Assembly: GCA_003693705.1 (NCBI GenBank)
Contig: RBZT01000790.1
Location: 1-64,000 of the forward strand
Origin: Polymyxa betae A26-41
Lineage: Eukaryota > Protista > Endomyxa: Phytomyxea
Direction of reading: 5' to 3'
Length of the DNA: 64,000 bases
Positions 1 through 64,000 of the stretch are shown here, piece after piece (the first letter of the stretch is position 1; every line of letters begins with the position of its first letter). Under the pieces are notes generated by a model, which was not told the origin of the DNA, searched no databases, and was given only the letters and a program-made list of their open reading frames with translations. Position numbers and translations under genes: made by a program.

Positions 1-861
1 GGGAGTGTAACAATATTGGATATTGTATGGCTCTAATTTACGCATACGCTGGCTATCAATCAACTCCGATGAATTTCTGGATTTACTAAGGGCTTGAATA
101 CGCATATAATTAATACAGATTCATCTTCACTATTTCTTCGTGCAATCGTCTCAGGCTTGAACGACAGATTGCCACACTTTCCACACTTACTGCACGTCCG
201 TTTGAACTTATTTCTTGTAGTAAATGATTTAGATTGCACTCGATTTTTTGCCAAAAGTAGTTGCTCTTCATCCTTTTGAACATGTTTACGATTCTTTGAT
301 GCGGATCCGAAACGAGCTGCAAGATTTTCTTCATATAATCGTAGACGATCGCAAAAATCATCAAGAGAAACTTTGTCTCTTGATATATTGAGCATATTGG
401 CGATCTGGGCTTCATACTTTCTTGTCTTGATATTTTAAATCAAAGTCTGTCCGAGTTCTGCATCATTAGCGTTTTTGTCAGCTTGACGTAATTCATTCGC
501 CAATATCTTGTATTTGTCCAAAAATTGGTTAAGATCATCGCTATTGTACAACTTGAGGTTCAGCAACTGGCTACGCAGAGTATTGATCCTCATCTGAGAT
601 GTATTCTCATAGCGATCCTTGATTGCTTTCCATAAGTCTTTGGCTTTCTCAGCTTGCACAAAGTTTGGAAGCAAATTGCCAGAAATCGAATTCAGAAGTT
701 CATCATATACAGCGATACCATCCTCGGATTGCTGCTCATCTTCCGAGCTCTCAGCTTTGACAAAATTTTGCAATTTTGAACGTCGTAGCCAAGTCTTGAT
801 TTGCAGATTCCAAATTGCATAATTCTCAACTCCAATTAATTTGTCGGCACGATACTGTCTG

Positions 862-875
862 CTGGGCCCATAACC
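862..875 (-). promoter_or_regulatory. Primer-binding site GGTTATGGGCCCAG (internal tRNAi-Met type, as in Drosophila copia)
   Basis: Exact motif directly downstream of the LTR CA end and upstream of gag. Confidence 0.88.
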
Positions 876-877
876 AT

Positions 878-1099
878 TGTTGGAGGCGACTGCGGATAAT
901 GCTTGAACAAACTCCGAAGTCCACTGGGATCTCAGAGCCATCTCGCGCTCGTCGCTACTTGGCATACTCGGATACGTATGACAGATCGGGGCAAATTGAT
1001 CAAGAGAAGAGGATTTAGGAAGAAAGCAGAATGAATGTATTTGATAAAAATACTGGACAAAATGTGTGAAGAAAATGAGTCGCTGGAAATTACCCAACA
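878..1099 (-). repeat. Single 222-bp LTR with TGTTGG...CCAACA termini
   Basis: On the minus strand it begins TGTTGGG immediately after a polypurine tract and ends TCCAACA 2 nt before the PBS. Confidence 0.88.
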
Positions 1100-1114
1100 T
1101 TCTCCTCCTTTTCC
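1100..1114 (-). promoter_or_regulatory. Polypurine tract GGAAAAGGAGGAGAA
   Basis: All-purine run between the RNase H coding end and the LTR TG start. Confidence 0.85.
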
Positions 1115-1772
1115 AGGTAGTCATTTTGGTCAGCGACTCCTATCTTTTTACGAAAATATATAAATTTGTTACCTCCAAGTGACTTGGTTAAAATATCGGC
1201 GACCATTTCTTGAGTAGAGCAATAACTCAATTCGAAGTCCCTTTTGGGAACATGATCACGAATATAATGATAACGCACCTCGATATGTTTCGATCTTTTA
1301 GTGTTTGTGTTTTGATTCGCGATCGTAATACATGATTGGTTGTCTTCATTAATAGTGAGAGGCTTTTGCTCCACTGCACAAGATCGTTCCAAGAAGGTAC
1401 AGTCCGGTTGGGATGGATATTTGTATAGATTTCTTATGAGGAACCTATATTCAGAGCAGTCTTCCAGACAATAAAACAGGTCTCGCTGCAGTGTGGGATT
1501 TCGCAGTTTAAGCAGCACTCTGAAAGCCTTTTTATAGTGAAATCAAATGAGAACTTTCATCTAGTTGCTCAATGGTGACAATCAACCTCCAGGAGGAAGA
1601 ACATATCCGAATTGATATCAAACCAATGCGTTCAGACTACAATGATGTCCAATTTAGTTTAATGAAATGTAACGTTGAAGGGGTGGCCTCTTGCCCATGT
1701 AGCCGTGACCTCATTTAATGACAATGGTTGATTACAGCCTCCTTCATTGTACTAAATGTGCTTAAAAGGGAG

Positions 1773-2980
1773 ATGACGGCGTCGCCAGGAATCCTGATAA
1801 GCGAGGACGAATTCGCAAGGGTTGTTGCTCTCAAGAAGGAGCGTGATGTACTGGAAGCCGAAATACAGACTGCTCGGGCAGAACTCGACCGAGCTCGGAT
1901 CGATTTGCTTGAGTTCAAGAATAGGCAGAAAGAGCTGACCGAGAGCAGCAAGGCGTAATTTACAAGCTATTGATCTTGTGGCTTCTAATTGTGTGATCTC
2001 TAGACTGGGGCACGAGTTGGAACTTGCACAGCATGCAATCACTGAGAAAGAGAAGCGACTTTCACAAATGCATTCTGGTAAAAAATTGCCTGAATGATAT
2101 CGTCGCTCTTAGTCATTATAGAGAAGCAAATGCAGGAAAAGAAGTCGGCTGCTTTAGCAGAGCAAATTGCGGCCTTAAAAGATAAAATAGTGGTACGGGA
2201 TTCACAAATAGCTAAACAAGACGTTCAGTTGCAATCTCTGAAATCTGAGATCGAATCCGCTCGGCTCGATATTATGCAATTTCAGGTAGCTGTGCTTTTG
2301 ATGCATACTTTCTGTAATCGACGGCCAGGTAGAGAGATCCAAAACGCAACTCTCAGTTCAAAGCTTAAACGAATTGCAAGAAACCATAGCACGATTGGAG
2401 AACGAGCTGAAATTAAAAGAGCAGTATGAATCACTTAATGAAAAGGTTGGAATAATGCAACACAAACATTCTATGAGGTTTTGATTATTATTTTTTCGGT
2501 TCGGATTCGTTTAGTTTTTGTCATGGCTATTATTGATGACCGCATAGAGGCTAGTCGAGATGCAAAAGGCCCTGTCGGAGCTGGAATCGATGGTTGAAAA
2601 GACATGGCATTCGAATGCGAAACCGAGCGAGCTGCAAACATCTGCTATCAATTTAATCACGTATGATGTAAGCCAGGGCTGTATGGTCGCCAATCGCAAC
2701 TTAAAATCTGCAGTCGAGTCCTTTTCTGGAATCGTGCTCCAAGTCTGAATTATTGGCAAGAGTCGCCTTTCTCCACAGCCAGAAAAACCAAGAGTTACGA
2801 ACCCTTTACCTTCGTGGTTTCATCATTCTCACCGTCGCTCTGGTTTTCATATTATTGATGCCAGTCGATGATGCAGATGTGATTAAATGGATTAAGAGTG
2901 ATTCTTTCTTCACCTGGGTACGAGCCAACTTCAGATATGTTGGCAGCGTCATTGAAGAGCAGCTTTCCGTTCAGCCTTAA
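1773..2980 (+). CDS. Multi-exon coiled-coil protein with C-terminal transmembrane helix (golgin/tail-anchor-like); 5' end uncertain
   Basis: Heptad-rich ORFs 1728-1958, 2094-2429 and 2560-2748 are joinable by short GT-AG introns. Hydrophobic GFIILTVALVFILLM occurs in the last exon. Confidence 0.6.
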
Positions 2981-2997
2981 ATAGCCATTGTCCCCTA

Positions 2998-3787
2998 ATG
3001 CCGTTCGTCCAAAATCCAAAACTAAAGTATGGTCGGTTCAATAAACACAACTGGACCACTGCTTCGGCTCAGCGGAGGGCGTAATACGCGCGCAAAATTG
3101 AAATCACGAATTGTCGGTGTGACTGCCTGCTCTGATAACTCAGTAACAACTGCTTGTTATCGGCTCCGATATCTCCCTGAATCAGCGTGATACCCGTTGG
3201 TAGAGCTGCCAGAAGCCATGTTCCTCTCGCCGAACCCCACCAGGCCCGTAGCTGCATCCGTCTTCATCCAAGACGACGACGATTTCGATAATTTTGGTGG
3301 CGCTGGTTTGTTTGTATCATCTGAAATTCGCAACCCTTCTCAGTGAAGACATTTCTTTAGAGGATGCGCAGGCGATTATTGATGCTGGTGAGGCCGAATT
3401 CATGGCCGATCTTGAATGCCAAGACTCTGCTCTGGGAATCGATTTTGACAGAGAGCTGTTAAAGACGCCAAATGAAGCGATGCTTCGGCATACTAGCATG
3501 ATCGTGTCACCAAGCGAATATTTCCGGTCAAAAGCTCCTTCCATGGGTTCTTTAACTGGTTAATAACCTTATCGATGGGAGGCTTAATAGCATTCCTAAC
3601 CGCCGGTTTAGGGCTTGGTGAGCGGCCAACGTTCTATTCGCCAATGGTCGATATGCTGACGCCTTCAAAACCGAGCCGTACGAGAAGGCGGCTTCCTGTA
3701 ATCGAAAGCCCTTTTGTTATGCTGAAGCCGCTTCTAAAGCCTGGGGGCAGCCCATTGTCGAGTCCAACATCCACTCCATTCCGTTAA
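2998..3787 (+). CDS. Hypothetical multi-exon protein, S/T-P-rich C-terminus
   Basis: Coding-like ORFs 3294-3563 and 3575-3787 are separated by an intron-like gap. Start uncertain. Confidence 0.4.
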
Positions 3788-3846
3788 CAGCATCGTGATT
3801 TTCTCCTACCAATAATTTGTAGCGCTTACTAATATAAATTTCGAGT

Positions 3847-5227
3847 TTATTCACACCAAGGCAAAGTTATCTGAATCGCATTCGGACCTAAATCCGCCTT
3901 CGAGCTCGTCTTCTTAGAAGGCGCTCGCTCTTCAGGTATGCTTCCATCGCAAACCCATTTCAGCCCCATTTCTCCAGGTCTATGCGAGCCCAGCAGCTTT
4001 GCAACATTAGTCAGTTTGCGATTCGTATTGATAATGAGTGATATTACCACTTGATACCGTCGATAACGCTCCTCAAGCGTTATCGTCGTGTTATGCCGCC
4101 GTCCAAGCAGGTGCTTGGCGAAATATAGCGCCATGCGATACGCCTCTAGAGCTCGACATTTGTTTCCGAGAGATTCCAGCTCAACCGCGATGTTATACAA
4201 AGCGACAGGAAAGATACCCAACCGATAACGAGAATGTGACCATCGGACAGCCTCCAGAAGCGACCGACAACAATCGTTCTCAGCGTTATCGAATAGCTCG
4301 TGCTGTAGTAATTTTATGGCGCTACGAATCTGAGGCAACGCTTCCCGATGACGTTTCATTGCAGATAGTATGACGCCGTAATTCAAGCGAATATCGGCCC
4401 TGGCTTTGAAGTCAGAATGTCTTTCAGACGAGATTTTCAGAAGACTAACAGGGCAATGCAACGAGCCGGATCTGAACCAGATTTGTAACAGGCCAGGGCT
4501 GATTCCACCGACTCCAGAGCACAATCTAGGCGTCCCATTCGTTTATAGGCACAGGCGACATTATTGAACGTAATTGCGTTCAATCCAAGAAACAGCTGTC
4601 CTGCACATTCCGCGCGCTTCAAAACAGCCAGTGCTTGCAAAGCATCGCCTAAGGTTCATTGTGAGACCAAATCTAGGAAAAACCAAAATGTTGTTGTGAA
4701 AAGCAAGAATTGAAGTTAGAATCAGTACCTTTATCTAGCGATCGCATGGCGATCTTGTTTGCAAGCTTGACGATCTTTTTCGCTTCTTCACGAACCTGAT
4801 TACTATCGTAGCCGAAATATTCCGCACACTGCCTCATTTTCGTCTCCATCGTCTGAATTCCAGACAGATTTGACCGTGAGGGCTTTGGGCGATTCTCTTT
4901 CGCTTCGGGCCTCCTAAAATCGATTCCGCTTTGCGATTTTTTCAGTTGAGCTGCTGGTTTTAAGGACTGCGAATAGGTTCGTTTCAGCAGGGCGTTCCTC
5001 TCATAAACTGAAAGCTTCTGGTCGAAATTTCCGGCATGGGATTCTTTTGCACGCAATGCTAGACGCTTTTTCACCCAAGCTGAAGCCCCATGCTCATAGC
5101 GACATGTTGGAGATGCGCTGCTGGGGCGTTGAGGTCGACATTGAGGGATGAGTCCCGGTTCGTTATCAAGCCGAGTATCAGCTTGTGATGATGGCCGTTT
5201 TCTCAGCCTTGCTGGAGGAGATGCCAT
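3847..5227 (-). CDS. TPR-repeat protein (multi-exon)
   Basis: TPR-like helices: AITFNNVACAYKRMGRLDCAL, IRLNYGVILSAMKRHREAL, VALYNIAVELESLG. Confidence 0.7.
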
Positions 5228-5738
5228 CTATTGGGGTTTTTGAAGATCGGTACCCTGGATCAACTAAGCTCTTATCAGAATATGACAGCAATGTTGAACA
5301 CTAAATGTAATTGAGTAGAATGTGAGATGGCATCTCTAACTCTCTCCAGCTGAACTCCAAACTATATGTAATGGATGAACTCAATAGATCGCGAAAATAG
5401 CTCAACTCCCAATCCTGCTCAGCATAGAGCGAGTTTTCAGAAACCTTACAATTGATAGAACCAGACCCACGACTAACGGAAGGTTGGAGCTTACATGAAT
5501 AGGGAGTAAAAAAAACCATGACATACGTTATTTTGTTTCATCTGACCACAACGGGGCAGCAATTTACGCTAACCGAGCATGCATCGATAACTTTGAGCGC
5601 GACCAGCGAAAGCGTTGAAATCATTTCATTGTTGACCGATGATTATCATCAGAATGAAAGATTGTTTAGTCAAAAGTTTTGTGCATTAGAATGGGGTCTG
5701 TAACGTAAACGGTCGCGATCTCCTTGTGGCGTAGCCTC

Positions 5739-7315
5739 ATGAAATCCTCTGCGGTTCCATTTTCTGGCAATCGATCTGGGCATTTCGAACCTGATGCGCA
5801 CATACTAATCCGAAGCCAAAGCGCGCTCGTCCCATGCGCTACCACAGCGATGTTTCGAGGAGTCAGGAAGGTTTCGTATGGCCAGGTTGGCGAGCGGCAT
5901 AAAGTGCCTGGGACGAAGTTCTTAGTGGATGCTTTCATGGTGCGATGTCCAGGTACGAATCTAGCCAAACATTGTATCAGGCTCTGATATTTAGATAGAA
6001 ACGACACATTGGTTTCTGACTCATTTTCATAGCGATCATTATATGGGATTAGATAAGCAGTTTAACAACGGCACCATATACTGTACAACGACAACATCCA
6101 GCCTTTGCATAGCTAAACTCCAGGTCTCACGAAAAATCCTTCGTGATCTGGAGTTCAATGTCGGAGAGGTCATCGAGGACGTCTTAGTGACTGCTCTCGA
6201 TGCCAACCATTGCCCGGGTAGTGCCATGCTGCTCTTCCAGCATCGCGATGGCACTACCAATCTTCATTGCGGCGATATGCGTTGGCACTCGAAAATGCTG
6301 TCCATACCAGCATTGATGCCTCCGGTTCAAATCGACTATCTGCATCTAGATACCACCTATTGTGATAAGAAGCACCAATTCCCGGCGCAAGATGTCGTCA
6401 TTGACAGAATTGTTGAGTTTGTTCGCCCATATTATAGCGACCAAAGCATTCTGTTCTGGTAATGATGATTCTTTACTGCTTTTCGTTTGATTTCAAGTAC
6501 GCAGCATAGGTACGTATAGCATCGGAAAAGAACGCATTCTGTTTCGTCTGGCAGAAGAGTTCCGTTGCCGGATTCGTGTCAGCCCACAAAGGCTACAGGA
6601 TTTGTTGCTTTGTGGTTTACCTGGAGATCTATTCACAACCGATTCGAAAGCGTCGAGATTTCATGTGATTCCAATCGGTGACGTTTCGTATCCGTCTCTG
6701 GACACCTTACGTCGACGGCTGAAATCGTATGGTGATCGGTTCTCGAAGCTAATCGCCGTACGCCCGACAGGGTGGTCGCATTCACAGGCACGGGAACTTA
6801 CAGTCGCCCATCACGACGAAGTGACGATCGTCAACGTTGCCTATAGTGAACACTCCTCTTTCCCGGAACTCAAAGAATGTGTCGCCTATCTGCGTCCAAT
6901 CAAGATCATCCCGACTGTGAACAGCAATTCGAAAGCAGAAAAGACTCGGATTTTGAACCATTTCAATGGGTTTATGGATACGTCGAAAGACCGTTCGAAG
7001 ATATCGTCATACTTCCAGAAGGCTGCACCACCTTCAGGACGCTCGGCACGGGCGCAAGCGTTGTCACGCCCAGAACGTCGCCGAATAGTCCCGGTGTTTC
7101 CTACTGCGCAGCGCTTCACTCTCGGAATGTCGGGCCCAGCCAAGGGAACACTGCCCAGCTTCTTCTCCAGACCTGGCTCTGATGAAAACGTATTCGACCT
7201 AACTACCGTTGATGTTGAAGAGCAGATTCGCATCGAGAAATCCCTAAAGCGTCCTCGGGAAGACGATGGTGAACCGAAATCCAACGCATTGAGGTTGCCC
7301 CCGCCGTCTTTCTGA
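5739..7315 (+). CDS. SNM1: DNA cross-link repair nuclease SNM1/PSO2 (DCLRE1A-like; metallo-beta-lactamase + beta-CASP)
   Basis: Motifs PGTKFLVDAF, THFHSDHY (about 6020-6045), DANHCPGS, HCGDMR, LDTTY, GTYSIGKE, RPTGW, YSEHSSF, IIPTVN. Confidence 0.93.
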
Positions 7316-7560
7316 TCACTTCGTTCTTTTTGTAATTATATGATACATTATTCGCTGTTACTGCTGTCTTAGCGTGTGTTTGTTGTTTTATCGAGATTTT
7401 CTGTTTATTTTCTTGAAGTCCAATATTCTAGAACTTCCGGATATGAGCCCGCACCGAGACACGTTTGGGGCCTCATTCAGACTTGTTAATTTCCATTCTG
7501 CCGACTGATTCAGTTTATGACTCCCGTCCCAGGAGCGTTGTTCTTGTCGTCCGGGCGGCG

Positions 7561-9021
7561 ATGGAGATGATGAACATCCCGTCAACGCGGCTGCAGCGAA
7601 CCAAATCCATCATCGTCGATCAGATCATTCCTGAAAATGGCTCTGCTGGAGTGACGCCCCATAGCGTCCATATCATCATTGCTGTTTGTGGAAGGCGAGA
7701 AGCGATCCAGCAGATCTGCTACAAGGTCGTCAGGTATCTGACCTGGAAAGGTCAGCGAACAAAGCTGTTCTCAACACGTTCTGCATCACTGCCGGCGTCG
7801 CCAACATCGCGCCAGCAGCATATCAGCATTCGCATGGCATTCGAAGCTGCCATGAACTATACGGATTGTGGTGGGATTTCTGTTCTGGACAGCTACGATG
7901 TAAAAGAAGCCGATATCAACTGGATGTTGGAGAACTCCAACAATATTAAATTGCTCTGGATTGTGGCTGGCAGTGACCTGTTTACAATCCCGCCAACTTC
8001 ATCGTTTATTCACATTGAATATGGACCTATTTTTAAGGTAACTTCAGCCAACATCAGAGGTACGCTCTCTTCATATCGGGTCAGATTTGCTAACGGGGTG
8101 AATAGGCGCCGTTTGTAAATTAGTGCATAGATTCGTTTCTCATTTGAGGTTAATAGAAGTACCGATCTTCATCTCGCGACATGGCGAAAGCAGTGATAAT
8201 ATGGGAGGCTTCCTCGGCGGAAATTCTTCTATTACTGAAAGAGGCGAACAGTTCGCTGTAGCACTAGGTCGTTTTATTGACGAGAAGAATTTATCACGCT
8301 TGCAAGGTATGTATTAATCTATTATGGTGAATATCGCCTATAGTGAGTTATAATTAGTATGGACAAGCTCTTTGAAGAGGGCAGTCGCTACAGCTGCTCA
8401 TATCCGAACTGCCGCAAGCCGCCGACATTTCGATTGCTTACAGGAAATAAACGCTGGCGATTTCACTGGTTTAACATACGCAGAGATCAAGAAACGATTT
8501 CCTGAAGAGTATGAGGCCAGAAAGAGGGATAAACTTGGATATAGATATCCGAATGGTGAAAGCTACATCGACATTATCAACCGAATCGACAATGTTATCC
8601 TTGAAATCGAATCTGCTGATTTTCCCATTCTCATCGTCTCTCATAAAGCAGTTTTAAGGTTAGCATTTTCAAGAGATCCGATGCAGCACGTTTACTCTAA
8701 CATAGATGTCTGCTGGGATATTTCTTACATAAGAAAAGAATAGATATTCCAGAGAGCCCACTCCCTTCGCATTCTGGTAATGTGCAGCCACTTTAACTCG
8801 AATCCGCCTAACATTGCCTAGTATGCGAGTTGAAATATACGCCTGAAGGGATTATAATGGATACTTATGAAATGGGCATCGATCATGTCGAAAACATGTC
8901 GGAACCTGCGGCGAAGCCTATTTCTAAGGAAACTAAAGCATCAAAGATATCTTGTAGCAGCAAAGAAACACTCTCTTGCGAAATGCCAAGCGGTGAACCG
9001 CACGACCCAAAATTGTCATAA
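7561..9021 (+). CDS. 6-phosphofructo-2-kinase/fructose-2,6-bisphosphatase family protein with degenerate kinase domain
   Basis: Intact histidine-phosphatase motifs RHGES, SLKRA, LQEINAG, YRYPNGESY, VSHKAVLR. The N-terminal region aligns to PFK-2 (VRYLTWKG..TKLF) but lacks the P-loop. Confidence 0.88.
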
Positions 9022-9036
9022 TTAGAGATACATTAT

Positions 9037-10359
9037 TTATTGTACATAAGCAAAGCATACGGCTCCACCTGTAGCAAATTTTCGTATTCTTCCATCTGGA
9101 ATTTGTAAACGAGTTGGATCTGAACGGTTCATCTCATCTCCAACTCCAAGATTCCCGTGCTCATTCCATCCAAACACAAACATTGAGGTACTAGAGCGGT
9201 CAATGCAGACGGAATGCTCCGATCCACAGAATATTTCACCAATCGCATCTGGTAGAAAAACACAATGTGGCTCTGGACGATGCAGAGTATGCCCATCACC
9301 CTGCTGCCCTAAATCTGAAGAGATTTCAACGAGCTTGTTCATTGCGATAGAGCATGAAATTCGACCTCCTCGGCCCCAGGCCCAGACTCTATGATCATCG
9401 CTTAAAGCCATGCAATGTGACCATCCTGAAGTTAACGCCACGAATCGAACTTCTTGTTGTAGGCAAACCGGAAGCCACAGATGACAGCCAAGTGATCCGT
9501 CAAAGCCATCTTGCCTTCCTAATTGCCCATATTTATTGCTTCCAACAGTGAGAATCTTGCCATCACCTACAGAAAATTGAGTATAACAAATGCCATGAAT
9601 ATATCGACTAATAACTTGTTAACACTGCAGTATGGCGAAAGCCACAAACTGCAGTTGTTGGAATCACTTCGGTTGGGATATTAGACTGAACAGGACGATC
9701 GTAGCGTTTATGGTCTTTAGGGAGTCCGATTTGACCGCTGAGCAGTTTAGCTCCCAAAAAAGCAATTATTGCTAGCTTACAATTTGTTTGATCCCCAGAG
9801 CCAAAGAGAATTCGAAATATCGAGTACAGTTGAGTGTTCATAGCCACATGAAATTGCAACGGCACGAGAGGCAAAGTCGATCAGACCGATTTCATGGGCA
9901 GGCACCGAATCTATAGGCCGCCCTATTACCGATTTGTGGCCGCATGAACCAATCCGGCCACTTTCTAACAACACATCGTTAGAGTGAATTAGCAGTCAGC
10001 GGAATGCAATCACACCAAAAAGAAACAGTGAATGACGCCAACCGCATGCAACTAGTAATACCTTCTCAGGAAGACGAAGGGCAGTTGGGCTTTGAACTAT
10101 CTGCTGTTCTGGGCTTTGGTAACACTGGCCAAATTTGTTATCGCCCCAAGCATAGACCAAACCGCTATCTAAATAATAACAACACTTAAGTAAGGACCTT
10201 TGGAGTCGCAATCGGGTAACCTTGATTGATAGAAAGGCAGTGACAACCGCCACAGATAACAGAGGTCAAGCTCGACGAGGAAGCCTGAGGAGTGCTGAAG
10301 TCGTCCAAATTCGGAAGCAGCAAGCACCCCGAACCGCCTGAACCCCAGCAATACCACAT
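9037..10359 (-). CDS. RCC1-repeat beta-propeller protein
   Basis: Repeated VYAWGDNKFGQ, CGWRHSL, SGWSHC, VFGWNEHGNLGVG motifs. ATG at 10359 (MWYCWGSGGSG). Confidence 0.88.
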
Positions 10360-10622
10360 TATTGTCCGCGATTGAAAATCATTGACAGCATCGCTCTGCC
10401 TTCTAGCTTCTCTCTGGGTAGCTCTTTTGAAAATTCTTAAACGATTTTTTATTCAATGCGATTATAGAGCTGTAACATTGTCATTCGAGCATTTTCTAAA
10501 ACTTGTTTTTCTCAAGTTTGTTAAGCGCGGCCTCGTTGCGCTTTCTTCGTTGCTGGTTGGATCTCCCCGCCATTGCAGCTTAGGAAGAGGCGGTCAGCTG
10601 CATGAGTTGGTAGTTGGGGCGT

Positions 10623-13611
10623 ATGGGGGCCGTCTCGTCCACGTTCCCGTATCGATTGGGCGAAGAGAAGAAAGTAGACGCGCGCTGGACCTTACATGAT
10701 GGACAGAGAAAGGTCAGTTACGAGTAGGTCCCTGTATTGAGCGAGAGTATGAACATTTTTTATTAGGCTGATAACGAAGAGGTATCGATATTTGTATTTG
10801 ATAAAAGACATGCATCGGCCGATGAGCTACACGCTGCCAAACATTATGAGAAACGACTGAAAACACTTCGGTATCCGCATGTGATGAAGTTTCTGGATTC
10901 AACAGAAGTTGGTCGAACACTTTAACGTTTTATGAATTTAAAAAAGCTGTGCAGCTTCCAGAATCTCTCTATATTGTATGCGAGAGGGTTTCACCGCTAA
11001 ATATCGGAATCGATGGAGTCGAAGTTGACCCGAAAACTATACCGCTTGGTCTTTTCCAGATTGCTGTACGTTTTGAATTTATATCTCGATTCTCGCTGAT
11101 CATGTCCTAGTCAGCTGTATCTTTTTTGAATAATGATTGTAAAATGTCACACTGCTCGGTATCGCCACAAAGCGTGTTCATCAGCAAGTCTGGAGACTGG
11201 AAACTTGGTGGTCTTTTCATGGTTTACGACAGTTCCGAACTGTCGCGTGCTGATTGGGGTAGACATGCACAGTATACGCCACAGCTTTACCAGGCTCCAG
11301 ATTTGGCCAATTTTCGAAATAGTTACTTCAAGGATTTCCCTATGCATGCTCTGGGTGAGTTTGGTTCTGTTTGTCTTGGCTTGCCTTAAGCTGGATTACT
11401 ATTAGATTCATGGGCGCTGGGCTGCTTGATCTACGAAGTTTTCACTGGATCGTTGGCAAGGAGAGATCAGCTGAAAGACACATCTCGTATTCCTCAATCT
11501 CTTATTCCACAATATCAAAGGTATTTTCATCATATTGTCAGTATATTCTGTTCCAATAACCGAGTCGAAAGGTTGCTAGCAAATAACGCTGCTGCTCGAT
11601 TAACTGCTTCGCAACTGTTGATGTCACCGTACTTCAACTCCGATATTGTTAAAACTGTGGATTTCTTAGATCAGCTAACTGTCAAATCTGATGGGGAAAA
11701 GGACGCCTTTTTCCGCGATATTCAGGACAGACTCGGTTCACTTCCTGATGTAAGCCTTACCATCTCTCAAATTGGTTTTCGTTCTCACAGAAATTTTTAG
11801 ACTTTGGCTCGATATCGCGTATTGCCATGCTTAGTGAATGCTTTGGAATATGGGTCGGTCACCACATCAGCTCCCAGAGTGCTTTCTGCGATGCTTAGCA
11901 TCAGCTCCGGTTTAAAGCCGGAAGAATTTGCTACTATGGTTCAGCCGACATTGTTAAAATTGTTCGCATGTAATGACCGAGCTGTTCGGGCTGGCCTTCT
12001 TAAGGTTGTTGTTGATGCTAGAATTTCTCACCGCTTCTGATTTCATTTAGGCCCTCCCTGATTACATAATTCACCTCTCCGATTCGATTGTCAACGAATC
12101 CATTTGGCCGAATATCACAACCGGCTTCACAGATACAGAACCACGTCTGCGTGAGGCCACAATCAAAGCTCTTCTGTGTGTTCTACCTAAACTGAAAGAC
12201 AAGACGATTCACGCGTCAGCATTCCCTTTAATACAGAAAATGCAGCGCGATCCTGTTCCTGGGATCCGAACTAATACTGTCGTGGCTATTGGGAAAGTTG
12301 CCAAGTTCCTTTCTCCAGCTTCACGTGATCTTGTGCTTCTTCGCGTATTCTGTCTAGCGCTAAGGTTCGATATCTTCAAGTACTTCCGCGTCTTTATTGA
12401 ATTTTACAGAGATCCATTCGTTCCCTCCCGCCAACAAGCTCTTGCTGCATTCCAAAGCACTGCCGAGCTGTTCACTGCCGATCAGATTGCGAAGAGTATC
12501 ATTCCTGTTATCAGTCTTCATTTGATAGATCCTGCTAAGAATGTCGGTCTCTTGCGCTTTTTTTATCTCGAATTTACATCTTTGTGATCAGGTCAGGGAA
12601 CAAGCTATTAAAACGACGAAAACGTTATTAACGCAGATTGAAGGGTTGGCAGCTTCAATGGGGGATCAGAAGCAAAGCGATTCTGGAACTAGTGCCAGCA
12701 CTTCATCTTCTCAACAGAAATCAGGTTTGTTTCTTTCGCTTATGGTATTTATCTGACAGGCTATCTCAGGATCGATTCCTACTGATCTGAATTCTGCAAC
12801 TGCCTTAGCTGGTAAGATCACCAATTGGGCTGTCGGTTCTATCAGCAAGCGACTCTTGGACAATGGGCCTAATAAGGCAGCAAATGCGTCGAATGACGAT
12901 CTATCAAGCCGTATTGGAAATCTCCCTTCGTAAGTACTTTTGAGCATTCCGCAATCAGCTTTTGCCAATGCTGGTTGAATAGACGATCATCGAGTTCATC
13001 TGAGGCTCGTTCAGGCAAGCCATCGTCAGCTACGTCTAACGCTTCAGTACTGCTCCCAAATAAGTTTCTTTTGTGTTCTCATTTTAACTCTTAGACTACT
13101 CAACCATATAACGACAGCAGGAGTAGAGAATCGTTCTCTGCTAATGAGGACCATGATGCTTTGGCGGCTTATTCGATTCCCGATAACAACGACAGTATCT
13201 TTGCTGGGCTATCACCAAGCTCTGCTGCTGAGCCGGCGATTTCGGACTTCGACCTGTCGGCGCTGTCTATTAGGTCACCATCCACATATAACAATCCTGT
13301 TCATGTTTCTTCCGAATGGGACTCGTGGCTGAATGACGATATTAAAGTGCCTACAATCCCACTCGCACCTTCGTCGTCCGTCAATAGCAACCCAGCAATT
13401 CCTCCTCCGTCTTTGGTAAGCTTCGCGATCTCTCTCTAATACGTTTGCTGATTACATTCATTAGAAGCCTGCAACTTCAAAGGCTGGTACGCTCAATGTC
13501 CAGAACCCAAAACCAGCTGTTGCACCACTGAGAACAAGCGGCCTTAATCCCAGACTTGCCAAGTCGAACACCAAAAATACTTTCGATGATGATTTCTTTA
13601 ATAACTGGTAA
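10623..13611 (+). CDS. SCYL-family (SCYL1/Cex1-like) pseudokinase with HEAT repeats
   Basis: TLKTLRYPHVMKF, HCSVSPQSVFISKSGDWKLGG, DSWALGCLIYEVF, LFACNDRAVR, DPVPGIRTNT, RDPFVPSR. Many short introns. Ends FDDDFFNNW*. Confidence 0.88.
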
Positions 13612-13922
13612 AATATGTCGTCTCCAGCGCATTTTGTGTTTTTTTTTGCCCAATCGTTCTTTCCTTACGTGTACATCGCTGTTGCCCAGCGTGAAGACAT
13701 CGGCAACACGCTTGGCTATCAGTCGGAGGATTGTGATACAGCAAGTCATGGAGACCGATTCTCGCTACAGAAATTTAGATCAGTACTGATTTGGCCGTCG
13801 CTTGACTCCAGTGGTTGTCAGACTCGTCGTCATCTTATCGCTTCACAGTCACCACCTGAACTATTCGTCCCCTGTCGCTGCTGCTCACTTTCTTATCGCT
13901 TCACAGTGCTCAATCTCTCATC

Positions 13923-14855
13923 ATGACAATAGATTTGTTAGCTCCGATCGAAACGCCCACGCATCGCTTTCCGAATGCTGCCTCGGGTGACCGTCGTCTG
14001 CCGCTCGCCTGGATGAAAGCGAAGCATTGGGTTTCAAGTTCGAATGTGTTGCTTCTTATCATGATGTGCGTCGAGAACCTATTCGCGCCAGCCTACTCTT
14101 TATTCTGCGACGTTGAGAAGACGATCTTAGCAAAGTTCACGGCTCCCCGAAACTCAAGGCTGATGGGCATCTTCAAATTTGCATTTGTATGCGCTGTTTT
14201 ACTCGTCGCAATATCAATTAGGTTGCTGATGCGGACGGTTCGAGAAGTGCTTGACCATCCGCTCGAGACCGCTCACCGCATTCGCTCGTGGTTCGACATT
14301 GGGTGCTTGAAGCGGGGTTGTGCCGAACTCAAAGATGCTGCGAAGAACGATTTCGATGCCCTCAGAGAAAAAGGCTTCGTATATTTTTGCTGTTGCATTT
14401 TACTTGGAGTCTACCAAATATCGGTGTGGATCGCTTACAATCTCATTTATCATCCTATCGAAATCTGCACATTCGCTATTTTATCAAGGTTGCTACCTTC
14501 ATGGTCCCGTTTCGAGCTAGTTCGAGTGACGGAGGCAGCCAATGAGCGCTTCACTGCTGTTCGACATTCGTGGCGACTCTTGAAGAGACCAAGCTATCGT
14601 CTGGACTCGCACGAGCGCTGGAAGCGAAACAAGACGTGGCGTGATGACAGAGGTTGGAAGCGTCCGTTGGAAAATGTTGAAATGGAGGGTATATGTACGT
14701 CCAGGGAAGATTGGGAAGCCTGTAAAAGGTATCCGGTTGACAATGCGAAATGGTCGGATCTCGAAGATGCTGACTCTGATACATCGGATCTACCTGATTT
14801 CCTTTACTGTCCAACGCCAATGATACCTGAGGACCACGACTCGGCATCGTCATAA
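13923..14855 (+). CDS. Intronless hypothetical membrane protein (310 aa, about 3 hydrophobic segments, acidic tail)
   Basis: Long uninterrupted ORF with ATG start. No family recognised. Confidence 0.55.
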   Translation: MTIDLLAPIETPTHRFPNAASGDRRLPLAWMKAKHWVSSSNVLLLIMMCVENLFAPAYSLFCDVEKTILAKFTAPRNSRLMGIFKFAFVCAVLLVAISIRLLMRTVREVLDHPLETAHRIRSWFDIGCLKRGCAELKDAAKNDFDALREKGFVYFCCCILLGVYQISVWIAYNLIYHPIEICTFAILSRLLPSWSRFELVRVTEAANERFTAVRHSWRLLKRPSYRLDSHERWKRNKTWRDDRGWKRPLENVEMEGICTSREDWEACKRYPVDNAKWSDLEDADSDTSDLPDFLYCPTPMIPEDHDSASS

Positions 14856-15425
14856 AGTTGTATCGTTTAGGGATTTCTCAGAAACATGAGACTGCCAATT
14901 AGCTGGCTTTGAGCCCTAGAGATTTGCTCTCGCTTCTTTAACGCCGATTTTCTTGGAGATGCCCGAACTGAGAGATATACAAAATGACTTGATGACCCAC
15001 ACAGGTTTCGCTCCTTGATTCGCGGTAACTATATGCTGAACTCATGAATGTCCTTAATTTCATCCATTTGGCAGTTATGACTGCTGTATGTAGCTTTGAA
15101 GGTAACAATGTTACTCCGTTGAATATTCATAAGCAGCTCGTCTAGCTATACATCTATTCGTTTGATATTGGCAGCAACAACGGGTAGTTGCAGTCTTGCC
15201 TAGCTTTTCAGATAAAAGAGGGACATTGGCTGTAGACTACGCTCAAAAAGATAAATCCCTCATGAATTCATTGACTGTGAAAGAGACGAGTTTTAATGCC
15301 TCAAAAACTAGCTCATCTTGAACAACAACGATGACGGGTCTTCATAACCATAAACACTAGTGTTCTCTAGTTAGATACTATACAAATGATCCGACCGGCA
15401 TGGAGTAACGGTAACGCAAGAATGA

Positions 15426-15498
15426 GCTTCTGTGGCCCAATGGTCAAGGCGCGTGCCTACGGAGCACGAGATTCCGGGTTCGAATCCCGGCAGAGGCT
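15426..15498 (+). tRNA. tRNA-Arg (anticodon ACG)
   Basis: Cloverleaf: acceptor GCTTCTG/CAGAGGC, anticodon stem CGTGC/GCACG with loop CT-ACG-GA (15457-15463), T arm CCGGG-TTCGAAT-CCCGG. Confidence 0.97.
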
Positions 15499-15501
15499 TT
15501 C

Positions 15502-15507
15502 TTTTTT
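15502..15507 (+). terminator. Pol III oligo-T terminator
   Basis: T6 run 3 nt after the tRNA 3' end. Confidence 0.75.
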
Positions 15508-15830
15508 GCAAACTTCTCTACCCGGTTTTCAATATTGATCATTTATCGGCGATGATGAAATAAACCCTTCAGTTGCGTTGTCAATACGTCATGCACATAT
15601 TTACGAATCGTCATCTGGCAGATGTGAGATATAGAGCATTACAAGGCTAGTTGTTAGAGAAGCACGACGCTCACAAGCAAGCCTTACTCTTTCAAAGCCG
15701 CTTCATTGGACATTTCTCGCGGCTGCTTACTTTCCTGTAGCCATTGTGTGTTTTCGAGCTATTTTGTGCTTTCTAGGGATAGCAGAGGCCCAATGTGGAA
15801 TGCAAACGGAATGAAGGAGTTGGCAGTGTT

Positions 15831-16472
15831 TTACCAGAGGCCGCACAACATGTTTTCAAACTTCTTTCTCTGCACATGAGGGAGGGTTGCCGGGTACAAT
15901 GCAGTTGTATTATACCAACAACAGATGTGACCGAGCTCGGACTGAGTCGGCGAGTGTGTCGTGACCGGAAATAATTGGGAAATGGTCAGCGGCGGTACAA
16001 CGACGTCCCCTGGAGCCGGCGGCGCAGCTCCAGAAACTGCAGCTATGGGTGCAGGCATCATTCTTGGTAACATCGCTGGAATGGGTGGCGCCGCCATGAA
16101 GCCTGCATCTAACCTTGAACGGCATGACAGTCGTTTGCGAGGTCGTCATTTAGCACGAGAGCTTATTCGATCGACATAATCGATCTGGGCTCGAAATGCG
16201 CGCAGCTCATCTTGGATTGGGGCGAGCTCCTGGGCGATCGCCGGTCCCTACCACAGCGGTGCCGCTGCCTGCGCGGCTGCTTTCGCCAGCCGGATCTCGG
16301 AGCCACCGATTTCAGCATCTGTAATCATGCCAGCCGCTTCGCCGCTTCTGCCTTTGGATTTACGACCCACGTCAGCAGAGGTGACCGCGACGGCCGGTGT
16401 GGCCAGTCCCAGTTGGTTTGCACGGCGATCCGCCAATAAAGGTGACGGCGGTAAGCCAGCCATCTTTGTCAC
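15831..16472 (-). pseudogene. Broken GC-rich ORF, C-terminus weakly Mug135/DUF1773-like
   Basis: Fragments 16248-16472 and 15831-16097 are separated by stops/frameshift. The pattern FPVT...ELGHICCWYN...QRKKFENMLCG was recognised by eye only. Confidence 0.25.
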
Positions 16473-16780
16473 GAAATTGCATTTTACCTCTAATGTGGAA
16501 GGTCACCCAAAAGCGTGCGAAACAAAGGCAACCGTCATTAGTGGACTATTATTCTGTACTATTTACTCTCAACAAACAGTTTTTTACAGAATTGAAGTTC
16601 TTTACTGAGGTCAAAATAACGACAGGGTCCATGATTCGATATTGAGGTCTGAACTGAATTGGCCTCAGTAGAATTTGCCATACCTGTAGATATTGTATAG
16701 AGAGTTGTTTACAAAAAATGAGTTTTAATGCTGATCTTTCTAGTTATTTCATTGTCCTCAGTTTGATACAACTATAGGAT

Positions 16781-19700
16781 TTATCGAAAACAACTGAAGG
16801 TTTCTGGGTCGTTCCTTTGACATCCAGCATCGGCAGCATGCTCGACCGATTGAATGATTGCTTTGGGTTGCTTGATCGCCGAGCCATTTGCTGCCCGCGA
16901 TCATAGCCACCAGCCTACAATTCAGGTGGCGACAATCCCGTTATCGATTTGGATAAGGTTTACCTCTTTGCTGATCGAAAGCAACCTTCTATCGCAGGAG
17001 ATGCATTTCCAGGTTCTTCGATAATCGATAATGAATACTTGTGACAAATTATAAATTTGTTTGCATGCTTACTTTAACGGCGTTTTCCCAGCTAAAATTT
17101 GATCACCAGATAAAAACATTGCAAGCAGCTTTTCCATATCCGACCTGATACGAACTGAATCATTTACATTTTTTTCTGCAATCTTCTTACAAGTTCGCTT
17201 TCTTCTCCAGATCGAAGATATCAGCTTTCTTGCTAAGCTGTGAAAAGGCTTCTTCCACTCGCTTTCGAAGGTCTTCGATACTGCCTCCGGTCGCGTTATG
17301 TTTTGGAGCGGAGTTCGCGCTAACGCTGCGAACTTGAGTCTTCAGCTTCTGAATTTCGTCATTGATATCGTCCTGGTTTTTAGCAACCTCTGCAGCGACT
17401 AGCTGCTCTATTTTTCTTGATCATCTAAGCTCCCGAAATTTTCCCAGAATGGCCCTGCTCCTCACCTCTGCTTATTTACCACTTGGGAAGCCGTCCTCGA
17501 TTCCATGTTGAAAGCGCTGCCATTAGAATCTTGAGTCCTCAACATTTGAATCGCTTCCAGAGTGGATCCTCTATGCAAGGCTATCACGGCATCTAAATCA
17601 TCGGTAGCAATTTGATGAATCGAAGCGATCCTGTAACTGAGCTCATGAAGGACATTGAAAGCAGCATTCAAGCTTTCCGATAAAGACAGCAAGATGTGAC
17701 CGAGCTGCGGTTTCGTCATGGCGACAGATGACACACCCTGATAATAATATCTAAAGCGTCTGCTCTTTGAGATATTATATATGGGCGGGAACATTTGTAT
17801 GACAATATAGTTAGCCATAATTACTGGCTTCAAGTGAACGTGAATACGGGGTTCGCTTAAGGGGCTCATTTTCGCATCGACAGAGCGAATGTAATGTTAC
17901 ACACTTAGGAAAGTCTGTCTACGTTTGAAGGCCAATACTTTTATCATTGTCTCTAAGCTCCATGAACCAGAGCTCGTCCAAGATCCGGCCGTCGCGATAG
18001 CCGCCAAACAGGACCGCCTGCCGCTCGCTCACGGCTGATAGAGTGGCTCCCAATCTGATTCCAGGACATTCGCTGCCCAAGTCAACATCCTCCCAAGACG
18101 ACTTCGAGATCACCAAGCTAATACTAGCGCTCAGATGACGTAAAGATCATTCATAGTGCGATTACCGAGATAATGTCATTTTAAACGAGCCCAATCCTGG
18201 TTGTAGCTGCTCTCCAAAGTTTGGTGATTTTTCGACCGCAACGAAAGGCTTTCTTTCCAGGATAACCCCCAGATTTAGGAACGCCTTTTCATTCCTGGAT
18301 TGAAAGATGCGCCTCCAAACAACCTTCCCTGGTTCGGTGAATTCTGCCAAAGTGATCTCGGAAATTTTGTCCGGGTTCTCGCCGCCCGCCAGAATCCACA
18401 GATCTCTGCGAGTCTCCCCAAACAAAGGCAGCGATTTCGGTATCGGATAATCGCCGGTGACCGCCAACGGAGTCCATGTAAGATCGTCAATCGAGAATCT
18501 CCAAAGATCATGAAAGAACTGCTGCTTATCGCGACCCCCGAAAAGCAAGATTGAGTTCTCATCATACGGAGCCATGCTCGATCCTTCGCGAGCGGATGGA
18601 CTTCGTCCTTGGACAGTCCGATGGCTCCATTTCCAGGTCGCTACATTCAACCATTAGCAGCGTCGCATCAGTTATGATCTTCATCACCAATATCAAGAAA
18701 CAGAGTCTCGTTCGTGCAGAAACGCCCAACGAATCCGCCAAAGACAACCATAAAGCCCCCGGCGACCGCTGTTGCATGCGAATGTCGACCTGGATGAATC
18801 CGTCCTCGAACAGCGGGCCGATCCCAGAGACACCGATCAACTTGTAGGCGCCACACGTCGTCGAGCTGCCTTTCCTCATTCATACCACCGTAAACGATCA
18901 ATGACGATCGCGATGCGTCGTAGGCAGCCGTATGCTTGTATCTGTGCGGCGGGCATCGTGACCCTAACTGAATCCGACGCCAGACTAACTGGAACGGCTG
19001 AATGCCTTGATCTGACATCAGTTCGGAAATGGCCTGCTTTCTGGAGCTCGAATGTCGCATCTGATTCTTCAGCTGTAAGTTCTCATCGAAAAGGGATTGG
19101 TTCTGCGTTCGAAAGGATTCCAAAGCCGTTTTTAGCTGCGAAATCTCGTGATACAGCGAGGCGTCACTTTCGTGTTTGACCTGCTGCTCTAAACTCGGTT
19201 CAATGGAAGGGACGATCCGATGGGGTGAATTTGCACCTTCAATATCGGTTCCGGTAAATAGAAATGAGAAGGATTGCACGAGTATCAGGCCCAATTCGAA
19301 CGGTTCATCTCTATGGTCAGACAGCTGCCTCAACGAAATGAATTTACTTCGATGATAGACTTGACTCAAAACAACGAAGGCACAAAGCTGAAATCTGCAC
19401 CGAATCAGAAATAACATGATTAGTGTGGCGGTTACGATTTTACAGTAAAGGATAATGATGAGGATCCTGATGTTTTCTTGTTTTTTGAAGATTGACAAAC
19501 ATGCTAACCCAATGTTGGACACATTGCCGAATATCGGCGCTTAAACAATCGATAACAGCACGAACCTGATGTGCTCGTTCGGATGTTGACGGGCCAGATA
19601 GCGCCTGGGCCAATTTGTCGCTGATTTTGTGTGGAATTAAAGTCTCCAGTAATGCTACGACCGACTCTCTAAGAATCGCTATACGAAGATCGAGATTTAT

Positions 19701-20110
19701 GCCATCTGGTAGCCGACTTTCCGAACCGATCTGATGAACTGTGAGGCAACGTCGGTTAGCGATGGCTCCACTAACAAAAAACTATGGGCAAGCTGGAATG
19801 AAAATTTCACCGAACTTGTTGCAAAAGAATGAAGGGCCTGTTTCGCTTGAGTTTGCAGAACGGGATCTTCCAGGGCGTTCTTAGCTATGAGCTCGAAGCC
19901 ATCGGCATCAATCCCGTTTCTAAATGGAACTCAGTTTATAAATCAAGGGAGCGAGCGGGTTGATCGAATTGACTTTGTGATGAATTCGCTGCAATCCGAC
20001 ACGATTTTTCGGAATTGATCGAATCGCGCGACATTTAACGATCCGGTCGTTGATGGGTGCTTTCGCAGAAACGAAGTGCTTCGAACCCGCGAAAGCCAAC
20101 GTAGCGCCAT
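16781..20110 (-). CDS. Multi-exon protein: degenerate RhoGAP-like domain, coiled coil, Kelch repeats, C-terminal coiled coil; 3' end approximate
   Basis: Kelch motifs (PPHRYKHTA..LIVYGG..DDVW; PGRHSHA..VVFGG; PSAREGSS..LLFGG..HDLW). Upstream exons from ATG 20110 splice in frame via GT-AG introns with CTAAC/CTAAT branch sites. Confidence 0.75.
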
Positions 20111-20501
20111 GTCCAGCTAGATGGTGATCCCGGAAACACTGTGACTGCAATCACATCGCGGCGATTGCTTGCAGAACCAATTTATGTCGCAGGACCACCA
20201 AATGATTGGCATTGTGCTGCCAAAACTGATCGAGTTATGCAAAGATTCATTCTGAGTCTAAGTGAAGGATCACGTTAAAAAAAGGCGAACGCGTCAATAT
20301 TTTTCCCGAGTAAAACTCCGTTATTTCCAGGAACCCCAATCCAAAAATGGCATTTCAAACAATATCAACCCGCCCTTGGAATCCATGACCCATCCCAAAA
20401 AATTGAATCCACGCCCCAACGGCGGCCCTAAATTAGATGACCAATCCCCCCTCCCCCATTTTGGATCAATCTCTGTAAATCTAAACCAACAATTTTGGTA
20501 T

Positions 20502-20981
20502 AGTTACTATAGTATCAAGATTCAATATCACGCTATCGCTAATGGTGCTTTGGTGATCTGTTTCCTCGCTGAACGATCTGGTCATAGTCTCGTTCAGAAG
20601 CGCTCTACTCGCAGCTCTGCCAGTCACGAAATCCTAATTCGCGTTTTGCCTGATTATCGATATGTACCAGTCGTTTATTGGAGCGAGTGTCATTCGAATC
20701 GTCATGGTATCGTGGTGTCAGAGCAACCTGTAGATACCAATCCCAGTATGGGAGATTACTTCTGTAATGAAACCTAAGGATTAAAAAGAGCAGGCGGACT
20801 AGAGAACTAAGACGACCACAGGAGCAAGACGGAAGAGGACAGAACTAAAACGAGAAGACGAAACGAAGAGCGAACATGCTACGAAGCAGAACGAAGACAA
20901 AATTTTAGGTCCAATACATGCGTTAACCGAACTGAGCCACCCTCGATTCGGTAGCTCAATTCGGTCATGCAACTCGTAACT
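20502..20981 (+). mobile_element. Candidate solo LTR (AGTTAC...GTAACT termini)
   Basis: 6-bp inverted termini, near-TSD GTAT/CTAT, internal purine-rich tract, AATACA and a 16-bp hairpin near the 3' end. Confidence 0.45.
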
Positions 20982-21401
20982 CTATTTAATATGGGGACGA
21001 TTTCGGTCAGTCACAGTATGAGATATCAACTTCACTGGCTGCGCGATGCCCAGCGCCGAGGCCGCTACTGCCATAAGGCGACTCATGACAACATCCTTGC
21101 TCGGTTTGCCGATCATTTCACGTTATGCAAGATCTTATTGAATCATTGATCTATCTTCATTCGAAACGTATCATTCACCGGTCAGGCTAGGCAATGCCAT
21201 GTTTTCTGTCATTGACGGGTATATGTGGATCCGTTTGTCAAGGAAATTCACCAGTACTCTTTCTTTAGTGATTGGCCCAGCCTTGGTTGGATGTGCTTCG
21301 AGCGTATCGTATGGGATACGTACGAGTCCCGATATGGATTCGACCTGTCATAACCGACGGTAGCTTGCCGTTGGTATTTATCAGTTGTTACACTGTAAGT
21401 C

Positions 21402-21840
21402 TGTAACAGATAGCTTAATGGATAAAGCTTTCAGTTCGTTCAACGCCGTTTTGAACTGAATCTTTATTGGCTTCTTAAAATCGTTGTCTACTCTCCGATC
21501 CTCTGTTCCATAGTCGAGCTCTCCTCCTCGCGATCGTCCTGCTTAGTTCCTCCGTCTGATCCTGTCCCTGGTCTCTACTCCTTCCCCTTCCTTCTTCTGA
21601 CCATTCAGACGGTTCTCGGTTTATTACAGTCCCCATCAGATTGCTTCTGTGATATTCCGTCACACATGATGCATCTCCGGGAGTATTCATCGATCCAACC
21701 TGAGCAGCTTCTGAAGGAGATCGCATTAATCCGTCCAAAGCTCCAAGCTCTCAAAGAGAAAATTTAGGCTCTACAATATTCAGAAGCAAATTTAAATTCT
21801 GTAATAGTATCATAAATCCTAATTCATCAACCATGTTACA
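21402..21840 (-). mobile_element. Candidate solo LTR (TGTAACA...TGTTACA termini)
   Basis: 7-bp inverted TG..CA termini, purine-rich tract, AATAAA and an 8-bp hairpin on the minus strand. No TSD seen. Confidence 0.45.
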
Positions 21841-21969
21841 TGTGCTAGAATGGGTTCCCCTTTTAAGTTTACTTTGAACTGCACTTTAGTAGTTTAGTTG
21901 ACCAAATCGTGAAAAAATTTCAAAACAATTTTGCGGACTCCGCAAAATCTTGTGTCGGCCGATTGCCAG

Positions 21970-22942
21970 ATGCCTCGTAATTTCCAGATGGCGCTTCCAT
22001 ATGCTAGGCGCCAGGGCAAACGATTTGTTCGAATTCGGGCCCATGTCAATCCGTTATCATTCAGTGACCAATACGGTATGAATCCTGATATCGCGTAACC
22101 AAACGCAGGGTGTTCTTAGCTTTTACAGACTTTCCTGAGAATCCCGACTCGATTGATTGGACGACGTATTTCCCATTGTTTCGCAACACGGCGCCAGAAT
22201 CTCCGCTCGTTCTGGATAAATCTGTCAGTATAGTTGATGCTGGATGCGGATTCGGGGGTTTGTTGGAGGCCCTGGCACCTCATTTCCCGACTAAAATGAT
22301 TCTCGGAATGGAAATTCGAGAGCAGGTCGCTAAGCACGTCCGGAAGCGCATCGCTGAGCTTCAAGAACAAAAACGGGTGCTTTTTATTTTTCATTTTTAG
22401 ACTGTATTAGTTTCAGCCATCTCAATGGCTCTATAATTTAAACCATGAGATTGATGATTGTTAGGGCACAGAAGAATGGAACTCGACCGTGGCACCATTC
22501 TCGAATATTGGAATCTGCAACACGAACGTCATGAAATATTTCCCTCGATTTTTTTCAAAAGGCCAGCTCGAGAAGATGTTTTTCCTCTTCCCGGATCCGC
22601 ATTTCAAGAAATCCAACCATCGGCGTAGAATTATCTCCACAAATTTGCTCAGCGAGTATGCTTATGCTGTTAGGGTAATAGTTTTTAAACCTCTTTGCAA
22701 ATGTGTGTCATCAACAGTCGCAGGTCGGCGGCCTAATCTATAATATCACCGATGTCGAGGATCTCTACAATTGGACCGTGGATCGATTCGAGGCACATCC
22801 ATTGTTCGAACGTGTTTTAGAATCCGAACTGCAGGATGATATTGCCATACCGGCCATGTTCAAGACCGACGAAGCGCGCCGTGTAAAAAAGAATAACGGA
22901 AATACGTACATGAGCGTCTGGCGAAGAATCGAGGATAACTAG
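21970..22942 (+). CDS. TRM8: tRNA (guanine-N7)-methyltransferase catalytic subunit (METTL1/Trm8)
   Basis: [44 protein letters not shown]. Confidence 0.95.
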
Positions 22943-23035
22943 ACACCGAATAAGTCTGAATCAATCTCGATATTTTATCAATGAAATTCGCGATGCATTT
23001 TCAGAAAAACCGAGTCATAAAATCATAGGTTGCTC

Positions 23036-25845
<2,810 letters not shown>

Positions 25846-26568
25846 TTTGATCTCGGTGCTTAGGATCGAATCAGCTCAAACAAAGTTGAGGCAGAGATAT
25901 TTCGTTGTGTCTGTAGAAGGTGCGCAGGTCCCGCCCCAGCCACATATTCCAAACACAGGTACTGACTGGGCGCAGCCCTACCATCGATATCGACCGATCT
26001 TTGCGATCGTCAAGCACGCGATGACCTGCAGCGAGGGGTCGGTTGGTCAGCCGATGCTGGACCTTCGAGTCTGCATCTAGATTGCAGCACTTCATAACTT
26101 GTTCGAGAATGACGACTTGAAGTCAATGCTTGAATCAAGATGAATCGGGTTGCGAAGAAACATTCTATCCATCCGATTGCTAGCGTATTGACTGTATAGC
26201 ATTATGGTATTTTTCTATTACCAATTCATTATAGCGTAATATAAGAAGCTACTTCGGATATTCTCAATGAGATTACATTGTTTGACTCAAAGATCTTGCT
26301 ACGTATTCTAGAGTAGAAACATTGAAGAATATCGTTCGTTAGCGGGCACGGATTCTTATAGTATGAAAGATAATCACCCGAAGAAAACTACAAATTGCAT
26401 GCGTGTATTCTTCATGAGTGACATGCTCGATCCACATCCTCATTGGGAGATACAGCAATGAATCCTGTTTGTGAGGTCAACGTTGCAGATCATTTGAGGG
26501 AAAATGTTTGAAAGTGAGTTATAGTTCAGAAGATCAACGATTCATAGTAAAGGTGCTGAACATGGTGT

Positions 26569-27954
26569 TCAAAAAAGCAAAATTAGATAACAAAGCATAA
26601 ACCGGACATGTGCTTTACCATAGAAGGATCCAAATATCGACACAATGAATGAATCCTGAGGTAACTTCCAGCGTTTCGTGATTTTCTGACCAGGAAGTGC
26701 CAGCTTTTGAATACGAACCGCCTCGCATCGGCAGATCTTCCAGGAAGTATCCTTATATCCGGTTGTAAGGCTCCCGGAAGACCCCTGGGAAGTATCCAAA
26801 GCGTTCATGTCATGACGGTACCAAAGCGCCATTCCTTGAGGGATAGGAAACAGAAAGATCTCGATGCAGAAGTTCTTCAGGCATGAAGTTTCGTCTTCAA
26901 TTGCCTCGAATGACATGGTTGAGGGATATGGTAGGCGGCTTAAAATGGCCTCAATTAGGGCGAACTCGTTTTCGATTTCAGTAGTGTTTGCTGATCGCAA
27001 TAGGAAATTTCTATCACTGAATTCTACGAGGTGTTTTTCGAGAGCATGTCTGAGCATAGTAAGAGTTAATACAACGAAAGTGAGATGAACAGCTTACATG
27101 ATTTGTGATGTACGAGTTTCAATCACAGCGCTGATTTGCCATTGCAGCATCAGATCGCCTTCCCTGAGATAGACTGTTAGATTCAGCAAAACAGAACGAA
27201 ACACGACTGGCGAAAACATTGGCGTTCACTACGAGTAAAGTTCATAAATAAGCTCCAATCTTACTCTGACAGCTGTTTCAGTGGAATAGCGTCCAGTAGC
27301 TGGATTAATACTGGAAGCAACGGGGTGGTGGAGAGGGCTACGTGCCGAAGGATCCATACAGCAGTATTGGGACCCTCGATATCCCCCAGTAAAGCCAGTA
27401 CAAGGGGTATATTGAACAGAAGCTCACGAGACCATCGCCTAGCAAAACCCATACATTAGCGATAGGATCTCGTTTCTTTTGGTAGCAAAGAAAATCCAAA
27501 TCCGGGAATCTGGGAAAACAAGGAGAAAGAGTACTGTAGTACCATACGGGAGTTGGAAAATTTTGTGGCAATCGGGAAGTATTTGACGCACAAAAGCACG
27601 AACAGCCTTTGGAGCATCGTTCTTATCAAGAACCGATAATGCATCAGCGCAGCGACATTTCCAGCGTTTAGCCATGCGGTGATGTAAGAGATGTCTACCC
27701 CGTTTTCGGCGCCACCACCTCGAACTGGTTACTCGCAAACGGATTGGCCGAGAATGACGAGGATGTTTTGGTGGGCAGCCGATCCGCAAATCCTTTTCAA
27801 CGTTCGCAAAGACGCAGCGTGACCAGCGGAAGTCGACAAACCGGCATGCCGCCAGGTCTTTCCCGAACCGAATCTTAGCATCGAGACAATTTGTCGCAAT
27901 ATCGTAGATTTTGGAGAAATCCAACTGACTCAGGCAACGGGTGTAGACGGCCAT
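26569..27954 (-). CDS. Hypothetical multi-exon protein, weakly POP1-like; 3' end uncertain
   Basis: Consecutive coding-like ORFs 27439-27954, 27261-27452 and 26569-27057. Basic RLRVTSSRWWRRKR..HHRMAKRW segment. Confidence 0.45.
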
Positions 27955-28068
27955 CGATGCTAGATCAAAAAGAAGCGAGATGATCCTTTGCTTGTCTTTT
28001 AATCGGAAAAACTGGACAGCGCGAAACAGGAAGTTTAGCTCGCGATCCGATAAGTTGAATATGAAGAT

Positions 28069-28629
28069 CTAATTTCCTATCAGACAAAATACTTTGCTAT
28101 CAACCGAGCTGGAAATTTCATAGCAAGATACTGCAACAAAGTAGGCAAAACGGTTTAAAACGTGAAATTGAAGGCTACGTTTCTTTACCGGTTGCTCACA
28201 GAAAAGTGTGATGTACACCAAGGGCAGTCCAAAGACCACCAAGTTGGGAAGGCTTTGTTTCTCGATGTAATCCATCATATCCAGCACTTCTTCATGGCAG
28301 ATATCAATAGTATCACGAATAATGACGGAGAAGAGCGCCCGAAGACGATCCCGCCCAAGAGCTTTCAAGAATTCGTTGAACGGCACATCCCCATCGCTGA
28401 TTGAACTGCTAACCAGCGGATCCGCAGAACTGATTCCATCAGGTGGTCGGTGTAGCAATGGGAGTTCGTCGAACACCGAATCAAGATTCGAGTCTGTTAA
28501 TGACGGATACAGCATGGCCAGGCTCATGTTGGGGTCTGCAACGGCTGCAGTAACAGCTGCCATCCCAATTAGAGCCTGAGACATAAATATTCCTAACAGC
28601 AGTGCCCAACTAATCATTGGCATGGCCAT
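28069..28629 (-). CDS. Intronless putative secreted protein (about 186 aa), candidate effector
   Basis: N-terminal hydrophobic leader MISWALLLGIFMSQALIGMAA. No family recognised. Confidence 0.6.
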   Translation of the reverse strand: MAMPMISWALLLGIFMSQALIGMAAVTAAVADPNMSLAMLYPSLTDSNLDSVFDELPLLHRPPDGISSADPLVSSSISDGDVPFNEFLKALGRDRLRALFSVIIRDTIDICHEEVLDMMDYIEKQSLPNLVVFGLPLVYITLFCEQPVKKRSLQFHVLNRFAYFVAVSCYEISSSVDSKVFCLIGN

Positions 28630-29627
28630 CGGTCGCTGGCCTCTCTCGCCAAATGACAAAGGTCAAAGACTCAAAGGAAGCCGTCTTGCTTCTACGGAGA
28701 TTCAGTATTTTGACTTCCCCTATTCTTTTCACCCTACTGATTACCGGTATTTCCCCTGGACTATGCTGGTGTTAGGATTTGATTGCTATAGTGCCAGCTC
28801 GGCTTTTGGTATCACTATGCAAACTTTACACTCTTTTGACTCTAAAACGCAAATGGTTGCAGTTGTTAGATAAGAAATTACATTGAGTACTTTTAATGTT
28901 TACCTTTGTTTCTGTTAATCTCAAAGAGTTTTGTCATTTCACGGATCAGCTTCCCTTTGGCCTTTCTCTTCAATGCTGCCACATTTTTTATACAAAACCG
29001 TCGAATTTTGCCGCACCTGCAATCGGAATCATTTTCCGAAGTGAGTGTCCTTGCTCAGCTGAAAATTCAGATTCAATCAATGCGAACAATGCAACTTGCG
29101 CTGGGGCTGATTTCATATTGAAATGAGGTCATGCTAGTTGCTGAGTTTGAACGACTCTTCAAGAAACTGCAAACCTTTCCCATTGCAATCAATGTTTTTA
29201 GAGATTTTCTTTTGAAGCCCCAAACTGCTGTCAGCAGAATTGATATTACTCCTACTTTGCAGAGACATAAGAACAATCAGTCTAGCATTGAATGAATCTT
29301 GGCTTTCGAGAAAGGGCAATTTTATGTCAGGCCTAGCTTATAGAAGTATTGCGATAAACTCTAAATCTTGAAACAGCAGAAATTGATTATAAGTTAGGCT
29401 TCTGTTTTCCCGCTTCTTTACTCTACACAGAGATTGATTTCAGCTTGCAACAATCTTTAATGGCTCGGTCTCCATTAGTATTGGTGCTTTCACAACATTT
29501 CGTGCTGACGATCCACAGCGGTATAACTTCTGCCTGTTAATTTCGAACAAACCCTGTAATAGAAGTTTGACCATCACCTGTAATATCAATCCAAGACAAG
29601 ATAATCATAATCTTAGACAATAAAAGT

Positions 29628-30494
29628 TTATGGTTTGTCTTGGGTTTTGTCGTAGTATATCATAGCATAGATCGCCAATAGCAACCGATGTTGTTCTGGG
29701 CAGTGCTGGGCCAGGCGTCGCATCTGGTCGTTGTCAACATGGCAAAGACTAATTCGATCCATTTCTTGGAACAAGGCGGCCTGGAGGTGTTGCAGCGCTG
29801 TATTATCATCGGCTTCATGGTCCCGGCTGTAGCCACGTAAGCAGTATCCGATTCTATCAATGGATGACACCAGGGCTCGCCCGCCTTTTCGTAAAGCATC
29901 ATCGTCGCGGATGTGGACAAGCTTCTCAGTAACTTCCATAACCTTCGCCTTCAGCGCTCCATTATGATGATGAAAGGCGGAGCCGACCATCACAGTTACA
30001 AATCCATCACCATACATTTCAGCTGCCCGACGCCAGTTCGGGTCGGCAAGCAGATCCTGGAAGCCATATTCGAAATTCAGAGAGCCCTCATTGACGCCAG
30101 CATCCGCATCGGTCTCGTTAAAGGACTTGGCAGGTGCGGCCAGAACATAGATGGCTTTAATAAGGACATCAATGAAGAATGACGGAGTGGGGTCTGAGAC
30201 CACCACCCCACCAACGAAATCCGAAGGTAACATCATACGACACATTGTACGTGGCAGACGGTATCCAATGCCAGACCTCAACGATGTCGTAGACCAAGGT
30301 CGGTGGCCAACGGAGATCGAGGGCTGTAACGAAATCGCCATTGGGTAACGAACAGGAAACGAATTCGCCCGCATCACCCTGGGACCTGGCACTGACATAG
30401 TGGTCGCTGCGGATGCCGACGCCGATCCTATATCGACAACCATGATGGCCAGGGCCAGGGCCAGTACGAGCTGGGTCGTATGCGATTGTTCCAT
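29628..30494 (-). CDS. Intronless putative secreted protein (288 aa) with signal peptide plus transit-peptide-like segment
   Basis: MEQSHTTQLVLALALAIMVVDIGSASASA leader, then 62 residues with no D/E, then a helical globular region. Confidence 0.7.
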   Translation of the reverse strand: MEQSHTTQLVLALALAIMVVDIGSASASAATTMSVPGPRVMRANSFPVRYPMAISLQPSISVGHRPWSTTSLRSGIGYRLPRTMCRMMLPSDFVGGVVVSDPTPSFFIDVLIKAIYVLAAPAKSFNETDADAGVNEGSLNFEYGFQDLLADPNWRRAAEMYGDGFVTVMVGSAFHHHNGALKAKVMEVTEKLVHIRDDDALRKGGRALVSSIDRIGYCLRGYSRDHEADDNTALQHLQAALFQEMDRISLCHVDNDQMRRLAQHCPEQHRLLLAIYAMIYYDKTQDKP

Positions 30495-31533
30495 GCTGAC
30501 GACGCCAGTTGTGATTAACGAAATCTGACGCGATCGAGCGCGGCGTGAGGCTGGGTCTAAAAATAGATTCGGCGCGACAATTGCTTTATGTTTCCAGCTC
30601 AATGGCAACTGTGAACTGTCCAAGGAATGGTCGTCTCACCTGAAGGATGATCTGGAACGCCGTTCTAGCCCAGAAACTAATTGTTTGAAATTTCTCACGG
30701 TATCGGTGTGATTGAAGACGAATCAGTTTTTGGAATGAGCGGCTAAAGCCAAAATGGCCCTGATGCTGCCGCCTTCAAGCTGCGACACAGCCATACGCAT
30801 GTTCCTAACTAAGCGCCAATTGCTAGATGAGAAGTATTCAAGCAGTGTAACATTATATGACAAGGGCGGTACGAAATCGGGAAGAGATTAAGCCGTTAGT
30901 CATTAGGACCAATTGATCTAGCAGCAACTTGGCTGTCTCGGTTTCGCCACCGAGTGGTATTTATCTTCCCGGGACCATTTGGGGATAGGAATCGTGGTTC
31001 CTGCTCTGCTTTGGTAAACGTTGTACACTTAAAACTATGTTAATACCCAATGTCGAAAAACATATAGCCTGCGCTAAGCCAGCAGCATCCTTAGTACCGA
31101 TTTAAACGTCAACCTCATTTTGGCACGCCAAAGAAAGAGCAGCAAGCCCAATATTTAGGCTTTGCCGAGAATCGATCTCTGACTTTTGTTGTTACTGACA
31201 GCTGCGATGTGAGACAATGGAAAGTAACTGCAGCAGATGATCTATCGACCGTCGCTCAACGTTGCGAAACAATCGGGATTCAAAGAGTAATGCAGTTCCA
31301 TTGCATTTTCAGAGAAAGCAATTTTAAATTGAATGACGTCATACCCAATTGGTCAACGAATACCATCCTAAAAAACGTGGAGCACGGGAGCAGGGGTTCA
31401 AGCTGTTGCTGATTCTCGGTTTCAATTAAAGAGCCCTTCACTCAAATGCACGAAAGCATCAGATAAAGATATATTTAAAATATTCAATATCAAGCAATCA
31501 ACTTAGGCGCCTTCCTTGAACATTTACCCAGCT

Positions 31534-32618
31534 TCATTGATTACGCCGAAGGTATTGCATCAGAAACCCGAATGCGAAGAACCTAAAAATCAACTCAGCC
31601 TGGTCAGCAATGAGCAGCATTGGGCCAGTATACCCAGTGGCGGCGATCGATCGTTCGACAGCTCGTGTTTGAAAATCTTCAACAATGTCTTCGACAGACG
31701 ACGTCGTGACGACAGCCACATCCGGCGGAAACAACGACCACCTGGCGAACCCATCTTTTAGCGAAGAAACAGATATAGGGCGGGCCAGTATTACAGACCA
31801 TGGCGTTCGAGATAATCTCACACGATTCGATGAATCGCGCTCGATCTTGGAAATCACAACCGCTTCGCAATTATCGGGTAGGACGGAGACCCTTTCGATA
31901 TGTTCAAATGGTAGCCGGACGCTTAGCAACGCCGCCACGAAGGACGACCAAAACGGGCGCACCTGCTCGGTCTTCTCGCTGATCTATCAGATCGATAGTG
32001 AGCCAACGGCAACTTGTAGCTTGGCACACAGACTGTGTTTAGCAGATCGGGGCAGAAGATTCGCGGCAACGACGCCGAGAACTGCCGCGAAATCCATAGT
32101 TGCTCCGAATCGTCCGAGCTGGACGTCGCCACGAAAAACGGCGCCACGCGCACGTCCTGCGACAGGAACATCTCCCGCAACGCTCCATAATAGCTGACGT
32201 ACCGCCCTAGTAGCCTTTATCAGGCAAGGGGTGAAGGGCGACCTGATGCCGACCGACCCGTATGAACATGCGATAGAATCACGACCGGTTTCGGGGACAG
32301 CTCGTTCCGTATCGGGTCCGGGCTCCGAATCCAGCCATGGACCTTGACGAGACCTAGCGCAGCTCAGCACTGCGGGTCCACAACGACCAGGGAAGTCAGA
32401 CCGGTGGGTTTGGACAGATCCAGTTTGGAGAGGTCCTGAAAGAGGAATGAGAGTGAGGCGGCGAATGGGGGACGGCGGCCTACACGACAATCGGGGGCGC
32501 CGGCGATCGACCTAGCCCGGATCACATCGCGAATGGCGCCGATCAGGTACAGGCCACCGACCGTATGGAGACCGTAGACGACGGTGGCCCAGATCGCATC
32601 CGATGTCGACGACTCCAT
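31534..32618 (-). CDS. Hypothetical multi-exon protein with N-terminal hydrophobic segment; boundaries approximate
   Basis: Coding-like ORFs 32364-32618, 31987-32490 and 31534-31962 on the same strand. Confidence 0.45.
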
Positions 32619-32761
32619 CTCCAGGGGATGGAATCTGTATCTGAGGCTTCTTCTAATTGCGCTGCGTGATGAGAGTGACCTCCATAACCATAACGACTCT
32701 CCCTATTCAGCGACTCTATCGCCCTGCCTTCCTGCGACGGCTGCTGGCGTCTGGTCCGTCC

Positions 32762-32867
32762 AGCTGACAGACGCCTTCTCGGGAGTGACAGGACGAAGCT
32801 GACAGACGCCTTCTCGGGAGTGACAGGACCAAGCTGACAGACGCCTTCTCGGGGAGTGACGGGACGG
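32762..32867. repeat. Tandem repeat, 3 x 35-36 bp (AGCTGACAGACGCCTTCTCGGGAGTGACAGGACGA)
   Basis: Units at 32762-32796, 32797-32831 and 32832-32867 are near-identical. Confidence 0.95.
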
Positions 32868-32889
32868 GCATAGATGACGTCGACCTCGA

Positions 32890-34491
32890 TTATGTAATCC
32901 CCTCCGACATGATTGCATCGGTCGTATTGATGATGGTCCGGTACTGGATCGTGGCCATGGCAGCGGCTGCTCCCGACACCATGATGATGACCGCAGCAAG
33001 GCCGAACGAAGCCCAGGCCCCGGACCACATCGCCAGGCCCGCTGATAGTACGAGAAAGACGACCGAGCCGCAGGCCGATACCTGCACGATCCGCATCAGC
33101 TTCGACGCCGTCGTCTCGATCGTTCGCCGCGCGACGACAACCACGTTGACCTCGGCGAGCTCCGCCGCGTTCATGGCGGCGTGACAATCATGAGCGCTGC
33201 GCATTTGTTCTTGCAGCGCTCGCGACTCGCGATGGATCAGGAACCAGAGAATGGCGTACACGCCCACGACGACGAACAGTTGGGGTTCGTGGGCGGCCAT
33301 GGCCGTGATCAAGGCGCTGACCACGAGGACGCTCAGTACGACGGTCAGGCCGAGACTGAATCGGTCGAGATGGTCGACGGTCCAGAGCATGGCGGCGATC
33401 GCCGTCGCATCCGTGGCGGCGACCTGCGCCCCGGGCGGCGGAATCGCCGGGATTTCCACGCTCTCCTGGTTCGAACCCATCGTGAACGACGACTCGCTGT
33501 CTTCCGGCGGCGCCTGCGGCTTCGGCGCCTTCTTCGGTTTCGCCGGCTGCTTCTTCGGTTTCGATTTCGGCGCAGGGCGGACCGGAGTCGGGGTTCGCGC
33601 GTTCTCAATATCGTCGTCCTGGTCGTCGTCGAAGTTTTCGCGGTTGCCGGACGAGCCCGAATCGGATTCGGTGCGAATATGCGCGAAGATCGATAGGGCG
33701 TCAGATTCCGCGGCCGCCTCTGAATCGTCGTACCGATTTCGAACTGGAGACGGCTGCGTATGGACGGGAGCTGAACGCCTTTCGGGCGTTTTCGTGCGGG
33801 TGTTCTTCGGCGGTGCCCTGCCATCATCGTGACGTCGTCGTACCGGGGCCTGCTGCCTCTCCGAGTGTGCGTTGTGCGACGGCTCCGAATCGTTGTCGAA
33901 CGTTCTTCGATGAGAAGGCGTCTGATGATGGTTTGTCATACGTCGATCGCCCCGATTCGTGTTTCGTGGCGCCTCCAGATCGTCGTAGAGGTCACGATGG
34001 CGCTGATGCGTCGCTGGTCGCGAGTTCGCCGAGCGCGTGTCTTCCCAATAGTCGTCATAGTCGTCGTGGCGGCGTTGCTGCGGCGCTTGTCGTGCCTTGG
34101 CTGATTCCCAGCGTCGTGTGTCGTCATCGGAATCGTCGAGATGGTATGGCGGGTGTCGCTGGCGGTTCGCTGACGTCCACGAAGGTTGTTTTCGAGGCGG
34201 TGCCGGGTCCGTCATGTGCCGGGCTCTCGTTCTTTGCCCATGCGGCTGGGGCTGCCAGAGATCTTCGTCGTCGTCGAAATTGATACGAGTAGGTCGAGCC
34301 TGTTGTGATTCGTCGTCGTCGTAGCCGCGATATCGGGATGGCTGCGACGTCCTGTTGGACTGAGCGCGGCGTTCCCGCCCATACGCCCGGTCGTCATCGA
34401 TCAAAGACGGCGACGAACGTCTTCGGTAGACGTCGCGACGATGGTAGTGCCGGTCCACGTCGTATGGATTCGGGTCGTCATCGTCGAACAT
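32890..34491 (-). CDS. 533-aa protein: long R/D-rich disordered N-terminus, four C-terminal transmembrane helices
   Basis: Single long GC-rich ORF. Hydrophobic segments from FSLGLTVVLSVLVV to FGLAAVIIMVSG. Confidence 0.75.
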   Translation of the reverse strand: MFDDDDPNPYDVDRHYHRRDVYRRRSSPSLIDDDRAYGRERRAQSNRTSQPSRYRGYDDDESQQARPTRINFDDDEDLWQPQPHGQRTRARHMTDPAPPRKQPSWTSANRQRHPPYHLDDSDDDTRRWESAKARQAPQQRRHDDYDDYWEDTRSANSRPATHQRHRDLYDDLEAPRNTNRGDRRMTNHHQTPSHRRTFDNDSEPSHNAHSERQQAPVRRRHDDGRAPPKNTRTKTPERRSAPVHTQPSPVRNRYDDSEAAAESDALSIFAHIRTESDSGSSGNRENFDDDQDDDIENARTPTPVRPAPKSKPKKQPAKPKKAPKPQAPPEDSESSFTMGSNQESVEIPAIPPPGAQVAATDATAIAAMLWTVDHLDRFSLGLTVVLSVLVVSALITAMAAHEPQLFVVVGVYAILWFLIHRESRALQEQMRSAHDCHAAMNAAELAEVNVVVVARRTIETTASKLMRIVQVSACGSVVFLVLSAGLAMWSGAWASFGLAAVIIMVSGAAAAMATIQYRTIINTTDAIMSEGIT

Positions 34492-35006
34492 AGAAGCGAC
34501 TAAACATTGAATGGCACGCGACCATCAGGACAATGTTGTGTGTATGAGAGCAAAAATTACCGAATGCTTCGTGAGGCCAGTGTTGGCTCATTCCCATTAA
34601 ACTCGCTTCACTTCTGATGTCCCCTATAGTCCATGGGATTTACTTTGCGAATAAATCTGACTGTTTTTTTCCACCTTGATAACGTCAATCGGGTCTGGTC
34701 CTGACCGAAAACCTGAACAGAGCGGTATTCTGGCTCATGGCCAGGCAGGATGTTGACCTGCCGCGCTGCCTTCGCTTTCCATCTCGTGCCTTCGAATTTG
34801 TTCCGCTTCTGGCTGCAGCGAACCGAAGGTCCGCGCAGTCTACTTGCTGTTGCTGTTGGCTGGGATGAGCCTTACATGGGTGGGCTGCTGGTCGCCCCAG
34901 CTCATGAGAATCTCGGCGCGGCCCCATCTCAAGTCGTCTCTATGACGAAGCTTCAACTTCGAGCTCATTGCAGTTTCGGTCGACTGAATTGTGGCAGCGC
35001 TCGACC

Positions 35007-37425
35007 ATGCAGGACGCCGGCGCTAGTCAGGCTCTGCTGCCAGCTCCGGTTACTAATGTGGCTCACGCGGAACTGGGACCAGACCTTGACACATTCGATT
35101 GCTTCGAGTCGAACTCACTCGTGCGTCGGCTAGAGATTCGTAGCCGAACGAACTCGTTTTTCAGGAACCATGCATTGATTCGGTGGTTTCTGATCATGGT
35201 CGTGGCGATTTTCACAGCTTTAACCGCTCTTCTGGTTTGGGTTTTGTCTCGAGCGATTTCAGGCGAAAAGTACCGAATTGTCAGAGGTCTGATTGCTTCT
35301 GGAACTGTTGCAGAAACCATCTTGGTCCATTGCAGCTTATCTTTTATGCTAGCTTCGGCTGCAGCTTTCTTATGTGCATATATCGAACCGGTCGCTGCAG
35401 GCTCCGGTATTCCTGTGATCAAATGCGTTTTGAACGGGCTTAAGCTTCCACGCGTCGTTCGACTCAAGACGCTATTTGTGAAGGCGCTGGGTGTGGCGTT
35501 TTCTGTTTCTGCTGGGCTCCCTGTAGGCATCGAAGGGCCTATGATTCATTGTGGTGCAATCTGTGGTGCTGGTGTCTCGCAGGGAAAATCGACCGTCTTC
35601 GGCATTAATACTTCGTTCACGAAATTTCCTGGTTTTCGCAACGATAAAGAGAAACGAGACTTTATCTCAGCTGGAGCGGCTTCTGGCGTCGCTTGTGCGT
35701 TCGGGGCGCCAATTGGAGGAGTGCTTTTCAGTCTTGAAGAAGGGTCTTCATTTTGGAACCAGAAACTGACGTGGCGGACGTTCTTCTGTTCGATGATGTC
35801 GTATTTCGTATTGGCGATGTTCACGTCAGCATTGGTCGACAACAATACTTGGGGCAAGCTCAACGATTCGTCGATGTTTACTTTCGGAGACTTCACCGCG
35901 ATGGGCCAGAACGAATTCACATATTCTGCCTATGAGCTTCCTGTTTTCGTTTTGATTGGCGCTTTTGGCGGTCTCGTTGGAGCGCTTTACAACCATTGCA
36001 ACATGCTGATTGCGAAATGGCGCCGTATCAATGTCGCCTCGCCTCTTCGTAAAATAGCAGAGGCTGGTCTGACGGCCTTCGCATTTGCTGCTATGACGTT
36101 CGGCCTGTGTTTGATGAACCGGTATCATTGCAAGGGATTGGTAACAGCCCATGAGAAGATTCGAGGGCAGCTCGTCCGGTTTTATTGCCCTGCAAGCTAT
36201 TTCAACCCGTTGGCATCACTTCTGCTAAACCCGTTTGATGAGTCCATCAAGCTTCTATTCCACGCCTCATTTGAGTTCGATTACTCGGAATTGTTTATTG
36301 TGTTTATGCTGATTTTAATCGCTTCATGCTGGTGCTATGGCATGTCTATCCCTTCCGGTCTCTTCGTTCCGACTTTATTGTGCGGGGCTTGTTCAGGTCG
36401 CGTTGTTGGCCAACTGCTTAATGCCTACGCGCCGATCTCCACTGTTGATGCGGGGACATACTCGTTAATTGGGGCTGCCTCTGTTCTCGGAGGGATGTCA
36501 CGCATGACGATATCGCTAACTGTTATTTTGATCGAGGTATGCTTGCTGGAAATGGCTCAATATCCTTTATGCTCATCGCGTTTCTAAGTGTACCGGTGAT
36601 ATCCAGTATGGTCTGCCGATTATGATAACCTTGATGACCGCCAGGTGGGTTGGTGAATGCTTCAACGAAGGTCTTTACGACATTCATATTCACCTTAACG
36701 GATGGCAATTTTTGGAGTTTGATCCTCCACCGATTGCCCAATATTTGCTCGCCTTTGACATCATGAGCATCGAGCCGATATACTTTCGAGAAGTCGAGAC
36801 TGTTGGGAGAATCGTTCAAGTACTCAGGTCTGAATGACATTCTCTTTCACCATTATTGTCTAATCAGGGTCTTAGTAATTGCCCGCATAACGGGTTTCCT
36901 GTTGTGGATAGGTCAGAGTTGCCGCAAGGAGCGTCCATGCCTGCATTCAGAGGGCTGATAAAAAGGCAGCAACTAACTGTCCTTTTGCAAGCAAGATGTT
37001 TCTGTAAAGATATTCCACAGCCGTATAAGTCTCCTCCAAGAATTCATCATATGGCGATGGAAGCATCGTATCCTAGGTATCCGGCTATTGAAGACGTATG
37101 CTTGTCTTCGGAAGATCTTGATTATTACGTTGACCTAACACCATATATGGATCCCGCTCCATATGTTATGCAGCAGTTAGCGCCTGCTTCCACAGTATTT
37201 CGCCTCTACAGGACAATGGGATTAAGACATATTCCCGTTGTAACTAAGACCAACCGCTTGGTTGGTATAATCACCCGCAAGGATCTCACTCATATTCGTT
37301 TCCGTCGCCAACTTAAAGAGCTTATCAGCGACCAAGGGGCTGTTGGCGATCATGTTGACTGGATCGATGATGTTTCACAATACGAATTCGTGAGAAGTTT
37401 CCTGGAGCGAAATCAACAGCACTAG
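35007..37425 (+). CDS. CLC-family Cl-/H+ antiporter (CLC-6/7 type) with CBS domains; start uncertain
   Basis: GSGIP, GIEGPMIH, AFGAPIGGVLFSLEEG, GLFVP, GLYDIHI, HNGFPVV, MGLRHIPVV..VGIITRKDL. Confidence 0.95.
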
Positions 37426-37534
37426 AATATGAATGGACTCCTATAATACTTGATTCGAATTTATTAATAAATACTGTACATACAGGATTCTCCACCCTCG
37501 ACCGCTGCTTACCACGATACGGTTAGGAGGACTA

Positions 37535-40500
37535 CTATCGTTGCTGGTCAAAAGTCTCGATAAGCAATGGCAAACTACACGAATATACGATCGGCGAACA
37601 CCCAGCCTATCATAATGTTCAGAAGGTGTTAATCATTCAGTTAACAAAATCCCAACCTGCTCACATCTGCATATTAACTCAAACATAAACCGCCCGATGG
37701 CGATGAAGCACACATTTAAAGTTAGATGAGCGCAAGAATCGGGCTGGATCAAACCCAGGTTGTGGTCCCAGCTGCCTGCATGCAAAATTGGGCAATTCAA
37801 ATTATGTGGACCATTATTAAACCTGTCCATAGAAGCCGATGCTTTAGGTCATAATCAAATTGCCCAGATGATTGCTGAAAGCTCGGTCGAACTTTGACAG
37901 TCATCGACATTGGAGTTGCTCGTCGAACTGAAAGTAAAACTTTGATATTGACAAACTGCCCTCGTCTATCGTGACGGTTAATACAGCAAAGCAATTTTGC
38001 AAGAATACATACGGGTACAAATGATGATAGCCGCCAGTTATCAAATAATCCGAATTAAGCCGAAAATTTGGGCTGTGCAAACAAGGTGAAACCGGGGAAG
38101 AAATTGCCCTACAACAGGTTTGAAAAAGGTAAAAGTCTTCAATGTGAATCATACGTGGTCGTAGAGCTGGCAGATCGCCGATGAGGATCGTAAGATCCAT
38201 CCAGTTCAAACTATTCAGAAGATAAGAATGTGGTATATTTAGACACAACTGAATGACCTGGAAAACGAAAGGATCTGGAACAATATAACGAAGATGTGAT
38301 GGGGTAATCAGGGAGGCAGGAATGGCGATTTGACCATCTACCAGCGTAGAGCAACACTTCTACCATATTGATTATCACGACAATGCAATGCGGCCGTTGA
38401 AATTCGGACCTTCCAGTTAAAGACAATCATACTGAGGAGCTGGTTTCGGCAACTAACGTATTCTTCAACCTTACCTGTGGAATCATGCATGATGTTAGCA
38501 TCGCTAGCTACGACATCATCAGAATTTGATAGAACATTAACTGAGACGAACCCAAGGCAACGATACGTTCGTCAATTTTAACGCCAAAAGATTTTCTTCG
38601 GAATGGGAATATAATTCTTTCGGTTGAGAAAGCTTCTACTTCGTACTTTAACTCCTCTGATTGATAAGACTTAGTGGTAATACTGAATAACGTAGTGGTA
38701 TTACTGTGGCCGGGGACGCTGACAGAGAATCTGAAATCCGCACTGTTCACGACTTCACAAATGACCATGCAATCTTCCGGCCCGAATGAAGCCCTAAGAA
38801 GACCTAGTGTTCTTCAGCATCGCGAACAAAAGATATAGGAGAAGAAACCTTCTGAACAGGTAGGAAACTTCCCAGAAAGCTGATATTGAGCAACCGGGTA
38901 CACCTTTTCAGACACTGACACAAGAAATAAGGGCATCAAGGTCGCCACTCACCTCAAATGAACGGATAGAGAGCCCGGAATCCACGACGATTGGAAGCCT
39001 GAATGTGAGCTCTCGATACATTTCTGAGTGCTTCTCTGCAGCATATACTGCTTTGACATTGCATGATCCACTGTTGCAATAATATGAGAAAAATAAAACG
39101 GACTCGTAAAAACAAATACATTTTTTGCATACAGCAATCGACAACAACATAGACCGATGCAGATTGGCCAGGGCGCAGAATAAGATCGGAATCCTGTTTA
39201 AGCTCCAACATGGCAGAATCTGTGCAGTTTGAGTCCTCAAAGATGAGATTGATGTCGTTAGCAGCCACTTCTCCAACATTGTGCAAAACCATCGGCATTG
39301 ATAACGCCTGAATATGGATAAATACAGAATTTCTATTAATACGTAATCGCTCAGCGATACCTGACCGAAAAATCCCCGATAAGTATCTGATATTTGAACC
39401 TTCAGTAGAGGAACAGCAGAGCATATCCGAATAGGAACAGGATTATCCAAGAGCCTGAGAAGTTTTCCAAAAATTATTGAGCGATTGACGGGTAGTGATA
39501 GCAGCTGTTCAATACCTGTCGATTTTGTGATGCGTCTCGATACCAAATAAACGAACCGAAACATTGGATAATTGAATAATTCCAACAGAAAGGGGAAGTA
39601 TGGCAATACGAACGTTGTTTTCCTCCAATGGTTTCAGCGTAAGGGATATGGGGAAAGATTCGTAATCAGCATTGTCGCATTCAATAAACAAGGAGGAAAT
39701 AGGAAGCTCTGAGTACCAATTATTTTCGAATCAATCACATAGACTAAAGGCTAACAGTACGATACCGATTAGGAGCGGATTACGAACTGTTACGTCGACA
39801 TAAAGAAACTGCCCGACTGACAGATCGAAAGACTTTGCACCTTTCGGCTGACCTCTTTCTGGAGACATTGCTGAAGGACGAAACAAGAACACGTCATCAT
39901 CTTGATTGGTTACAGCCCGACTGGGTTTGGAACGTTGTGGTTCTCTACATGGCGATCAGAGATTGTGCATGAATTTGCAGCAGAAACACCTTGATTTAGG
40001 AATAAGATGTGCCTCGATTGGCAGGATTTTTAATCGAGTTATAACCGGCACCCCGATCATTTCGATATTTTGTGTCTTCGGGACCAAAGGAACGAATCGA
40101 CACAAATCGCTTACTGCGATTTTGTGAGTTTGGGTATGAGCTCATACTACATCAGCCATACCAATCGCTTTTTGTCGAACTGAAGATTTCACTCTGGTCA
40201 ACAACTGAGTTAGGTACATACAGACGTTGCTGAAACGGTTCGTGGCCTGGGCAGACGCTACCAACTCTGAAAGTATTGGAATCTGTAAGGCCTTCCAAGA
40301 ACGCTGCGAAGATGACTCGTTCAAGTCGTAAACTTGCGAGCATAGAAGCGACTGCATACATATAAGAATGAATAAGGCAGCCCGGACGGCGATATCTACC
40401 AATGAGAAAGATTCGTGCCATCTCTCTTTCTGTGCGAACAGCAAAGCCGCCTCTCTCATAAACATCCCGAACTTCCGTTTAGCTCCTTGCAATTGCGACA

Positions 40501-41795
40501 GTATGGCACTTTCGATCACAACGCTGATCCGGTCGTTGATTGGAATAGAGCCACACAGCTCGAACGCCCGGGACAAATAATCTAAAAAACGTCAGCTCGT
40601 TGGTATTAATGAGCATTTCTTCGAACTTTGGGATTCGACAGGCTGATGATGAGACGCAGAGAATCGGGCCAATTTGAGAAATGCCTCGATTCGGAGCGAT
40701 TCCGTGTCTGGACGGTGAGCATAATTTCTGATCGCTTTATCGATGAGCGCGACTCGATCGTCATAGGACGCGGTGGGATCGCAACAAGCGAGCCCTTCCA
40801 GAGCGGCACCTCTCCAAACAAGGTCGCCGGACGACTTGGTAGCATCGATCGCGGCCAAATACAGTTCTCGAGCGTCGCTCACAATTCCACTGAGCAGACT
40901 GTAATCCGCTGAAATTTTTGAAATGCGTCCCTAAAGACAAATTAGAGCTGGAAATCAAGATACATGGCGGCTACGGGTAGCAAACGCTTTTTTTTGGCAG
41001 GATCGTGCGCGACGGGTTTATCAGACGAAATGTATGGAAGCTCCTGTGATGAGCTCAAAGCCCTGGCAGCTTCCAACATCTCCTAAAAGCACGGTTGGAG
41101 GCTAAACCGGTGCGATTCGAGATTACTGCTGACACAGATTAGACGTTCGACCACGTCCATCACCAACGTATTCATGTAGAACTGCAAATGCTTCGTATCC
41201 GCATTCGGCACCCTAAAGTTCACAATCACTAACTCTATGCATGTATGTTAAGAGCCATACATAACGAGATTTTGCCTCTCCATGAGGTCCTGTTGTGAAT
41301 CAAGCGGCTCAAACGCAAAACACCGCTTCACTAAGGCACCCGGGAATTGCTTCATCGCCGATACGAATTCTTCATGCGGAACGTCCAGGTCGGGGTTTGA
41401 AGGGCAATGAACGACACCGATTACAGCTAGGACCTTCCTGTGAAGATATATCGAATCCCAAGGCGACTCTAACCCATATTAACAGAAGCTTGCTTTACCA
41501 GAAAAAAAGGAAGAAATACCGAACAGTCTGGGATTATCACTGAAATTGAGAAGAATATAATCGGTGTTTCTGGAGATGTTCTTGAATGGATTGTGTGCCG
41601 GAAGTGTCAGCATACTCAGATCATATCTTCGATTCCGCTTCACAACGTTCTGTAGCTTTTCATGAAAACCAAGCTCACAACCAGCATCTTTCCCACCATA
41701 TACTTATCCATGCCCTCGGGTGGAAGCCGCCCGACAGTGAAGACCGCGATCAGGATAGACCGGGTCGCCTCCAGGTCCGACCAAGCATCGATCAT
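37535..41795 (-). CDS. TRAPPC9: TRAPP II subunit Trs120/TRAPPC9 (many exons)
   Basis: KFQADYSLLSG..DARELY...GDLVWRGAALEGL, KRKFGMFMREAA, VDVTVRNPL and downstream Ig-like beta domains. Confidence 0.82.
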
Positions 41796-41888
41796 GGCGG
41801 CCTAGGCCAGCCACCGTCGACGGTTGCAGAATCGCGCACCGCCGGCGTCTTTCTACCTATAAACACTTTAATATTTGAAAAGTCTGTT

Positions 41889-42280
41889 ATGGATGTGGGA
41901 TGTCTTGATGACATGGGCGGGCCGCGTCCCCGAACGTTTCTTCAGTCAAAATTTGCTCAGAGAACCTGCGAGAATTATCATTGTTGGTTGTGTAAGGCGC
42001 AATGGTAAGCATTCATCTCTGGCATTCTTCTCGCCATCCTTGAAGTCTCCGGCAGTAGCATCGCCGGCTTCGGATTCTCGTCTGGTTAACGACGGGTAAC
42101 GGTAATCAGACCATGATGTTCAGCAGAAATGAGTTAGAAGAAGTTGCCCAAGCGCCAGCTGATAGAGAATCAGAAGCTTATGACATCAATCTGGAAATGT
42201 TATTCAGTTTGCTCGAATCTAAATTTCAATCTCTGAGTAAGATTCACAAACCCTCCTGCAAAAGGGTACACTTCATTTAA
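41889..42280 (+). CDS. Possible small hypothetical protein ending KRVHFI
   Basis: Coding-like stretches (MDVGCLDD...; MMFSRNELEE...SCKRVHFI*) and a GTAAGC donor near 42005. Splicing not resolved. Confidence 0.3.
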
Positions 42281-42326
42281 CTATTCCAACAGTTTTTTTG
42301 TTTATGTACAGTATTTCTCCAACGTT

Positions 42327-43490
42327 TTAGAACCCTCCTACAAGAGCATTGCTCTTATAAGCCTGATCTACTTCTCTGTCGTCAAATGTCTTTAACGTCG
42401 ACGAAGCTGCTTTCCTAGCAGCGCTGTTGGCAACACCAGCCTCGGCTAGTCGATCATATCCGTTCACGAGACGCGACGCTTGCTGTCCGTTGCTGACCTC
42501 ACCACCGGGAGCAGCATCAGCGATGCCGACCTCCTGCTGCTGCGATCCGCTTGCCCAATGGTTATCAAGCGCCCTCATGTTGGCAGAGTTGATGACCCGG
42601 CTCTCCTCCGAATCGCCATGTTGCAGGGCGCCTTGCTTCGACTCCAGATGTTGTGCAGCTACTGAACGTCCAGCAGAAGCCCCGGCAGGCCCAACCAGAA
42701 TAGCATCGTTAGCAGCAACTTTCGCTGTTGTTTGCTTGTTATAGGCTTCGTTCAAGTTGTTGGCATTACGATCAGCAAGAACAGACTTCTTGGCTGAGTT
42801 GATGCCCCGTTCACGAGACTCTTCAAATTCGGCCGCCTCCGACCCACCGGTTCCCAGAGCTGCTCCAAAAGGGGAAAACCGCTCGCCTACCGATGCAAAC
42901 TTGGCGGCATCCTTTTTCGAAGCACCGCGATCAAACTGCTCCGAGATGAGAGAATCTTCTTCCAGATGCTGGTCGATGTGATCGGCGTCCGAGGTCGCCT
43001 GTTCACGTCCTTGTAAGAGATTATGGTAGGAAGACCCAGCTCCAGCTACAGGGCCGCCAATCAATGCATCAGATGCTACAGTTCCTTGAACGATTCCAGT
43101 GTCTAAAGCAGAACTGGTCTGGCGCCCATTCTGGTCGACGAGCCGCGAGTTCGAAGTAATCAAGGCTCCGCGATCAAAATCGGTGATCAGGGATTTCGAG
43201 TTGGAACCTGAAGATCCGGCTGCAGCGCCAAACGGACTTCCACCAGCGCCGATATTAACGGATTGGCTTGCCGCGCCAATCGCATTCGCCCGATCATAAG
43301 AGGCGACGTTCGAGTTCGAGTCAAACTGATCTGCATGGTCGTTGTTCTGGAGGTTAAAACCTTTGCGATATCGATCGAATTGGTTTTCTCGCATACTGCC
43401 TGCATTTCCAGGTATGAAGAGCAGAGGTTCGGATAGGATGGTTGGTGTAATAGCCAACAAGGAGAGCAGGGTGAAGACGTGTAGACTCAT
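42327..43490 (-). CDS. Secreted 387-aa Cys-free protein with strict 60-residue periodicity
   Basis: Signal peptide MSLHVFTLLSLLAITPTILS. Intronless. Prolines at 27, 86, 147, 207, 268, 328. Confidence 0.85.
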   Translation of the reverse strand: MSLHVFTLLSLLAITPTILSEPLLFIPGNAGSMRENQFDRYRKGFNLQNNDHADQFDSNSNVASYDRANAIGAASQSVNIGAGGSPFGAAAGSSGSNSKSLITDFDRGALITSNSRLVDQNGRQTSSALDTGIVQGTVASDALIGGPVAGAGSSYHNLLQGREQATSDADHIDQHLEEDSLISEQFDRGASKKDAAKFASVGERFSPFGAALGTGGSEAAEFEESRERGINSAKKSVLADRNANNLNEAYNKQTTAKVAANDAILVGPAGASAGRSVAAQHLESKQGALQHGDSEESRVINSANMRALDNHWASGSQQQEVGIADAAPGGEVSNGQQASRLVNGYDRLAEAGVANSAARKAASSTLKTFDDREVDQAYKSNALVGGF

Positions 43491-43994
43491 CTAGACAAAA
43501 TTGAGCTGATCTGAATATTAGCAAGATCGATTTGGACTGGAGCCGGTTGCAGAAGGATCCCTCTTCAAAATCACGGCGAATGCCATTCGCCACAAAGAGA
43601 GTTTATGGGTCATCCGCTTTCCCATGCTCCGATGGCCGAAAATCATTGAGGTCGTCTCAAACTGCTTTAATATTTATATGTAGCAATTACATCAACATGC
43701 ATTAGCCGAATGCTATTTTACAATAATATCAGAATTGTTATTAGACACTTTTTCGTACGGAACGACAAAATCACTAGCAAAGCCAGAAACCATCAGTGAA
43801 GTCATGAAACGACTGAACGGAATTGAAGTTATGTGTACCTAGCTGTAGGATTCACGTTGCAGGTAGACAATGACAAGCTGATGTTTATCATATAAGAGAA
43901 TTGTAGCAGTAAAATTGGAACGATTATCAGCCCCAATCATAACTTCGATCGTCTTCGCAGTTTCTTCGTTCTGACCGGCGACGTCACGGAAGCG

Positions 43995-44730
43995 ATGCTT
44001 GCGTCGACCACCGATTGGCAGGCCCGCAGCCTTCGTCGTCTGTGCGAATGCCAGGTCTGTGAGCGTGACGGGCCGCAATCGTCGCACATCGATGGCTCCC
44101 ACGACCAGGCGCTGTCGCAGCGCTTCACTATCGCCGGCCGACTTCTGCAGATTCGCGGCGGCACGACAAAATGCGCCCGTGTGTTGGCCCGCTGGCTCGA
44201 AGAGCATGCCGGCGAGCTCAATCTGACTGCCAAGGATGTCGTCGAGGTCGGCAGCGGGACCGGGCTCGTCGGCCTCGCGCTGGCTCAGCTCGGGGCGCGA
44301 TCCGTCTTCTTGACCGATCAGGAGCCCGTCCTCGAGATCGTCCAGGATAGCATCGATCGCAACGATTGCGGCCCGGGTGTACAGGCCCGTGCGCTGTACT
44401 GGTCTGCTCGGGCGGCTTATGATGTGTTTGTGATTGCTGAGCGCTGGCTGCAGGGGCGATCCGGTGCCGGACGACCTGAAAGGGAAGGCGTTGGTGATCG
44501 GATCGGATCTGATCTTCGCCAAGGAGAATATCCCATTGCTGCTGACAACCTTTGATCAGATGTGTACGACGCCGGCGCAGGACGTCCTGTTCGCCCATAT
44601 TGATCGGTTCCAATGGGAGGCCGACTTCTTCGTTGGCATGACAGCCCTGCGATTCGAGACGCAACTGCTGGCCAGCGAAGACGATATCCGTATCTATCGG
44701 TTTCGACGAACGAACCAGCAGAATGTATAA
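43995..44730 (+). CDS. METTL21/family-16 SAM-dependent protein methyltransferase
   Basis: VVEVGSGTGLVG, VFLTDQ, ALYW|G, VIGSDLIF. Confidence 0.85.
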
Positions 44731-44731
44731 A

Positions 44732-45346
44732 TTAATCAGATTGTGGGTTTAGATCGAAAAAGGCATCGTTTTTCCAATCGTCGTCAGCGACGGATTTCGT
44801 CAGCGGGATCAGACGACCACTAGGATAGACGGCGGCGAGATGAGCTGCTACACGATCGGCCAGGCTGTCTTGGTCTTTAGGCCGCGCGATCTTATCACGA
44901 AGGCGCTGAATCTCGTGCTTCCGCCTTTCAGCTTCGAAATCTATCGTCGTCAACGATTTCGCTTTCTTTTTGGCTTTCCGTTTCTTTTCTCTTAACGGAC
45001 TTCTTGATTTTGGTTTTCTCTCTCTCGAACGACTTCGCGATTTCTTTCTTCTTTCGCGACCTCGTTCGTGTGAGCGATTTGTCCTTTCTCTCGATAAACT
45101 TCGTTCGTTGGAATGGCTCCTAGTGCGCTTCCTCTTTGCATGCCTTCTGGTCGAGCTATCTCGATGACCACGCTTTGACTGATGTCTGGAGGAGGAAGGG
45201 CTAGGGCTGCGATTGCCTCGCTGCTCCTCATCCTTCAAATGAGCTCGCCACATGGCGTTCTTTTCCAAGTTGCGGTTGTGTTGATCAGCGTGGCGAATAT
45301 GGCCGCGAAGCAGCCGAAGGCTGGAGGAGAACGGGTCGTCACCCAT
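44732..45346 (-). CDS. NKAPD1-like RS/K-rich nuclear protein
   Basis: N-terminal LLRGHIRHADQHNRNLEKNAMW resembles the NKAPD1 [22 protein letters not shown] motif, followed by an RS-rich tract. Confidence 0.65.
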   Translation of the reverse strand: MGDDPFSSSLRLLRGHIRHADQHNRNLEKNAMWRAHLKDEEQRGNRSPSPSSSRHQSKRGHRDSSTRRHAKRKRTRSHSNERSLSRERTNRSHERGRERRKKSRSRSRERKPKSRSPLREKKRKAKKKAKSLTTIDFEAERRKHEIQRLRDKIARPKDQDSLADRVAAHLAAVYPSGRLIPLTKSVADDDWKNDAFFDLNPQSD

Positions 45347-45816
45347 GGCGAGAAGCAATGAGATGACTTCAGATGACAACCGACGATTGAAAGAACGAAA
45401 ACATGGCTGAAGGCCGCGCCCACCAAACAGAAGAATCTTGCCAAAAAAAATCCCGTCAATGGAATCTTTTTTTGGTTTTTATCAAAGTGCACAGTCACGG
45501 CATATTTTCATAGGGCTGTTTTGTTCCGCAAACTGCCTCAAATGTTTTTGGTTCGCATAAATTGCGCAGTCAAGGCATAAAAAATCATCGCAGTAATCAA
45601 CAGACTCAGTCACGGATTAAAACGATTAACATTGCAACATGCCAGGCCATCTTGAAGCAGATCATTCCCGGAAGTTATCTACAGATAAACAGGATGTTCG
45701 ATCTGCGTTTTTATAAAGCCAGAACGAAAATAAAATCTGAAATCTCGGTAATTCACTCAGAGGGGACCCCCTCGCGCGTCCAATCGGCGTCTTCGATTCG
45801 CCGTGGCTATGCGCCC

Positions 45817-47082
45817 ATGATCTTGGCAGCCTGGGCTCGCATCCGCCGACGCTCCCTCTCCAATGACGCGGCCGACGCCATCCTCCAAGCCTGGCGTCAA
45901 CGGCAGACGACGCCGCCCGCGACCTGGGCCCAGCTCCTCGCCCACCTGCAAGCCTCGGCCGCTCAAGTCGATACCGTCCCTCTGGGCAGGGCCGTACACG
46001 CCCTCGCCAAGCTCGGATACGCCACACCTGATCTACTCGACCATCTCTCCGGTCGCTCCCTCTATCTACCTCCTGTTTCGTCGTCGTTCCTCGTCGATCT
46101 GGCCGACACGTTCGGTCGCGCCGGCCGCTTCGATCGCGACCTGTTCCGTACTGTCTCGCTACGGCTGGCCACGCCGAACGCCCTCGTCGGCCGCCTGTCG
46201 TCGTGCCGCGCCTCCACGCTCCTGCACGCGTGCGCCCGGGTCGGGTTCGCCGACCCGCACCTGTTCGCCGCCGTCAGCCGCGACGTCCTGGCCAATGTCG
46301 ATATCATGCCGGTCACGTTCATGTCGCGATTGGTCTGGTCCCTGGCCCGGACCCGAATGGCCGCCTGTAGCGACCCGAGCCGCGACCTGGCCCGATCCGT
46401 ACTGGCCCGGCTGCTGGCCATCGACCTGTCCGAGAATCGTTCAGGCGGGTCGTCGACCACGATCGTCACCGACATCATGTGGGCCTACGGGGTCATCGCC
46501 GACGTCATCGATCGGCGCCCGCAGGCCCGTCAACTGGTCGCCGTACTGGCCCGGTATCTGGAGCCGCGTCTCGAGAGGACGTCGCCGCATTCGCTGGCGA
46601 GCGGTTTGTGGGCGGCGGCAACGTTGCAGACCGATCTGCCCGGCGACCTGTTGCAGGCCGCCGCCGATCACGCCACCCACCAGATCGCAACCTGCCGCTC
46701 CAATTCGTGTATCGCGATCCTGGCCTGGTCCGTGGCCAAGCTCCGGGTCCTGCACGACCCGCTGTTCGCTGCTGTCGCCGCTCTGCCGTCGCAGCGCTGG
46801 ACGCAGTTCCGCCCCGGCGACCTGAACATGGCGGCATGGGCTCTAAGCCAGCAGAACGACTGCCGATACAATGACGCGTTGCTGGCGATCGCGCAGGCCG
46901 CCCTACAACAACTGGATCGATACCGGCCCGCTGAACTCTGCGCTCTTCTGTGTACTCTGTCCCAGCTACGGCATCGGACGCCTCTGTTCGACGACGCCGT
47001 CCGACGTCTGGGACGCGACCTGGACAAGCTCGACGCGAACCAGCGCGCCATGTTACTGTCGGCGTTGCTGGACGACAGGTGA
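45817..47082 (+). CDS. OPR/HPR/FASTK-type helical-repeat protein, likely mitochondrial RNA-binding
   Basis: About 37-aa repeats (PHSLASGLWAAATL, IAILAWSVAKL, FRPGDLNMAAWAL, YRPAELCALLCTL). Arg-rich N-terminus MILAAWARIRRRSL. Confidence 0.75.
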   Translation: MILAAWARIRRRSLSNDAADAILQAWRQRQTTPPATWAQLLAHLQASAAQVDTVPLGRAVHALAKLGYATPDLLDHLSGRSLYLPPVSSSFLVDLADTFGRAGRFDRDLFRTVSLRLATPNALVGRLSSCRASTLLHACARVGFADPHLFAAVSRDVLANVDIMPVTFMSRLVWSLARTRMAACSDPSRDLARSVLARLLAIDLSENRSGGSSTTIVTDIMWAYGVIADVIDRRPQARQLVAVLARYLEPRLERTSPHSLASGLWAAATLQTDLPGDLLQAAADHATHQIATCRSNSCIAILAWSVAKLRVLHDPLFAAVAALPSQRWTQFRPGDLNMAAWALSQQNDCRYNDALLAIAQAALQQLDRYRPAELCALLCTLSQLRHRTPLFDDAVRRLGRDLDKLDANQRAMLLSALLDDR

Positions 47083-47168
47083 CTGTCGTACTTGCCCCAA
47101 TCTGAAAAACAATACTCTGTCCAAATGTAATTATTATTATTATTGCCGGATGTTTTTTGTCAGCTCCT

Positions 47169-47584
47169 TTATTGCTGCGGCGTCGGCAGTTTATCAGCCA
47201 GCGCCTCCTGCCATCGCTTCTTATTCCAGTCGAGATTCTGCGGCAGGCGACGTGGCGCTTGGAACACGATACGTCGACGGACATGACCTGTTACAGGGCG
47301 GTCAGCGTCACGGCAGCCGAACGAAGCACGCAGGGCGCACCTGCCGAGTCCAGTACGGTCTCGACGCGATCCGGGTCGGTATCGCTGGTCCAGTGCCTTT
47401 CCAGGAACTTCACGACATGGGATCGGTCGGTCATGTAATAGTCGAAGACGAGCATGCCGACGACGACGGCGGCGATCACGATCACGATCCGGATCAGGAC
47501 GGTCTTCGCATCGGTCGTCGACCGAAGGATCTGCTGCAGATCCAGCTCCAGCGGGTCGAACGTCTTCTTCGACTTCGATTGCAT
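47169..47584 (-). CDS. Small single-pass membrane protein (likely spliced)
   Basis: TM segment VLIRIVIVIAAVVVGMLVF. Putative last exon NLDWNKKRWQEALADKLPTPQQ*. Confidence 0.5.
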
Positions 47585-47743
47585 TATCGGATGGTCAACA
47601 ACAACCACAACCACGAACAGCGCGTGTGTGACCTGTCTAGTGTCGTGCTGGTCCCCGTTCCATGACTGTGGTCGTCCCGTCACTGAACTGCATTGACTCA
47701 GCCGCCGAAGCATTTCGTAGCGTTCGCTGGCCCCGTCGCCGAC

Positions 47744-48416
47744 ATGGATGATCTGAACAAGTCCGAACAGGTACGTACGAACACAGCCGCGAGCGCTCGG
47801 GGCCAGTACGCCACGGCCCCGATGACAGATAGAGGCCGACTGAGCTGCCGCTTAGCTGGCCTTCTCCGAGGACGAGGTTGGCAAACTAGTCAACGAGGTA
47901 AGCAGGATCGCACCCGGAAGCAGAGGGGGTTGTGCTGGCTCCTCCAGGGATGGTGTTGCCTGTCTGAGCGCTGAATACAGACTCTGGACCGCGTCCTGAA
48001 CCAGAAGAACTACGACGAGTCGCTGGTCCCGGCCTGGACCGGGGAGATCTGCGAATCGCTGACCCAGAAGTTGGTCGGCCTGAGGAAACCGTTCAAGTAC
48101 GTCGGTAGGTGTTCGGTCGTACTGGCTGGCCCCCACTGGGGGCACACCATGTGTGTCGGGGACCGATTTCCGGTGATTTAGTGACATGCGTGATCATGCA
48201 GCGCAACGGCGCCGCCATCCATTCCGGCCTGTCGTGCTTTTGGGACAGCGTCAATGACGGTCGGGGCTTGTACGACACGTTGTGGACCAGGCACGGAGAC
48301 TGAGTATGGGTTCATGTACAGGATTGCAGACGGTATTATGGCCGAAGGATAGGTCCAGGGATTCCCTGAATCGGACCATGTACTGTATCACGACCGTGTT
48401 CGCTGTCGGTATCTAG
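47744..48416 (+). CDS. DYNLT1: Dynein light chain Tctex-1 (5 exons)
   Basis: [19 protein letters not shown]|[26 protein letters not shown]|[14 protein letters not shown]. Confidence 0.92.
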
Positions 48417-48624
48417 AAGCATCAAGAGGAGGGCGCTCCAATTCGTTTATAGTTGTGCCGGGTCGTGCTTGACGATTCGTTAGAGGAGGACGGTCATGTG
48501 ACCTTTGGTGGATAGATTCTATAAAGCCAATATAGCAGTATGTTGTGCTCTGTTTTGCAATTAGAGCGGTATAGAGAGGCCATTTACGCTTTCTCACGAA
48601 TTGCCTTCTTACTTCTCTAAACGT

Positions 48625-49255
48625 ATGCTAGCCCGGCAAGGTCGCCCAAATCTGGGGGAGCAGATGATCATTCTGGAAAGGTTCATGTTCGACCGGCCGA
48701 TATAATGGATCAGATCCGTCAAGGTGACCGCCATGCTAGTAGAATCATTCTCGCCGATCGTGCTGGAAAACTCACGTCTCCCGAGCCCAAATCTACAAAA
48801 ACCAAGAAAAAACAGGAGGCTGCACGGTGTGAAATAGGCTGTGATTTTGTTGGGAAGAATCCGGTTAAGCTCAGTGTCTCCTGCAGCAGGTGGCTTCGAT
48901 AGCAGACCTCCTGAAGAGCGTCGAGCTTCGTGAGAAGTTCAGCAGGCTTCACGAGGAAGCACTTTTTGCTCAGGCAAATAGTGCCAAATTCCAAAACTTA
49001 CAGAAAGGCTTGACAGATTATGTGGCTAATTCAATAATTCTCCATTCAATAGGTAAGTTAAGCAAACAGAATCCCCATCGGAACAAAAAGGACATTTCGC
49101 TCTCGATTTCTTCACCAATTGTGTTTGTGGCGGCATCCCACACCATCCCATACGCTATCTCGTTCGTGAATCGCGATGTTGTGGAGTGCAAACACCTCCG
49201 ACAGAAAGAATCGCCCAAGTTGACAGCATCAGCAGTTCTTAGCATGTCTGTATAA
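48625..49255 (+). CDS. Hypothetical multi-exon protein
   Basis: Coding-like ORFs 48705-48902 and 48890-49255 are joinable by a GT-AG intron. Confidence 0.4.
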
Positions 49256-49518
49256 GCGAATGAGGGCGGAAAAGCAATGTTGACAGCATATGCATCAGTT
49301 TCGATAAAAAACTTTACCTGCTTATTATAGTATTCAGGAATAATTTTCATGTTTCCATGCAGAGTATCGCCTTGATGGAATAAAAGCCGCGCTCTATCCG
49401 GATGGTCCAATCAGCATGATTCGACGCCCTCGTCTATAACGACGGCTGGCTGTTTCCCGTATCGTCTGGCGCTGGCCGCTGAGTTGTCCAGGATCAGGCG
49501 GGTCGCCGTCCCCGCCAC

Positions 49519-51729
49519 ATGAACCATGACCTGCAAAGTGAGGCCGGCGCCGTGACACTGCCCGCCTTTTGATTAACGATGCAGGAAGCCAAGGGCGATC
49601 TGTCGATGTCGGCGATTCCTGCAATGCGATGTCGCTATCGCCAGATCATATGCATGTGGCTGTCGGCGGTCGTCATGTCCTCAAGATTCTATCGATCGCT
49701 AATGAACGATTCGAGAATTCGGCGATTCAAAACCTTCGAACTGGAAAGGTTAATCTGACGTTCTCTTCCAACGACGTTCAGGTTGGAGAATCGTTTTGAT
49801 GATAGGTGTCGTTGATTTGGTTAGTGGTCGCCTTCGATGCCGAGCAGCATTGCAACGGCCGCTACTAATGGCAAGGTCGTCATCTGGGATACAGGAAAGT
49901 CGGGTGCATCTAAACAGTCTCGTGTTCTATCCGATCATACGCGAGCTGTTAACAGAATCTCTTGGTAATGAATGCTTTGAAATAGCTATCGCCGCTAAGT
50001 CTTCTCTTAGGCATCAAACCGATCCATTATTGCTTAGCGGTTCACAAGACGGATCTGTAAAGCTTTGGGATATCCGATGCAGCAATGCTTGCCAGCACAC
50101 TGTCGATGGGCATTTCGGCGCCGTTCGAGATATCCAATGGTCGCCCTTCAACTCGAATATCTTCGCTTCCGGTCTCGATAACGGCTTCGTCCAAGTCTGG
50201 GATCTGAGATCTGCAGCCAATCTTCGGCGGGAGATCTCAGGCCATCAAGGCCCTGTTCTCGCTATCGATTGGCATCGTGAAGAACCGAATATCATTGCCA
50301 GCGCTGGTCGCGATCGACGCATCAAGGTCTGGGATCTGCATAGCGAAGAACTCGTCCCCCGACATATCATCTCGGCGAATGCCAGCGTCGCACGAATCGC
50401 CTGGCGGCCGAAATACCCATCTCATATAGCGACGTCGTCGACTCTTTTCGACAGCCGCATTCACGTCTGGGATATTCATAATCCTTACATACCGATTGCT
50501 TCATATGCTTCGCACAGTGATGTCGTCACTGGTTTCGATTGGTTTCAGAAAGGCGACGCGGTCGTTTCCTGCTCGAAGGACTCGCATATTGCTATCAGCT
50601 CGATATCGGATGCGTATTGTCTGTATGAGCATATCCCGACATCCTGTCTCGATTGGGATGTCAGTGACGGTTTAGCGGTTGTCACGAATGGGCTTAAGAG
50701 AGTAGAGGCTTGTGAAAGGAGATTTATTCCAATGCCTTTCCATGTCCATAATGATGCGAAATCATCCAGGAGCGAGACAGTTATGAGATTTATGAAATGC
50801 TCAGATGCCGATGATCTTCGTCCTTTAACATCTCAGCAGCAATTCGTATATTTGGCGGAACGTTATCAGCTTTCCGGAGCTTCGTTCGAAGCACTATGCG
50901 ATCTTAATTCTAAAGTTGCCGATGATGCTGGTTGCCTGTATGTGGCTGAGGTTTGGAATATGCTGCCTTTGTTATTCGCTCCGATTCGGATTCTGGATCC
51001 GGTCAAGCGCAGACAAAGTAGCGAGTTGTACGATGTCGGAAGCATGTTCGAGCTGGTTCCTCCAGACGATATCTCGATGGAGTCACTGTTGGAAAGCCTT
51101 CCCAATCTGAAAAAGCGACCAGGTACACCGAACGAGGAACTTCGTGAGGCTGCGGTCCAAGATTTGCTCCTGAGGCTGGCTGATAATGGCGACGTCCAGA
51201 ACTGCTGCGCTATCATGATCGTATTAGGAAAGAAGTTCCATTCCGAGCCAGTGTTTACCAGGCGATGTCTCGTCTCATATCTTGGTATGCTCTTTCCGCA
51301 TTTCAGGTCGTGCTGTTAATCATGTCTGCTTAGAGCTGCTTCGTAGGCATCAATTATGGACGGTGGCCAACGAGTTGATTCGCTGTAGTCCCGATGAAAC
51401 CGTCGCCCATATGAATCAGACCGATACCGAAGTGGTTGCCATCTGTACTGGCTGCAGTGAGATTCTCGCCAAAGGACAGGACACCTGCCAATCCTGCCGT
51501 AAATCGACCACATGCTCCATCTGTCGAGGGAGTGTTCTTGGCCAGTTTATTCTGTGTCAGGGTATGCCTAACGATTTCCAATGTCATCATTGCGTTAAAG
51601 GTATTGATAGGGTGTGGACATGGTGGCCATCCAGCCCATATTCGGGACTGGTTCCGAGACAATGTCCAGTGCCCAACTGGATGTTTGCACCAGTGCCGAC
51701 CGCTGCAGTTGCCCTTTTGTATTCGATAA
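49519..51729 (+). CDS. WDR24: GATOR2/SEACAT subunit WDR24 (Sea2/Rtc1)
   Basis: WD40 repeats (ATAATNG, LLSGSQDG, IAWRP) and C-terminal ZnF/RING CSIC..CQGCGHGGH..CPTGCLHQC. Confidence 0.92.
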
Positions 51730-51851
51730 TATTGTTATTTATGTGAATGTTTTTATGTAAAAAAAAATAAAAAGGTTTTCACTCCGGTCCGTGCTTTAGG
51801 ATTTCGACGACCCTATCAGCCCATCACGACCCCAATTCGCAACTTCTCTAA

Positions 51852-52166
51852 GAGCATCCGCACCGGTTGCGCGATATCATGCGTGATTGGCAAGTTTGGC
51901 GTAAATAGTGCATGTGTGAAATTTTGGCGCTTCCCACAGGTGCGCTTTTTTATGCGTTCGTAATCCCGCAGCGCGATTCTTTGCGCTGGATTCAACGCAT
52001 GGAATCCGGCATGCGTTTAATAAATTTTCTGTATTTTGGTATCCAATCGCGCAGGAATCTGCAACACTGGTGGGGATTGTACCTCCTTGCGTGAAAAACG
52101 GTGCGTATTTGGTGCATGATTAGTGATAAATCGCGCACAAAAAACACGCAACCGGTGCGGATGCTC
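51852..52166. mobile_element. Tourist-like (PIF/Harbinger) MITE, 315 bp
   Basis: Perfect 20-bp TIRs GAGCATCCGCACCGGTTGCG / CGCAACCGGTGCGGATGCTC, flanked by TAA on both sides (51849-51851, 52167-52169). Confidence 0.93.
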
Positions 52167-52223
52167 TAAGTGCATCTTCTCACTCATCTCATTTACTGTC
52201 TGCCTGGGCAAGTCACTTCTTTA

Positions 52224-53370
52224 ATGGCGTCGCTAGACCAGGCTGTCGTCTCGTTCCAGGTCAAATGGAATACACGATCCTATACGGTTCGTCTGCAGGC
52301 GTCCAACACCATGGCCGCATTCAAACAGGAACTCGCCCAGATTACCAATGTGCTGCCTCATCGTCAAAAGATCCTGTCTATCAAGGATGCTTTGACAGGG
52401 AAACTGCCCACAGATTCAACGCTCCTTGCTAATGTCACTGGAAAGAGTGCCAATGATTCCATTGTGGTGATGATGATTGGTACGGCTGAGAGCGATATTA
52501 TCGTTTACGATGTTGAGAAAGAAGAGTCTGATATCCTCAACGATCTGGACATCGACTATTCCGAATCTGATTTAGCCATCAATTTTCAATATTCAGCGAA
52601 GCTGCAAAAAGCAATCAGCAAAACAGTTATCACTTTGATCCATCCGCTCAGGGAAGGGAAGCCACTGCTGGTTCTAGATTTAGATTACACTCTATTCGAT
52701 ATGAAGTCTATTGCAGCAAACTTCTTAGAACTTAAACGACCCCACACTGATTTTTTTCTAACGACCGCCTATAAGTATTTTGATCTCTGTGTTTGGTCGC
52801 AAACGTCTTGGACGTATCTGGTAGGTTTACTGGAAATGCATCTCTCTTCTTTTTTCAATTGTGATTAGGAGATGAAACTGACGGAATTAGGGCTTCTTAC
52901 TCATTCGGAATATCGTATCAGTTTCGTTCTGGATAAGACTGCTATGTTCTCAATCGATGGTGTCGTTGGAGGAAGAAGGAGAAAACATCAAGTTAAGCCT
53001 CTCGACGTGATTTGGCGAAAAATTTCTAGATTCCACTGCAAAAATACGCTTCACATTGATGATCTAGGTATGCCGGTTTCTGTTTTATCCTCGATACGTA
53101 TCTAACCGTATCATCCAGCTCGAAATTTTGCATTGAACCCTAAAAATGGTAAGATAGCTGTCCATTCCAACACCGCAACGAGTAAATGTTTGCTTCTCAG
53201 GATTAAAGATTACCGCTTTTAAGAATGCACAGGTAACCAGGCACAGTGACCAAGAGCTGTGTCTTCTTGCACGATATCTCGAATTGATAGGACGGCAGAG
53301 CGATCTAACCCAACTGGATCACAAAAAGTGGAAGCATTTTCTTGCTAGGCAAGGACCCTGTAGCGATTAA
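52224..53370 (+). CDS. UBLCP1: Ubiquitin-like domain-containing CTD phosphatase 1
   Basis: N-terminal UBL (VKW..VLPHRQKIL..MMIGT), HAD motif LVLDLDYTLFD, KPLDVIW, IDDL|ARNFALNP. Confidence 0.93.
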
Positions 53371-53832
53371 TATTGATATTTATCACATCTGAGCCAAAAA
53401 GTAATTCTCTGCATTAGCATTGCAGCTGTGTCAATATTCAATAATGTCGATATTCGAAGCAAGGCCTCTATTAGAATTTTCTTCTGTATCCATCTCCAAC
53501 CAAAAGAGACTGTCACCGTTGATATTATTGTTAAGAACTTTTTGGACAAATGTATGATAAAAGAGATTCAGCATCTACCAACTGCACGAAATTGTAGATT
53601 AGTTTTATTATAAATGAAGTTGTGTTTTCATTTCTTGTTCATTCGTAAATTCAGAGTCCGCTGAAATTCGACAGAGAGAAAGTGAAACACACAAGTGGGT
53701 TGCGCTACAGAGGGTTTTATTAACCTAGCTTATGTCAAATCAGATTGAAGGAATCTCTGTCTGATAACATCTTTTATCATACACTTTCCTCAGGCGCTGT
53801 CTCTTCACCTGGTCACCGGTTGTCGTCCACGA

Positions 53833-55378
53833 ATGTTCTCCACCCTCATACGATCAACAGTTGTCGCCAAGTCGAAAGTCGGTATCGCCAAAATGCGATC
53901 GGATCCGCCTTAGTTCTCTGTAGAATGCCATTCAGAAGCGGTTTCTAAATATTCATGAATATTTATCTCACGATCTGCTTCGAAAGAATTCGGTACTATA
54001 TCAGCTTTGAAAATGAATCTATAATCGAATTTATCAAGGTTCCGACCGCCAAAGGGTTTCCAGCCAAATCCCCACAAGAAGCAGTAGAGGTGGCTAAGAA
54101 GATTGGCGGTAAAGATTTTGTCGTCAAGGCTCAGATCTTAGCCGGTGGTCGTGGCCAAGGAAAATTCACGAATGGATTCCAAGGCGGTGTTCATCTGGCA
54201 AACTCGTATGAAAATAAGTCAGCTATACGAATTTAAGCCTGAACTTTTTTATAGACCTGAACAAGTGAAAACGTTAGCTGAGAAGATGCTGGGGCAGAAA
54301 TTAGTGACGAAACAGACAGGACCTGAAGGTCGTCCTGTTGACGTTGTTTACGTCGTTGAACGCTTATTTCTTCGGCGTGAATGCTACTTTGCGATTCTTC
54401 TGGATCGATCTGCTAATGGCCCAGTATTAATCGCCAGCCCTAAAGGAGGCATGGATATTGAAAAGGTGGCAGCAGAGACACCGGAATTTATCTATAGCGA
54501 ACCTGTGGCTGATTTAAAAGCCGGCCCAACCGACGAGCAGCTTAATCGTCTGGCTGTCGGAATGGGGTTCTCAGATGAATCGATTTCAGAGGCCAAATCT
54601 CTCATGTCGTCTCTTTATCAAATGTTTAGAAAAACGGATGCGACTTTGATAGAAATCAATCCGCTCAGTGAGACGCATGACAACAAGGTTCGCTGTACCG
54701 ACGCAAAGTTGAATTTTGACGACAACGCCGAATTTCGCCAAAAAGAGATCTTCAACCTTCGAGACCGTTCTCAAGAAGACGCTCGAGAAGTCGCTGCTTC
54801 CGAATATGGGCTGAATTACATTGGTCTTGATGGCAACATCGGATGTCTCGTTAACGGAGCCGGTATGTGTTATTTATCTTGAAGATTCCATCGTTGAGCG
54901 ATATTTAGGTCTAGCAATGGCGACGATGGATATTATCAAGCTTCATGGAGGGTCTCCTGCCAACTTTCTGGATCTTGGTGGAGGCGCTACTGAACGAGAA
55001 GTTACGAAAGCTTTCGAGATCCTGGATGCCGATCCCAGAGTTGAAGCTATTATGGTATTTCTGTTCTTGAACGTTATGTTTACCTTCACTCAGATGAAAT
55101 CGTATTAGGTCGTCATCTTCGGCGGTATTATGCGCTGTGATGTGATTGCATTGGGATTGATTAAGGCGGTGACCGACCTCGGCGTCAAGAAGCCGTTGGT
55201 TGTCCGATTAGAAGGCACCAATGTCGACGCCGCCAAGCAGCTGATTGAAGACAGTGGACTTCGTATGATGACCTGCGACGATCTCGATGATGCCGCTCGT
55301 AAAGCTGTTCGTGTTGCTGAAATCGTGAAGATGGCCCGCGATGTTGACGTGGACGTCAAATTTGAACTCCCCCTGTGA
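53833..55378 (+). CDS. Succinyl-CoA ligase beta subunit, mitochondrial
   Basis: [47 protein letters not shown]|[33 protein letters not shown]. Confidence 0.96.
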
Positions 55379-55814
55379 TAAATTGTTGCAGATTGTTTTA
55401 CCTCTATTGTGCTTATTTGTTCTATTCATTTAATGGTATAAAACAAAAAGCGGTTGATTGCATTTCTGCATTGTATGCTTTATCTTTGGGTTTCGCCCGT
55501 TTCGTATAATCTGTTCTGAGTTTCGTGTCACTGCTTCGTGACCCCTTTAAGATTTCCACATTTTACCTATGTATGAACAGTATCAGCATTAATCCACTCC
55601 AACAGCTTTAACATTAATTCCATCGCAAACGTTCTATAATGCGTGCTGGAAGTTAACAAAGAGCTAGTCGCCCAGCTCTTCATGCCAATGTGTAGAGACC
55701 GATAGCCAGCTTACATGAAAATGCATTATCTGTAACATACAAACTGGACAGACCATTGTAAGGTACATTATTGTAACCTATGGAACCATTTAATAGGGCT
55801 CGGTTTACAAAGCC

Positions 55815-58374
55815 ATGACAAATCTAGATCTCGTGAGAGAGATCATAATCAGATATCAAGACGTACTTGGTAGAGCGACCCGTCAACCTACCAATGCTGT
55901 CTGGGATCGTTCCAATCGCCGCCGCGATTCGAAAGCGGGCTCGCAGCGGAAAGCTCGAGCAATTCGAAGAGCGCATCGTGGCCCGCCTGGGCCTGCTGGC
56001 CCACATCGTCATCCGTTCCGGCAGCGATGGACACCCGAACGAATCAGTCGTCTCGGAAGGCGTCGCTCGTCAGGCAATCGAACGCCTGGCGCGATCTGCA
56101 GGGTTTTCGGAACATCTGAGCGATATCGTTGATTATGGCATCATGCTCGTCTTGATCGCCATTCATATCTGTCGCCAGACCAACTTGAAAGGCGACGACG
56201 TGCTGGTTCACGCTCGTCATCTCTTAAACGATGCTATCAACGCCACAGCGACCATCACACCGCCGCCCTCGTTCAACGATGCACAGAATCCGGAATCGCC
56301 AGCGGTTCTGATGAACGGCTCGGATCCGTCCTGGTCGTTGATTAGCAAAGCGATTGAGAAGCTTAGAGCCGAGGTTCTGGCCTCGATTCCAGCTGATGGC
56401 GTCACCGAACATAATGTCCTCTCTGTTGTCTGGCAGAACGACAACGAGGCGGATTTCAGTGCGCTTTCCTTAGAGAAGTATTTACTGACAAATATCGATA
56501 ACACAGCAGAACCGGGCGAAACCGATCTAATCGAGAATAACGCGAAACGCACCCTAATGATAACAAATCAGGAATTCGAACAGCAATCCATTGAAGACGG
56601 AACCGATAACGGGAACGTCGCAGGCGAGGGCCGGTACCTAGCTCTGCAAGCACCAACCGATCAAGATGCTGAGAACGAGTCCGCTTTGATGGTACCTTGA
56701 CTATATGATCCTCAGAGCTTTTGTACTGAGAGGATTGTTTAGATAGCGCCTTATGAGCCAGCTGAAGCTGCCGCAGAACACGAGTCGATGTTAAGGTCGT
56801 CGTCAGAGCAAGAATTGTTGATGTCTCGAGGGCCATCGCCGCAAGCATCGTTACCGCAGGCAACAGCATGGGAGAATAGAGACGCTGATCACGCCGACAA
56901 TCAGCAGCCGATCGGAGCCAACGAAAATGATGACGACGACAGCCGGTATTTGCACGAGATTCTGGCCGTACTGGTCCAGCTGCAAGACGGACAGAATAAC
57001 ATGACGAAAGAGATCCGGCTGCTGAAGGAGACCGTTGACGGGGCTTCCGGAGCGTTTAGCCACGCCAACCGTTCCGATGAATCGTCGCCGGGCTCGCGCC
57101 GACACATCCCAAAGCCAGCGGCGCCTGCAGCGGACGATTGGCGCCGCCTGCGTAAGGCGCGCATCTCCGAAATCAATTTCGACCCGCCACCGCCTCCGAG
57201 AAGCGCCCAAACCCAAGCGAAACACGCGGCCCAATCTTCATCGATAGAGCCGATGCAGCAGTTAACCGATTCGGCGAATTCTCCCAAGCTGGACCAGCAC
57301 GACGAAGTCGGCGTGCGCCAACAACGAGCTGGTGATGCCTCTGATAAGAAACCCCTGATCAAATACAAGGAGATCGAGATCGAGACGCCCGAAGACGCCT
57401 GGAGCGATGCGGACCGGAACCAGCCGTCGTACCGTCCCAGCATCATGGTCAGTCCAGCAGAATCGACGAAGAACCGTGCGGCATCGCAAGCGAGCGACGA
57501 AGTCACCGCACCGGCAGACGCCGGATCATCATTGGCCATGAAACGCAACACCCTGAACGAGGAGCTGCCGTCGAAGGTCGCCGTGTCGAAGGGCGACAGC
57601 GTATCGAGGAAGGCGTCCAGAACGAGCAGCGGCGATCGCTTCCGGCTGCCCGAAGAATCGGCGAGCGCAATTCTGAAGTCGGCCCGAGAGGTAATCGTGA
57701 ACGCCATGTCGGACGAGCCGCTCCAGACAGATCGTCGCCTGGTTCGCCAGAGCTCCGAATCCGAATCTGATCATATCCAGGCCAGCACGACCCGGAGACA
57801 CAGCTGCCGAGCTTATTGTTCGTGCGGGCACCAGACCAGACTGCCGTCTCGCGCCTGGGCGGCGGCGTCCGAATCGGAGACGAGCGCGGGGCGGGTTCGA
57901 GTGCGTCCCGCTGCCGAGGAATCCGATGATGACGATGCTGGCACGAGGCGGCGAAGCTCACCTCGGCGGCAAAGCTTTCGCAGACACGAGACGAGAACGG
58001 AAAGAAGACACGAAACGGGAACTGAAAAAGGGCATCGGACGCCGCAAAGTCGAATGAGAAAATCGACGAAGAGATTCGATGAAGCATCGCATTCTCATGA
58101 TATGCTAACAAGTCGGTATCTGGAGCCAATGCGTGAACCAAGGTCGGCGTATTGGGAGGAGTCTCCAAGGCTGAAGAGCTATGACGTCGGATCGCATCGT
58201 CCGACCAGATTCTATGGATTCCCGGAATGCTGCCTGAACCTACAACCGGCGCCCAAATATGATCTGTATTCGGGACAGACGACGAACCCGTACCTTTGGA
58301 GGCATTCGGATTGCCGATATTGCCAAATCGAGAGATTGGGCTTGCGAATGAAGGCGTGCAGCTTTTGCCCATAA
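55815..58374 (+). CDS. Large mostly disordered hypothetical protein (multi-exon)
   Basis: ORFs 55867-56700 and 56788-58374 join in frame via a GT-AG intron near 56692-56741. Cys-containing tail. Confidence 0.65.
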
Positions 58375-58566
58375 AACCCTAATCTTAAGCTGGATTTTGT
58401 AGTTCAGAATTGTAGCACGCTTCCTTGGCAACAAAAAAGTGCGCCCATTTTTGTCAATTATACAAAAATGCGCGTATTTCTCGGGAAAAAAAAATGAAGT
58501 GAAGCGCAAAAATGAAGAAAAAGTGCGCTATTTAGCAGTGATTTCTGATTCCGAATCTTTCCAGCA

Positions 58567-59104
58567 ATGAATAACGAGACGGTATTGCCGATAGAGCGGG
58601 ATCTATCAGAAATCGATTCGGGATCCGATGAAGAGATCGAGCAGCAGATGCCACCTGCCAGACAGGCCCGGCTGATACCGTCAATCTGTTAGTCTGTTAT
58701 CTGGTGCTTCGCCTTAGTTTGTGAACTGGCTCCTCTTAGCGCCGCCGCGAGAACCCGAGGCTAGCCCGGAACCGAGCAGCAAATCGGATGTTGGTCATCC
58801 GTTTCGGAATCTGTTCCAGAAGGAGTTGAGGCAGATGATGTATGGAAGTGGTGATGTCAGCAATCCGCTGCCAGAATCGCTCGATTTACTGGAAGACATG
58901 ACCGTCGATTTTATCACTCAGATGACCAGAAAAGCTGCTCGAATCGCCGGCAATCGCGATCGTGTTCGCAAGGACGACCTGCTGTTCGCGATTCGCGATC
59001 ATCCTCGGATGTTCGCCCGAGCTAATGAGCTGCTGAGAATGAATCGCATTGTCTCTGAGGCGACCAAGAAGATCGATAACACCGATATAAAAAAGTTAAG
59101 ATAA
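58567..59104 (+). CDS. TAF13: TFIID subunit TAF13 (histone fold)
   Basis: LFQKELRQMMYGSGD..NPLPES..LLEDM..DDLLFAIR..RANELL. Confidence 0.9.
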
Positions 59105-59105
59105 G

Positions 59106-60103
59106 TTATTTACTATGTTTATTCGGTCTCGATTTGTTTTCTTTTCCTGTTGCGGTTGTCTTCTTCGTCGGTATTCTGGTATCGAATACAAACCCTGCTT
59201 GTAGAGATGATGGCCGTATAGACGACGAATGTTTTATAAGCCGTTGGACTTCTTCTGGTTTCTGGTTCAAAAACGATCCATTTCTTGTAAGAGATGCCAA
59301 TAGGTTATCATTGTGTCGGTTGCTCGGGTTCGCTTTCGTAGACGTTTTCGTAGCAATCCATCTCTGAACTTCATGTGACGATTTGGATGCCGTCAAACGG
59401 TTTACATTCTGAGTATAATCGTCAGCTTTTGTGGCCAGAAAGCTTCAATCACGTTTTACCGTATCCCGGCTCCTAAAGCTAAACAGGTTTGCTGCTTTTT
59501 CTTCATGGATCGCTAGAGTGATAGCCTCGGTCTGTAGAACCGCATCTCGGGCCTAAACTCTTTCACATATCTAATTGAATCAGGATTGCATTGATACCTT
59601 CTTCTGTGCTACCAGAAGCCGCTTCAGATCCGTTCTGGGAATGCTTCGTTTCCGATAATAGGTTTCCTTGCTGAAATCCATTCCGGTGAATTCGTCATCA
59701 TCGGATTCCATACGAAGTTCCCTTATCGGAACAGACCTGCCTGGTTTAGCACTTTTCCAAACTCCTCCGTATTGTTGTACTTAGGTATGGGGGTAGATAA
59801 AGGCAATGGTCGCTTCTTCATAAACGGCAATGGGAGGTCGTTGTTATCATGATATTGATCATTATCTAACTGAACGTGACACATTCTATTATCGCCATCG
59901 ATATCGCCTTCGTCGTCGGTTTGCATTTCGTCGTCTTCACCGAACTCTTCGCGCTCGTCTTCGTCTGTATGAAGCAGCTCTTCATTGCTTAGATCATCGC
60001 CCTCCTCTTCGTCTGATTTAGCAGAAGATCCACCATCCTCTGCTTCTAGTTCAGACAAAATACGATCGAAGTCGTCTTCTTCGATGCCCGCGGGATTGTC
60101 CAT
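59106..60103 (-). CDS. Hypothetical protein, acidic N-terminus and basic C-terminus (multi-exon)
   Basis: ORFs 59723-60223 (from MDNPAG) and 59106-59396 with intervening short exons. Confidence 0.55.
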
Positions 60104-60263
60104 CGTGTCTGTTTTGGCGGCAAATAAGAAAACAACGCGGCCTCGTGATCTTTTTGGAAAATTGTCGAAAATTCTCAGCAAACTTGTTAGATGTACAGGT
60201 AAGAATTCATAAGAGCTAAACATCCAGGCAGATATCGATTTGGGAATTGAAATGTTTATTTAT

Positions 60264-62118
60264 TTACTGCCTCGTCTTAAGAACCGAAGCTAACGGCTTC
60301 TTGGAGATCAGCTCTCGGGCTGGAGTGGCGACCTTCATTGGAACGCGCTTGTTGAATTCTGTAAGCAGTCAAAAACCGATATCTCCACTAACATCGAAAA
60401 AGCGACATACTTCGAACGCTTTTCGTTGCTGAAAAGTGCACTGACTTCGACTTGGGTGTCTTCGGGACGTCGCCAACAGCAGCGTCCCCGGATTGATCAG
60501 CTGGTGGGGCTGCGGTGCCACCAGCATCATTGGATTTGGGCCGCTTCACAGGCGGCGATGGATCCGAGCTGACCGCAATGACCTGCGATTGCTTCCGTCG
60601 ACGATGCCGACGTCGCGGTCCTGACTCTTCCTTCTCCTCAGAAGTCGGCTCGGGAGTCGCTGCTATCAACGCATCAGTCAATGTGGCCAGTCGACAGACG
60701 TCCCACAATAACACTGACTTTCAGTGGCATTCTGGTCACTGGCCACGTCATTGGGCGACACTGTAACAGGCACTGAGGGAGTCGCCCCTCCTTCAGTCGC
60801 AGGTTCAACGCCGTTTTCGTACGGCTCAGGTGTCGTCTCGACTGTAAACGCGGTTAATTCAAGTGCATGATGGAATCCTCAACAGGCAGCTCACGTTTAG
60901 CATCGTTAACGTTACTGGATGCGTCAATGGAGGGGGTGCAGCCCGCGTCCAAGTCGGAGATGGGCTCATCGTTGTGGTCATCGGCCACAGGGGTCGTCTC
61001 AACGTCCGAGCTGGTGCTGTCGTCGTCCGACGAGTCCATCAGAGCATCCTCAACCTGGGCCTGAAGCGCGATGAATCTTTTCCGCAGATCATAGAGCGGA
61101 GCCCGGGACCGCTCGGCTGACTCGGGATCCGAGGCGGCATCGAACGCCAGGCTGGCGAATGTGGCTGCATTCATTAACACCAGTGTAATCAGATTTGTAA
61201 CTTGGACGTCTGCATCCTCTATTGTGGTGTTAAACAATGTATCTCGGAGGTCAGAGATCCAGAACTGACCGGACGCCATAGCAACGGCCTCAACATCTGC
61301 CACGATACGATCAAGAACCACCGTCTTTAGACGCTTGAACAGAATCTTGTCAAGACCTTTGATAGTAGTGATTGAAATTATGAGTTTGATGAGCGATTCC
61401 AGCACTTGAAAGGCGTGTTCATCATGTGTCTGAGGAACGCCTTCCAGTGCCACTTCAAGCTGTAAACGAAGTCAGGGTCATTACAATAGAGAGATTTGAG
61501 ATCTCAAACCTCATCCACAAATATATCAGCAACGTGCATGGCGATACCTCGAGTATCTTTCTTATCCTTCACGAAAATAGCCGACCTCAGAACATCAATC
61601 AATGAGTCGCATACAGACACCTTTGACAATGTCAGTAAAAGCAGAACCAGCATGAGCACACCGCACATCTTCAATGTAATCGTTGGCAAGAATGTACTTA
61701 AACAAAGACGTCATCATCTTTCTGATCAATGCTAAGAATTTGTTGAGTCGCAGATGGTCGGTACCGGCCCATTCTCGGACCATGGTCACGAAGAAGGCTT
61801 TCAGAAACGGGGCAGCACGGTCCGGAGACAGATTCAGCACGATATCTGCCGAAAAACGTGAGAAAGAAGAAGGCGGCGGCGGTTACTGTGTGCCAAACCG
61901 GCAAGGTTCTGGGCGAGTTCGTGCTGGATTAAGGGCTTATCCGACATCCACATACAGTAGTAGAGCGCCTTCCAGAGCTTCAAATAATCCTGTTCGGAAA
62001 GCTCTTTGCGTCGATCCAGCCATTGTTTAACAAGGTTCAGGGCGTCATCGCGGATGGATTTGTCGTTGTGGGCCAGTTTCCGAGCCAACGCGAATTTTTC
62101 CTCGACGCTGATCGCCAT
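60264..62118 (-). CDS. RRP1: Ribosomal RNA processing protein RRP1/NOP52
   Basis: ARKLAHNDK.IRD, KLWKALYYCMWMSDKPLIQ, REWAGTDHLRLNKF, GIAMHVADIF. C-terminal KSVHF (RVxF-type). Confidence 0.93.
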
Positions 62119-62298
62119 TGCTCGAGAATTCCTGGAAGTTTGCTTGCAGGTCGAAGAAAAAAAATTGCGGCCTCCTCACGGACTCCGGGTCGCACGAAAA
62201 AATTGCGATTTTTCTGAAAAAGCAATCTGAGCTTGACTTCTGGAAATAAAGTTTCAAGTCTCCCAATGCATAAAATGAACGAATATATAAATAGTATA

Positions 62299-64000
62299 TT
62301 AAGACTTTTTGGACTTCTTGGTGTTGATGAAATCGGCCATCGGATCGAACTCTCGAGATCTATTTCGGTGATACTCCTCCAGTTCGGCTTCGGATGGGCC
62401 ATCAGATTTCAGTAAAGTCGTCGACGATACTTCTTGCGCAGCACGTTTCGTATCATCCAAACGTCGGTCAGAAGTTTGCTGATGCTGTCGTGACACTGAA
62501 AGAGTTGGGCCTAAACATCATCATAAGCGCCAGCGTACTCGTAAGCAAAAGGGCATACCTGTGCAATAGGCGTTACGATATACTTGATGGCAGCATTGAT
62601 AGCCCCATTTGCCATCTTGGAAGAACGAACCAAATACGGAGGTATGGCCGCGTTCGTGGATGTCTTCGTGGTATTTGCTACGCTTCTTGGCTGGCTGAGC
62701 ACCTTTCAGAAGCTGTCCAAATCATATCAGGGGAAACATCCATTCGAACAACGATATCGTGACCTTGCCATCTGCCGAATACTCGACATATGTTTCGGAC
62801 TGGGCAACAACAGGTGCCTTATCACGAATATATTCTTCTCCGCCATACTTGCCCAGAATCGTTTGTTTCTTGACTTTAGCAGCTTCTTCCCTAAATGAAC
62901 TGTAAGATCCATAAAAAAACTGAAGCGTGGGCATTACTTTTTCTGCTTATGGATCTTGAACAGCATCTCGGCTTGTGAAGGTGCCGCAGTCGGATGTATG
63001 ACAAGATCCGGGTCGGCCTTCTGTTCAGCCTCCCAGGCGAAACTCGCCAGCTCTGTGAAATTGCGAATATCGCCGCTAGAGCGAACGAAATTATCGCCAG
63101 CGTAACCCACCTAAGCTGACAGTTAATGCAATGCCAAAAGCAAACTTCGAAATATTCGACCTCATCAGGTTTGGCATTTGGATGGGGATTCTCTCGCATG
63201 GAGCGCGACTTCGAATCATAGTAGGCGGAATTGACATCGAGATTGATGAGATATTTGGCGCGATCTTCACGAATACGAAGATTACGAACGGTCGTTCGTG
63301 TTCGAGCGTCACGCTTCTGGATGACGACACCGGTATCCTTCAGGTCGTCGGCCTCATCCGATAACGATCCATCCCTGTCGGAGTCCGAATCGGAGCTGCC
63401 GTCGGATTTGGCACCATTGAGCGGGGCCTGTACGACCGCTTGAGATGGGCGCTAGACGACGGCGATCGAAGCACCAACCTGTTCGAGCTCGGCGGTTTTG
63501 CGAGCCAATCGGGCTTCGTCGGTGCGTTTAAAATGATCGATGACCTCTTGGTACATTGTTGAATCATAGCCGTTCCAACGGTCGCGTTTCCCATCGTACG
63601 ACAGGTCCACTTGTTCAACGATCTGGCAATAGAAGTTTAGTACTAAAAAAACTGAAGCAAAAAAATTGTGTAAGAAGGCCACTTTTGAAAAGAGATGAGC
63701 AAAGATAAAAGTATGTTGAATTAGACAAAATTTAATATGAATCCTGAGATCTGTTTCATGTAATTTGGCAGCATGAAGAATCAGTAAACAAAGCACCAGA
63801 CAGGAAAAGACAAAAATAAAACTCAGTTTTTGGGAAACGGGATTACGTCTAGAAATACGAATAGGCGTGAGCTACAACAAAATTGGGAAAACGAACTAAA
63901 AAACATGCGATAAAAAATTTGCTGGCAATATTGATGAAAAATAAAACAAAGATCCAGATGATTACCTCATCTGGGCAGATATTTTTGTTGGTGAGAGCAG
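62299..64000 (-). CDS. SLU7: Pre-mRNA splicing factor SLU7, 3' part (continues beyond window)
   Basis: [56 protein letters not shown]. Confidence 0.95.

Follow-up and report, generated by a model that had tools for sequence, protein, structure and literature searches.

Gene and protein at the locus

The stretch of Polymyxa betae A26-41 DNA analysed here, 64,000 nucleotides of contig RBZT01000790.1 (the window), carries on its minus strand an ORF at 42327-43490 which, on reading the sequence, starts with an ATG and runs through 387 codons to a stop. The gene and the features assigned to its product, with the evidence for each in brackets (AF2, AlphaFold2), are listed below.

42327..43490, minus strand: intronless gene, 387 codons plus stop (ORF; old paralogs under purifying selection, dN/dS 0.12-0.18)
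43431..43490, minus strand: predicted signal peptide, about aa 1-20 (by-eye reading; relatives in SignalP-based secretomes, PMC12503489)
43245..43409, minus strand: predicted strand s1, aa 28-82, with F/Y-R-K-G-F and YDRA motifs (AF2 E30-76; lattice)
43287..43298, minus strand: YDRA, aa 65-68, first member of a putative six-strand Asp/Arg double ladder (lattice)
43221..43244, minus strand: predicted turn 1, aa 83-90, Gly-rich loop with P86, centre 86.5 (AF2, complementarity scan, indels)
43062..43220, minus strand: predicted strand s2, aa 91-143, with FDRG at 105-108 (AF2 E97-143; lattice)
43041..43061, minus strand: predicted turn 2, aa 144-150, tight IGGPVAG with P147, centre 147.0 (AF2, complementarity scan)
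42882..43040, minus strand: predicted strand s3, aa 151-203, with FDRG at 186-189 (AF2 E152-198; lattice)
42858..42881, minus strand: predicted turn 3, aa 204-211, loop with P207, centre 207.5 (AF2, complementarity scan, indels)
42699..42857, minus strand: predicted strand s4, aa 212-264, with RERG at 226-229 (AF2 E217-263; lattice)
42678..42698, minus strand: predicted turn 4, aa 265-271, tight LVGPAGA with P268, centre 268.5 (AF2, complementarity scan)
42519..42677, minus strand: predicted strand s5, aa 272-324, with LDNHW at 308-312 (AF2 E272-324; lattice)
42498..42518, minus strand: predicted turn 5, aa 325-331, with P328, centre 328.0 (AF2, complementarity scan)
42339..42497, minus strand: predicted strand s6, aa 332-384, with GYDR at 344-347 and FDD at 369-371, its free edge complementary to s1 (AF2 E332-384; lattice)

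The remaining members of the Asp/Arg ladder lie at aa 105-108, 186-189, 226-229, 308-311 and 344-347.

Ala, Ser and Gly together make up 37% of the protein, which is devoid of Cys. With a GRAVY of -0.44, it is hydrophilic. Its composition is enriched in Ala, Ser, Gly, Asn, Asp and Gln, with Ala, Leu, Glu, Gln, Lys and Arg also plentiful, and is poor in classic beta-formers. Prolines are found at positions 16, 22, 27, 86, 147, 207, 268 and 328. The gaps that follow P27 are of 59, 61, 60, 61 and 60 residues, and the chain ends at 387. For five prolines placed at random over 360 positions, simple counting puts the chance of all gaps from P27 being 59-61 at 243/C(360,5), or ~5e-9. A previous reading made from the DNA letters (hereafter the sequence-only reading) had described a Cys-free chain with prolines at 27, 86, 147, 207, 268 and 328, each in a Gly-containing, turn-like motif. 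Re-reading gave an exact match for positions and spacings, counted zero Cys in 387 aa and located every one of the quoted turn motifs in the protein.

Relatives in plasmodiophorids

When 1.84 billion representative proteins were scanned exhaustively with HMMER, only 13 relatives emerged, the full-length ones having 361-408 aa, and a second, word-indexed search using the alignment added no further members. Identity among the 13 family members ranges from 21 to 65%. The Polymyxa betae genome encodes five paralogs in total, namely the query and copies on C316, C805, C592 and C390, and contains one additional short, broken fragment of the family. The C390 paralog is spread over three exons, which were left unjoined in our analyses, and the C805 paralog was taken only downstream of its in-frame TGA. 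In the three measurable intronless paralog pairs, dN/dS is 0.12-0.18 and synonymous sites are nearly saturated, indicating that the paralogs are old and constrained.

Two relatives come from Plasmodiophora brassicae: PBRA_007470/PBTT_06382, and a 408-aa protein annotated TRAPPC6B, a name that is probably wrong. P0010, which matches the query at E 2e-21, belongs to the same 90% cluster as PBRA_007470 and PBTT_06382. For the closest Spongospora relative, P0005 (43% identity, E 3.5e-69, residues 10-385), we calculated a mass of 40.022 kDa, exactly that listed for the fragment entry A0A0H5RB81, and the two were matched on this basis. A 253-aa fragment filed under Beta vulgaris as BVRB_031050 matches part of the query with 100% identity and is taken to be Polymyxa betae DNA inside the sugar-beet assembly. 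Two of the relatives, P0008 and P0012, have Gly/Tyr-rich tails that resemble those of cross-linked structural proteins.

The sequence-only reading had recognised no family for this protein. That statement stands, as Pfam analyses of the query and all 15 aligned members returned nothing relevant, and a PDB sequence-profile search gave chance matches only (E 0.16 or worse). The same family is found as 'Seq cluster 81' among plasmodiophorid secretomes (Mukhopadhyay et al. 2025, PMC12503489 supplement), with the entries PBTT_01547, PBTT_06382, A0A0H5RB81, A0A0H5QUY9, poly_jg3668.t1 and poly_jg4363.t1. It is listed there without a name, fold description or function, with AF2 pLDDT values of 51-78 and an IUPred3 'Disordered' flag on most members (PMC12503489). 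The query is similar over its full length to the Plasmodiophora brassicae and Spongospora subterranea members of this cluster, and it has the signal peptide, the six ~55-residue proline-free segments and the DRG-type ladder motifs that characterize them. In the literature, no main text was found to mention the identifiers of the Plasmodiophora brassicae and Spongospora subterranea proteins, and they are absent from the supplements of the Plasmodiophora brassicae genome paper, the Spongospora in-planta study and the germination transcriptome study. The family is unnamed and apparently plasmodiophorid-specific, with relatives in Plasmodiophora brassicae and Spongospora subterranea.

Tandem repeats, prolines and indels

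By BLOSUM autocorrelation, the mature chain resembles itself most at lags of 121 (z 4.5) and 243 (z 3.6) residues; in shuffled sequences, the maximum has a 99th percentile of 4.0. Using hhalign, the unit spanning residues 28-147 was aligned with that spanning 148-268 at E 1.5e-9. Divergence is greater in the third unit, which has an E value of 0.0018 against unit 1 and no match to unit 2. Because of these lags and unit-to-unit profile matches, we read the protein as three tandem units of ~121 aa, each composed of two ~60-aa halves. The ~121-aa period proposed in the sequence-only reading is thus real.

Across the 13 sequences of the family, proline is confined to the equivalents of positions 27, 82-89, 147, 204-207, 268, 328-330 and 387, the sole exception being one proline within an insertion. 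A search for homologs had been suggested to determine whether the spacing is conserved; paralogs and relatives in other genera were recovered, and their prolines are restricted to turn and end positions. Five relatives even carry one at the equivalent of 387, where the next proline had been said to be due. No single proline is invariant, with P328 replaced by Leu in the closest relatives and P86 by Leu in P0002. The periodicity therefore holds family-wide as a rule on where proline is tolerated, but not as conservation of the individual residues.

Indels follow the same pattern. Turn zones, which hold 13% of the positions, contain 33 of the 44 indels, and six more abut turn 2, in a family sample of 13 sequences that are related and not independent of one another. 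Between turns, the segments of ~55 residues are constant in length across the 13 members. Indels that break the 60-residue register had been named in advance as evidence against the model; the register is kept, with the indels concentrated in the turns.

Predicted fold

With the 15-sequence alignment, AlphaFold2 predicted six strands of 47-53 residues at a mean pLDDT of 78.6, with 191 residues at 90 or above; within the strands pLDDT exceeds 90, and only the five turns have low values. Of the five AF2 models, three had lower scores (69.9, 51.2 and 32.2). AlphaFold2 without the alignment returned a mostly helical model with a pLDDT of 47.8, and the ESM Atlas model of the query has a pLDDT of 0.36. 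The sequence-only reading had considered that a helical prediction would speak against hairpins centred on the prolines. The alignment-based model (78.6) is beta and the single-sequence model (47.8) helical. As judged from one AF2 run on a shallow alignment together with sequence statistics, the protein probably folds into six antiparallel beta-strands of ~18 nm. The earlier proposal of six antiparallel strands turning at the prolines is supported by AF2 with the alignment, by scans for hairpin centres, by the exclusion of proline from the segments and by the placement of indels.

Hairpin register, lattice and edges

The hairpin register can be detected independently of AF2. The conservation profile of the family is mirror-symmetric, centres 207.5, 147.0 and 87.5 being the top three of all those scanned, and centres 267.5/268.5 and 328-329 are likewise high. 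Over the five turns the mean mirror correlation is 0.50, compared with 0.20 +/- 0.05 in permutations, and a phase scan of this signal has its peak at the true phase only.

We also devised a complementarity score that combines opposite charges, aromatic-on-glycine pairs and hydrophobic pairs, and applied it to all 560 possible hairpin centres. Exactly five outliers emerged, at 147.0, 86.5, 207.5, 328.0 and 268.5 (z 4.0-5.3), the next best centre having a z of 2.3. This score was devised after the motifs had been seen; a plain charge score agrees with it, returning the identical top five centres. When the strongest row (DRG) is left out, four of the five centres are still the top four, and the other ties for fifth. 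The predicted register contains 40-58 opposite-charge and 2-12 like-charge cells, against mostly 9-33 (45 in one case) and 10-37, respectively, in shifted registers. The signal is sharp to one residue, falling to background when the centre is shifted by half a residue. Pairing of hydrophobic residues with each other fails to mark the hairpin centres, and no charge-swap covariation was detected in the family alignment, in which the complementarity is conserved.

Laid out as a six-strand lattice, the sequence displays two adjoining charged rows, D66 R107 D187 R228 D309 R347 (row 66) and R67 D106 R188 E227 N310 D346 (row 67). They are flanked by rows 65 and 68, in which aromatic residues alternate with glycine. 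Close to the long loops, the consensus of the family contains the rows A G A G V G, I S I S I S and G G G G. Motifs placed as mirror images around the turns had been described in the sequence-only reading; such mirror placement is real and more general than was then described. Four successive residues pair with both lateral neighbours, and glycines occur within the segments, which argues for a sheet rather than helical hairpins. Both faces of the predicted sheet are equally polar, with mean Kyte-Doolittle hydropathies of -0.67 and -0.85. The hydrophobic moment has no peak at 180 or 100 degrees, and there is no period-2 hydrophobic pattern. The earlier statement that the chain has no hydrophobic core is borne out by these values, and the putative sheet is, to judge from its sequence, not membrane-inserting.

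The two edge strands also match each other. At zero offset, the scores of s1 against s6 (3.46 for charge and 7.46 for the full score) are at the level of real hairpins; the repeat-related, non-adjacent pairs s1-s4 and s3-s6 have no complementarity peak. A closed six-stranded barrel with zero shear is geometrically infeasible, and we rejected such a barrel since zero shear is the best s1-s6 register. It follows that the pairing would take place between molecules, from s6 to the s1 of the next one. The complementarity of the edges thus suggests that the sheet grows head to tail through s6-s1' pairing.

Abundance of homologs in resting spores

The proteome of Ludox-purified Spongospora subterranea resting spores has been published (PMC7397026) and includes two members of the family. 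A0A0H5RB81 was identified with 39 peptides, 89.4% coverage, 495 MS/MS spectra and an intensity of 3.9e10, and its cluster-mate A0A0H5QUY9 with 47 peptides, 88% coverage, 1034 MS/MS spectra, an intensity of 1.4e11 and log2 LFQ values of 33-35 (PMC7397026). Other proteins compared from the same table have log2 LFQ values of 21-29 and intensities of 1e8-3e9 (PMC7397026). Both homologs were also detected by the weak SP3 method, which identified ~200 proteins in total (PMC7397026). Their high abundance indicates that proteins of this family make up a bulk component of dormant spores. In the same study, the Spongospora proteins come out readily in SDS or urea, with near-complete coverage (PMC7397026), which speaks against a polymer that is covalently cross-linked or highly resistant.

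The sequence-only reading had offered two locations, a spore or cyst wall and the Rohr/Stachel penetration device. The abundance of the Spongospora homologs in resting spores favours the spore, and the Rohr/Stachel is without support. The wall of these resting spores is known to be rich in protein; we found no characterised plasmodiophorid resting-spore wall protein in the literature. Moxham and Buczacki reportedly established in 1983 that protein accounts for about one third of the Plasmodiophora brassicae spore wall, besides chitin.

Proposed function and alternative explanations

We propose that the gene codes for a secreted, plasmodiophorid-specific beta-meander protein that assembles head to tail and serves as a structural matrix or wall protein of the resting spore, a reading to which we give a probability of roughly 55%. 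The mature chain would consist of three ~121-aa beta-hairpin units in tandem and form a six-stranded antiparallel meander with strands of ~55 residues (~18 nm), at least when assembled or concentrated. Instead of a hydrophobic core, cross-strand salt bridges and aromatic-on-glycine pairs would hold the register, the salt bridges forming a double Asp/Arg ladder across all six strands. Through the zero-offset complementarity of s1 and s6, molecules could add head to tail, continuing the ladder into an open-ended sheet. The protein may thereby contribute to the matrix or the wall of the durable spore or sporosorus; we infer the wall location. We regard it as a member of a new, abundant spore protein family, probably with a structural role.

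A more far-reaching version is rather doubtful, and we put it forward tentatively. The protein would then represent an undescribed fold and biomaterial, a zero-shear, coreless meander that polymerises into ~18-nm-wide cross-beta ribbons or sheets and forms a proteinaceous layer of the resting-spore wall. If so, its strands of ~55 residues would be among the longest regular strands known, and the layer, perhaps laminated with chitin, would help explain survival in soil for years.

The main rival explanation, to which we attribute a low though appreciable probability, is that of an LEA-like, disordered hydrophilic protectant stored in dormant spores against drying, with no defined sheet in solution. 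The IUPred3 flags (PMC12503489) would fit such a protein, as would the GRAVY of -0.44 to -0.55, the A/S/G/N/D/Q-rich composition, the low confidence of single-sequence models (47.8 for AF2 and 0.36 for ESM Atlas), the lack of any amphipathic periodicity and the great abundance and easy extraction of the spore homologs. However, five hairpin centres sharp to one residue, ladder rows running over six strands, proline exclusion and turn-restricted indels indicate a defined fold. Moreover, the conserved glycines within the segments argue against an LEA-type helix, a signal peptide is present, and no Pfam LEA family was matched. Should the chain be disordered in dilute form and fold into the sheet on drying, the two explanations would partly merge. 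The segments might instead be long alpha-helices arranged in antiparallel hairpins or bundles, the AF2 beta model being an artefact of the shallow alignment. We consider this improbable. The single-sequence AF2 model is helical for the most part, the chain has plenty of Ala, Leu, Glu, Gln, Lys and Arg, and the exclusion of proline suits helices as much as strands, but the confidence of that model is 47.8 against 78.6 with the alignment, and there is no hydrophobic moment at 100 degrees. In addition, glycines are conserved within the segments and fill entire rows of the lattice, helices could not have four consecutive residues pair with both lateral neighbours, and the register signal is at background after a half-residue shift of the centre.

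The remaining two alternatives concern the role of the protein. A secreted, host-targeted effector is unlikely, with a slight probability in our estimation, because of the spore abundance and the purifying selection. Its signal peptide and the presence of relatives in an effector-oriented secretome study (sequence cluster 81, PMC12503489) are consistent with that role. Conversely, the Spongospora homologs are bulk components of dormant, purified spores, and the family is conserved across three genera with different hosts and is under purifying selection; the Spongospora identifiers are also missing from the in-planta supplement tables, a weak argument. A component of the Rohr/Stachel penetration apparatus or of another extrusome of the zoospore cyst is very improbable. 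The predicted rod- or ribbon-like shape and the restriction to plasmodiophorids are all that speaks for it, and the stage evidence comes solely from resting spores, not from encysted zoospores.

Resting spores allow infestations of clubroot, powdery scab and the rhizomania vector to persist in soil for many years. With members in all three sequenced genera, one of which is very abundant in purified Spongospora spores, the family is a concrete candidate spore protein whose structural design is clear and testable. The family is new and has no name, and its predicted architecture is unmatched. If the structural matrix reading is correct, a large sheet with self-complementary edges would be encoded almost entirely in charge ladders and aromatic-glycine pairs. 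This would be unusual and relevant to cross-beta assembly and designed materials. It also illustrates that a protein flagged 'disordered' in a structure-guided secretome survey can bear a precise two-dimensional register.

Comparison with known folds and systems

The predicted architecture is without counterpart in the fold libraries that were searched (PDB, BFVD and ESM Atlas). Foldseek searches of the PDB and BFVD, a wide VIA-align search and the ESM Atlas search returned generic long-hairpin or barrel-wall matches only, with TM scores of at most 0.44 and Z scores of at most 9.7. The top Foldseek matches in the PDB are the pore-state hairpins of MACPF/CDC proteins (C9, perforin, pleurotolysin), with low probabilities and TM scores not exceeding 0.2. 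These proteins resemble the query model in having very long hairpins and in joining edge to edge between subunits. Unlike them, the query has neither a MACPF domain (Pfam) nor an amphipathic period-2 pattern. Given the lack of a Pfam domain, the TM scores and the absence of a 180-degree hydrophobic moment, we rejected a MACPF/CDC pore former.

The walls of bacterial outer-membrane beta-barrels are up-and-down antiparallel meanders, as is predicted for the query. In VIA-align, the best Z scores against barrel walls are 8-9.7 over 100-170 residues, which is the stated background of the tool, and barrel-type matches in the atlas search have a TM score of at most 0.37. In contrast to these barrels, the query pairs its edges best at zero shear, has polar faces as well as a eukaryotic secretory signal, and is predicted to form much longer strands. 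An outer-membrane-type barrel was discarded as s1 and s6 pair best at zero offset and the faces are polar (-0.67 and -0.85). Curli and other beta-solenoid functional amyloids, with repeats of about 19-23 residues, were set aside as well, the query having a period of 121 aa and mirror symmetry about five centres. LEA proteins and hydrophilins are hydrophilic, predicted to be disordered and abundant in dormant stages, like the family of the query. Unlike them, the query combines a signal peptide with a mirror-symmetric register and has no LEA Pfam domain or helical amphipathic periodicity. With no Pfam match in 15 members and no 100-degree peak, membership of the LEA proteins was rejected.

Silk fibroins, silkmoth chorion and lacewing egg-stalk silk are extracellular, Ala/Gly/Ser-rich antiparallel sheets with strands of 4-8 residues and short repeats. 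The query differs from silk and chorion in its 60/121-aa repeat with charged ladders, and there is no homology. In the ESM Atlas, the feature cluster nearest to the query is 'fibroin heavy chain-like', at only 0.76. We did not assign the protein to the silk fibroins or chorion, as the likeness is compositional only and the Gly/Ala/Ser-rich runs of the query sit at turns. Borrelia OspA and the staphylococcal SasG G5-E rods, which are absent from the fold-search matches of the query model and have no sequence relation to it, are elongated, polar, single-layer sheets with cross-strand side-chain pairs and no hydrophobic core. They are built of three short strands per unit, whereas six strands of ~55 residues are predicted for the Polymyxa betae protein.

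Copies in the Polymyxa betae genome

Further copies of the query gene, which encodes the 387-residue secreted protein, lie on other contigs of the Polymyxa betae genome.

Paralogous loci in the Polymyxa betae genome (G000)
C805:7895-9043, + strand: paralog L003, with a single in-frame TGA in the signal-peptide region
C390:17262-18560, - strand: paralog L005-L007, in three exons
C316:56873-57094, - strand: fragment L008, similar to aa 278-352 of the query gene

The C805 paralog is full length apart from its one in-frame TGA. The locus may be a pseudogene, or the TGA may stem from a sequencing error or from a start or intron that went unrecognised. The most diverged Polymyxa betae copy is that of C390, whose three exons contrast with the intronless organization of the other paralogs; protein P0015 is a partial model covering its exons 1 and 2. 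The C316 fragment is short and broken, with a TGA inside, and it looks like a decayed partial copy; the intact C316 paralog is located 22 kb away.

Doubtful entries and gene models

One database match is annotated as a plant protein.

Protein P0001, GenBank 'hypothetical protein BVRB_031050, partial [Beta vulgaris]'
100% identity to residues 107-359 in the query protein (window 42411-43172)

The source contig of BVRB_031050 is 759 bases long, and this entry is probably parasite DNA within the sugar-beet assembly.

Two Plasmodiophora brassicae relatives also carry doubtful models or names.

Plasmodiophora brassicae proteins
proteins: P0008 and P0016
records: SPQ94278.1 (625 aa) and XXQ31089.1 (408 aa)

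SPQ94278.1 looks like a fused gene model that joins TRAPPC6B to a family member, and the label of XXQ31089.1, 'Trafficking protein particle complex subunit 6B', is probably a wrongly transferred name. P0006, from an ENA contig of 1104 bases, has an FAD_binding_2 domain match at its N-terminus, and its last 110 C-terminal residues share 67% identity with the family of the query protein. It is probably a chimera generated by assembly or gene calling.

Flanking sequences

The region approximately 190 nt 5' of the ATG of the query gene is AT-rich, with a TATAAATA-like element.

Upstream region of the query gene
window 43660-43720, - strand

Logan contig L009, which encodes P0007, ends with an Illumina adapter (L009:1279-1299) that starts directly past an AATAAA-like motif.

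Extensions in relatives

Two relatives harbour extensions of Gly/Tyr- and Pro/Tyr-rich types, located at the C-terminus of P0008 and after the signal peptide of P0012. The Polymyxa betae query protein is devoid of such extensions, which recall structural proteins cross-linked through tyrosine.
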